Below are positions 1-64,000 of a stretch of DNA of 64,000 bases, piece after piece. The stretch is taken from the NCBI GenBank assembly GCA_002269645.1, contig NIVC01001237.1:338776-402775 (forward strand). Direction: 5' to 3'. A model generated the notes under the pieces. The model was not told the DNA's origin. It saw only the letters and a program-made list of their open reading frames with translations, and searched no databases. Position 1 is the stretch's first letter. Every line of letters starts with the position of its first letter. Position numbers and translations under genes: made by a program. Source of the stretch: Macrostomum lignano (lineage: Eukaryota).

Positions 1-75
1 GACAGACAGACTGGCAGACAGACAGACAGACAGACTGGCAGACAGACTGGCAGACAGACAGACAGACAGACTGGC

Positions 76-111
<36 letters not shown>

Positions 112-151
112 TGACTGGCAGACAGACAGACAGACACACAGACTGACTGGC

Positions 152-183
<32 letters not shown>

Positions 184-187
184 TGGC

Positions 188-231
<44 letters not shown>

Positions 232-277
232 TGGCAGACAGACTGGCAGACAGACAGACAGACTGGCAGACAGACAC

Positions 278-331
<54 letters not shown>

Positions 332-336
332 TGCAG
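1..336. repeat. (GACA)n microsatellite with GACTG/GACTGG interruptions, intronic upstream of the first visible syntaxin exon
   Basis: Directly visible tetranucleotide repeat. Confidence 0.97.
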
Positions 337-370
337 ACTCTAAACACACAGATCACTCCCACTGCCACAG

Positions 371-3300
371 GCGTACCAGACTGCTAGAGCAGTACAAGGC
401 ATCCGTGGCCAAGTACAAGCGGGTGCAAGAGACGGCAATGCGCAGGGTGCACGATCTGGTACAGCTGCAGCAGGAGCAGCAGCAGCAGCAGCAAGATGAA
501 GCGGCAGACCAGATGTCCGGCCTAGCCCGCCAAGACCAGCTGCAGGCCAACGCCGAGCTGTTGAACATGCAGAATCAGGAGCAGCGGATGCGCGAGATGC
601 TTGGCGACATACAGAATATCGAGGAGATGTTCAAGGAGCTGTCTAGCATGGTCTACGATCAGGGAATCATGTGTGAGCTCAAACTGCTTAATTTACTGTT
701 TCGAATCGAAGTTTGAAAACAATTCTGCGAAAATTAGCATTTGCGTTCCGTATAAGCAGCGGGAAAAACCAGCTAAAACTAAAGCTGAAATCCGGAAAAT
801 TTCCTCCGACAAATCTCGCATTTTGTCGTTATTCATGTACTCGTAGTTAGGAAGTCATATTGTGCTCATTTTACTGTCTCTGGTGTGTCTCTAAATCGCG
901 CTTCCTCTGTGTGCCCTCTGTTTCGCTCCACTCACTCACCGTGTGTTGCTCGCTTTTCTATCTGGTCATGTCTCTCAACCTATACATCTTCCCTCACTCT
1001 CACGCAACTCTCCCCTGTTCTCTCTCCCCTTCTCTCCCTCTCCCCTTCTCTCCCTCTCTCCCCTTCTCTCCCTCTCTCCCCTTCTCTCCCTCTCTCCCCT
1101 TCTCTCCCTCTCTCCCCTTCTCTACCCTTCTCTCCCTTCTCTCCCTCTCCCCTTCTCTCCCTCTCCCCTTCTCTCCCCTTCTCTCCCCTTCTCTTCCCTT
1201 CTCTCCCTCCCTTCTCTTTTCTCCCTCCCTTCTCTTTTCTCCCTCTTTCCCCTCCGTATCTCATCTATTTCTCTCTATTCTTTTCTCCTATCACTCTGTC
1301 ACTCCTGTTTTCCTTCCCCGCCTCTCCTCGCGGTCTTTATCTCTTCATTGCATCTCCCATCCTCTCCCTCTCTCCATTCTCACCATTACATGAAGACGCT
1401 AGCCTCTTTTAAACCCCGTCTCTTTAATCCAATCAACCGCTCGACCCTGCACAGGCGACGATATTGCGCAGAATGTGGCTTCGGCTGCCGACAACGCAGA
1501 GGAGGGCAGGGACCAGCTGCGGCAGGCGGTGGTGTACAAGGTGGGATATTCTCAGTTTTTGTGAACTTTTTACGTACATGTAGCTTCTTATCTCCTAAAT
1601 CTAAATTTAAATAATCACCTAAAGTAATGGGATTTGTCAGTCTAAGATCCCCTTGGATGGGATTCGACAGGCTAGAATCCCCTTGGATGGGATTTGACAG
1701 GCTAGAATCCCCTTGGATGGGAATTGACAGGCTAGAATCCCCTTGGATGGGATTTGACAGGCTAGAATTCCCTTGGATGGGATTTGACAGGCTAGAATCC
1801 CCTTGGATGGGATTTGGGGGGCTAGAATCCCCTTGGATGGGATTTGACACGCTGAAATCTGTTATGATGTGACCCTAATATATGCAGAAAATCGATTGAT
1901 TAAGCAGGTCTTTCATCAGACAAGAAATTGTTTTTTTCATTCTCAATAATTCATTCAATTTACTCTTGTTCCTTGCTGTTTAATTTCGGGTTCGTTTAAT
2001 CAATTTTAATTGCAATTTCCCTGCTTCTATCCCAATAGAATTGAAAAATGGGAATTTTGTTTTGGCACCTGGATCATACGTTTAAAGTGTTCCTTTGTCG
2101 TTAAAGGTTATTTTTAGCTGCATTTTGTTGACAATATTTTAGGCCCTTTTAAACATCCTTTGTTCTCGTCTCTATCGTCATGTTCTTTCTGTATTGGATA
2201 ATCCCATGTCCCTCACTATTGGATATTTCCATATCCCTCACTATTGGATAATCCCATATCCCTCACTATTGGATAATCACATATCCCTCACTATTGAATA
2301 ATCCCATGTCCCTCACTATTGGATAATCCCACATCCCTCACTATTGGATAATCCCATATCCATCACTATTGGATAATCCCATATCTCTCACTATTGGATA
2401 ATCCCATATCCCTCACTATTGGATAATCACATATCTCTCACTATTGGATAATCCCATATCCCTCACTATTGGATAATCCCACATCCCTCACTATTGGATA
2501 ATCCCACATCCCTCACTATTGGATAATCCCACATCCCTCACTATTGGATAATCCCATATCTCTCACTATTGAATAATCCCATATCCCTCACTATTGGATA
2601 ATCCCATATCCCTCACTATTGGATAATCCCATATCCCTCACTATTGGATAATCCCACATCCCTCACTATTGGATAATCCCACATCCCTCACTATTGGATA
2701 ATCCCACATCCCTCACTATTGGATAATCCCACATCCCTCACTATTGGATAATCCCACATCCCTCACTATTGGATAATCCCACATCCCTCACTATTGGGTA
2801 ATCCCACATCCCTCACTATTGGATAATCCCACATCCCTCACTATTGGATAATCCCACATCCCTCACTATTGGATAATCCCATATCCCTCACTATTGGATA
2901 ATCCCACATCCCTCACTATTGGATAATCCCACATCCCTCACTATTGGGTAATCCCACATCCCTCACTATTGGATAATCCCATATCCTTCACTATTGGATA
3001 ATCCCATATCCCTTACTATTGGATAATCCCATATCCCTCACTATTGGATAATCCCATATCCCTTACTATTGGATAATCCCATATCCCTTACTATTGGATA
3101 ATCCCATATCCCTTACTATTGGATAATCCCATATCTCTTGTAGTACTTAGAGTTGTCTCGGGGTTGTCTCGAAGTGGCCGGGTAGGTCTTTGAATCCCAC
3201 CGCTGCCACCAGTGAAGTACTTGTGCGTCTCCTGCTGTCTAGCACAGTGATTTGGGCTCTCCGTCTTCTCACTCGGAAGCCTTCTCAATTCTCAGTAGCG

Positions 3301-4812
3301 TAGGTAGTGCTGCCACCAGTTCCTTCAGGTCTCGGCCTTCGATGAGGTGAGCTTCCCGTCGGAACGAAATAACGAAGTCAACGAACACAGCACCGGGAGC
3401 AGATTTGCAGCTCAATGTAACAGGCGTCTCGTTAGCAGTACCTGCCGGGCTTGGTTAGTGCAGGGAGAGCGGTGTTAGTCTCTCTTAGGCAAGGGTTGAC
3501 TTTAGTGGGATCACAGTCAGACCAATAGGAGAGAACTCACTGAACGCAGGCACTTAGAAAACGGGTGACTCAAACTTAGACTCGGAAGTTCGAAACTAAG
3601 AACTAGAAACTAGAGACTCCTTGACGGAAACAAGGGGGAGGGGGTCCTATTTATAGCGCGGGATTCACCCCTGGTCCATTGCACAATATCTCGTGACTCG
3701 TTCTATTTTTAGAACTGACGTCACTCAAAGCCTCCGGGCAGAGTCCCAATGCGCGCAAGACCTCGTGACTCGTTCTATTCTTAGAACTGACGTTACTTGG
3801 GGTCTTCAGGCAGAGTGCACGCGGCTGTGACTCAGTTGCTATTTTTAGCAACATGAATCACTCCTCTCCTTAGAGAAGGGAGGGGGCCGTAAGCACGTGA
3901 CTCTCCCGGTAAACAGGACCAGCGAGTGCAGTAAAAATGTTTACTGCACTTTAAGACTCCAAGAAAACAAGGCCTGTCATGTGACTGGCTCACATGACAG
4001 GGAAACAGAGACTGACGAAACAAGGACAGCCCACAGCAGAGAAGCTGAGGGCTGAGAAACGAAGGGCAACACGGGCAGAAGGAGGGAAGGGAGTAGCAAC
4101 AGACAGCCAAAAGAAGGGAGGCGGGAAGCTGATCAGCGGCAGACAGCAACCCAGGGCGAGGGCGAGGGCAAGGGCAACTGCTGACAAAGTGCGACGCCTA
4201 ACATTAACTAGCGGATCACTGCACTCTCACTATTGGATAATCCCATATCTCTCACTATTGGATAATACCATATCCCTCACTATTGGATAATCCCATATCT
4301 CTCACTATTGGATAATCCCATATCCCTCACTATTGGATAATCCCATATCCCTCACTATTGGATAATCCCACATCCCTCACTATTGGATAATCCCACATCC
4401 CTCACTATTGGATAATCCCATATCCCTCACTATTGGATAATCCCATATCCCTTACTATTGGATAATCCCATATCCCTCACTATTGGATAATCCCATATCT
4501 CTCACTATTGGATAATCACATATCCATCACTATTGGATAATCCCATATCCCTCACTATTGGATAATCCCATATCTCTCACTATTGGATAATCCCATATCT
4601 CTCACTATTGGATAATCACATATCCATCACTATTGGATAATCCCACATCCCTCACTATTGGATAATCCCACATCCCTCACTATTGGATAATAATCCCACT
4701 AAAAACACTTCAGCGCAAGGCCCGCAAGAAGTGCATCATTTTAATCATCGTTGGCATTGTTGTGGCGGGAATCCTGGCCCTGATCATCTATCTGTCAGTA
4801 CGCGGCCATTAG
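371..4812 (+). CDS. Syntaxin-7/12-like Qa-SNARE, 3' part (5' exons lie upstream of the window). Exons about 371-672, 1455-1540, 4714-4812
   Basis: Spliced translation: ..RTRLLEQYKASVAKYKRVQE..(Habc end)..IQNIEEMFKELSSMVYDQGIM|CDDIAQNVASAADNAEEGRDQLRQAVVYK|RKARKKCIILIIVGIVVAGILALIIYLSVRGH*. This is a SNARE motif with central Q, a basic juxtamembrane segment and a C-terminal TM. GT-AG junctions are phase-consistent (673 gtgagc/1454 cag; 1541 gtggga/4713 cag). AATAAA at 4836. The first acceptor could be 351 or 370. The last two exons are absent from the ORF track. Confidence 0.9.
1010..1385. repeat. CT-rich low-complexity repeat (CTCTCCCCTT-like) in syntaxin intron
   Basis: Visible polypyrimidine repeat; source of the spurious ORFs at 860-1614. 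Confidence 0.9.
1627..1850. repeat. 30-bp minisatellite (ATCCCCTTGGATGGGATTTGACAGGCTAGA), about 7 copies
   Basis: CCTTGGATGG recurs at 1651, 1681, 1711 and onward. Confidence 0.95.
2192..4699. repeat. 25-bp minisatellite (CCCTCACTATTGGATAATCCCATAT), split by a solo LTR at 3139-4223
   Basis: Period of 25 visible on both sides of the insertion. Confidence 0.95.
3139..4223 (-). mobile_element. Solo LTR (1085 bp), probably Ty3/gypsy type
   Basis: Begins TGTAGT and ends ACTGCA (TG..CA with short imperfect terminal IR). Flanked by a 4-bp duplication CTCT (3135-3138, 4224-4227) of the host repeat unit. TATAAATA on the minus strand near 3648-3655. No internal ORF seen. Confidence 0.85.
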
Positions 4813-5229
4813 ACTCGAGTTCGACGCCAATCCGAAATAAATAGATTGATAGAACTTTTATTTTTACCTGTAATTACAGCAAATACTCCACAATTTGCGA
4901 TCACGCTACTGCCTAAAATAAGATTAACTTTGTTAAAAGCTTTCTCGACCCATCACTAAAATTGTCTGACTCACTTTCTGAATTGATTTCTCCTCTTCCA
5001 TTTCATATCCAGGCCAATTAATGTTTGCTTATGTATAGCTCTTTTGTAACTTCAGTAAACCAAGTTTCTATCTGGTTTGGACAATTGATGACTTTTTTAA
5101 TGTTGTGTTCAAATCTCACATACGTTATTGGCTTTGTATTGTAATTAAAATGTAATAAACAATCGAAATATTACTTTTTATATTACTGATTACATTTCAG
5201 TGCAAGCTACTTTACTTAAAAGTTTCTGA

Positions 5230-5575
5230 TCTAACTAGTACTTTAGTGTTCTAGTACTTCAGTATTCTATTTTTAGTACTAGTACTTTAGTACTCTAGTA
5301 CTTTATTTAGTACCCTAGTACTTTAGTACTCTAGTGTTTTCGTACTCTAGTACTTTAGTACTCTAGCACTTTGGTACTTTATTACTTTAGTACTCTAGTA
5401 CTTTAGTACTCTAGTACTTTAGTACTCTAGTACTTTAGTACTCTAGTACTTTAGTACTCTAGTACTTTAGTACTCTAGCATTTTAGTACTCTAGCACTTT
5501 AGTACTCTAGCACTTTAGTACTCTAGTACTTTAGTACTCTTCTACTTCAGTACTCTTCTACTTCAGTAATCTAGC
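5230..5575. repeat. 8/16-bp repeat (TAGTACTTTAGTACTC) built on the palindrome AGTACT
   Basis: Visible tandem repeat. Confidence 0.9.
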
Positions 5576-6282
5576 ACTTAATTCGCATATTAAACAATAA
5601 GGAAAAACAATAATTATTGCTGACATTTAAATTTAATCTGCACAGCAAGTTTTTGGTGATTTCAGTATTAATTTGTTGTCTATTTGTACTCATACATGCC
5701 CTGCTATGTAGATCGCCCAAATTAAGTAAATACTTTCGTAGCCTATAATCGAAAACTTGCTTCTTGAAAATTATTTTTTGTACGCTCGGGTAAACTTTTC
5801 TGTGTACAATTGTACATACAGGAATTATTGATTTTTATATCAATAAACTTTTCATATTATAAAGAATAAAAACCGACTGTTGGATATTAATCAATACTTC
5901 GCTAGTAATTCCCAAGAAAACTTTAATTCATTCAGTTTTATATAATTGTTGCGGTCGCTTTCGGAGTTTATTGATTGCTTTTAAATACACCAGACACAAG
6001 ATGCAAGAGACTTGAAAGATCTCTACAGCCATGTTTTTACTCAAGAATTGTACGATATGAAAAAAGTACTTCCTAAGCTTTTTGTTCTGTATGCTGTGCG
6101 CCTTAGTGATTGATTGATTTATGAGTGCCTGTCTGAGCAGCTTAACCTGCTGCTCATTCCAGCCTCAGAGCAGCTCGCCTGATGGATGGCTCTGAAATTT
6201 GTCTCAACTTTATAAGTTTTTACTTTTCTAAGCTCAGATAGGCATCCTCGCTTCCTGTTTTGATTTTTTAATGCATCCTAAA

Positions 6283-7615
6283 TCCCCATGGATAAGCATC
6301 CCATCCCATGTCCCTATGGATAAGCATCCCATGTCCCTATGGATAAGCATCCCTTGTCCCTATGGATAAGCATCCCATGTCCCCATGGATAAACATCCCA
6401 TGTCCCTATGGATAAGCATCCCATGTCCCCATGAATAAGCATCCCATATCCCCATGGATAAGCATCCCATGTCCCCATGGATAAACATCCCATGTCCCTA
6501 TGGATAAGCATCCCATGTCCCCATGAATAAGCATCCCATATCCCCATGGATAAGCATCCCATGTCCCCATGGATAAACATCCCATGTCCCTATGGATAAG
6601 ATGGATAAGCATCCCACATCCCCATGGATAAGCATCCCATGTCCCTATGGACACGCATCCCATGTACCCATGGATGAGCATCCCATGTACCCATGGATGA
6701 GCATCCCATGTCCCTATGGATAAGCATCCCATGTACCCATGATGAGCATCCCATGTACCCATGGATGAGCATCCCATGTACCCATGGATGAGCATCCCAT
6801 GTCCCTATGGATAAGCATCCCATGTCCCTATGGATAAGCATCCCATGTCCCTATGGATAAGCATCCCATGTCCCTATGGATAAGCATCCCATGTCCCTAT
6901 GGATAAGCATCCCATGTACCCATGGATGAGCAATGAGCATCCCATGTCCCTATGGATAAGCATCCCATGTACCCATGGATGAGCAATGAGCATCCCATGT
7001 CCCTATGGATAAGCATCCCATGTCCCTATGGATAAGCATCCCATGTCCCTATGGATAAGCATCCCATGTCCCTATGGATAAGCATCCCATGTCCCTATGG
7101 ATAAGCATCCCATGTCCCTATGGATAAGCATCCCATGTACCCATGGATGAGCATCCCATGTCCCTATGGATAAGCATCCCATGTCCCTATGGATAAGCAT
7201 CCCATGTCCCTATGGATAAGCATCCCATGTCCCTATGGATAAGCATCCCATGTCCCTATGGATAAGCATCCCATGTCCCTATGGATAAGCATCCCATGTA
7301 CCCATGGATGAGCAATGAGCATCCCATGTCCCTATGGATAAGCATCCCATGTCCCTATGGATAAGCATCCCATGTCCCTATGGATAAGCATCCCATGTCC
7401 CTATGGATAAGCATCCCATGTACCCATGGATGAGCAATGAGCATCCCATGTCCCTATGGATAAGCATCCCATGTACCCATGGATGAGCAATGAGCATCCC
7501 ATGTCCCTATGGATAAGCATCCCATGTACCCATGGATGAGCATCCCGAATTCCCACAGATAAGCATCCCCGATTCCCATGGATAAGCATCCCCGATTCCT
7601 ATGGATAAACATCCC
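6283..7615. repeat. 23-bp minisatellite (ATGGATAAGCATCCCATGTCCCT)
   Basis: Visible tandem repeat with GAGCAATGAGC variants. Confidence 0.95.
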
Positions 7616-7913
7616 ATGGCTCCATCGCAAACTCGTCCCACGCAAAGGTCGGGCGCATCAAAGAGAGCTCAGCGATCCGAAAATCTTTTAATTATGAACT
7701 CATTTTCTTTTACTTGGAAGAGGCGCGGAAGAAGCGTGCAGCCACTGGAACGCGGGGCTGCTCTTTGATTAAAAAATCAAGCTGCTTTTAAACCTGCACC
7801 TTTTCGTGCTTGCGTCTGCAACTTGAGCTGCTTGCATTTAGCGGGAACTTGCATGGGAATAAAAGACAAGTCAGGAAAGCAGACAGCATTGGAAAGATGA
7901 GATAGCCTTAAGT

Positions 7914-8342
7914 ATCGCTGACTATTTGAGATTATTCAACCTGAAGTGTCGCTGACTATTTGAGATTATTCAACCTGAATTGTCGCTGACTATTTGAGAT
8001 TATTCAACCTGAAGTGTCGCTGACTATTTGAGATTATTCAACCTGAATTGTCGCTGACTATTTGAGATTATTCAACCTGAAGTGTCGCTGACTATTTGAG
8101 ATTATTCAACCTGAATTGTCGCTGACTATTTGAGATTATTCAACCTGAAGTGTCGCTGACTATTTGAGATTATTCAACCTGAATTGTCGCTGACTATTTG
8201 AGATTATTCAACCTGAAGTGTCGCTGACTATTTGAGATTATTCAACCTGAAATGTCGCTGACTATTTGAGATTATTCAACCTGAATTGTCGCTGACTATT
8301 TGAGATTATTCAACCTGAATTGTCGCTGACTATTTGAGATAA
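7914..8342. repeat. 34-bp minisatellite (TGTCGCTGACTATTTGAGATTATTCAACCTGAAK), about 12.5 copies
   Basis: TGTCGC at 7981 and 8015; AAG/AAT variants mostly alternate. Confidence 0.95.
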
Positions 8343-8443
8343 TCGTTTGTACTTTTCTTGCAATTCATAAAACAATGTTTGCCCTGTATATTTTAATTGC
8401 GAAGTGATTCAAGTTGGTATTTTCAATTTTCACGAAACAGGAG

Positions 8444-8690
8444 GAGCCCGCGGGCTCGCTCTGAATTATAGTACAGAAGCACCTGCCCGTCTTTCCCATG
8501 GCGGCGGCTGCTCATTGGACGAGGCTCGCCCAGCCAATGAGAGTTTAGATCGCATCAGTTAAATTGGAAGCGTCAACTGATACAGGATCCTGCTGGCTAT
8601 CCTGCTTTATCAGGCTCTCTCTACCGCAAGTGTTGGTACAATTTTAGCCAGAGAGAAGACCTACCTGCCTTATCAGCATCTACGTAAGTT
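8444..8690 (+). promoter_or_regulatory. Possible promoter / non-coding first exon upstream of the GPCR
   Basis: 14-bp palindrome GAGCCCGCGGGCTC (8444-8457), inverted CCAAT pair (CTCATTGG 8511, CCAATGAG 8534) and a GTAAGT donor-like site at 8684. No transcript evidence. Confidence 0.25.
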
Positions 8691-9231
8691 CCTAATCCGT
8701 GTTTATGTGCGTTATTCTTCACTTCCCAGGTCTGACCTTATTGATTGAGTAAAAGCCAAATTTGATTCATTATATGGACTTTACTGTCCGGCCGAGAAAA
8801 CACCGAGAAATGGCATCCCCTCAACTGAAATGGCATCCCCTCAACCGAAATGTCTGCCCTTCAATAAAGTGGCCGAAATCATATTTAATCAACGCTATCA
8901 AACGTTTTGCCCAGATCAAAACAAACAGACTGGACCTCATAACAAAGTGTCAGTTTAAATTAATGCTCCCCACACGAGGTTTCGCTATGCTGTTTAGTCT
9001 CTTTCCTGCCTTCAGCTCAAGTGAAGTCTTCGATCCGATGAAGCCAACTAAAATTTGCATGTCCTCAAATGATGAGAAGCCCCAAACCTACACGCGATAT
9101 TGCATTTCATTAGTTTTTGCGAGTTGCACAATTTATAATTATACATAGAAGATGCACTAAAAGGCCTTACTGGCCTTACAGGCAATGCATGCAGTTGGAG
9201 AAGCCAATGCAGTTCTTGTTGACATACTTCT

Positions 9232-9620
9232 TTGCTGCGGGGGTGTGTCACTCCACAGTGTGACCTGCTGTAGAATGTCACTCCACAGTGTGACCTGCTG
9301 CAGAATGTCACTCCACAGTGTGACCTGCTGCGGGGGTGTGTCACTCCACAGTGTGACCTGCTGTAGAATGTCACTCCACAGTGTGACCTGCTGCAGAATG
9401 TCACTCCACAGTGTGACCTGCTGCGGGGGTGTGTCACTCCACAGTGTGACCTGCTGCGGGGGTGTGTCACTCCACAGTGTGACCTGCTGCGGGGGTGTGT
9501 CACTCCATAGTGTGACCTGCTGCGGGGGTGTGTCACTCCACAGTGTGACCTGCTGCAGAATATGTCACTCCACAGTGTGACCTGCTGCATAGTTTTGTCA
9601 CTCCATAATTTGTCACTCCA
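9232..9620. repeat. 30-33-bp minisatellite (GTCACTCCACAGTGTGACCTGCTGC + GGGGGTGT or AGAAT)
   Basis: Two unit variants; each unit contains a GTCAC..GTGAC stem. Confidence 0.93.
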
Positions 9621-10019
9621 GGTCATTCCATAGTGATTCATAGTGCAGCAGTATGATAAATATATCAAATATATATTTATAGATGGAATTAGCTTCAATT
9701 AGTAGTGCTTAATTAACTAGGAATGCCTAATTAGGGTTGAGCAGCTATACTGCATACAGTGAGCATAGAGTGAGGAGTAAAGAGCCACTTATCAGTCCCT
9801 GGCAGCAGTTGCTGAAACGGCTGAATCAGGCTTTGAGTTGGGCGCCATTTGCATACATAGTAGTTGTTAGCTAAGCTGTTCTCAGATGCAGCGATGCGGT
9901 GTGTACTATTATTGTATTACATGTTCAATATGGAGCACATTAGAAGCGGTTTTTAATGAGTCGGTGTGTGTCACTTTGCTGATCCCTAATTGTGCAAGTC
10001 AAAACAACTGGTGGGCAAC

Positions 10020-10410
10020 ACGAGGGAGAGAAGGGAAGAAAGAGGTGAGAGTGGAGCGGTTGAGAATGGAGAGGGAGAGGGGAGAGTTGGAAGGAGGGGA
10101 GAGGGAAGAATGGAGAGGTAGATCTAGGGTAGAGGTAGAGGGGAGAGGTAGAGGGGAGAGGTAGAGGGGAGAGGTAGAGGGGAGAGGTAGAGTCAGGAGA
10201 TAGAATGGAGGGTAGAGTGGAGGGTAGAATGGAGAGAGGTAGAGTGGAGAGGTAGAGTTAGGGGGTAGAGTTGAGAAGTAGAGACGGAAAGGGGTGAGGA
10301 ACAGGAGAGGGAGGGGAGACGGGAGGGATAGTGGAGTGGTAGATGGTAGAGTTAAGAAGTAGAGAAGAGAGTGAGAGAGAGAAAGGGGAGGAGCAGTGGG
10401 TGGAGAAGTT
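10020..10410. repeat. GA-rich polypurine low-complexity tract
   Basis: Visible. Confidence 0.85.
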
Positions 10411-10984
10411 GGGATAAATATGAATAGTACAGAACACGATCGTGCACACAGAAGGGCACTCAGACTAACAAAGTGATGCAGGATGCTGAGCGGAGAGGAT
10501 TCCATTCTAGCTCAGTGTCCAGGCGACTATAGACTCAAGCAGTTGTATAAATAGGGAATACCCGACAGGAAAATGAAACTGCAAACAAGAGAAAATTGCA
10601 CGCAATCAGAGATTATGCCGTACCATCAAATGATCCATAAGTACAAAAGTACATTAAAGCTATGCAGCCACATTGTGCTTGTCAGTTTGGCCGTCTGATA
10701 TTCGTCAATGCCAAGTTAAAAATATCAATAGTTTGGCTTCCGACTTCAGAAAAGGATTGAAATTCGCACCCATGCCCCCCCTGCCGTGCCAGGTTGTCCG
10801 TCTTCAGGGAGAGAAGAGGCGCCCAGCATTTCATGTCTTTGAGCAGATCATCTGGCTATTTTTAGCTAATAACTTTTACATTGTTGACTGCAGGCGCTCC
10901 GACAGCGGCATACATACATTGTTTGAGTTTTGAGGTTTTTTCATGATCGTAAAAAAGCAAGCCCTGTTGCGGCTTTGAACTCGG

Positions 10985-11575
10985 ATCGGCAGATAAATCA
11001 GTAGATAGATCAGTAGATAGATCAGTAGATAGATCAGTAGATAGATCGGCAGATAGATCGGATACTGATAGATCAACTGATAGATCAGTAGATAGATTAG
11101 TAGATATATCGGCAGATATATCGGCAGATAGATCGCTAGATAGATCGGTAGATAAATCAGTAGAAAGATAGGCAGATAGATCGGTAGATAGATTATAGTA
11201 GATAGATCGACAGATAGATAGATCGGCAGATAGATCGGCAGATAGATCGGCAGATAGATCAGCAGATAGATCGGCAGATAGATCGGCAGATAGATCGGCA
11301 GATAGATCAGCAGATAGATCGGCAGATAGATCGGCAGATAGATCGGCAGATAGATCGGCAGATAGATCGGCAGATAGATCGGCAGATAGATCGGCAGATA
11401 GATCGGCAGATATATCGGCAGATAGATCGGCAGATAGATCGGCAGATAGATCGGCAGATAGATCGGCAGATAGATCGGCAGATAGATCGGCAGATAGATC
11501 GGCAGATAGATCGGCAGATAGATCGGCAGATAGATCGGCAGATAGATCGGCAGATAGATCGGCAGATAGATCGGG
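10985..11575. repeat. 12-bp (GATAGATCGGCA)n array ending just before the GPCR ORF
   Basis: Visible; a related array is at 13950-14145. Confidence 0.95.
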
Positions 11576-11593
11576 CCGCCAGAGCAGTCAAGC

Positions 11594-14500
11594 ATGACCG
11601 GCAGTCTGTCGCTGGTGACGAGTCTCCGACCCAGCCGTCAGGAGGACGCCAATCAGCCTCGCTGTTTTGACATCTGGACTCACCTGACAGACAACTTTCT
11701 GCACCACAACCTGACCATGGACTACCAGTTCCACCCGGATCAAGTCGGCCAAGTGTTGTCATTCACAGTCCCTGAGGTGAACCAGTCGCAGAGCTGTCGC
11801 ATTCAGTACCTGCCATTCAAAACCGCAGCTTTCACCTGTCTGTTGCTAATTGTCCTACTCTCTCTGGCCGGTAATCTGATTGTGGCCATTAACCTGTACC
11901 TAAACCGGCGCCGATGGAGCAAAGTGAACTATTTTATCATGCACCTGGCATTGGCTGATTTGGCCGTACTAATTACTCCGCTAGTTGAGCTAATTACTAT
12001 GCTCACGCACACATGGTACGGAGGCAGATGGCTGTGCAAATTCTATCGAGTCATATCGGCTTTCGGCTTGTATTTGTCGTCATTTATTGTAACTTCGATA
12101 GCGATAGACAGGTATTTGGCTGTGAGCAGGCCTTTGAGCATCACGACGGCTGGGCGGAGAGCGCGACTGCTTCTGGCCGTTTCGGTCGGAGCCTCACTGC
12201 TGTGCAGTCTGCCGCAGGTGAGTCTGCGAGATGTGGCTTGTCTGGGGACTTACCTGGAAGATTGGGATATTTGGATATTGATAGATGACAGAGGGGAGGC
12301 ACAGGGGGAGGTAGAGGGGGAGGCAGAGGGGGAGGCAGAGAGGCAGAGGGGGAGGCAGAGAGGCAGAGCGGGAGGCAGGGAGGCAGAGGAGGAGGCAGAG
12401 AGGCAGAGGGGGAGGCAGGGAGGCAGAGGGGGAGGCAGGGAGGCAGAAGGGGAGGCAGAGAGGCAGAGGGGAGGCAGAGAGGCAGAAGGGGAGGCAGAGA
12501 GGCAGAGGGGGAGGCAGAGAGGCAGAGGGGGAGGCAGGGAGGCAGAGGGGAAGGCAGGGAGGCAGAGGGGAAGGCAGAGAGACAGAGGGGAGGGCAGAGA
12601 GGCAGAGGGGGAGACAGAGGGGGGGCAGAGAGGCAGAGGGGAGGCAGAGAGGCAGAGGGGGAGACAGAGGGGGGGCAGAGAGGCAGAGGGGAGGCAGAGA
12701 GGCAGAGAGGCAGAGAGGCAGAAGGGGAGGCAGAGAGGCAGAGAGGCAGAGGGGAGGCAGAGAGGAAGGCAGAGAGGCAGAGGGGGAGACAGAGGGGGGG
12801 CAGAGAGGCAGAGAGGAAGGCAGAGGCAGAGGGGGGAGACAGAGGGGGGGCAGAGAGGCAGAGGGGAGGCAGGGAGGCAGAGGGGGAGGCAGGGAGGCAG
12901 AGGGGAAGGCAGGGAGGCAGAGGGGAAGGCAGAGAGACAGAGGGGAGGGCAGAGAGGCAGAGGGGGAGACAGAGGGGGGCAGAGAGGCAGAGGGGAGGCA
13001 GAGAGGCAGAGGGGGAGACAGAGGGAGGGCAGAGAGGCAGAGGGGAGGCAGAGAGGCAGAGAGGCAGAAGGGGAGGCAGAGAGGCAGAGAGGCAGAGGGG
13101 AGGCAGAGAGGAAGGCAGAGAGGCAGAGGGGGAGACAGAGGGGGGGCAGAGAGGCAGAGAGGAAGGCAGAGGCAGAGGGGGGAGACAGAGGGGGGGCAGA
13201 GAGGCAGAGGGGAGGCAGGGAGGCAGAGGGGAAGGCAGGGAGGCAGAGGGGGAGGCAGGAAGGCAGAGGGGAAGGCAGGGAGGCAGAGGGGAAGGCAGGG
13301 AGGCAGAGGGGGGCAGGGAGGCAGAGGGGGAGGCAGAGAGGCAGAGGGGGAGGCAGAGAGGCAGAGGGGGAGGCAGAGAGGCAGAGGGGGAGGCAGAGAG
13401 GCAGAGGGGGAGGCAGAGAGGCAGAGGGGGAGGCAGAGAGGCAGAGAGAGGCAGTCAGCAATTTCTGCAGGGTTGGCATCGCTGTCGGGATTAAGTGGTG
13501 GGTTATTCCACAAGCACAAGGTCTCAGTCTGAGAGCCGCATTCGAATGGGGTTGCTAGGCGGCCGGGAATTCCCTAGTTAGCTGGTCTATTAGACATCCG
13601 TTGCAGCTGCCGTCGGTTTTCACAGTCCGTTGGCTTCTATCAGCTGTGCAGACGGCAGCAGCCTCTACAGCGTGGGAATTCGATAGAATTCGAAAATCCC
13701 ATCCCAGAAAGTATATAATTCCCCCCAACTTCCTTCCTGCTCTCTCACTGCTTCAGACTGCAGGTCGAGTATCTGCCTATACATATATGCATCCACTGGG
13801 CTGATTTTTCGTCTTCTCTTCAGAAATGCCTGCTCACCTCTGCTCAAGTCCATGCTTGATTTTTATTTTTTACAGCTGTGCAAATTGTTGGGTGATACTC
13901 TGATTTGGATAGCGAGCCGAGTTACGCAATTTTGAGGGTGGATTTATTGGTAGATAGATCGGCAGATAGATCAGTAGATAGATCGGCAGATAGATCGGCA
14001 GATAGATCAGCAGATAGATCAGTAGACAGATCAGTAGATAGATTGGCAGATAGATCGGCAGATAGATCAATAGATAGATCGGTAGATAAATCTGTAAATT
14101 GATCGGCAGGTAGATCGGCAGATAGATCGGCAGGTAGATCGGCAGCCAGAGCAAGTCAAGTCGAATGACCGAATGAGTCCGCACCCTTTCAGTGAGGGGT
14201 GAAATGCTTGGTTTTCACGCACCTAGTCATTTCTGCCTTGAAAAGAAGTTTAATAATATACATTTAAAGTAGCACTTTGCATGAAAAAAGTAATGCAGAT
14301 TGCTAACTTTGAGTTTTCAGTCAGCTGAAAGTTTGTGAGCAGTGTGAGCGTGAGGAGTGTTTTACTGGTTTTTTACTGTATTTGCTGTGCACTAATCTGC
14401 TTTAATAATCTCAGATACAGATTCAGCCAGGTACTCGTAGGTCTATAGCTGCGTGTTTAAAACAAACAAGGTCTCGGCCTTCTTCAACGGAAAGCAATTA

Positions 14501-17500
14501 TCAAACGTATCAAATTATTGAAAATGATATAAAATGGAAAGGATATTACGCTCGTATTTCTTCGCTAAAGCCGCGGGTTCCTCGTTTCCGTTTTGCGTTT
14601 ATTTCAAGGGTTATTTAATTTATAATTACATCTCACGTTTGTTTGGCTTGACTGGTTAAAAAAATTGTGCGTGCGTGCAATTCGAGAACTAAATTAAAAC
14701 AAAACTTTGTTTGACTGCGCCGCAATATTATAGCAGCCTAGCACAGTTTGGAAACAAAGATATACTACTCGTACATGCATATTATGATGAAAAAAATATA
14801 TTTTTTCAAAATATTGTTATGAACCCTCTAATTTTGCGTCTTTAAATAGCCACCAAAAGAAGCACCAACTTCAGAAACAGCTGTACTATACTCTAAAACC
14901 ATTGATAAATAAACAATAAAAAAACAATAAGCCAACACACTATTAATTAGACTTACTTAGTATATATTTGATTTCTAATTTAGACTATTTTGAGAACAAT
15001 ATATTAACAATAATTACTTAAATTTTAAACTACAATCTTGCCAATTTGCATACAAATTCCTTCTATAGTTGAGCTATCTGAGTTTAAGCGCTGGGAAAAA
15101 ATAGTTTTGTTAGAAAATGTCTTTCCATTATATTTTTTTTAAAATCTTCTGTTTGAACCAATTTGACAAACAGTTTTTCTTAGAAAGCACATAGCACGCA
15201 CAAGTTAAATTCGATATCCTGGAAACAATATTTTTCAAAAGCTTTGAAAATGCGATAAAATTTGTGTTTTTTTTCTAGTTTTTACAGCTAGTTTAAATTT
15301 CGAGGCTTTTGTCTGGATAGATGATCGAGAATTTACCTCGGATCGATGTTGACGATTTCCCTGAATGGTTTTTAGCTACTAAATACATGTAAATCGATAG
15401 GACAAAGATTCTGATTATAAATTCATCTATTAGCTTATTATCTCTTCAATAGCCTGCTACCTCCTGCAGGCGGTCGTGACACCGTAAAAGTGTCATTAAG
15501 TGTATTATATCACGGGTTTTCTTGTAAATAATGACCATATTACCTCACCTAATTGCAGCAATTATTAGATAAGGCAAAATAATTTACTGTAGTGACTTAT
15601 TAAAAACCCTAAAATTAGCGAGCAATCTCAATTAAAAAGGTCACGGTGCTCTTGTAAAAACTGGCGGCACGGTCGGTTGCCCCCTTATGAGCGAGATCAT
15701 GAGTGAGATCATGATCGAGTGAGATCATGAGTGAGATCATAAGTGAGATCATGAGTGAGATCATGAGTGAGATCATGAGTGAGATCATGAGTAAGATCAT
15801 GAGTGAGATCATGAGTAAGATCATGAGTGAGATCATGAGTAAGATCATGAGTGAGATCATGAGTGAGATCATGAGTGAGATCATGAGTGAGTTCATTAGT
15901 GAGTTCATGAGATATATCAAGTGAGTTCATATAGGTGAGTTCCTGAGTTGAAACTGAGTTATCCGGGTCACGGAGTACACCACAAGCAAATCATCCGTGC
16001 TAATAGTGGGCAGCTGATTAGGAAAGTGATAACCAGCTCAACGCTGCGCAGGCTACTCCAGCTCTGCTACTATCACTAACTAAAAGCATTAAAAACTGAA
16101 AACTAAGTTTATTGCACTCAGCACTTGCTCTTCAACGGGATTAAGTTAAGATGTACTGATCAATAATGGCCTTAATAAACTATTAATACTAAAGAGTTCT
16201 TGCTCCACTCAAGCAAAAAATTTCCAAGGCGTAATATCAGCAGAGCAGAGCGTTCTCCGGCTGATATAATCAGTATAGGAATATTGATACTCGGGATGGA
16301 ATACTGTCTACACTAGACTATCTGATAGGGGCTCAAGCCTGAACTAGAATTTGATCTGATTCGTGTTAATTACTCGTTCCATCACTAACCGTTATTAGCT
16401 GCTAAAAGGCAAAAGCTGAAAGCCTCACGCCCTAGTAATACTAGCTCTAAAAGTACAAATATAAGCAGAAAAGGTTAATAATATAGTAGGAGAGACCGGG
16501 ATAGAAACTAAATGTACATTCTAGGAGGCAGACTAGCCGATCATAAACTGTACACATTCACAAACCAAAAGCGGGTGCGAGGGATAGAAAGTCAATGTAC
16601 ATTCTAGGAAGCAGACTTGCCGACCATGGACTGTACACATTCACAAACCAAAAGCGGGTGCGAGGGATAGAAAGTCAATGTACATTCTAGGAGGCAGACT
16701 TGCCGACCATAGACTGTACACATTCACAAACCAAAAGCGGGTGCGAGGGATAGAAAGTCAATGTACATTCTAGGAGGCAGACTAGCCGACCATGGACTGT
16801 ACACATTCACCAACCAAAAGCGGGTGCGAGGGATAGAAAGTCAATGTACATTCTAGGAGGCAGACTTGCCGACCATAGACTGTACTCCTTCTCAGCATAT
16901 GCAGTCTTTCAATGTCTTAAAAAGCTTTTGAAATCTATTCTTGTCGATATGCTTATACCTTTCTAGATCTCTTTTTCATCAACCTACAAATGCATATAGT
17001 AGGGACGTAGATAACAGTACATGCACATATTTCGCGCTTATATCTGGAGACACTGAGAAGCCTATACATGTATTCAACTCCCCATTATCTGGCCGCATAA
17101 ATTTTCGTCTCTGCCTCCGAGACAGCATTCTCAAACTTCATTCCCTGCCTCAGCTACAGTTGTCACCCTATAAGCTAAGTCAACATCCTCTGTCCAAGTA
17201 GAATTAATCCGCAATTTTATCAAGCCGGGCTACAGTGTTGGCATGTTTTGACTCTGAATTTTGAACACAACTCGGCATTGGCATTGGCATAAATTACGAA
17301 CAGCCAAAGATAATTACTTTTACGTTTTTCTCGTTCTCGCTGTCGAATGTCGGGTTGTACTTTTCCATTGGCTATTCGGCAAGTTCCGTCTCAATCGTTT
17401 CTTCTCATATACAATTCAAACAGCAGACAGGACCAGTTTGCTGCCTGTCCTTTTCAGAAGCTTAAAAATTTCTTTAAGCATTCTTCAGCCTTATTGAATT

Positions 17501-20500
17501 CAAGGCGACAGTTATTTTATTAAAAATATTCTTAGGAGGGCTGTGGGGCACCTTGGAGGGCTGTGGGGCACCTTGGAGGGCTGTGGGGCACCTTGGAGGG
17601 CTGTGGGGCACCTTGGAGGGCTGTGGGGCACCTTGGAGGGCTGTGGGGCACCGTCCCACACCAGCACTGACGCAATTCTGCCCATTCTGCCAAGTCCACC
17701 CAGTCCCTGTCCTCTCCTCTCTGCCGCTGTCCTCCCCTCTCTGCCCCTGTCCTCTCCTCTCTGCCCCTGTCCTCTCCTCTCTGCCCCTGTCCTCTCCTCT
17801 CTGCCCCTGTCCTCTCCTCTCTGCCGCTGTCCTCCCCTCTCTGCCCCTGTCCTCTCCTCTCTGCCCCTGTCCTCTCCTCTCTGCCCCTGTCCTCTCCTCT
17901 CTGCCCCTGTCCTCTCCTCTCTGCCCCTGTCCTCTCCTCTCTGCCGCTGTCCTCCCCTCTCTGCCCCTGTCCTCTCCTCTCTGCCCCTGTCCTCTCCTCT
18001 CTGCCCCTGTCCTCTCCTCTCTGCCCCTGTCATCTCCTCTCTGACCCTGTCCTCTCCTCTCTGCCCCTGTCCTCTTCTCTCTGCCCCTGTCCTCTCCTCT
18101 CTGCCCCTGTCTTCTTCTCTCTGCCCCTGTCCTCTCCTCTCTGCCCCTGTCATCTCCTCTCTGACCCTGTCCTCTCCTCTCTGCCCCTGTCCTCTTCTCT
18201 CTGCCCCTGTCCTCTCCTCTCTGCCCCTGTCTTCTTCTCTCTGCCCCTGTCCTCTCCTCTCTGCCCCTGTCTTCTTCTCTCTGCCCCTGTCCTCTCCTCT
18301 CTGCCCATGTCTTCTTTTCTCTGCCCCTGTCCTCTCCTCTCTGCCCATGTCTTCTTTTCTCTGCCCCTGTCCTATATCCTGTCATTGGGAAGTAAACAGC
18401 GCATTTAAATGTCTCTGCTTATCACAGGCTGTGGTTTTTGACCTGTTGGAGAGCAACTTCTTCAAGGAATACAATGCAGTCTGCGTACAGGTGTTTGCTC
18501 ACGGTGCCCATTCTACTGGTCGGGTTAAACGTGCCAGCTATGCCCTGTTCGCCTTTGGCATGATGTACGCCTTCCCACTGGTGTGCATCGCTTATTGCTA
18601 CGGTAGGATCGTGTGCGTGCTCACCTCCAGGACAAGGGAGCATCGAGGTGAGGCATTTTTGATAAGCTGTCTTTTGATACTGATTTTTATCACCTGTGTG
18701 ATGGTGAGGGATTGAAGTTTTATTACCCGTCTGAAGGTGGGGATTGAAGGTTTATTACCTGTCTGAAGGTGGGGATTGAAGTTTATTACCTGTCTGAAGG
18801 TGGGGATTGAAGTTTTATTACCTGTCTGAAGGTGGGGGTTAAAGTTTTATTACCTGTCTGAAGGTGGGGATTGAAGTTTTATTACCTGTCTGAAGGTGGG
18901 GATTGAAGTTTTATCACCTGTCTGAAGGTGGGGATTAAAGTTTTATTACCTGTCTGAAGGTGGGGATTGAAGTTTTATTACCTGTCTGAAGGTGGGGATT
19001 AAAGTTTTATTACCTGTCTGAAGGTGGGGATTAAAGTTTTATTACCTGTCTGAAGGTGGGGATTGAAGTTTTATTACCTGTCTGAAGGTGGGGATTGAAG
19101 TTTATTACCTGTGTGATAATGGGACTTAGTCTTAGCCTCCTAAATAATCTGCAACCACTTCTTCCACTCTCATTCAACCCAACAGAGAACTGCATCTGCC
19201 CTCAGCACTCAGCATCGCTGACAGACTCCGCAGACTACAGCAGACACCAGCAATCCGCGGCTGCCAGCTTGTGCGCTTCCTCCAAGCTGCCCATGCTGAG
19301 GCGCAGCGACACCAGAAATATTGAAAGGGCTCGGCTGCTGGCCCTGCGCTTGACGGCCGCAATTGGTGAGCTGCTCCTGCCTGCTCCTGTCTGCTCCTGT
19401 CTGCTCCTGTCTGCGCCTGTCTGCTCCTGTCTGCTCCTGTCTGCTCCTGTCTGCTCCTGTCTGCTCTTGTCTGCTCCTGTCTGCTCCTGTCTGCTCCTGT
19501 CTGCTCCTGTCTGCTCCTGTCTGCTCCTGTCTGCTCCCGTCTGCCTGTCCTCTCTGTCCTGTCCTCTCCTCTCTGTCCTGTCTGTCTACATTGAGTACAC
19601 TCGCTGCATTCCTTAAACCCCCATTTGCTTTTAATCGTGTCGTGCAATGTACTCACGTAGTTGAGTCTAATAGTCTATGAATTTTTCATAGGTTCGGTTT
19701 TACTATACCAAATATATAATATCGGCTCGTGAGCTATACAGCTCAAGTTTTGGATCTCTCGCGCTAAGCAAACTAAAGAGCTGTTTTACTGTCCTCTCTG
19801 TCCTGTCCTCTCTGTCCTGTCCTCTCTGTCCTGTCCTCTCTGTCCTGTCCTCTCTGTCCTGTCCTCTCTGTCCTGTCCTCTCTGTCCTGTCCTCTCTGTC
19901 CTGTCCTCTCTGTCCTGTCCTCTCTGTCCTGTCCTCTCTGTCCTGTCCTCTCTGTCCTGTCCTCTCTGTCCTGTCCTCTCTGTCCTGTCCTCTCTGTCCT
20001 GTCCTCTCTGTCCTGTCCTCTCTGTCCTGTCCTCTCCTCTCGATCTGCCCTCAATGCGAAACAAATCCAGCAGTTTAATCCCAACGTGCCATTCTGCAGC
20101 AAGCTTAGAAAACCCTGGCAAAAACTGCACCCATTGTGCCCAATAGTCACTGTAAAAAATAGTCACTGCAATCAGCAATTGTTCCCCTAATTGTATTTCA
20201 TCAGTTGCCCGTGAGACTTATCCAGTAACTATTGAATAACAGGAGTGAGTCAGAGCCGACTCAATCCAAATAAAATTTCTCTATTCGTTTCAGTGCTCTG
20301 CTTTCTGCTCTGCTGGGCGCCGCACTGGGCTCTCACTCTGTGGGACTCGTTCGCCTCGAATGAGGAGCTGCTGTGAGCTGCCGTGGCTTGGGTGGCTGAG
20401 GGACTGCCTGAGCTGGGGATAGACCGGGGACTGCAGTCTGAGCTGTCATAAGATTGAATGCGATGGGCTGAGATGAGGTGTGATGAGGTGGGATGAGATG

Positions 20501-23500
20501 GGCTGAGATGGGATGAGATATGATGAGATGGGATGAGATTGAATGAGATGGGATGAGATATGATGAGATGGGATGAGATTGAATGAGATGGCATGAGATA
20601 TGATGAGATGGGATGAGTTCGGATGAGATGGGATAAGATTGAATGAGATGGGATGAGATTGAATGAGATGGGCTGAGATTGAATGAGATGGGATGAGATT
20701 GAATGAGATGGGATGAGATTGAATGAGATGGGATGAGATATGATAAGATGGGATGAGATGGGCTAAGATCGGATGAGATGGGATGAGATTGAATGAGATG
20801 GGATGAGATGGGATGAGATGGGATGAGATATGATAAGATGGGATGAGATGGGCTGAGATCGGATGAGATGGGATAAGATTGAATGAGATGGGATCAGATT
20901 GAATGAGATGGGCTGAGATTGAATGAGATGGGATGAGATGGGATGAGATGGGATGAGATTGAATGAGATGGGATGAGATGAGCTGAGATCGGATGAGATG
21001 GGATGAGATTGAATGAGATGGGATCAGATTGAATGAGATGGGATGAGATGGGATGAGATGGGATGAGATGGGATGAGATTGAATGAGATGGGATCAGATT
21101 GAATGAGATGGGATGAGATGGGATGAGATGGGATGAGATATGATAAGATGGGATGAGATGGGCTAAGATCGGATGAGATGGGATGAGATGGGATGAGATG
21201 GGATGAGATATGATAAGATGGGATGAGATGGGCTGAGATCGGATGAGATGGGATGAGATTGAATGAGATGGGATCAGATTGAATGAGATGGGATGAGATT
21301 GAATGAGATGGGATGAGATGGGCTGAGATCGGATGAGATGGGATGAGATTGAATGAGATGGGATCAGATTGAATGAGATGGGATGAGATGGGATGAGATG
21401 GGATGAGATGGGATGAGATGGGATGAGATTGAATGAGATGGGATCAGATTGAATGAGATGGGATCAGATTGAATGAGATGGGATGAGATGGGATGAGATG
21501 GGATGAGATATGATAAGATGGGATGAGATGGGCTGAGATCGGATGAGATGGGATAAGATTGAATGAGATGGGATCAGATTGAATGAGATGGGATGAGATT
21601 GAATGAGATGGGATGAGATGGGATGAGATGGGATGAGATATGATAAGATGGGAAGAGATGGGATGAGATGGGATGAGATATGATAAGATGGGATGAGATG
21701 GGCTGAGATCGGATGAGATGGGATAAGATTGAATGAGATGGGATGAGATGGGATGAGATTGAATGAGATGGGATGAGATGGGATGAGATGGGATGAGATG
21801 GGATGAGATGGGATGAGATATGATAAGATGGGATGAGATGGGCTGAGATGGGATGAGATATGATAAGATGGGATGAGATGGGCTAAGATCGGATGAGATA
21901 TGAGATTGAATGAGATTGAATGAGATGGGATGAGATGGGATGAGATGGGATGAGATATGATAATGATGATGATGAGATGGGCTGAGATGGGATGAGATGG
22001 GATGAGATGGGATGAGATGGGATGAGATTGAATGAGATGGGATGAGATGGGATGAGATGGGATGAGATGGGATGAGATATGATAAAATGAGATGATGATG
22101 ATGGGATTGATTCGGATGAGATTAAGATTGAATGAGATGGGATCAGATTGAATGAGATGGGCTGAGATTGAATGAGATGGGATGAGATGGGATGAGATGG
22201 GATGAGATGGGATGAGATGGGATGAGATGGGATGAGATTGAATTAAAGGTATTTAATTAGAGATCAATTAACCAAATTTCAGAACGGACGGAGTCGCCGA
22301 TCTGGTCTATGTGGGACTGGCCTGCGCATTTTTCAATTCCTGCGCCAATCCCATTATTTACGGTGAGCTTGAGACGGCTGGCGCACAGGCACAGGAGTGC
22401 CTGCATGAGTACAGTGTATCCTGCAGCTGTATGTGCAGGCATAATGTACCTTGAAATGTACCTTCACACAGTCACTCAGCAACACACAGCCACTCCTCAT
22501 CACACAGTCACCCAGCAACACACAGCCACTCCTCATCACACAGTCACCCAGCAACACACAGCCACTCCTCATCACACAGTCACTCAGCAGCACACAGTCA
22601 CTCAAAACAGTCACTCATCACACAGTCACTCAGCAGAACATTTGCAACGCATACCCGCAGGCATGTTCACCAAGCACTGTCGCAGACTGCTGAACAGGCG
22701 CTGCCACTGCCTGTCGAAATGGCTTCGACGGAGGCGCCAGCGGAGGGAGTGGCGACAGCAGCAGCTGGTGCTGCCACAGCACAGTCCATTCCACCACCAT
22801 CAGCGTCAGATGCAGCTGCAGCAGCAGCAACAACAGAGACATGTTGGCTGCCAATACGAAATGATTCCGATGCAGGATTTACAAAATCAGAACGAAAATT
22901 CGAAGCAGAAATTGGAGAATAAAGCAACTCCGGAGCAGATCACTGTGCGAGCTGAATCTGCAGCCACAGCCAGTGCAGCTGTAGCCGCCTTGGCCCCTTC
23001 GGGCAGCACTTTCTCTAGCGGCTCGGCTCGCACTTATGAGAAACAACAGCAGCAGCAGTTGTCTCTTTCGTCTTCTTCTAGAAGACTCGATCGGAATGCG
23101 TTTGATAAAATGTATCCGCCAATATACGGTAGGAAGTTGCGTAGAGAACTTGGGGTGAGGGCTAGAGTTCTGCGGGGCTGTTTAGCCGGGAGAGAGTGTA
23201 CATTGAGGTGGGGGTAGAGTTCTGCGGGGCTGTTTAGCCGGGAGAGAGTATACATTGAGGTGAGGATAGAGTTCTGCGGGGCTGTTTAGCCGGGAGAGAG
23301 TATACATTGAGGTGGGGATAGAGTTCTGCGGGGCTGTTTAGCCGGGAGAGAGTGTACATTGAGGTGAGGATAGAGTTCTGCGGGGCTGTTTAGCCGGGAG
23401 AGTGTACATTGACGTGGGGATAGAGTTCTGCGGGGCTGTTTTAGCCGGGAGTGTACTCGATAATTATTAATACCTTGAAGATGCATGTACGAGCGTACTT

Positions 23501-23685
23501 GCCATGAAGTTCTTAGCGGACTCGGGTCAATGATTTTTAACATTTTCAGAGAAACTACTAATAGAAAAAGGCATTCGAAAATTTCATATAAACAAGCATC
23601 TAATTCCTGTCTTGTTACCCTACATCATATTCTGTCATTTCATCCTATTTCAATTATTTCAGACATGTCGCCGAGAACATCCTGA
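11594..23685 (+). CDS. Class A neuropeptide GPCR, GnRH/AKH/ACP/corazonin receptor family. Exons 11594-12217, 18428-18647, 19186-19365, 20294-20372, 22283-22362, 22661-23128, 23663-23685 (about 557 aa)
   Basis: TM1 GN, TM2 [22 protein letters not shown] (as in AKH receptors), TM3 DRY, TM4 CSLPQ, TM5 YAFPL..CY, ICL3 [14 protein letters not shown]6 CWAP, TM7 NSCANPIIY. All junctions are GT-AG and phase-consistent. The exact start codon and the last exon are less certain. Confidence 0.88.
12289..13452. repeat. Purine-rich GAGGCA/GAGGGG repeat at the 5' end of GPCR intron 1
   Basis: Visible; produces the false extension of the 654-aa ORF. Confidence 0.95.
13950..14145. repeat. (GATAGATCGGCA)n array, second copy
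   Basis: Same unit as 10985-11575. Confidence 0.9.
15688..15945. repeat. 12-bp (GAGTGAGATCAT)n array
   Basis: Visible. Confidence 0.93.
16495..16885. repeat. 83-bp tandem repeat, about 4.6 copies
   Basis: GGGATAGAAA at 16581 and 16664. Confidence 0.92.
17536..17652. repeat. 20-bp repeat (GGGCTGTGGGGCACCTTGGA)
   Basis: About 6 copies visible. Confidence 0.92.
17700..18375. repeat. Pyrimidine-rich 20-bp repeat (CTCTGCCCCTGTCCTCTCCT) at the 3' end of GPCR intron 1
   Basis: Visible. Confidence 0.95.
18700..19112. repeat. 32-bp minisatellite (GTTTTATTACCTGTCTGAAGGTGGGGATTGAA), GPCR intron 2
   Basis: Period of 32 (18844, 18876). Confidence 0.95.
19371..20040. repeat. (CTGCTCCTGT)n at 19371-19545 and (CTGTCCTCTCTGTC)n at 19788-20040, GPCR intron 3
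   Basis: Visible. Confidence 0.92.
20462..22240. repeat. Pentamer satellite (GATGA/GATGG/GATTG) filling GPCR intron 4
   Basis: About 1.8 kb visible repeat. Confidence 0.96.
22466..22635. repeat. CA-rich tandem repeat (CACACAGTCAC../CACACAGCCACTCCTCAT), GPCR intron 5
   Basis: Visible. Confidence 0.85.
23150..23450. repeat. 52-bp minisatellite, about 6 copies, GPCR intron 6
   Basis: GTTCTGCGGGGCTG at 23167 and 23219. Confidence 0.92.
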
Positions 23686-24389
23686 ACTATACATTGAGCC
23701 TCGACTGTTCTTCTGCGTGCAAGGAATTTAAAATTCTTTCACTGACAAAACATCAATTTAGCTCGTAATTATCCCGTGCTGACGACTAATTTAGACATCC
23801 AAGCTAGGCAGGTTCGCCCCCGCCCGCCTACACAACTGCATAGCAGGTCTCCCTAATCGCTATTTATTCACGGTTACTAAACGCAACACATACCCCCGCA
23901 AAACAATTTAAAAATACCTTTTGTCGTGCCGTGTTTGTCTTGCCATTTTTAATAAATAAAGACAATCTATACATTACTGTAAAGAAGTGTTTTAAAAGAT
24001 AAAAATTGAAATAGCTTCTATAATTTCTCAGTTGATTCATCTGTACATAACTTCTGTGATGCTAATGGCTTCGCAAGGTAACCTACTGACTGCAAGAAAA
24101 TTGATAAGTTCTGTTTGGATTCAATGAATAAAATCATGCGATGGGAAATAGAATTTGCATGCTTGAGCACGAGTTCGGTCTGTTTCATTTCCGGCAGTGC
24201 CGGTGGCCTGCCATATTCAGCCTCTGGGCTAAACTACAAGCCGGAGGTACTGCTGCACTGTATAGATGGACTGCTTTAGTCACGCGCAGAAAAGTACAAT
24301 GCTGCATTGGAAGACTGTGTAGGGCTGGAACTTGCTTCTGCTCTTTTTACAGAGGGGTTGAATGAGTGTGAAAAAAAGGCTTACCAAAT

Positions 24390-25100
24390 GAAGGGCAGGG
24401 AGTGGGTGGGTGAGGGAAGGCAGGGAGTGGGTAGGTGAGGAAGGGCAGGGAGTGGGGTGGGTGAGGGAAGGCAGGGAGTGGGTGGGTGAGGAGGGGCAGG
24501 GAGTGGGATGGGTGAGAGAAGGCAGGGAGTTGGTGGGTGAGGGAAGGCAGGGAGTGGGGTGGGTGAGGGAAGGCAGGGAGTGGGATGGGTGAGGAAGGGC
24601 AGGGAGTGGGGTGGGTGAGGGAAGGCAGGGAGTGGGTGGGTGAGGAGGGGCAGGGAGTGGGGTGGGTGAGGGAAGGCAGGGAGTGGGGTGGCTGAGGGAA
24701 GGCAGGGAGTGGGGTGGCTGAGGGAAGGCAGGGAGTGGGTAGGTGAGGAAGAGCAGGGAGTGGGATGGGTGAGAGAAGGCAGGGAGTTGGTGGGTGAGGG
24801 AAGGCAGGGAGTTGGTGGGTGAGGGAAGGCAGGGAGTGGGTGGGTGAGGAGGGGCAGGGAGTGGGTGGGTGAGAGAAGGCAGGGAGTGGGTGGGTGAGGA
24901 GGGGCAGGGAGTGGGTGGGTGAGTGGGTAGGTGAGGAAGAGCAGGAGTGGGTAGTGGGAAGTGGGTGAGAGAAGGCAGGGAGTGGGTGGGTGAGAGAAGG
25001 CAGGGAGTGGGTGGGTGAGGAGGGGCAGGGAGTGGGGTGGGAGAGAGAAGGCAGGGAGTGGGGTGGGTGAGGGAAGGTAGGGAGTGGGTGGGTGAGTGGA
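24390..25100. repeat. G-rich repeat (GAGGGAAGGCAGGGAGTGGGTGGGT) between the convergent GPCR and JIP3 3' ends
   Basis: Visible; dense GGG tracts. Confidence 0.93.
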
Positions 25101-25587
25101 GTATGATGACAGTTATTACAAATAAAGAATACAAAACATGGTCAGTTAGTGTTTATTGATAATAAATAATTAATAATTATATCAATGGGCTATAGGCTAA
25201 AAAATAGCCATAGCGCGTCAATATGATTTATTGAATAAAATCTTGTGCAACTCAACCCGAGAGTTAGTATTCATAAAACAGACAGCTTTACATTAACGTT
25301 AATGAAGCAAATGGAGTCAGGTTCGGGAAGAAAATTTATCGCAACTCGCTGAAAAAAATTACGGCCAAGACTAACTTGCACCGAAACAATACTGAATAAA
25401 TAACACAACCAATTTATCAACTCTTAATAACAAGCTACAGTTGAATGGCAAGCAAAATCTTGAGTTATATTAACAGTTTAGAAAAAGCAAACAAAGCAGA
25501 AAAAAACTCAAAGAAATTATCGAAAAGAAAGAACACTACAGCATTTTCCATGCAGCATTGTCTGCTAAACTATATTTTAAGGACATT

Positions 25588-25714
25588 TTATTGTTCAGAC
25601 ACCTGCCATACAATTAGGTGAGATCGCTCCGGCTTGGGGACCAGCGATTTGGCACCCGCCACTGCGGACTGGTCCTGCTCGGATGGGTCCTCCGGGTCAC
25701 CTGCAAAAACAGAT

Positions 25715-25745
<31 letters not shown>

Positions 25746-25991
25746 GGATAGATAGATAGTAGATAGCGAGAAAGAGCGAGCGAAGCGAGCTCTTTCGAGC
25801 TTGCTTGCCGCAGCTAATCAAACTGAAAGCACGCACACAAGATCACCGGAAACGATTAAGGCAGCTGGAAAGCCAATGGGCGCGGTAAGCGCTTTTATCC
25901 AGAGGAACTACCTACTGGAACCAGCCAACAAGATAGATAGATAGATGGATAGATAGATAGATAGATAGATAGATGGATAGATAGATAGATG

Positions 25992-26026
<35 letters not shown>

Positions 26027-26043
26027 GGATAGATAGATAGATG

Positions 26044-26114
<71 letters not shown>

Positions 26115-26115
26115 G

Positions 26116-26154
<39 letters not shown>

Positions 26155-29100
26155 GGATAGATAGATAGATAGATAGATAGATGGATAGATAGATAGATAG
26201 AGCAGCAGAGAAAGACACAAGAGCAGCAGAGAAAGACACAAGAGCAGCAGAGAAAGACACAATAACAGCAGAGAAAGACACAAGAGCAGCAGAGAAAGAC
26301 ACAAGAACAGCAGAGAAAGACACAAGAACAGCAGAGAAAGACACAAGAACAGCAGAGAAAGACACAAGAACAGCAGAGAAAGACACAAGAGCAGCAGAGA
26401 AAGACACAAGAACAGCAGAGAAAGACACAAGAACAGCAGAGAAAGACACAAGAACAGCAGAGAAAGACACAAGAGCAGCAGAGAAAGACACAATAACAGC
26501 AGAGAAAGACACAAGAGCAGCAGAGAAAGACACAAGAACAGCAGAGAAAGACACAAGAACAGCAGAGAAAGACACAAGAACAGCAGAGAAAGACACAAGA
26601 ACAGCAGAGAAAGACACAAGAGCAGCAGAGAAAGACACAAGAACAGCAGAGAAAGACACAAGAACAGCAGAGAAAGACACAAGAGCAGCAGAGAAAGACA
26701 CAAGAACAGCAGAGAAAGACACAAGAACAGCAGAGAAAGACACAAGAGCAGCAGAGGCCGCACACACACACACACACGCACACACACACGCACACACAGA
26801 GTGCTGGTGCAGCATGCCTGATGAATATTTCAGAGCAGCTCAGAGAATGTTAATATAATCCAGCTACACAAGTGGCAATTGAGCCGAGACCAGGCCCAGC
26901 TAATAAATAATTAATGAACCGGGCTGCTCACCAACTCTGAAGTCGATGTAGCCCTCCCCGCCGCTGATGAGTAGCACAGTGCGGCAGTCCTTGTCGCGGG
27001 AAATTGTTCCCGCGGGAGGAGGCTCGCGCTTGCCTAAAAAGCAGAAGAAGATCAACTGAGGGAGCTGTTCTCAAGTAAAGTTTATTATTCACAAGTGTTT
27101 TTTATAATCTGTGAATGAATTAATTAATTAGCGTGGCCTGATGTTGGCCCAGGACTTACTATTGACAATTGTTCGTCATTATACTCGTAATGGAGAAAAA
27201 TCGATTTCTGAGCACAGCAATCAATCGACGCGAATTTTAAGAGGTCCTGAGTTCGATTCTTTCTAAACTCAATAACTTAAATATAGGTTTCAACTGTTTT
27301 ACAAACCTTCCTTTGCCTGCTTTTCGCTATAGCAGTCACTCTCAGAGGCTGAAATTTATGATTTTGCTATTGAATTTGGGACCTTATAAGTACCTAATTA
27401 GCTAAGTGACTTTGAGACCTAATAGGTACCTAATTAGCTAATTGACTCTGAGACTTTATAGGTACCTAATTAGCTAATTGACCTGAGACTTTATAGGTAC
27501 CTAATTAGCTAATTGACTTTGAGACTTTATAGGTACCTAATTAGCTAATTGACTCTGAGACTTTATAGGTACCTAATTAGCTAATTGACTCTGAGACTTT
27601 ATAGGTACCTAATTAGCTAATTGACCTGAGACTTTATAGGTACCTAATTAGCTAATTGACTTTGAGACTTTATAGGTACCTAATTAGCTAATTGACTCTG
27701 AGACTTTATAGGTACCTAATTAGCTAATTGATTCTGAGACTTTATAGGTACCTAATTAGCTAATTGACTCTGAGACTTTATAGGTACCTAATTAGCTAAT
27801 TGACTTTGAGACTTTATAGGTACCTAATTAGCTAATTGATTCTGAGACTTTATAGGTACCTAATTAGCTAATTGACTCTGAGACTTTATAGGTACCTAAT
27901 TAGCTAAGTGACTTTGAGACCTAATAGGTACCTAATTAGCTAATTGACTCTGAGACTTTATAGGTACCTAATTAGCTAATTGACTTCAAGACCCTATAGA
28001 ATATAGTAGGTACCTAACTAGCTAATTGACTTTGAGACCTGATAGGTACCTAATTAGTTACATGGAGTTTAAAATATTAGGTACCTTAATTAGCTATAGA
28101 CCTTAGATTCATAATTAGCTGAACTGGTTTTAATAACACTAGGCATCCGGTAGTAGATGAACCAATCGTTGAGAAAAAATAGAAACTAAACTCTGCTCCG
28201 TACCTGGCACTGCAAGGAAGAATTTCACCGCATCCTTGTGACCGTGAAAAGACAACTGCGCCAAATCCATGCTGACGTGAGGCAGCAGACAGCTGAAGCC
28301 TTCAGAATCCTGAACGCCATCACCAGCAGAGCCGGAAGCCGGTTGCGTGACAAACGGCACGGTGACAATGATGCCATTGCTGGTACCGATCCACAATCGT
28401 CCGCAGGCGGCAAACAGAGAGGTCAGGCGAACCAAGGAGAAGCCGAGTCTTGACGTGCCCAGCACCTGGCTGATGTAGGGCTCAATGTCAATCTCTTGCA
28501 GCAGGGCGTGCGTGTGAGCGTGGAACAGGCGCAGCACGGTGTCTAAGCGGAAGCCGATCCAGACGCCCTCTCCAATGGGGCACAGCAGTCGGACTGTGCT
28601 ATCAGCTCTCGGATGCGCATCGAAGCTGGCGGCTACGCGGAGAGTTCTGGGATCGACCACTTTAATGGTGTTCTGCACGCCTATCCACAAGGCCGCGCCG
28701 CCTGCTGTGGCCGCCATCGCACGAACGGGTGCCGCCGCGTCGCTGACAGCCAACTCGTAGTAGCGAGACAGATCCCAGCACTGCTGCTGCTGCTCCATTG
28801 CGGTGGCAGCATTGGGATCCAATTGCCGTCTGCAGAACACCAACAGCGAACCGTTGGCCAGACCGAGGAATGCGCGGCCGCGCAGGTGGCAGATAGCCAC
28901 AATGGCATCCTTCAACTGCAGGCACTGCAGACAGCGTCGCCAATTGTTAACGGCCGAGTGGATGAATAGCAGGCCGTTTTGACAGCCGAGCCACATTGTA
29001 GAATCCGACAGGTGGGCACTGCGTCCGCTAGAGGCAGTCGGCTCGCTAGATAAGCCGCGTTCAATCAACAGGTCCGTGCCTGTCCGCTGCTTCTGCTGTC

Positions 29101-32100
29101 CCTGCGGCTGCTGCTGTTTTGGCGGCGAGCCAACAAGCGACAGGCTGCTGGCGTGCGGACTCTGGTTTGGAGACTCAACAGCTACGCACCGGACGAGTCG
29201 AGCTCGGTCTGACGCCAACTCGGACAGCGGATCAACATCTGCACCGCTGCCATTGCCGTCGATATTCGGCGCATCGTCCGGCTGAAAGTCGCCAGGCGCC
29301 GGGCCTGGAACGCAGGTGACGGCCAGCACCTGGGATTGGCACAGGGTGAAGGCTTGGAGCAGCTCGGCTGGACGGTTCGCATCGATGATGCACACCTGGC
29401 TCGGGCCGGCCGATGACTGCTCGCTAGTGCAGATCCACACTACCGAGGTGAGGCCCACATCTGGCAGCATGCCGAACTGGGCCTGCTGTCTGCTCAGCTG
29501 CTCGCTCAGGCTGGTCAACTCTGGACTATCGGGCGCGTCGCCAAGGTTGAACTGTCGTCGGAGACCAGCTGAAACAGCGGCTGCGCACCACACCTGTTGG
29601 AGCAGGGTTTCAAATCAAATTAGAAAGCTTTGTTGGGAGCGGGATACTGGACTGAGACACTGACAGTCCGATAGCAAACGTCTCTTAGATTTGGAACCAA
29701 ACACTTGGAACACCCTGACATCCACCTGTAGATTAATCAATTAATCAATAGACACTCAGAGACTTAAAGACACATTGACATCATTTAAATGTAATTTTTT
29801 CAATTGATAACCGGAGACACGCAGGACACACGGATATCATTCAGTAGAACTGACTTTCCCGAAAGACACCTTGAGACTCGAAGGACATCCTGACATCATT
29901 CAGTAGAACTGACTTTCCCAATAGCCACCTTGAGACTCGAAGGACATCCTGACATCATTCAGTAGAACTGACTTTCCAGATAGACACCTTGAGACTCGAC
30001 GGACATCCTGACATCATTCAGTAGAACTGACTTTCCAGATGGACACCTTGAGACTCGAAGGACATCCTGACATCATTCAGTAACACTGACTTTCCAGATA
30101 GACACCTTGAGACTCGACGGACATCCTGACATCATTCAGTAGAACTGACTTTCCCAATAGACACCTTGAGACTCGAAGGACATCCTGACATCATTCAGTA
30201 GAACTGACTTTCCAGATGGACACCTTGAGACTCGAAGGACATCCTGACATCATTCAGTAGAACTGACTTTCCCAATAGACACCTTGAGACTCGAAGGACA
30301 TCCTGACATCATTCAGTAGAACTGACTTTCCCAATAGACACCTTGAGACTGGAAGGACATCCTGACATCATTCAGTAGAACTGACTTTCCCAATAGACAC
30401 CTTGAGACTCGAAGGACATCCTGACATCATTCAGTAGAACTGACTTTCCCAATAGACACCTTGAGACTCGAAGGACACCCTGACAACATTCAGTAGAACT
30501 GACTTTCCAGATAGACACCTTGAGACTCGACGGACATCCTGACATCATTCAGTAGAACTGACTTTCCCAATAGACACCTTGAGACTCGAAGGACATCCTG
30601 ACATCATTCAGTAGAACTGACTTTCCAGATAGACACCTTGGGACTCGAAGGACATCCTGACATCATTCAGTAGAACTGACTTTCCAGATAGACACCTTGA
30701 GACTCGAAAGACATCCTGACATCATTCAGTAGAACTGACTTTCCAGATAGACACCTTGAGACTCGAAGGACATCCTGACATCATTCAGTAGAACTGACTT
30801 TCCAGATGGACACCTTGAGACTCGAAGGACATCCTGACATCATTCAGTAGAACTGACTTTCCCGAAAGACACCTTGAGACTCGAAGGACATCCTGACATC
30901 ATTCAGTAGAACTGACTTTCCCAATAGACACCTTGAGACTCGAAGGACACCCTGACATCATTCAGTAGAACTGACTTTCCAGATAGACACCTTGAGACTC
31001 GACGGACATCCTGACATCATTCAGTAGAACTGACTTTCCCAATAGACACCTTGAGACTCGAAGGACATCCTGACATCATTCAGTAGAACTGACTTTCCAG
31101 ATGGACACCTTGAGACTCGAAAGACATCCTGACATCATTCAGTAGAACTGACTTTTCAGATGGACACCTTGAGACATCATCAGCGCAGAACACAGTGTTT
31201 GCACAACCCGTAACGCACCCCTTTATTTTTGCAACAGTTAATGACTTAACAGGAATAAAAACATGCGTCAGAAACACGGCCACTCCCATAGTACGTCCGA
31301 TTAGAATTGGAACAATTTTTGTCGATTATTTAAAAGAGAAAAATAACTGCAACCACCAATGAAAACGCAACTGCACAGCACTCAGCACTGGTGAATGCCT
31401 GTTTACCGGAATCCTTGCCAGCCCAGACACAGAGTGGGCGGCAGTTCGACTCGAAAACAATGGTCGCATAGAAAAGCAACCGAATCGAGCGTGAAGCGAC
31501 GGTTTATTCTTCATAATCAATGAAGACAATAAACATATAATATAGAATATCTCAATTTTCTAGAGCCTAACAAAATGCTCGCCTGACGCATCAAAACACA
31601 ACAATGAAGCTATTTACGCGCATTGCATAGAAGCCCTTATAAATAGCATGTTCTGATAAAAAAAATGAAATTTAAGCGCTCAAATATTGAGAATAAGGTA
31701 CGGGGTTATGCTAAACGTCTGGGTTATTATAAACCTTTGAAGGAGAGCTTCAAAATCAGCTTTGACTTTGGAATACTTTATAGTATCTGCCGTGAAACAG
31801 CACTACTGTAGCACTTGGAACCATAGACAAAAGTTTTATCTCGCGGTCAAATTTTCCCGAGCTAATATAGCTATTTCATGCTCAGGCTGAAATCGGATGA
31901 ACGAGAGAATGAAAATTCGACTAGACTAAGGCAAGTCAAGAATCGAAATCTGCACTTTGAAAACACGTTTTTTTAAAAAAAGAAGGTAGCAGCATGGCGG
32001 ACTGTCCGTTGTCAACAAGTAACCTGCAGTTGGAACTAAACAGTGTAGAAGACGAGAAGCGCAAGATTTTGTCCATCTTCAAAGACGAAAGCGCAAAGTG

Positions 32101-35100
32101 CGACAATTGGAACCGAAAGTACATTGCTAGCAGCATGTTTGTGCTCGGTTCCGGTGCCTATGGCAGCGTTTTTCAGGTAGGTTTGATTGTTTTGAAACTA
32201 AAGCTTTAGTAGTTAACGAGATATTGTTGACTTCGTTGATTCGTTTTTGTTGACTTCAGCAATAAGCAGAATTACCAGAATGAGGCAAAGAAAAACCAGC
32301 TTCAGAAACAGAGGGGCGGAAAAGCAGTTTCTTAGAAAAGACATGGGGCGGAAAAATACTTTCTTTGGAAACTAGAGGGGCGGAAAACAAGATTCTTAGA
32401 AAACAAAAAGGTGGAAAACCAGTTTCGGAAACAGAAGGGTAAAAACCAGGTTCGGAAACAGAAGGGTGGGTGGAAAACCAGTTTCGGAAACAGAAGGGTG
32501 GGTGGAAAACCAGTTTCGGAAACAGAAGGGTGGAAAACCAGTTTCGGAAACAGAAGGGTGGGTGGAAAACCAGTTTCGGAAACAGAAGGGTGGAAAACCA
32601 GTTTTGGAAACAGAAGGGTGGGTGAAAAACCAGTTTCGGAAACAGAAGGGTGGAAAACCAGTTTTGGAAACAGAAGGGTGGGTGAAAAACCAGTTTCGGA
32701 AACAGAAGGGTGGAAAACCAGTTTCGGAAACAGAAGGGTGAAAAACCAGTTTCGGAAACAGAAGGGTGAAAAACCAGTTTCGGAAACAGAAGGGTGGAAA
32801 ACCAGTTTCGGAAACAGAAGGGTGGAAAACCAGTTTCGGAAACAGAAGGGTGGAAAACCAGTTTCGGAAACAGAAGGGTGAAAAACCAGTTTCGGAAACA
32901 GAAGGGTGAAAAACCAGTTTCGGAAACAGAAGGGTGGAAAACCAGTTTCGGAAACAGAAGGGTGGAAAACCAGTTTCGGAAACAGAAGGGTGGAAAACCA
33001 GTTTCGGAAACAGAAGTGTGAAAAAACAGTTTCGGAAACAGAAGTGTGGAAAACCAGTTTCGGAAACAGAAGGGTGAAAAACCAGTTTCGGAAACAGAAG
33101 GGTGGAAAACCAGTTTCGGAAACAGAAGGGTGAAAAACCAGTTTCGGAAACAGAAGGGTGAAAAACCAGTTTCGGAAACAGAAGGGTGGAAAACCAGTTT
33201 CGGAAACAGAAGGGTGAAAAACCAGTTTCGGAAACAGAAGGGTGAAAAACCAGTTTCGGAAACAGAAGGGTGAAAAACCAGTTTCGGAAACAGAAGGGTG
33301 GAAAACCAGTTTCGGAAACAAAAGGGTAAAAAACCAGTTTCGGAAACAGCAGAGGGGTCTAAAGTTAACTTCTGCAAATCTCCGCAGTAAAAATTTGCCG
33401 AACTCCATTTTCTAATTATAACCTCAGGTAACCACGCGGCAATACAAAAGCAAGCAAAAGACGTCCAAAGGTCGCTACAGCTATCATCCGGGATTTTTAG
33501 AGGCGATCGCTGCTCAACGCCGGGTGAAAGTTGAAATGCTAGACAAACTCCGCGATCCAAATCGAGACGAGGCCTACCTGGACATCGTGGCTATCAAATA
33601 CGAGATTATCGATCAGGCTCAACTGGAGGACGGCACGACTCGTTATTTGCTGTTTTTAAGACGCGAATTTCTCGTACTGGACTCGATGTGGCGCAAAAAT
33701 TATCGTCAAATGCACGGGTTTCCAACGGTATTCGATTACGGCTACGTTGGCGACAAGAACCACTACGGCATCAATCAGAAGTATAAAAACATTTTCACTT
33801 ATCTCAATTTGCAAGGCGAGGAAGTGAAATTCTTCACTGACATTGACAATCGCAATCTGGAAGGCGTTACCAAGATCTCCTACATGGCCATGGAGCTGCT
33901 CGGACCGTCGATTGACGACTTTCGCAACTATTACGAGCCCTGGTTCAGCGAAGTCGGCTTAAAACCATTCTTCGGCGTGAGCACTGTGTTTAAAATAGCC
34001 GACCAGACTCTGTGCAGACTGTTGATAATGCACAGGTGCGGATTTGTGCACCACGACTTGAAGCCGGACAATATTGCCATGGGCAACGGGAGGACTATGA
34101 ACACCGTCTATCTGCTGGACTTTGGCTTCGCTAAACTGGTGAGTAAAACGAGTTCTCAGAATGTGAATTGTGTACCTCCGCAGTTTTAAGACTCGATCGA
34201 TAAAGATAAACAGTTGTTCCATCGAAACGAGGCCCCCCCCCTGAACCGCTTAAAACGTTTCCGTGACAAAAATCGCTAGAGTGATTGCAAACAACTCACT
34301 AGCGACTCTTGTGACTTTTCAATGACTCAAATGACTACAATGCGACGGAGAGGTGACTGTTGAGTCGCGAGCGCATGAATTTAGTTGTAGAATCGTTTAG
34401 AGTCGCATAAAGTCGCCTAAGAGTCGTTTTGTAAGGGTTTAACTTTCTACTAACTCAAGTAGACTAAATAGAGTTGTTGAAAATGCAAAAAGCGATTCTA
34501 ATTTCATAAATTGACGCAGATGCCCTTTAGATGCATCTCAGTAATTCTACAGCGACTCTGACACGCCTCAGATACGACTATACGGACCCCAGAGTCGTTT
34601 CAGAGTCGCAGACAATAAAACGCCTCAAATTCACTCTTGGGGGGCTCTTTGACGACTTATTGGCGACTTGCACCGTGACGTTTCGTCGTTTACGAGTCGT
34701 CTAGATTCACTTCTTTCCTATTTGACCTGTGCTAACTGAAAAGACTTTCACTTTCATCATCGTTTTCATCTTGGTTAATCGTCGAATTTTTTAATATTTA
34801 CCAAATTCAGGTCTCGCCAGTGAAGCAGAACGAGTGGACCGGCTCGAGAAAGTACATCGCCATTGACGCCTATTTCGGTGAAAAGCCCAACTTTGCGCAA
34901 GACATTGAAAGCTGGTTCTACGTCATCATGGCCCTGCTATACGACGACTTGCCCTGGTCAGACGAGTACATCGTCAAACAGGTCGACGAAAACGCCGACG
35001 AGAAGACACGCTGGGATCTGGTTAATAAGCTGAAGAAATCCTGGTGGGGCGAATACTCGGAAGCGACCAGTTTGAAAGAGCTGATCAACAATATTGCAGC

Positions 35101-38100
35101 CATACACAGTCACGAGCTGCCAGACGTGAAGACCGTTCTGGAGCAGTTCCATAAGCGCGTGAAAGATCTTCGCAACTCGATGCGAAGCGTAGACGACGCC
35201 CAGACATTGCACTGCGAGTTGAGCAACACCCAGTCCAACATATTTCGCGGCTACATGAGCATAAGAAAGTCGCTGCTACAAATTTTCAATCTGCCGAATT
35301 TGAATCAGAATCCGTTGCTAGACGACGCCGAATTGAAAGCTCTGCAAGAGATGCGCGAATCCAAAGGACACTACGTCACTTTCAATTGGGATCGGAACAA
35401 TTTCGAATACGAATGGGACGTCAATCACCAGAGGTTCACTATGCGACACTCGGACAGCGCCCCGCCGCCAACACTGATTGCCGAACTAGCCAACCAGCAC
35501 AGCAGCTGGCGTCCTGAAACTAAAATTGGCGGCTTCGCCACCGTTGTCAATGGCATCGGGCAGCACGCCAACTGGCGGCAGCAGCAGCAGGCGATGTCGC
35601 TGGTGAGCTACAAGCGGCCAGCCAGAGCTGACGAGGTCAGCTACGTGTACGATCCAAGCCGACATCTGCTGCTGCCGAAGCACACGGGCAGGCAGAGGCT
35701 CAACATGTCCGGCGAAAGCGTGGTGCCGTTCCATCGCCGCGTCCCGGGCGTGTTCTCCGCCGTCTAGCCTGACCAGCGCGCCATCGCAGCAACCAAAGAA
35801 GCACAACCAACTCCAACACAGTCGACAATTATTTTTAGAAACAAAGACCAACTCAAAAGGATTTGACTGTGCCTGATGATGAACTGCATTCATTAGTTTT
35901 GTTTTACTAAACTGTATGCGCAGAGAATGAAATTGCGATTTCAAACGAAAATACAATATTTTTGAACTTTTTTGTTTCATGAAAAATAACAGAATTTGAA
36001 CAAATTATTTTCATAACATCCGCCCCTCAGTGCTTGAGAATCGTTTTTTAATCGCTGTCCCCGACTCAGTCCTTGAGAATCTGCCTCTCCGCAATCTCTC
36101 ACCCACTCAGTCCTTCAGAATCTCTGCCTCTCCACAATCTCTCACCTTGATCTCCTTAGCTTTATCCAACAATGGCCGACAATAAATAGGCACGGGAATA
36201 GGCATCGAGCTCGTAGACTGCTGCTGCGAAGGCAGCGCCCAGCCATAGGCGTGCTGCCTTCCGGTGGCGATCTCGGGTTTCAGGCGGACAACCGGGTGCT
36301 GCTGCTGCTGTCTCTGCTGCGGCTGCGGCCGTCGCTCAGCGGCCGATAGAAAATCGTAGGCCCGATTCTGAGAAGCCGGCAGGCCCATCGCTTCGCGCTC
36401 GGCCCGGGTGGGATCGCCGGCTGGGCTCAGAGGTGTTGACGAAGCAGCCGCTGCCGCCGTTGCAGGCCTCGGAGAAGAAGATGCCGAGGTTGATGAAGAC
36501 GACGTTGCTGGACGGTATCGGAGGCCACCGCCGCCGCCAAGCTGCTGCTGCTGAGGCGAGGGAGTTGAGCCGGAAGCCAGGCCGGAAACGCCGGAAGTAG
36601 AGGCGGATGATGCCTGACCGGAACTGGACCGGATCTTGAAGAAGTTGGCGCTAAGGAAAGGAGGTGGTCGAGAAGGCACTGTTGAACTCTATATGGGCCG
36701 GATGATTTTCATCTTCATCTTCTTCTATGTCCCCCTTAAGAAACTTCGGTAGATGCAACTGGCATTATGATTATGAGAAAAAAATCAAGAAGCACAAAGA
36801 ATACAGTAGGATTATTAATTGCAAGCATAAATAGAAAACAGTAGCTGCAAACAGTACTATGCATATTCTAGTGCTACTAATATTAGTAGACACATTTAAT
36901 TTTATTTGTTATGGAATTTTCCGTGAAATTTATTCAGAGCATTTGAAATTTTTTACACTAGCGAATCACATAACCTCGTAGAACTTTCCTAGAAATTTAT
37001 TCAAAAAATCGTGAACTTTCCTAGAAATTTATTCTAAAAATCGTGAACTTTCCTAGAAATTTATTCTAAAAATCGTGAACTTTCCTAGAAATTTATTCTA
37101 AAAATCGTGAAACTTTCCTAGAAATTTATTCAAAACACCGTGGAATTTTCCTAGAAATTTATTCAAAACACCGTGGAATTTTCCTAGAAATTTATTCAAA
37201 ACACCGTGGAATTTTCCTAGAAATTTATTCAAAACACCGTGGAATTTTCCTAGAAATTTATTCAAAACACCGTGGAACTTTCCTAGAAATTTATTCAAAA
37301 CACCGTGGAATTTTCCTAGAAATTTATTCAAAACACCGTGGAATTTTCCTAGAAATTTATTCAAAACACCGTGGAATTTTCCTAGAAATTTATTCAAAAC
37401 ACCGTGGAATTTTCCTAGAAATTTATTCAAAACACCGTGGAATTTTCTTAGAAATTTATTCAAAAAATCGTGGAATTTTCCTAGAAATTTATTCAAAAAA
37501 TCGTGGAATTTTCCTAGAAATTTATTCAAAACCGTGAAATTTTCCTAGAAATTGATTCAAAACACCGTGAAATTTTCCTAGAAATTTATTCAGAACACCG
37601 TGGAATTTTCCTAGAAATTTATTAAAAAAATCGTGAAACTTTCCTAGAAATTTATTCAAAACACCGTAGAATTCTTCACGTAAACGATTTAGTAATACGT
37701 TCCGAATGCTCACCCAGTTAAATTTTAAGAAATAGCATAACGAATTTTTAAGCAAAAAAATGTTATGCAACTTTGTTTACAAAAAACTTAATAACTAAAA
37801 GTTTGACAAGCAATATCTCCAGAGACTGAAGCTTCAACTAAAAGAGTTCATAACAATTGTAGTAAGTATCCAGTTAATTTTTTAATAAGCATTTTGCAAG
37901 AGTCAAGCATATCATAAGTCAATTATAGATCGTATTTTGAAATAGATATTTAACAACTAAAAGGATTCGAAGCTTAAAGCAAGTAAAAATTAACCAAGCA
38001 ACTAAAACAATAACAACAAATACTAATCCTGTATATACAATGCATATGCAATATGAAACCTTAGGTTTGAATGTGAACTTCTATCCAAGCTAACTATAAT

Positions 38101-41100
38101 TTAATCAGTATAAAACCCGCTAAAAGTATTGCTTTCAAACTCGTACCAATAAATGGACTGAAAGTACACCAAAATTACATTAACCTAATTGAAATGCCAT
38201 GATTTTTATTATCTTTAATTGTCATTAGCCCCAAATGTCATTACCTCTAAGTTTTATGACTCCAAAATGTCAATACGCCAAAATGTACGAGTAATTATCT
38301 CTCAATTTTTTGACTCCAAAATATCATTACCCACAAATGTCATTACTTCCAATAATTAAATCGCGCCCAAAAATGTCGATCATCTTCCCGAATGACATTC
38401 TACAGACATGTGGCTACTCTGACAAAAAGGACACAGTCGAATGGAAGAGAGAAAAGGACTCAGGGAGACAAAGAAGCCAAGCCAGTCAGCTGAGCAGGTG
38501 AGTCAGCAGCAACCATTGCCACAACAACATCAATAACAGCAACAGCAGATGGGTCAAGACTAGATCAATTAGGCGGGGTCAGACGAGGTCACGTGACCGA
38601 CGGGCGGCGGCGGGGCGCTGGCAGCGAGGTTCTGCGTTTCTGCAACGCCTCCATCGCCGCTACCCAAAAGACCGCTAAAGCTGAAAGCAGTTATTATATA
38701 TTTATTCATTTTTTTAGTTTTTTCGCGCTACTCTTAGGACCAGATGTAAGTAGTACAAAATCGACGAAATATTTGATTTAATTTTACAAGTACTCATAAT
38801 TTTATCAGATTTTTATTTTGTCAACTAAACCGTTTTTAATAACAGACAACAACCCATGTAAGCTCAGAAAAATCTATTTCAGGATTCTGAGATCAATTTG
38901 AAGGTTGATTCATTTCGAAAAAATAAAAAACCCTGAAGAGAACTACACCGTTCTTATTAGTAATGGCTCAAAAGGGCTTCATTTTAAATTTACGAGTTTA
39001 AATGATTTACGAGTCACAACGCAAAGAACTATGACATGCATTTAATAGTTGAAAAAATCGGCATGATTCCAGACATACACCTTGATTGCATCGCAGAGAA
39101 CAAGGAGAAGTTTAAGTGTGTTGATATTAAACAGGATAATTCGGGTACAGGTAAAATAAGACTGAAGGATTCATATCAATTTCTAGCTGCCAGTCTAGAC
39201 GAACTAAGCACGAGTACTCCAAGGGCACACAGATCAGTTAAATACAGTCAATTTATTAAACACTTAAAGCTAAGGATGGAACTGGAAGGCTTCCCATGCA
39301 CGTAGCAACAGATTGCATACGCCGTGGCTTCCGTCTCAATCCCACTACTGCAGTGGCTTCCGTCTCGACCCCCTCGGGCGCTCCTATTGGCTACTACTGC
39401 AGTGGCTTCCGTCTCGACCCCCTCGGGCGCTCCTATTGGCTACTACTGCAGTGGCTTCCGTCTCGACCCCCTCGGGCGCTCCTATTGGCTACTACTGTCG
39501 TGGCTTGCGTCTCGACCCCTGGGGCGCTCCTATTGGCTACTACTGCCGTGGCTTGCGTCTCGACCCCTGGGGCGCTCCTATTGGCTACTACTGCCGTGGC
39601 TTGCGTCTCGACCCCCTGGGGCGCTCCTATTGGCTACTACTGCCGTGGCTTGCGTCTCGACCCCTGGGGCGCTCCTATTGGCTAAATCCAATAACTAGGC
39701 CGGGGCTTGCGTCTCGACCCCCCTGGGGCGCTGCTATTGGCTTCTTTTTTAACCGTGACTGGCGTCTAGACCCCTTTGGGGTCCTGCTTTTGTCTCCAAT
39801 TACTAATTAGCTGAACGCCTCGAACCTTTTACTAATAATTTTGATTTTACGCACGAAAGAGACTTTATCTTTTCAAATGCAAATACTACTACTATCCTAA
39901 GAGTAGTCAAACGCATATGGACACTGAAGATTAGTGACTAATCGAGAAGTTATATAATTATCTTTGAGACAGACAGATAGACAGAGGAAATAACGCTCAG
40001 CAGTAGTTAAGTAAGTGCATGTAGTACTATGATCGTATTTTTATATAGAGATAGATTGATTATAATTAGGTAGACTTGGAGTAGATAGATTCTATAAAAC
40101 TTTATTTTGACAAAATCTCTAATTGTGTTTGCAACCACTGCTTTTTGTGATAAAATAACATCTAGTGATGCTGCATTATGAGTAAATAATTACTAATATT
40201 TACGCTTACATTAGCAATATCTAATTGAAAGAGGCAGATTTACTAAGACATTAATTACATCACATTAAATTACGTTACATTGCATTAGCTATTAATGTCA
40301 TAATTAAAAACAAATTTCATAAATATTACTGATACTTGTATTGCAGGATTTGTGATTCAAGATATCATTTTTACCCTGATAAATTTGTGGATCTCACATC
40401 GCCGGATTCAGGATCTAAGAATTTTTTATTTAAGATTCTGGGATAAAAAACTTCGGATCTGAGATCTGAGGATATTGGGATCTGAGGATATTGGGATCTG
40501 AGTGTATTGGGATCTGAGGATATTGGGATCTGAGAATATTGGGATGTGAGTGTATTTGGATCTGAGGATATTGGGATCTGAGTGTATTGGGATCTGAGGA
40601 TATTGGGATCTGAGGATATTGGGATCCGAGATCTAAGGATATTGGGATCTGAGGGTATTGGGATCCGAAATCTAAGGATATTGGGATCTGAGGGTATTGG
40701 GATCCGAGATCTAAGGATATTTGGATCTGAGGGTATTGGGATCCGAGATCTAAGGATATTTGGATCTGAGGGTATTGGGATCCGAGATCAAAGGATATAG
40801 GGATCTGAGGGTATTGGGATCTGAGGATATTGGGATCTGAGATCTGCAATCAAGTTCCACACGCATCTTGGACACTGCAGCACAGTAACCAGAAGACAGT
40901 TTCAAACAGATTGGCACAGCTCAAGAAAACTCACAATCCAAACAGGCTGCCGCGCTTCTTCTTCAACTCCTGCGGCGGCTCCCGATTGGCTCTGAGCATC
41001 TCCGTCCAGCGCACAGCCTCCTGCAGCTCCATCAGGCGCTCCTTGTACTGATTGCGCTCCATCAGCACGCGTGACATCTCAACTCGGGTGAACCGCTTGC

Positions 41101-44100
41101 GCTGGGCCATGGGCACCGATTCCTGTTAGGTGTGCGGGTGGGTGTGACACTTTAAGCACGTCTCAGGTTCCATTCCCGGGGGCGGGAGGGGGCACAATGT
41201 ATGAGGCTTGAGCAGTCTTGACGCAAATTTACAAATGAAGCGATTAGTATATGAGCCTTCTCACTGATATTTATGGTTAACAGGGTTCACCATTCAGAGA
41301 AACCAAATTTTATTAATGCATAAAACTCAAACAATACATGTAAATTCTACAACCCTAAAAGTTACAAACTCCACAAGCCCCAAACTCCACAAACCTACAA
41401 AATCCACAAACCCCAAACTACACAAACCTACAAAATCCACAAACCCCAAACTTCAACCCCCCCCAAACTCCACAAACCCCAAACTCCACAAACCCCAAAC
41501 TCCACAAACCCCAAACTCCACAAACCCCAAACTCCACAAACCCCAAACTTCACATACCCAAAAATCCACAAACCTCAAACTCCAGAAACCCCAAACTCCA
41601 CAAACCCCAAACTTCACATACCCAAAAATCCACAAACCCCAAACTCCATAAACCCCAAACTCCACAAACCCCAAACTCCACAAACCCCAAACTTCACATA
41701 CCCAAAAATCCACAAACCCCAAACTACACAAACCCCCAAATCTACAAACCCCAAACTCCACAAACCCCAAAATCCACAAACCCTACTAAACTTAACAAAT
41801 CTTAAAGCGCCCACAAATCTTTGCCAACTTACGTCTTCATCCTCGCCTCTATCGGCGTGTCTCTTGGCCTTCTTGGCCTCCTCTCGAAGCGACTTGTTCT
41901 CAGCTTCCAGCTCGGTGAGTTTCTCTTTCAGCTTATTTTTGAGAATAGTGAGCGAGCTCACTTCTTCCTGCAGCATGTCCTTTTCGCTGGCGGAAAATTG
42001 GGCAGGGTAAAATTTTGGCGAGTCGGTTCTTATGGTAGTACTATAAGTAGTATGAAGAAACAATGTGAGTGCATTTCGTATAAATTAGCTACCTTTATTT
42101 CTAGTAGCATCATTATAAAATTCCTATTTGGCTAATAGGCTGCTACCTTTATGGTAGCTTAGATACCTTTCCTAGGAACCCACACCAAGATTTTTCCTAG
42201 AAACCTACATCAAGGCGTTTTTTAGAAACCTAAATCAAGGTATTTCCTAGGAACCCACACCAAGATTTTTCCTAGAAACCTACATCAAGGCGTTTTCTAG
42301 AAACCTAAATCAAGGTATTTCCTAGGAACCCACACCAAGATTTTTCCTAGAAAACTTCACCAAGGCGTTTCTTATATCAAGGTGTTTCCTAGAAACCTAC
42401 ATAAAATGTGTTTCCTAGAAACCTACATCAAGGTGTTTCCTAGAAACTCACACCAAGATTTTCTTAGAAACCTACATCAAGGCGTTTCCTAGAAATCTAA
42501 ATCAGGGTGTTTCCTAGAAACCTACATAAAATGTTTCCTAGAAACCTACATCAATGTGGTTCCTAGAAATCTAAATCAAGGTGTTTCCTAGAAATCAAAA
42601 TCAAGGTGTTTCCTAGAAACCTACATAAAATGTGTTTCCTAGAAACCTACATCAATGTGGTTCCTAGAAATCTAGATCAAGGTGTTTCCTAGAAACCTAC
42701 ATCAAGGTGTTTCCTAGAAACCCACATCAATGTGTTTCCTAGAAACATACATCAATGTGTTTCCTAGAAACCTACATCAAGGTGTTTCCCAGAAACCTAC
42801 ATCAAGGTGTTTCCTAGAAACCTAGGTACCTGTTTGGTTGGCTAGACATCTATCCTAGAAACCTAGGCCGCACTTCAGGTAGGTTTGACACCTTTCCTGG
42901 AAAACCTATAGTTATAGAAAAGCTAATCTTTTATTCTATACTTTTTAGGCTTTCTATTTGTAATTTTTCCTCACCCGGTGAGCTCGTCCACCTTTGCAAT
43001 GAGATCGTCTTTGACAATGTTGAGCGCATTTCTGTTAAAAGCGTTTAAAAGTGAACAGTGATCTTATAAATTAAAAAATGAGACTATTTGGTTATCAGTA
43101 TTAACTGTGAACTTACTTAGTCTCAATGAGATCGGCGTTTTCTTTGATCAGGTTTTCGATCTCCCGACTCATTCCTGACAATTTTTTGTTTTTTTCGTTT
43201 CGTAAAGGAATGTTAATTGACACATTTTGTAGAATACTAAAATAAGTTTTATTTAGCACACCAGTAGACTTAACGTGACAGTAAAAGCACAATAATGCGA
43301 AGTTAGTTTTCGGATAGAAAGGATTCAGTGTACACTAAAGTGGTTAGGGTTAGAAAGGATCCAGTGTACACTGAAGGGGTTGGGGTTAGTGGGATAGAAA
43401 GGATCCAGTGTACACTGAAGGGGTTGGGGTTAGTGGGGTAGAAAGGATCCAGTGTACACTGAAGGTGTTAGGGTTAGTGGGATAGAAAGGATCCAGTGTA
43501 CACTGAAGGGGTTGGGGTTAGTGGGATAGAAAGGATCCAGTGTACACAGAGCCCCTGGGGTTGTCGAGGGAGGGGTAGAAATGAGGGTACAGTGCCCAAT
43601 TCCCAAGGCAGGCGGGTTTCAAAGGCTTAAAACATGCACAGTCAACACAGTAAGCTCGCAGATAGAAATTTGAATTGATTTTGTTTAGTGTTAGGATAAA
43701 AGTAGACGAGGTTAAGCAAGCACAGGCAATAAAGTTTAGCAAGTCGACAAAAATCTACACAAATCAATAATAGGGTTAATCAGCCGCAACCAAATTAAGG
43801 AAAATCAGTGCCATAAAGTTATTCTAACCATAAATATTATTTACCAAACAATCCTTCGCCGGAAGCTGCAGATAATTAATAAGGAAAAAATGATCCATTA
43901 TAGATTTGAAGTACTGGTGATTAAAAATAATTTTGAAAGTGCCGTATTGTATTATTGTTTCAGTGTTACTATTGCAAAGCACATTATGGTTAGGCATACT
44001 TCAATCCAGAAGGATTATAATTTAGAATCAATTATTTTCATATTAAAAGTGCTACTGACACTACTTGCTATTTACCTCGGTCAAGTACTATATTAGAAAT

Positions 44101-47100
44101 CGTAATTAAAGTTGTCACCAATATAATCCGATATTAAATTAATATTATTGTAACGTATTTTCCAAGTTAAATACTGACAAATACAATTTAGTTAGGTCAT
44201 AAATCATAATTATTGTTTTGTAAGCGTATATTTAACAATAATATTTAATATTTTTTTAATTACCAAACTCGCCGCTATCCTCATATTCGTCCAAAGAATA
44301 TTCGCCTGAATGTGTAAAAACAACAGATTGATCGAGCAATAAAATAATCGATGATTGAATTACAATAGTTTTAAAACTATTGAATATGAATAACTAGCAT
44401 AAATAAAGATGCATCACAAAGCTTGTATATATTTATCAATTTTTTGCAACAATCATGCTTAGTATAACTGCAAAAAAAACAAAATATGCACATCAATATA
44501 TATGGAAGCACTACTGAATTTACGACAGTAAACTTTAAAAAATCTAAACACTCAAACTAGGCTACTTAAAGTAGAAATACAAACATTTTAACAGTAGATT
44601 TTACTATACGAATGAAAAATAATCAAGCACTTTATTTAATATAACAAACCAGTTATGTTAACTTTATAAGAGTGCAAGCGGCACACGCAAAACCATTTGA
44701 TCTTGCAATAGCTCAATAATTTTGTGACAATAATGAAAGACAAACTAAAACTAATATACTTCTGTATTCTATAGAAATTTGCCGCAAAATGACTATAGAC
44801 TCACCGGAGTACTCTCCAGGCGAAGTGAGCTTGCCTTGAAAAAAAACAATTTTAAAAAATAATTAAAACTCATTTAAACAAGCAACAAGATTAAAATAAA
44901 AACATATTCTGCAAAATAGTTTTAAAACCTGTCCATTTAAAATAATTTTAAACGCTTAAAAATATGCGTAAACTTTCAGCGAAACTCATAATTTTGAACT
45001 TGTGAAGTTCAGTGATGCATCCTGACAATGGATAGAAGATAGAATATATAAGGTAAAACGGCTTTTGTACGATAGGAAAAATATTATAAACATTCTGTTA
45101 GGCACATTCCTATTCCTAACTCGAATGTCCCTAATCCCAATTTCAAATATCTCTAATCCCAATTTCAAATATACCTAATCCGAAACTTGAATATCCCTAA
45201 TTGGGATTAGGGATCTATTTGGGATTACGGATCCACATGTATTTGGGATTAGGGATCTATTTGGGATTAGGGATCCACATGTATTTGGGATTAGAGATCT
45301 ATTTAAGATTAGGGATCTATATGTATTTGGGATTATGGATCTATTTGGGATTAGGGATCTATCCCAAATTCAAATATCCCAAATCCCAAAATCGAATATC
45401 CCTAATCCCAATTTCAAATATCGCTAATTCCAATTTCAAATATCGCTAATCCCAATCCTAAATATCGCTAATCCTTATTTTAAATATCCCTAATCTTAAG
45501 TTCAAATATCCCTAATCCAAAATCGAATATCCCATTTGATCGTAATAAACGGTACGAGTACTCAATAAAAGATATTCCACAGTCAAATATCCAAAATCCC
45601 ATATTCCAATCAAATATCCCAACTCACCGACAATATCGGCGCCCAAATCAATATCCTCGATAGCTTGGGCGTCCCCACCAGCAGACACCTCTTCGTAAAG
45701 AGATGCTTCGTTGCTAGCACTGCTTTCAGCGGGCATAAGACGGCTTGGGGGCTGCCGGAGAATCTGTTGTTGTTGCTGTTGTTGCTTTTCCTGCTGCTGC
45801 TGCTGGCCAGGCGGCGGATACATTTCTTGCGAAGGATCCGGATTCGAGCAGCCGGCAATCGGCACCTTGAAGCCCTGCGGAGAGCAGTTATTGAAGTGTT
45901 GGGTTGGGATACTACAGACAGGTGAGAGAGGATACTACAGACAGGTGAGAGGGGATACTACAGACAGGTGAGAGGGGATACTACAGACAGGTGAGAGGGG
46001 ATACTACAGACAGGTGAGAGGGGATATTACAGACAGGTGAGAGGGGATATTACAGACAGGTGAGAGGGGATACTACAGACAGGTGAGAGGGGATACTACA
46101 GACAGGTGAGAGGGGATACTACAGACAGGTGAGAGGGGATACTACAGACAGGTGAGAGGGGATACTACAGACAGGTGAGAGGGGATACTACAGACAGGTG
46201 AGAGGGGATACTACAGACAGGTGAGAGGGGATATTACAGACAGGTGAGAGGGGATACTACAGACAGGTGAGAGGGGATATTACAGACAGGTGAGAGGGGA
46301 TACTACAGACAGGTGAGAGGGGATACTACAGACAGGTGAGAGGGGATATTACAGACAGGTGAGAGGGGATACTACAGACAGGTGAGAGGGGATACTACAG
46401 ACAGGTGAGAGGGGATATTACAGACAGGTGAGAGAGGATACTACAGACAGGTGAGAGGGGATACTACAGACAGGTGAGAGGGGATATTACAGACAGGTGA
46501 GAGGGGATACTACAGACAGGTGAGAGGGGATACTACAGACAGGTGAGAGGGGATATTACAGACAGGTGAGAGGGGATATTACAGACAGGTGAGAGGGGAT
46601 ATTACAGACAGGTGAGAGGGGATACTACAGACAGGTGAGAGGGGATACTACAGACAGGTGAGAGGGAATACTACAGACAGGTGAGAGGGGATACTACAGA
46701 CAGGTGAGAGGGGATACTACAGACAGGTGAGAGGGGATATTACAGACAGGTGAGAGGGGATACTACAGACAGGTGAGAGGGGATACTACAGACAGGTGAG
46801 AGGGGATACTACAGACAGGTGAGAGGGAATACTACAGACAGGTGAGAGGGGATACTACAGACAGGTGAGAGGGGATATTACAGACAGGTGAGAGGGGATA
46901 TTACAGACAGGTGAGAGGGGATACTACAGACAGGTGAGAGGGGATACTACAGACAGGTGAGAGGGGATACTACAGACAGGTGAGAGGGGATTAGAGACAG
47001 GTGAGGGGATATTGGAGAGACAGAGGGGATATTAAAGACACAGGGGGGATATTGGAGACACTGAGGGGATATTGGAGACACTGAGGGGATATTGGAGAGA

Positions 47101-48955
47101 CAGAGGGGATATTAAAGACACAGGGGGGATATTGAAGACACTGAGGGGATATTCGAGACGGGATAAAGGTATAAAGAGATTAACTAGGAGTTATGTTCAC
47201 CTTGTCATCCAGACGCACAACATCGATAACCTCCAAGGTGGGCAGCGAGTCTCCCGGCAGAGCAGCCGGCTGCTCCTGGCTCACTGCCAGTTCATCGCGT
47301 AAGCTGGCATCCTGACCCTCCATCGCTGAATAGAACCGATCAGTCTCGGTTAAAGCTGAGTTATTTGACGATTCTTGATGATGATGCTGTTGCTGCTGCT
47401 GCTGCTGCTGCCGACTCTGATTCCGTAACCCGGATCCTCCCAAACCTGTTGCAGAAGCATCCTGCTGCGACAGCGGTCGATGCAGTCTATGCTGCTGGTT
47501 GTGAACAATTCTAGCAAAACCGCCGCCTCCCCCCAGCTCAGCGCTGATTGGCTGATCGCTGGCCATCAGCAGTTTGGTTCGTTCAAGGTGTTCAGTGTGG
47601 GTGCGCAACAGGTCAGTGTATTTGTCTCGGCAATTCTGCAGCTCGCGACGCAACTCTCGCTCTTTCTCTTCTAGCCGGCTGACCTGGTCCTGATTAGCGG
47701 AGTTGCAGAGTTAGCTCTGCTGTTTAATTCAATTCTTCCCCCCTTTTATTGCAGCCCCGCCAAGATGGAAGCAAGAGTTACGCAAAGGGGAATACTAAGA
47801 GTATCACACACTTGATTGAACTCAATTCTACACTTAGTCAATCCCACGCCTGCATCACCAGATCCCACACCTGTACCAACAGATCCCACACCTGTACCAA
47901 CAGATCCCACACCTGCATCACCAGATCCCACACCAGTACAATCATATCCTACACCAGTACAATCATATCCCACACCAGTACAATCATATCCCACACCAGT
48001 ACAATCATATCCTACACCAGTACAATCATATCCCACACCTGTACAATCATATCCCACATCTGTGCAATCATATACCACACCTGTACAATCATATCCCACA
48101 CCTGTGCAATCATATTCCACACCTGTACAATCATATCCTACACCTGTACAATCACATCCCACACCTGTACAATCATATCCCACACCTGTACAATCATATC
48201 CCACATCTGTGCAATCATATACCACACCTGTACAATCACATCCCACACCTGTACAATCATATCCCACACCTGTACAATCATATCCCACACCAGTACAATC
48301 ATATCCCACACCAGTACAATCATATCCCACACCAGTACAATCATATCCCACACCAGTACAATCATATCCCACACCAGTACAATCATATCCCACACCTGTA
48401 CAATCATATCCCACACCTGTACAATCATATCTCCCACCTGCAGATTTCTACAAAAAACTCCCGCACCTGAGCATTCCTGGCCTTGAGCTCAAGCATCTTG
48501 CAGATGGACTGAAGACTGTCTTTATCTTCGGAAAACTTCGCTTTCTCTTCAGCAGCCGCCTCCTCGGTTAGAAACATTCGATCTTCGGCAGTCTTTCGCA
48601 TCTGTTTCTCCCGTTCAAACTGGGACAATAGCTGGTGGTTGTCCTCTTTCAGCAACTCTAAACTAACTTCAAATTGGCCACGCTCAGTGATAGCTCGCTC
48701 AAGATTCTCCAGCACCGTTACAATAAGTGGCATCAAATCTTTCACAACCTCTTCGTCATATTTTTTAATCATATTTTCAAATTCTGTGTAGATTTGACTG
48801 GCCAAACTTTGCACCCGATCGGACATCACGTGACCCTCTTCCAGGGTAGGAGACGGTGAGTGCTTGAGATTAAGAGATGAATACTCCACCGATTCGCTCA
48901 GAACAGGCGACTCGGTGGCTTCAGCAGCCAATTCTGCTGCCTCCTCACTGGACAT
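25588..48955 (-). CDS. JIP3: JNK-interacting protein 3/4 ortholog (MAPK8IP3/SPAG9; Sunday driver; UNC-16). Exons 48955-48467, 47689-47201, 45874-45628, 44834-44805, 43174-43117, 43031-42975, 41986-41833, 41122-40935, 36650-36146, 29593-28204, 27033-26932, 25700-25588 (3822 nt, 1273 aa)
   Basis: RH1 domain ([44 protein letters not shown]), leucine zipper II ([41 protein letters not shown]), RH2 ([38 protein letters not shown]), [19 protein letters not shown]40-like region ([25 protein letters not shown]), [13 protein letters not shown] and terminal [10 protein letters not shown]. All 11 introns are GT-AG with matching phases. Confidence 0.96.
25715..26800. repeat. Compound repeat in the last JIP3 intron: (GATA)n at 25715-25770 and 25930-26200, 21-bp (CAAGAACAGCAGAGAAAGACA)n at 26200-26755, (CA)n at 26760-26798
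   Basis: Visible. Confidence 0.95.
27385..28070. repeat. 36-bp minisatellite (GACTCTGAGACTTTATAGGTACCTAATTAGCTAATT) with palindromes AGGTACCT and AATTAGCTAATT
   Basis: Period of 36 (27541, 27577). Confidence 0.95.
29840..31170. repeat. 59-bp minisatellite, about 22 copies
   Basis: GGACATCCT at 29942 and 30001. Confidence 0.96.
31994..35767 (+). CDS. Divergent casein kinase 1 / TTBK-family Ser/Thr kinase nested antisense in JIP3 intron 9. Exons 31994-32176, 33428-34138, 34811-35767 (about 616 aa)
   Basis: GSGAYG G-loop, [42 protein letters not shown]. These are CK1-type motifs, with no APE. Junctions CAG|gtaggt..ctcag|GTA and CTG|gtgagt..ttcag|GTC are both phase 0. Confidence 0.87.
32405..33350. 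repeat. 28-bp minisatellite (TGGAAAACCAGTTTCGGAAACAGAAGGG) in kinase intron 1
   Basis: Visible; internal GTTTCGGAAAC hairpin. Confidence 0.95.
36980..37670. repeat. 33-bp minisatellite (TGGAATTTTCCTAGAAATTTATTCAAAACACCG)
   Basis: Period of 33 (37141, 37174). Confidence 0.95.
39006..39305 (+). pseudogene. Relic of a protein-primed DNA polymerase B exonuclease region (Polinton/Maverick/adintovirus-like)
   Basis: In-frame [50 protein letters not shown] resembles the ExoII HN-x3-YD-x-H-x-I and L-R-F-x-DS-x-x-F-x-x-x-SL-x-x-L motifs. Bounded by stops. Recognised from memory, no search run. Confidence 0.65.
39340..39790. repeat. 49-bp minisatellite (GCTCCTATTGGCTACTACTGCAGTGGCTTCCGTCTCGACCCCCTCGGGC)
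   Basis: Period of 49 (39361, 39410). Confidence 0.93.
40445..40845. repeat. GGGATCTGAGGATATT-type repeat
   Basis: Visible. Confidence 0.92.
41365..41785. repeat. 16-bp (AAACCCCAAACTCCAC)n
   Basis: Visible. Confidence 0.92.
42165..42825. repeat. About 25-bp minisatellite (GTGTTTCCTAGAAACCTACATCAAG)
   Basis: Visible. Confidence 0.92.
43310..43545. repeat. 44-bp repeat (GGGATAGAAAGGATCCAGTGTACACTGAAGGGGTTGGGGTTAGT)
   Basis: About 5 copies visible. Confidence 0.9.
44805..44834 (-). CDS. JIP3: 30-nt frame-preserving JIP3 microexon ([11 protein letters not shown])
   Basis: Minus strand ttttttttcaag|GCAAGCTCACTTCGCCTGGAGAGTACTCCG|gtgagt; phase 1/1; lies between GADIVG and GMSREIEN. Confidence 0.8.
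45128..45530. repeat. CCCTAATCCCAA repeat with an internal inverted block (TTGGGATTAGGG, 45201-45360)
   Basis: Orientation flips at about 45200 and about 45360. Confidence 0.88.
45905..47160. repeat. 23-bp minisatellite (GGGGATACTACAGACAGGTGAGA) degrading into a GA-rich repeat
   Basis: Visible. Confidence 0.96.
47845..48430. repeat. 21-bp minisatellite (CACACCTGTACAATCATATCC), JIP3 intron 1
   Basis: Visible. Confidence 0.95.
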
Positions 48956-51900
48956 TTCTCTCTGTGTCTCAGATGATTGGAAACTGTCGCTGTTGCTTTG
49001 GCCACATGCAATGCATTATTTTGTAATTTTATTGTTAAGTCATTTTTGCTTGGCTTTTCTTGACATCCCACAAGATTCTATATGGGAAACTTAGTGTAGG
49101 AAATCTCTTAGTAGTAAAAAACTATACTAAAGATCAACTGTCTCAATGATTTCTGTATACCAAGCTATATACTAAGGGGTAATGAAAGGCTTCTTTATAT
49201 GCAAATTTGTACACCAATTGTGTATGCTAGATCTGTGTTCACTGGAATTTTCTAGTATATATCCAGTGTTTGGCAAAGTTCTGGCACTTTTAATGCCAGA
49301 AGTTACTTTTTTCTAAAATGGCACTTTTTTCTGGTTCTTTTTTTTTAAATGCCAGACTTGGGTAATGGAAGTTACTTTTTGATGAGTCCAGTCTTTTGGT
49401 ACTTGAAAATGAAATCTAGGTGCCAAACAGCCAATTTAGCACTAAATATTTCCCAAAAGTGTAAAACTTTACCATAACACTTGTAGTACAATTAGACAAT
49501 GCAATGTATATGCAAAGCTATATACAATACCATCAATACATGCATGGAAAAAGGAATAATAATAATTTTTTTACTTTTTCCCTAAAAATAAAAAACTTAT
49601 TTTTCTTAATTTTTGGCAAAAAATATTTTAGCAAGAAGTATTTTAAATACTTCTTTTATAATTATCATTTTTCAGTGCACATTGTAATTGTATAATTTTT
49701 AAGTTTGTTACTTTGCATGAATACCACTTGTAATAGTGCTCAAATACTATACGAGTAATAATGTATGATTTCTTACAAAACTAAATTCATGCAAAATAAA
49801 TATTTATAAATATAAATATTGTTTTACTGCACAAAATAAATTGGGGAAATATTTTTTGTTGTAATCATATTGGGAAATTTGAGGTATAAATAGGAGCAAT
49901 TTTGTAGCTAGGTAAACTTAACTATCTTGATATCTGTGAGCAACTATTCCAAGCAATAAAAGCAGTTCAATCTATAAATTTTCAAAGTCTTTCAAGTTAA
50001 GCAACTTATTCATTTAAAAAGGCTAAGAACAGTGCTAAGAAATTTGCAAAGAGAGGGAATTAGGAAACAATTTGTAGAAACATACTAAGAAAAGTGCTAT
50101 GACCTTCTAGTCCCAGTAATGCCTGATTGGACTAACTCATTTACTAGTACTATCCTGCTCAGGCCATAGTATATACCAGAGCCATATACTAAGAATGCTA
50201 CCAGAACATATACTAAGAATGCTATCAAGAACATTACCAAGAATACTACCCAGAAATGTATGAGATTCTAAGAAACAGTTAGGATTTAAAAAGACAGAGC
50301 TATAAGGCCTGTAACAGATAGCTACCAGTGGTAGGATATTTATAAGGACAGGAGAAAGAGACCTATCACGCACTCTTATATAGTATTAAAAGCATATAAT
50401 TCTTTTAAAATTAAAAAACCAATTGTAATTTGCACTCTATGTTTGTTACTAAATTTAGATGATTTTTTGTGTTAACCATAAAAATAATCATTTCACTATT
50501 TATATGGTCACTGTAACAATAATAACTGCAAAAAATTGGCATGCAGCCACAAGCAAAATGGATTTGGAAATAAAATAGAGGTTTGGATTTGGCTAGACTT
50601 GTAATTGGTAATGTCTTAATTTAATTTTTTGATATTTTAATTTTGCATTTTTTAATAATTGTAATATATTGTATATTTTTTGTAACTTTGCAGCAAAAAG
50701 AAGACAGAAAAAGTAATCCAATTTGTGGAAAAGAAAGAATTTAATTTGTTTAAACAGGCTTTGCTGCATTTATGTAAGCCAAGTGCATTTTTACTTTCAA
50801 CCCCCCCCCTGTCAATGCCTTGCATGCGACACGCAATGCAGATAAGGCTCTTAGTATATAGCATGCAATGTGTATGAGATTTCCAAATAATCTTGGCATG
50901 CAGCATACAGAATCAAAAAGTTTTGTGGTATGCATGGAACATCTTTGGGACTATGGCATGAATAATAAATTCAAGAATAAAAAAGCATACAACTTTTGCA
51001 TACAAAGTTTAAAACATTTTTTACTCCTAGCATACAAATGTACTCACCATACTTTTTCCCCATGGACCTGGCATAGGCCTACATTAATATACAATCTGGG
51101 ACTTCTTCAAGTTTATGTTGTAAATTAGTTGCAATTTTAATAGGAGCATAATTTTGTCTCTATAGGAGTTTTTGATAGTGCTGATTTCAAATTTGAGCTT
51201 TATTTTTTGGTAGCTCCAACCCAACTATATGTAGGCACTTAAAACCAACCACCGGGACATGGGGAATGGGGGGTTTTAGGGTGGGGAGATTCTTCATGGG
51301 GATTGATTTTATCAACATAAACTTGAATAGAGGCATGGAGACCTATTCAAGATGATGTTGATAAATTCCAGACTCAGGGAAAAAGGGATCAATCCTTACA
51401 AAAAAGGTCAATGACCAACTATTAAGGCATGGAATGGGATAAGGGATTTTTGGGTAGGGGATTCTTCATGGAGGTTGATTTTATCAATACAAACTTGAAT
51501 ATTATTTCAGACATTTATAATATGATTAATTACTTATATTACTAAATCATTTGGCAAGAGGTATTAATGTCAACTACAGTGGCAAAGGTAGCAACAATTT
51601 AGAATGCGGGAGACAATATTGTGCATGGTAGATGTGGCAAATTTAAAAAAGAGGAAACCGTGACGAGGCAATTATTTGACATGATAACAAAACTCAATAT
51701 CAAATTTTGTATTCATTTATATTCACTATACATTATAATTCAAAAATTATGAATATTACTTGTAATTTTTTAATTTTATATTCACAAAACAAGTTAACTT
51801 TTTTTGAAAAATGTTCATTTTTGAATACAAATTTCATTGAAACAATTTTTGTCGAATTCTCATTGACACCATAGTCAATTAATAAACTGAGGTCGCATCA

Positions 51901-52203
51901 CCACAGAATGTGGTTTTTTGGTGATATTTTGCTTTTTTATCATTTTGGGCATCCACCAAGTGTCTGGTGAAAATTTCAGAAAAATTGGAAAATGAGAAGT
52001 ATTTTATCAACATAAATTTGAAGAAGCCCACAATCTGAACTATGGAGGATAGGTGGCATAATACGCCTATAGATATGGGAATATTTTGGTTATTTTTTAA
52101 ATCTTAGGACAAAGCTTCTGAGCTAAGAAGGCCTACTTTAGTTAGTATAAATATATACAGCTAGTGTTTCACTTTTATCATAATAATGATTTTATATTAA
52201 AGC

Positions 52204-53650
52204 CAGGGGTGGACTAAGGGGGGGGGGCATTAGCTCTGCTAAAAAATCCTCAGATGTATTGGTATCATGCTATATTAATATCATGATTAGGCACTTCAGT
52301 GAGAAAATTAAATTTCAGAAATTGTTATAGGCTGCTATTTCACTAGATAGATCTTACTTTCCCATTTCCAAAATGGCCAAACTTTAGTGATTTGGTTGAG
52401 TAATAAGGAAACTACAGCTATTTTAGTAACCCCGATTTGTGCCTTTAGCCAATGGAATTTTTACATTATGGTTTGTGATCATTTTTGGCCAAAAAGTTGG
52501 CTTTTTGTCTTTGAACACTTGTAATTAATTTTCTAGCCAACCAAAATGACTGTGCTTGGTGTCATTTTGTTCAGTTTTTTAGTGTTAATTGTATGAATTA
52601 TATATTTTAATATTATTTTATATGCCCAAGTTGCTAAGCTAATTGAAACAGGATGGGTGTATGAAATTTTGACTATTTTAACCAGATACGCAATGATTGC
52701 AATTTTAAAAATACAATAGCATCTGTTCTGCTTGCTTAATTTATACAAGGCTAGTGTCATTTTGTTCAGGTTTTTACCTACTATAATACTATTCTACTTC
52801 TTGCCCTAAATTTTTAATGCATGACAGACACCCCAACTGCAATGTAATGTGCTGTACAGGCTTTGCGCATGGGTTTATTAAAAAACGGTTTTGTCTATCG
52901 TGTTCAGCATAGCAGAATTAGTTAAATGACACAGAGAACTAGTTTGCCGGAAGGCAGAGTCTCACAAAAAACACGAAATACACGTTTCAATGGGTATTTT
53001 ACATGTAAACGTATCAAAAAAAGAAACCTCCACAAAATTTTTGCGCCTATAGCTATTGGCAAGCGGTTTTTTTTACTGTGCTTGTATTGTCAATAGGTAA
53101 TGAAAAATATAAAGAGAAACAATGCAGGAAAAGGATTTCATGGAAAATTTTGGATTTGAAATTTTGCATAGAGCCATATGGACATTAAAAGAAAAAAAAA
53201 ATTTTTTTTAACACCAGAAAAATGTTTCTAAATTATCCCTTTATACTATAAAACCTTTGTTTCCATTATAAGAAACACATTGCAGCTAAGAAAAAGCATT
53301 TTCTGAACCACTGTTTTTTTATTCATTTTGGCTTCAATTTTATATTCCTCCTAAAAAATGGTCAACTTTAAAAAATAGACAGTGCAAAAAGTATAACAAA
53401 GCTAGACTTGCAGTTGGTGTCATTTGAAAGAGCTCCTTTTTACCTTTTAAATGCATATTTTACTTTCATCCTGGCTTCTATAGTTTCTTTAAAATCGCCC
53501 TTGAAAAATTGGACTTTTTTCTTACTTTTTTGCCATTGGCACGCACTTCTTATAACTCACTGAAGTCCCTATCATGATACCCTAGTTGCAGCTCTGGCTG
53601 ACCAGACATGAGGCTTGCCTCCCCTCGATAAAATCCTGGGTCCGCCCCTG
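52204..53650. mobile_element. Non-autonomous hAT-like DNA transposon (about 1.45 kb)
   Basis: TIRs CAGGGGTGGACTAAGG and CCTGGGTCCGCCCCTG (13/16 match). Flanking 8-mers ATTAAAGC and ATAAAAGC (7/8) fit an 8-bp TSD. No transposase ORF. Confidence 0.7.
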
Positions 53651-54161
53651 ATAAAAGCCACAGACCAAAAGATTTAGACTAGTCATAAGATAAGATCAGT
53701 ATTAGTGCTAAATAAAACATTAAACCTAGTGTACCTAGCTAACTTGCCTAACTAGCTTTCTTTCTAGTAGTAGTAGTGAGTTAATTTGCATTAAAAACAA
53801 AAAGCTTGACTAATTTATCATATATTATCATGACTATTAGGATAAAACCAAATAAAAAACACGACGCCATTAACTAGAAATGACACCATAAGGTCCGCTA
53901 CTTCGCTATCATGACAATCAACGATGGTGACATTTATTATAATTAAAAAATTGTGTTTTTAAAATTTTGTTTTCAGTACGTTTCGAGGAAAAAATATTTT
54001 AAAAACACGAAGAAACAATTTAATTTTAAACAAGTATCAACAATCTTTCTGAGTAAAATTAAAGCCACTACTGCTTGCTAATGTACAAAAAATGCTAAGT
54101 TTTCTAGTTTCGTGCTCTGAACAGCTATACTAAAGACTCCATTGGATACTGCAATTGTCTT

Positions 54162-54278
54162 CAATGGATAAATAATCAGCGGTCCCAGTGCGTGACAACG
54201 ATTGTCTGGCGAGCGCCGGTAGGCGCGAGCCATAGACAAATCGTTGTCACGTGCTGCGACCGCTGATTCTTTGCATTG
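54162..54278. other. About 115-nt near-perfect hairpin (pre-miRNA-like or palindromic MITE)
   Basis: Arms ATCAGCGGTC..GTGACAACGATT..GTCT..GCGCC and GGCGC..AGAC..AATCGTTGTCAC..GACCGCTGAT around a GGTA loop (54218-54221). Confidence 0.75.
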
Positions 54279-56600
54279 TTTTTCTGTTTGACGATCCTAC
54301 AGACAATTTGCATTGTTTGTAGTAATGGATTGTTCTGCATTAAAAATGTGAATAATGATCGTCAAATTGCTAAACAATGTGCTAACGGATATCATAATAT
54401 CGGATATATATCGGATATCGCCGTTTCTCTTTGTCCAAAGGAGAAACCAGGATCGGCGGCTGTCTTTGAGCTTCATTAGCTAGTTGGATGCCCTTTGACG
54501 TAGTAATTATGTTAAACCCTAGCTGTCTCCAGAGTCCAGGCCGAGCATACTTATTGCTAACTGTCAATGACAAGAAATTATAGCAATTAATTCCGTGGTT
54601 TTACTACGTGTACATGCACATGCAAGTTTGAAAGCAAACATGGTACTTGCTAATGGGTGATGCGCGCGGGTCGCAATCAAGGATAAAAGTCTCTCAATTT
54701 TTACTAACACACAGCGGAATTTAATAAGTTATTATTTACATGCATTACATATACTGTACATGTATATGTACATGTAAGTACATGTATTGACATTAAATGT
54801 TTAACATCACCTATGGCGACCTACATGTGGCGGAATGGGCGACACGAGATTGAACTACTGCTGTGACAGCAGCGGAAGGCTTCGTCTGGTGTTCGGCAGC
54901 TGAGAGACAGACACACTTAGGACACAATTTGTTTTTCTTTGTGCTGCGGCTGGACTGAGTGCTCTGTAACGCATTCCTCTCGGCTGACGACGATGCATTG
55001 GCCATGCACCACTACTACGAAGAGAAGCGCCTCAGCGTGCTTGGCTACGCTGGCGACCTCGCATTCATGTCATCAACCGAAGGTGACAGCGCCAGATCGA
55101 CAGGCTGGAATTAAGCAATTGGCTTCTAGAGTCGCGCCCTCGTGGTCCACACTTAAGACCAAGTTGGTCGCCGTGCTGGCTGACATTCCCAGGGGACCTG
55201 ACAGCTCGCTCAGTTCCCGTGGTTCACCTATACCTCTAGTGCACCCCACGTAGAAGAGAAAATCACGCGGCGAACAGAGGACTCGACTGGCGGCCTAACT
55301 AGCATCCGAGACCCACTGGGAAGCAAGCTGTCGAAACGACGTCAGTTTTCCATGTCGATTCGATGGATGCAAATGTCGCGGTGCAACGACGTTGTTTCGA
55401 GGTGGGTGGTACACCTTCATTTCAACGTCGATGCTGCGTCGTTTCGCCTTCGTTCTGCGACGTCGATTCGATGTTGCTTTACACGTATATGTACACACAT
55501 GTACAATCGATTTGAATAGTATCATTGCACCCACAAGTGCATATTGGAAAATAACGAATGCAAGACAAGAAGTCCAAGACAGAGTTCATATGCGTGTGCA
55601 ACATGCACGGCAACAGTTTGCGAAAATCATTGACCGCAAGTATAATTGCTAGGACCGTGACGAAACAAGATATGAGCAATTTACATGTATTTGACACTCA
55701 CACTCACACGTATTGTATTAATTTGCTCAGGTTGCATGTAAAAATCAACTAAAATATACTTTACGAGTATAAAATTGAATGGACATGTAAAGGATCAGCG
55801 AATCCACAAACGCCAACAGACTGCTCACGCAACAAATCGACACTTAAAAGACAATTACAATAATAGGCTCGTAAAGAAATACCATTGCTTATCAATTTCG
55901 GTGCAACTGTGATTACACACAACAGGCTATGTACAGAACAGGGCACCGTATATCCGCGCGCTTTGCCCACATTTGCCAGACAGAACTCCATGGCCCTCTT
56001 GTTGATGGAAAAATGGATCATGAAAAATAGTAACTCGAAAATCAGTTCCATAATATCACCTGATGGGTCTTATGGGGGACACTTCTTCCTCGATCCCAGA
56101 GTCATCATCACTTTCAGGAGGAGACACGCTTTGGGAATTTCCTGGCTCCCAATCACGTTCTTGCCAATCGTCATCAGCATCATCAGAATCTTCTTCAGCT
56201 GGCGCCACGTGCTCAATGGACTCCTGCCCTGTGGCCTCTTGCAGGCCTTCAGAATCACGAAGTAGCTGCATCATGGTGAGGCGAGCCATCCGGTTTGTCT
56301 TCTGTGCAGACGCCATCGTCTCAAAGTCAGTAGCTGTAATAAATCAGATTATTTAATTTAATATAATAATTTAATATAGCCCTTTGTTCTAACTTTTTGG
56401 CTATAGGAATATTATCCAAGAAAACAAGATGGATTTCATTTGACTTAGTTATACAAATTTAGATGTCAAAATAATTTAACAATTGGAAATTAGGATTACC
56501 CAATCTATCTTTTAATCTATCTTAAACTTAAGATATTATCATCATCTTCTTCTATACACTAAAATTCATCTTTATACATTCTAAAGATATAAACTCCAAG

Positions 56601-56830
56601 ACAGTGGAGTCGCAGCTGGGCTCGGCGCACTCCGGCTGCTCCATACCGCGCCTTTCAAGCTGACGAGAGCGTCGGGACAGAGGCGGCCTGTACTAGAGGG
56701 CCCAGCTGCAAGGTGGCGACTTCAACAGGAGGGTCACGTGATCCAGGCCGAGAGCTGCTGCCCCCAAGCCTCTACAGGACGTCCTGCTGCTCAACTTGCA
56801 GGGCCATTTAGGCTGCCCAGGTGCGAATCT
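56601..56830 (+). mobile_element. Degraded non-LTR retrotransposon (RTE-like) RT C-terminal fragment
   Basis: Frameshifted pieces TVESQLGSAHS/RLLHTA..ADESVGTEA..RWRLQQEGHVIQAESCCPQ/QDVLLLNLQG resemble the LD..Y.RLLR..RRLRLAGH region of RTE-clade ORFs (from memory). Confidence 0.5.
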
Positions 56831-56949
56831 GAATTCGTCGTTCACTCACTCAGTTGTCCCACTCGCGCTCGCTCCGCGCCATATAGAGCGATGCATTTGA
56901 CGCATCCAGACTTTCCGGACTATGTAGCTTAACATTACTGCAATCACTT

Positions 56950-57150
56950 TAAAGTGGTTAGAGCGTCGGACGCACAACTGAAAGGTCGGAAGTTCGATTC
57001 TCGATTCCACTGGAACAAATTCGTGCCCTTGAGCAAGAAGATCCTTAACTCTGCATTGCTTTAGTTCACCCAGTTGTAAAATTGGTGCCAGCGTTATAGC
57101 TGCGGTAATAGAGTGTTTGTGTGTGTGGCGGTACACGCGAGGAAAGAAAT
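56950..57150 (+). mobile_element. tRNA-derived SINE with a CORE-like central domain
   Basis: A-box-like AGTGGTTAGAGCG, B-box-like AGTTCGATTCTC, then GTGCCCTTGAGCAAG..CTTAAC..CACCCAGTTGTAAAATTGG. Confidence 0.65.
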
Positions 57151-57284
57151 AAACGAGAGAGAGGACCACGCGTCCTTTAAAAGTTGGCTAGGAGAGGTGT
57201 ACTCACCACAAGTGCAATACGAGTTCTCGTTTCTTAGAAAATTTTAGAAAGCAGGTTTTCCCGAAAAAATACACTACGGAGATA

Positions 57285-57758
57285 GGAAATTCTCATTTTT
57301 TAGCACAAAAATTGCTATTGCTTTTGATAGGAGGCAGATCCAGTGTTCATCTTTTGATATGTTGTGCCCTTCTTATTGCTCTATCGATATTTGTAAAGCT
57401 TTTCGTGCAAAGAATTAGGATTCTATGTAATTTTTTTATTCTACATATACGTACGTTTTATGAATCTATTTTATAATCTCTGTTACAGATAATTGTTATA
57501 CAGTCCGCTAAGAATGATGAAATAGACTCAAAAAGCCAAAGAACTGAGCCGTGCCATTTTAATGGTTTTTAGGCACAAGATACATGTACGTGCAAATGTA
57601 CGTTGAATAAAAAATTCACAAAGAATCCTAATTCTTTGAACGAAAACCTTTATGAATATCAATAGAGCAATAAGAAAGGCACAACATTTCAAAAGATGAA
57701 CACTGGATCTGCCTCCTATCAAAAGCAACAACAACTTCTGTGCTGAAATGAGGCTTCC
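57285..57758. mobile_element. Foldback/MITE-like element with about 155-bp inverted arms (57285-57441 and 57605-57758)
   Basis: GCTTTTGATAGGAGGCAGATCCAGTGTTCATCTTTTGA is found as its reverse complement at about 57690-57727; the arms match over most of their length. Confidence 0.8.
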
Positions 57759-58372
57759 CGTCCTTATACTTAAGTCGTCCTTGTGTACACCCTGTCTGAG
57801 CGTGCGTATGAGTGCGTGCTTGCGAACAGTATTGGCGCGCTTGTACATGTACATATATGTGCTCAGGGGTCAGCGGAATGGGCGAGGTCGTAAATACAGC
57901 TTTGCAGCAGGTGTACAGGAAATTTCAACAGAAGCAGCGGTTGCCATTGGTACAGAACATCACCAAAATCGGGCCGCCATGCAGGTAACTTCTTCATCTA
58001 TCAGCTTCCATCAAGGATAGCATCTTTTCAGATAATGTTAAACAGAGTAGTTTACAAAGACTCGATCAACTCACATGGCCACTTCGGTTCGGAACTATCT
58101 TACTTCATAGCCAACGAGTTGTTAGCTAAAGAAAGCGAAGACTACACAGTTTGTAGAACTTGCCTTTGATTTTGAAAACTTCAACAGCAGACGATAACTG
58201 AGATCTATGCAGACGCTTACATTAGATTAACTAACGACATTAGCTAACGACCAACCAACTAAGTCATCGAAAGTTAAAGATTGATGGTCAATACACACTG
58301 CAACTTTTTCTAGCAAAATCTAGAATTGTGAATCACAGTTTGCCTTTAACACTTGCTAAGTTCTGTACCAGC

Positions 58373-59569
58373 TCAATCTGAGTCAAATAGCCAGCTTGCA
58401 TCTGTGAAATCCTTGTGAACCCAAACAAGGTTATAATCCTCAAAGCCTATATCCTTAATGTCGATAACTCTGGTCGGATGGACCATAGTCCTCGGGCTGT
58501 AGCGCCTCTCAGCGAAGAAGCTGATCATGAACTGGCGCTCCTCCTCGCTCATGTGCTTCCTCAGCCACTCCATGTGCACCACGGGAATCGTGACGCTGTC
58601 GAACAGCTTCTGCGCGCTCTTGAAGAACTCGCCTTCGCCTCCTTCGATGTCGACCTTCAACACGACCAGCTTCGTGTCGATGAGCGGCACGATGGAGTCC
58701 GCGGTGGCCGACATCACCGGGATCGTGTCGACGACGGCCCTGCCGAACTTGGTGGCGCCGCCCATGTTGCAGTCCTTCGGGAAGTTCAGGTACATGAGCG
58801 ACACCTGCCTGCTGACGAAGTTCCACAGCAGCTGCAGCTTGTGAGGCGAATTGGCCGCCTCGGCTGACAGCTTGATTCGAATCAGGTTGCGGATGTTCGC
58901 ATCCAGCGCGATGACGGGCACTCCGAGATCGAGGACCGGCAGGCTGAACACGCCGATGTTCGAGCCGACGTCCACGAAGGTGACGGGCGACTTGGCGGCC
59001 AGCTTGCGAATGATTTGCTGCATGATGCGGACGTTCCGCTCCTCGAAGACATGCGAGCCATGAATTAAGGTCGAGATCAGGTCAGGACTTGAGTACACGA
59101 AACTGACAACGTTTCTCTGGGTGAGGGGGCTTCTGATGTATGTCTGAAGGCTTCCAGCTCTGACGCCTTCGATGAGCACGTGCGGCAGGTGCTGCTTGAG
59201 TCGACAAAGTGGAAACGCGCTGTCCACGATGGTGTAGGCGGCGGCGCCTTCGCAGATGCTCTCGCTGATGGACTTGTGCAGGAAGTTGACGCTGCGGAGC
59301 TCTCGATAGGCGTCACACATTTTTTCTGGCAGCGGTCTGTGAATGACCGGCGGGATGCTCGATTGGTAGGATTTCTGCAGTGCCGGTTGGTTCAAGGCGT
59401 TGGACTCAGATTCTGTCCTGCGATATTCGCGTACTGCACTCTTTGGTTTTGCTGCCACGGCTTTGTCTTGTGACGGATTGAGGCTGCGGCTGCTGTGGTA
59501 TACTTCACTCACAAGCCAGACGGATATAGCTGTCAATAAAATAACAAGTGCAGTTTTCGACCACTTCAT
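58373..59569 (-). CDS. FkbM-family (Methyltransf_21-like) SAM-dependent methyltransferase with N-terminal signal anchor, copy A (398 aa, intronless CDS)
   Basis: MKWSKTALVILLTAISVWLVSEV hydrophobic anchor; motif I FVDVGSNIG; VIALDAN; LKVDIEGGE. Acceptor ttgcag just upstream of the ATG. Confidence 0.88.
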   Translation of the reverse strand: MKWSKTALVILLTAISVWLVSEVYHSSRSLNPSQDKAVAAKPKSAVREYRRTESESNALNQPALQKSYQSSIPPVIHRPLPEKMCDAYRELRSVNFLHKSISESICEGAAAYTIVDSAFPLCRLKQHLPHVLIEGVRAGSLQTYIRSPLTQRNVVSFVYSSPDLISTLIHGSHVFEERNVRIMQQIIRKLAAKSPVTFVDVGSNIGVFSLPVLDLGVPVIALDANIRNLIRIKLSAEAANSPHKLQLLWNFVSRQVSLMYLNFPKDCNMGGATKFGRAVVDTIPVMSATADSIVPLIDTKLVVLKVDIEGGEGEFFKSAQKLFDSVTIPVVHMEWLRKHMSEEERQFMISFFAERRYSPRTMVHPTRVIDIKDIGFEDYNLVWVHKDFTDASWLFDSD

Positions 59570-60368
59570 TGTTCCTGCAATTTATGTGTTTTTTATTCAG
59601 TTTTAATTTGCATTTCGACCGGACTGCCGTCAGGTGTGCTCCAAAGAATTCAGCACTAAATTCTCACAATACGAGCTATCTCAATATCTGAGCTTCTAGA
59701 TTGCAAACTAAGCAAGCAGGCATTCTGTTCGAAGGAGCACTTACAAAGTCTGTCTGTAAAAATGCACTAAACAGACAGTAACAGCAGAAAGGTGCTTTTT
59801 CTCATCAGCACCGGCACCCAAGCACCAAGGGGCGGAAGTTAAAAATCAACACATGTGCATGTACTGTACTCAAGCAGCTTACCTTTATTGGAATCAATTT
59901 TTTCGCTTTCTTAAATCAAAACTTTGCCTATAGCTACCGGTAGTTTATGGAATCGAGCTGTTAAACTTTGTCGAGTACGGTCCGTTGTCTATCGTTATGA
60001 ATCATTGGCCCGTCTCCCTGAGCACGTCTCCCTGCGGTGTATTTGAGCGCTCTCTCCTACAGTCCGTGTTAAATAACTCTTATTGCTGAGGTCTCTAGAA
60101 AGACAAGAGAAGAAAGTGAGGAAGAAGAGTCGAAGCCTCGGGAGTCACGAAGCTGTAGAATGTATTTGAAGAGTCTTAAAAGCAAATAAATTCAGTATTG
60201 GACGCATTGCTCTGTCGATCTAATGGGTCACTTAGTAAACATCATTGAGTAAATTAAGCAAGGTAAAAACTGCACTGGACAGAATATTTTTACTCTGGAA
60301 TTAGAGAACTATAAGTATCAACCATTCAGAAAACCGAAGACAGCCTCAGGAAACACGATACAAAGATC

Positions 60369-60824
60369 GGGTGCAGAGCAGCTCAGTGGTATACGCGTCT
60401 GACTCACGCCCCACGGCCTCTGGTTCGATTCCATGTGTTCAGGAGAATTGGCCATGCAGTTGTGGGGGGGGGTTCGTGCGATTTACATCCGTGAGGCGAA
60501 TCTTGGGGGCGATTACCACGTTGCTCACCCAAGCACTGGCGCTGATCTTCTCGATAATTTGCTCCTCCGTTACCGCCTCCTTACCGCCACCGTTACCGTG
60601 TCTGAATCACTGGGTGAGCATCCAGGACAACTCATTCAATACTAGGCCAATACTTCCCAAGCACTACTGTCCATTTGTTGCCGTACGAACATTGTTTCCA
60701 AGTGCAGTCAAATTAATTTGTGGCTAAATTGGAATCTCGGCTGGGCTCCGCTCGTGCAATTAACGGCCTTGAGGGCCAACCCCAAGGCACAGTGAAGTGT
60801 ACATGCCTAACGATAAATAAATTT
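60369..60824 (+). mobile_element. tRNA-derived SINE (about 455 bp), second family
   Basis: Head GCAGCTCAGTGGTATACGCG..GGTTCGATTCC (A and B boxes), unique body, tail ending ACGATAAATAAA. A diverged tail copy is at 63874-63947 (-). Confidence 0.75.
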
Positions 60825-61654
60825 AGGGCCGCTGTACACTCCTGTGTGAGTGTGTGCCTGCGCGTATGACTGCGTACGTATCCGCGCGCTTGTGTGCCTG
60901 CTCAGGGGAGTCGGCGGAATGGGCAGCAATGCCTCTAGCCGGTTGTGTGACAATGTCGCTTAAAGTGCGCCAGGGTGCACACAGCCTCCGGCCTCTAATT
61001 ATCAATGTAAATAATTGAACTATTTTTAGCAGCTAAAATTAAATCATTTAACATCTAACCATATATTCTTGTTGATCAACTTAAACCAGCCGTTTGAAAG
61101 GTAAAATTTCTGGACCCAAGCTGACCCAAGCTGACCCAAGCTGACGTTAATGATGAGCAGCACAATTGACTTCAGAGCTAAGTCTATTGAGAAGCAATCC
61201 GGTCGAGTGCAAACAACACTGCTTATTGAGTGTTTACCTGCTTGATTTACTTAATGACGTTCGCTCAATGTCGATGACCCTTTGAATTGACAAAACAAAC
61301 AGTAAGTTCTCGGTATTTGTTTTGTGGCCTTGGAGCCTTCAGTTTTCGCTAATTCTACCATCAGCTGTGCAACCATTGCAAACAGTTTAGTTTCATAGTT
61401 ATAGAACTCATATATAACAGGCAACGCAGGTAAATCATATGCTGAGATTAAGTAACAAAATTATAGACAGCGGAATTTATCAGTTCATTTATCAGGTAAG
61501 CTGTTCGATTAACAATTTGCACCTGCATGCATACACATGACGATGAGCCAACTGTCAGAAGACGCTTAGCTTATGCAGTTCACAATCTGAATATATAAAT
61601 GCCAATAAAAAGTAAATCAAAAAATCACTTACATTGCAGGTACGAGCAGGAACA

Positions 61655-62857
61655 ATGAATTGTTCGAAAACTGCACTTGTCATTTTATTGATGGCGATGT
61701 TTATCTGGATTCTGAGTGAAATATATCACAGAAGCCGCAGCAGCAGACTCAGTTCGTCACAAGACAAAGCCGTGGCAGCAAAACCACAGAGTGCAGTACG
61801 CGAATATCGCAGGACAGAATCTGAGTCCAACGCCGTGAACCAACCGGCACTGCAGAAATCCTACCAATCGAGCATCCCGCCGGTCATTCACAGACCGCTG
61901 CCAGAAAAAATGTGTGACGCCTATCGAGAGCTCCGCGGCGTCAACTTCCTGCACAAGTCCATCAGCGAGAGCATCTGCGAAGGTGTCGCCGCCTACACCA
62001 TCGTGGACAGCGCGTTTCCACTGTGCCGACTCAAGCAGCACCTGCCGCAGGTGCTCATTGAAGGCGTCAGAGCTGGAAGCCTTCAGACATACATCAGAAG
62101 CCCCCTCACCCAGAAAAACGTCACCAGCTTCGTCTACTCCAGTACCGACTACATCTCGGCTACAATTCACGGCTCGCACATCTTCGAAGAGCGGAACGTC
62201 CGCACCATGCAGCGAATCATTCGCAAGCTGGCCGCCAAGTCGCCCGTCACCTTCGTGGACGTCGGCTCGAACATCGGCGTGTTCAGCCTGTCGGTCCTCG
62301 ATCTCGGAGTGCCCGTCATCGCGCTGGACGCGAACATCCGCAACCTGATTCGAATCAAGCTGTCAGCCGAGGCGGCCAATTCGCCTCACAAGCTGCAGCT
62401 GCTGTGGAACTTCGTCAGCAGGCAGGTGTCGCTCATGTACCTGAACTTCCCGGAGGACTGCAATATGGGCGGCGCCACCAAGTTCGGCAGGGCCGTCGTC
62501 GACACGATCCCGGTGATGTCGGCCACCGCGGACTCCATCGTGCCGCTCATCGACACGAAGCTGGTCGTGTTGAAGGTCGACATCGAAGGAGGCGAAGGCG
62601 AGTTCTTCAAGAGCGCGCAGAAGCTTTTCGACACCTTCACGATTCCCGTGGTGCACATGGAGTGGCTGAGGAAGCACATGAGCGAGGAGGAGCGCCAGTT
62701 CATGATCAGCTTCTTCGCTGAGAGGCGCTACAGCCCGAGGAGCATGAACAATCTGACGAAGTTGATCAACATCAGCCACACAGGGTATCAGGGAGATGAC
62801 CTTGTTTGGGTGCACAACAACTTCGAGGATGCAGGCGGTATTGTTAACTTAAATTGA
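61655..62857 (+). CDS. FkbM-family methyltransferase with signal anchor, copy B (400 aa; ATG at 61655 preferred over the track's 61634 TTG start)
   Basis: Inverted paralog of copy A with the same motifs and the same GGAACAATG start context. Confidence 0.88.
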   Translation: MNCSKTALVILLMAMFIWILSEIYHRSRSSRLSSSQDKAVAAKPQSAVREYRRTESESNAVNQPALQKSYQSSIPPVIHRPLPEKMCDAYRELRGVNFLHKSISESICEGVAAYTIVDSAFPLCRLKQHLPQVLIEGVRAGSLQTYIRSPLTQKNVTSFVYSSTDYISATIHGSHIFEERNVRTMQRIIRKLAAKSPVTFVDVGSNIGVFSLSVLDLGVPVIALDANIRNLIRIKLSAEAANSPHKLQLLWNFVSRQVSLMYLNFPEDCNMGGATKFGRAVVDTIPVMSATADSIVPLIDTKLVVLKVDIEGGEGEFFKSAQKLFDTFTIPVVHMEWLRKHMSEEERQFMISFFAERRYSPRSMNNLTKLINISHTGYQGDDLVWVHNNFEDAGGIVNLN

Positions 62858-63873
62858 GTAGCTATTTCAAATCTGTTTCACTGAAAGGCGTGTGTTATGA
62901 GCCATATATGCCAGCTTTGTAGACCATCTTTATGCGTGTTTTGTAGTCATAAAATGTCTGATTTTTTATAAGTGCGTAAGTGCGTTGATCGCTGCAGAAT
63001 GTAGTTTTTTGATTTTTACTCATTTTTGACTTGGTCCGTATCTACTAACAGCTAATAAAGATAAGAAAATTAATTTAGCTGGCTAGATTATATTTTTTGA
63101 ATATTGACATTGATATCTTCCTAAACTATTGGCAATACAATCTAAAGTCCAATATCTCAATACTCGTATACGGATTTATTGTGTTTATTCACTCGAAACC
63201 ACAGATATTGGAATAACTACATGCGGATGGGCCATTTAGCACATTTGCGTGTAAACAAACTGAAGTGTATTGTAAATGCACCTAATACTTGTAGCTCATA
63301 CCCGTACTTTGCGGATTAGCGTTTCCCTGTTATTGCCCTATTCATTTATGTCTATGACTGCGACCTTATTGCCTTCCGCCGAGTGTGTCTTCTCTCTAAG
63401 CAAGTCGTCGGCACGAAGCTACTCGTATTGCAGCGCAAACATAAAGCACAGGATTACAAGACATAACACTTACATTACAAGACATATTTTCAGTTCAGTA
63501 GTAAATTTTAATCAAGCATTTTAATGTACTTTTAAAGCAAGGCTCATTTATTGGCTCTTACCACTCAGCTTTAACCCTCTAACGGCGCCTTTCCACACCA
63601 CCCCGCCCCGCCCCAAATTTATTGCCTTTCTCAGAATTACCGCCTAAAATTCCAACCATGTACATTTCAGCTGACTCACTAATGTACGAGTACATTATTG
63701 CTGAACTAATTAGCAAGTTGTTTACGCCTGCAAGCTTGGCTTCCATAGATAAACTTACCAGTCATTTCAGCCATAAAATAGCGTTATGCATTCTTTGCTA
63801 CTTAACTGAAAGTAGAAAGTGTTTGTTTTACTAATTTTATAAATGTATGCCTGACTTGCACAGCGGTGATCAC

Positions 63874-63947
63874 TTTATTTATCGTCAGGGTTGGGTCTCA
63901 AGGCTGTAGTTGCAGGAGCAGAGCCAAGACGAGATTCCAATTTAGCC
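63874..63947 (-). mobile_element. 3' fragment of the 60369-60824 SINE family
   Basis: Reverse complement GGCTAAATTGGAATCTCG..CCTTGAG..CCAACCC..ACGATAAATAAA matches about 60722-60821. Confidence 0.7.
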
Positions 63948-64000
63948 CCGGATTAACAGTAGAACTACCAAGAGGGGGGGCGAAATTCCCCCCCCCTGAC

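What the first reader, a model, noticed from the sequence alone, without database searches (positions are those of the whole stretch)
58373..62857. Signal-anchored FkbM methyltransferase pair: candidate Golgi glycan O-methyltransferases
Seen: both copies have a short N-terminus, one hydrophobic anchor, a long stem and a C-terminal FkbM-type SAM domain, which is the layout of Golgi type II glycan-modifying enzymes. Known: the rhizobial FkbM-family enzyme NoeI O-methylates fucose; O-methylated N-glycans occur in planarians, snails and nematodes, and the animal enzymes are poorly defined. Inference: these may be flatworm glycan O-methyltransferases, a plausible undescribed glycan-methylation system.
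Basis: partly seen in the sequence, partly recalled or inferred. Interest (0 to 1): 0.75.

Follow-up and report, generated by a model that had tools for sequence, protein, structure and literature searches.

The report
Membrane-anchored FkbM methyltransferase gene pair
Two head-to-head, intron-free genes in a Macrostomum flatworm genome encode membrane-anchored enzymes of the FkbM methyltransferase family; they are plausible but unproven candidates for the still unidentified enzymes that methylate sugars on invertebrate glycoproteins.

Summary
Two intact ORFs (58373-59569 minus strand, 398 aa; 61655-62857 plus strand, 400 aa) are 86% identical. Both pass Pfam's FkbM threshold. Each has a 5-residue N-terminus, one hydrophobic anchor, a disordered stem of about 55 residues and a confidently folded C-terminal methyltransferase domain. 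All family-invariant SAM-motif and FkbM-signature residues are kept, and dN/dS is about 0.33. The closest relatives are Macrostomum lignano paralogs (79-81% identity).

The wider clade is large, uncharacterised and, among named members, almost entirely spiralian: molluscs, nemerteans, brachiopod, leech, rotifers, plus acoels. Most members share the anchor, and the charge bias around it points the domain into the lumen. The coding sequence is intronless in all six homolog loci checked.

The glycan O-methyltransferase reading is reasonable. The enzymes are reported as unidentified, planarian and mollusc glycans are heavily methylated, and the bacterial relative examined lies in a capsule gene cluster. 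No result here addresses substrate or Golgi location.

Verdict: a new member of a known but functionally unassigned kind, and a useful candidate rather than a demonstrated system.

The parts
58373..59569 (-). Gene A: intronless CDS, 398 aa plus stop, type II-like FkbM-family methyltransferase
   Evidence: ORF. PF05050 at 35.7 bits, above the 22.7 gathering cut-off. AF2 pLDDT 87.4. dN/dS about 0.33 in the globular part.
59498..59554 (-). Gene A signal anchor (residues 6-24, TALVILLTAISVWLVSEVY), preceded by the 5-residue tail MKWSK (59555-59569)
   Evidence: KD19 maximum of 1.89. AF2 helix at 5-28. Translation checked.
59318..59485 (-). Gene A stem (residues 29-84), predicted disordered
   Evidence: pLDDT below 50 for residues 34-69. 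No Pfam match there.
58376..59317 (-). Gene A globular domain (residues 85-398): an N-terminal lid-like subdomain followed by the Rossmann FkbM core. Motif I FVDVGSNIGVF lies at 58946-58978 and the KVDIEGGE signature at 58634-58657.
   Evidence: pLDDT mostly above 90. D200, G202, G206, K305 and E312 are invariant across 50 homologs. hhalign against a bacterial FkbM gives 99.1% probability.
61655..62857 (+). Gene B: intronless CDS, 400 aa plus stop, paralog of A (86% amino-acid identity)
   Evidence: ORF. PF05050 at 36.7 bits. BLASTP comparison with A.
61670..61726 (+). Gene B signal anchor (residues 6-24, TALVILLMAMFIWILSEIY)
   Evidence: KD19 maximum of 2.13. Translation checked.
61913..62854 (+). 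Gene B globular domain (residues 87-400). Motif I lies at 62252-62284 and KVDIEGGE at 62573-62596. Sequons sit at N155, N366 and N372.
59570..61654 (.). Divergent intergenic spacer of 2085 bp between the two start codons. An acceptor-like TTGCAG lies just upstream of each ATG (59575-59580 on the minus strand, 61634-61639 on the plus strand). Homology between the copies ends 9 nt upstream of the ATGs.
   Evidence: Sequence read directly. Repeat limits.

Best explanation
A and B are a divergently oriented, gene-converting pair of functional paralogs. Each encodes a single-pass type II membrane protein: a 5-residue cytosolic tail, a signal anchor, a flexible stem and a lumen-facing catalytic domain. 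That domain is a catalytically competent SAM-dependent methyltransferase of the FkbM family.

They belong to a large, uncharacterised, intronless clade that is mostly spiralian. The most likely job is O-methylation of sugar hydroxyls on N-/O-glycans or glycolipids as cargo passes through the Golgi. This would use SAM imported by a Golgi SAM transporter. Paralog multiplicity would reflect different acceptor or position specificities.

Shown here: family membership, fold, retained motifs, predicted topology, purifying selection and phyletic spread. Inferred: lumenal Golgi residence, methyl-transfer activity and glycan acceptors.
For: Domain and fold:
- FkbM match passes Pfam's threshold.
- The model is confident. 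Its best structural matches are FkbM methyltransferases of giant viruses and phages, with E down to 1e-12 and TMt up to 0.78.
- The invariant residues D200, G202, G206, K305 and E312 are present. Position 223 is acidic (Asp or Glu) in all 50 aligned sequences. N204, N250, N268, D307, E309 and E334 are at least 90% conserved. All are present in A and B.

Topology:
- One anchor in each protein.
- 100 of 152 homologs share the anchor. Their N-flank carries net +3.06 against +0.46 for the C-flank (Wilcoxon p = 1e-13).
- Named mollusc, nemertean, brachiopod and leech members nearly all carry the anchor.

Selection: dN/dS is 0.32-0.34 over the globular domain in three comparisons.

Link to glycans:
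- The best plasmid-borne bacterial relative lies inside a capsular polysaccharide cluster and aligns at 99.1% probability, E = 7e-19.
- Related multi-domain homologs also touch the V. cholerae RfbT O-antigen methylase family PF05575.
- NoeI methylates Nod-factor fucose (PMC6275314).
- Named relatives come from molluscs and other spiralians. Molluscs and planarians carry abundant O-methylated glycans (PMC6935376, PMC3155867, PMC5936828).
- Glycan methylation is thought to occur in the Golgi, and the enzymes are reported as unidentified (PMC5936828, PMC7614267).
Against: - No result here tests activity, location or acceptor.
- The founding FkbM enzyme methylates a macrolide, not a sugar (PMC12085832), so the family does not dictate a glycan substrate.
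- Foldseek against the PDB returns only generic class I methyltransferases.
- No glycosylation genes flank the pair or three homologs.
- No nematode protein appeared among named relatives, although nematodes methylate glycans. No planarian protein appeared either, although planarian proteins may simply be absent from the named sources.
- O-methylated glycans have not been reported for Macrostomum in anything I read.
- The PANTHER namesake of animal FkbM-domain proteins, Star, is a chaperone.
- TIGR01444 falls 0.2-0.6 bits short of its cut-off.
Confidence: 0.48

Rival explanations
1. They are lumen-facing or secreted FkbM methyltransferases, but the acceptor is not a glycan. It could be a small molecule, a lipid or a protein side chain handled in the secretory pathway or outside the cell.
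For: The architecture and motifs are the same as in the main explanation. The founding FkbM enzyme methylates polyketide macrolides (PMC12085832). PDB fold matches are substrate-agnostic. There is no glyco-gene neighbourhood.
Against: Where I could examine a bacterial relative in its genomic context, it sat in a capsular polysaccharide locus. A known, enzyme-less methylation exists on glycans of the same animal groups. Nothing I read reports a matching orphan methylated lipid or metabolite for spiralians.
Confidence: 0.25
2. They are Star-like, non-catalytic type II cargo chaperones. They would use the FkbM-like lumenal domain to bind and escort secretory or membrane ligands out of the ER.
For: PANTHER family PTHR34009 'PROTEIN STAR' is equated with Pfam Methyltransf_21 (PMC12403961). 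Star is a type II membrane ligand chaperone (PMC2950126). The overall topology is the same.
Against: Every family-invariant SAM-motif and signature residue is retained under purifying selection, which a pseudoenzyme would not need. The cytosolic tail is only 5 residues, whereas Star has a long cytosolic N-terminal region (my recollection, not checked here). None of the named relatives is annotated as Star-like. Many paralogs per genome fit an enzyme repertoire better than a dedicated chaperone.
Confidence: 0.1
3. One or both copies are non-functional: recent duplicates drifting toward pseudogenes, kept similar only by gene conversion, or unexpressed.
For: Overall dN/dS between A and B is 0.54, and the C-terminal tails are very divergent. 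No canonical AATAAA was seen within about 440 nt downstream of A. No expression data are available here.
Against: Both ORFs are intact over about 400 codons. dN/dS in the globular domain is 0.33, both between the copies and against an M. lignano paralog. All invariant residues are intact.
Confidence: 0.07
4. The genes are bacterial or viral contamination, or a very recent horizontal insertion, rather than true animal genes.
For: The coding sequences are intronless, and the family is abundant in bacteria and giant viruses.
Against: Paralogs with 88-91% nucleotide identity sit in long M. lignano contigs. Intronless homologs lie between multi-exon animal genes on chromosome-scale oyster and nemertean records and on a 329-kb limpet scaffold. 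The eukaryote-style signal anchor is shared across the clade. GC3 of 0.74-0.77 is not far from the 0.67 of a neighbouring GPCR ORF.
Confidence: 0.02

Closest known systems
Macrostomum lignano hypothetical proteins BOX15_Mlig026243g2, Mlig019506g3, Mlig003310g1 (UniProt: 'Methyltransferase FkbM domain-containing protein')
   Same: 69-81% amino-acid identity and the same anchor-stem-domain layout. The two M. lignano genes examined, Mlig026243g2 and Mlig019506g3, are intronless like A and B. A TMEM106-like gene lies nearby in both genomes.
   Different: They are not identical to any deposited protein. The stem and N-terminus differ. The M. lignano copies examined are single within +/-10 kb, not an inverted pair. 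Their function is equally unknown.
Uncharacterised type II FkbM-domain proteins of Spiralia (for example Ostrea, Mytilus, Lottia, Biomphalaria, Haliotis, Dreissena, Lineus, Tubulanus, Lingula, Helobdella, rotifers) and of acoels
   Same: Same domain with the same invariant residues, a typical length of 310-400 aa and an N-terminal anchor. The coding sequence is a single exon in the oyster, limpet and nemertean loci checked.
   Different: Only 20-25% identity to A and B. The cysteine pattern of the Macrostomum subfamily (C85, C106, C122, C267) is not family-wide.
Drosophila Star (namesake of PANTHER PTHR34009)
   Same: A type II membrane protein of the early secretory pathway whose family is equated with Pfam Methyltransf_21 (PMC12403961, PMC2950126).
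   Different: Star acts as a chaperone for EGFR ligands and has no reported enzymatic activity. It has a long cytosolic N-terminal region (my recollection). Direct similarity could not be measured here, and no close relative is annotated as Star-like.
Bacterial FkbM-family sugar O-methyltransferases (NoeI of rhizobial Nod factors, RfbT/WbeT of the Vibrio O-antigen, FkbM genes in capsule and O-antigen clusters)
   Same: Homologous catalytic core. hhalign against the S. meliloti capsule-cluster FkbM gives 99.1% probability and E = 7e-19 over 181 columns, with the GxNxG and KxDxEGxE motifs aligned. These enzymes methylate sugar hydroxyls (PMC6275314).
   Different: They are soluble cytoplasmic proteins of about 250-290 aa with no anchor or stem. 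Identity in the core is about 19-33%. NoeI itself was not compared.
FkbM-family methyltransferases of giant viruses and phages
   Same: They are the best structural matches, with E from 1e-12 to 1e-10 and TMt of 0.65-0.79. Some are fused to glycosyltransferase or capsule-synthesis domains.
   Different: 11-20% identity across the matches listed, no membrane anchor, and substrates mostly unknown (PMC12085832).

Membership tests
FkbM-family SAM-dependent methyltransferase (Pfam PF05050 / TIGR01444) | Match to PF05050 above the curated gathering score | tested here: met
   35.7 and 36.7 bits against a 22.7 cut-off.
FkbM-family SAM-dependent methyltransferase (Pfam PF05050 / TIGR01444) | Match to TIGR01444 above NCBI's cut-off | tested here: inconclusive
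   37.5 and 37.1 bits against a 37.7 cut-off, covering model positions 1-132 of 143.
FkbM-family SAM-dependent methyltransferase (Pfam PF05050 / TIGR01444) | Class I Rossmann fold with glycine-rich motif I and an acidic residue at the end of beta-2 | tested here: met
   DVGSNIG at residues 200-206. Position 223 is Asp or Glu in all 50 aligned sequences. The model shows alternating strands and helices at pLDDT above 90. PDB matches are class I methyltransferases.
FkbM-family SAM-dependent methyltransferase (Pfam PF05050 / TIGR01444) | FkbM signature K-x-D-x-E-G-x-E after the central sheet | tested here: met
   KVDIEGGE at residues 305-312. K305 and E312 are invariant. D307 and E309 are at least 92% conserved. 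The motif aligns to vKiDvEGhE of a bacterial FkbM.
FkbM-family SAM-dependent methyltransferase (Pfam PF05050 / TIGR01444) | SAM binding and methyl transfer | not testable with these tools
   Needs a biochemical assay.
Golgi type II glycan-modifying enzymes | Short cytosolic tail, single N-terminal signal anchor, stem and lumenal catalytic domain | tested here: met
   Prediction only. The positive-inside bias across 100 homologs gives p = 1e-13. No dedicated signal-peptide or TM predictor was available, so a cleaved signal peptide is not excluded.
Golgi type II glycan-modifying enzymes | Golgi residence | not testable with these tools
   Needs localisation of tagged protein.
Golgi type II glycan-modifying enzymes | Glycan acceptor | not testable with these tools
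   Indirect only: the bacterial relative examined lies in a capsule locus, and the phyletic overlap with methylated glycomes is partial (PMC6935376).
NoeI-type sugar O-methyltransferase | Specific similarity to NoeI beyond the shared FkbM core | not tested
   noeI was not in the one pNGR234a stretch I fetched, and I stopped there.
Star / PANTHER PTHR34009 | Type II membrane protein with an FkbM-like lumenal domain | tested here: met
   The equation of the family with Methyltransf_21 comes from PMC12403961.
Star / PANTHER PTHR34009 | Direct sequence relationship to Drosophila Star, or a PANTHER HMM assignment | not tested
   No PANTHER library was available and the Star sequence could not be obtained. 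None of about 40 named relatives is called Star-like.
Star / PANTHER PTHR34009 | Long cytosolic N-terminal region and ligand-chaperone function | tested here: not met
   The cytosolic tail is 5 residues. The length of Star's own N-terminal region is from memory. Chaperone function is not testable here.

The most novel reading that the evidence does not exclude
This intronless, type II FkbM clade would be the long-sought family of animal Golgi glycan O-methyltransferases. Its named members are spiralian plus acoel. It would make the 3-O-methyl-mannose, methyl-galactose and related caps of planarian and mollusc glycans, with paralog expansion encoding acceptor and position specificity. It may have entered an early spiralian ancestor by horizontal transfer from a bacterium or giant virus.
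Probability: 0.4. Interest if true: 0.8.

Novelty: new member of a known kind. Interest (0 to 1): 0.5.

Why it matters
O-methylation of glycans is widespread in molluscs, planarians and nematodes. It blocks exoglycosidases and is a target of fungal and animal innate-immune lectins. No animal enzyme that installs it has been identified in the literature I could search (PMC7614267, PMC5936828).

This clade of lumen-facing SAM methyltransferases is found, among its named members, mainly in spiralian phyla that include the known methylated-glycan producers. That gives a concrete, short candidate list. Macrostomum lignano is, to my knowledge, amenable to RNAi and transgenesis, so the question becomes directly testable.

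If the clade proves instead to be Star-like or to act on non-glycan substrates, that would also clarify a large unannotated gene family.

Tried and rejected
- Word-indexed homolog search with the window protein found only Macrostomum paralogs. Repeating it with a 50-sequence profile was swamped by candidates and gave little. A family consensus sequence worked.
- PDB searches by profile and by fold gave only generic class I methyltransferases. The one FkbM entry, 2py6, scored E = 0.008, so no solved structure informs the substrate.
- Pfam scans of long homologs looked for glycosyltransferase fusions and found only tandem FkbM domains.
- Neighbourhood checks in the window and at oyster, limpet and nemertean loci found no glyco-gene clustering.
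- The attempt to fetch NoeI from pNGR234a hit the wrong region (one search failed on the length limit), and I abandoned it.
- Two Star papers are not held, and the Star sequence was unobtainable.
- Literature searches for an identified animal glycan O-methyltransferase, or for FkbM in invertebrates, returned none.
- tRNA and Rfam scans of 56-64 kb were empty.
- Contamination and pseudogene readings were considered and rejected (see rival explanations).


Full report
**What is there.** Window 58373-62857 holds two intact, intronless ORFs in head-to-head orientation. Gene A runs 58373-59569 on the minus strand and encodes 398 aa. Gene B encodes 400 aa from the ATG at 61655 to 62857. The ORF lister begins B at a TTG at 61634, but the ATG aligns with A's start. 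The proteins are 86% identical. The DNA forms an inverted repeat, 58372-59578 against 61646-62858. No third copy lies in the window.

**Domain and fold.** Both proteins pass Pfam's gathering score for PF05050, the FkbM methyltransferase domain, at 35.7 and 36.7 bits against 22.7. Both fall just short of NCBIfam TIGR01444, at 37.5 and 37.1 bits against 37.7. An AlphaFold2 model built on a 50-sequence alignment is confident, with pLDDT 87.4 and pTM 0.81. It shows an N-terminal helix at 5-28, a low-confidence stretch at 34-69 and a well-ordered globular domain at 85-398 with a Rossmann-type core.

Against predicted viral structures, the top matches are FkbM methyltransferases of giant viruses and phages, with E down to 1e-12 and TMt up to 0.78. 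Against solved structures, only generic class I methyltransferases appear.

In the 50-sequence alignment D200, G202, G206, K305 and E312 are invariant. Position 223 is always Asp or Glu. N204, N250, N268, D307, E309, E334 and W383 are at least 90% conserved. A and B keep all of them. These residues form the SAM-binding motif I (DVGSNIG), the acidic beta-2 residue and the FkbM signature KVDIEGGE. The proteins therefore look like active enzymes, not decayed relatives.

**Topology.** Hydropathy gives one strong N-terminal segment at residues 6-24, after a 5-residue tail, MKWSK in A and MNCSK in B. The layout is a family trait. Of the 152 best relatives, 100 start with Met and have a hydrophobic stretch in their first 80 residues. 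Most members are 310-400 aa long, with the domain at the C-terminus.

In those 100 proteins the N-terminal flank carries a mean net charge of +3.06, against +0.46 on the C-terminal flank. The N-flank is the more positive side in 81 of 100 (Wilcoxon p = 1e-13). That is the positive-inside pattern of type II anchors, with the N-terminus in the cytosol and the domain in the lumen. Named mollusc, nemertean, brachiopod and leech members nearly all share the anchor. No dedicated signal-peptide predictor was available, so cleavage to a soluble lumenal form is not excluded. Either way the domain faces the lumen.

**Whose genes, and how are they evolving?** The nearest proteins are Macrostomum lignano hypothetical proteins at 69-81% identity. 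No deposited protein is identical. The two M. lignano genes examined are also single-exon. They share 84-91% nucleotide identity with A and B in the coding sequence only. A TMEM106-like gene lies nearby in both genomes. The window therefore comes from Macrostomum, either an unannotated paralogous locus or a close relative of the sequenced strain.

Identity between A and B is a mosaic:
- 97-100% over coding nucleotides 156-1056, with one dip to 79% in the window starting at nucleotide 456;
- 75% and then 54% toward the 3' end;
- unalignable flanks, starting 9 nt upstream of the ATG and 1 nt after the stop.

B's 3' end is closer to an M. lignano paralog (90%) than to A (75%). The simplest reading is an old duplication whose central coding part is kept uniform by gene conversion. 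dN/dS over the globular domain is 0.32-0.34 in all three pairwise comparisons, which indicates purifying selection.

**The wider family.** A profile search of 1.8 billion cluster representatives found 1418 relatives at E up to 1e-3, of which 420 were at E up to 1e-10. Every relative that carries an organism name is uncharacterised. The named relatives come from:
- molluscs: Dreissena, Mya, Haliotis, Batillaria, Ostrea, Saccostrea, Mytilus, the scallops Mizuhopecten, Pecten, Argopecten and Ylistrum, Lottia, Patella and Biomphalaria;
- nemerteans: Tubulanus and Lineus;
- a brachiopod (Lingula) and a leech (Helobdella);
- rotifers: Rotaria, Adineta and Brachionus;
- acoels: Convolutriloba and Symsagittifera;
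- Macrostomum itself.

No arthropod, nematode or vertebrate name appeared among them. Oyster, limpet and nemertean homologs also have a single coding exon, although their neighbours are multi-exon genes. Longer relatives are tandem arrays of two to five FkbM domains, not fusions to glycosyltransferases.

**What do they probably do?** Family, fold, retained motifs, lumenal orientation and selection are shown. The substrate is inferred. Four points favour glycans:
1. Invertebrate glycan methyltransferases are explicitly reported as unidentified (PMC7614267, PMC5936828).
2. Methylation is placed in the Golgi, because loss of the C. elegans SAM transporter reduces it (as cited in PMC5936828).
3. 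Planarian and mollusc N-glycans are heavily O-methylated on mannose, galactose, fucose and GlcNAc (PMC3155867, PMC5936828, PMC6935376), and the clade is prominent in these lineages.
4. The best plasmid-borne bacterial relative lies inside a capsular polysaccharide cluster and aligns with the family at 99.1% probability, E = 7e-19. NoeI is responsible for the methylated fucose on Nod factors (PMC6275314). The RfbT O-antigen methylase family overlaps weakly with related proteins.

Six points count against certainty:
1. The founding FkbM enzyme methylates a macrolide (PMC12085832).
2. No glyco-genes neighbour the pair or its homologs.
3. Nematodes methylate glycans but contributed no named relative.
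4. Nothing I read describes the Macrostomum glycome.
5. Annelids (16 copies in Alvinella) and amphioxus also carry FkbM-domain genes (PMC12403961, PMC12905397). I found nothing on whether their glycans are methylated, so co-occurrence could not be scored for them.
6. No result here measures activity or location.

PANTHER names the animal FkbM-domain family PTHR34009 'PROTEIN STAR' (PMC12403961). Drosophila Star is a type II membrane protein that escorts the EGFR ligand Spitz out of the ER and has no known catalytic role (PMC2950126). The shared architecture makes a Star-like chaperone a real alternative.

I rate it low, at about 0.1, for four reasons. All catalytic-motif residues are conserved under selection. 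The cytosolic tail is only five residues. No close relative is annotated as Star-like. Many paralogs per genome suit an enzyme repertoire better than a dedicated chaperone. I could obtain neither the Star sequence nor a PANTHER library, so the direct comparison is untested.

**Verdict.** 'System' overstates a duplicated member of a large family that is already auto-annotated. Novelty is a new member of a known but functionally unassigned kind. Interest is moderate, at 0.5. The pair is ordinary as a sequence, but it points to a concrete, testable candidate family for a recognised gap in invertebrate glycobiology.

Noticed in passing
window 58372-59578 and 61646-62858: Homology between the two copies is confined almost exactly to the coding sequence. 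Identity is 97-100% in the centre and falls to 54% at the 3' end. B's 3' end is closer to an M. lignano paralog than to A. This pattern suggests ongoing gene conversion between old inverted duplicates.
   Followed up: partly
L001-L003 (M. lignano), L006 (Ostrea edulis), L007 (Lottia gigantea), L008 (Lineus longissimus), each 10001 to about 11100-11500: Every homolog locus examined has a single-exon coding sequence, whereas neighbouring genes are multi-exon. Either intronlessness is an ancient family trait, or the clade arose by retroposition or horizontal transfer.
   Followed up: partly
window 59575-59580 (minus strand) and 61634-61639 (plus strand): An acceptor-like ATTGCAG lies 5 nt (gene A) and 15 nt (gene B) upstream of the start codon, followed by a shared CAGGAACA-ATG. 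This could be a spliced-leader trans-splice site or the end of a 5'UTR intron.
   Followed up: no
window 57298-57447 and 57599-57748: A large inverted repeat with 150-nt arms, 89% complementary and 151 nt apart, lies about 600 nt downstream of gene A. It may be a foldback or MITE-like element.
   Followed up: no
window 1-48500: This part of the window is packed with dozens of minisatellite arrays, with periods of 4-97 nt and up to 177 copies. They explain the swings in GC skew and many of the long 'ORFs' there. The last 15 kb, which holds the gene pair, is free of them.
   Followed up: partly
window 11594-13558 (+) and 28139-29593 (-): A rhodopsin-type GPCR ORF (7tm_1, E = 2e-21) has a 3' part that runs into a (GAGGCAGA)n array. 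Separately, there is an ORF encoding a WD40 propeller. These are ordinary animal genes unrelated to glycosylation.
   Followed up: no
window 54931-55202 and 56605-56710; L001 20485-21045: Pieces with 73-79% nucleotide identity to the TMEM106-like gene that neighbours the M. lignano paralog P0002. This suggests the FkbM-TMEM106 neighbourhood was duplicated as a block.
   Followed up: no
L003 10001-11515 (M. lignano P0001, 504 aa): This paralog contains an internal tandem duplication of about 130 residues that spans the lid subdomain and motif I. It is either a real partial duplication or an assembly or annotation artefact.
   Followed up: no
window 60371-60440, with 60713-60762 and 63907-63956: The intergenic spacer has a stretch with tRNA-like A-box and B-box motifs (GCTCAGTGGTA ... 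GGTTCGATTCC), but ARAGORN and Rfam find nothing. A nearby 50-nt segment has an inverted copy at 63907-63956. It may be a SINE or MITE remnant.
   Followed up: partly
proteins P0007, P0011, P0012, P0016, P0047 (relatives from unnamed eukaryote-sized contigs or metagenomes): Relatives of 850-1450 aa carry two to five tandem FkbM domains behind one N-terminal anchor. They are either multi-domain methyltransferases or merged tandem gene models.
   Followed up: no
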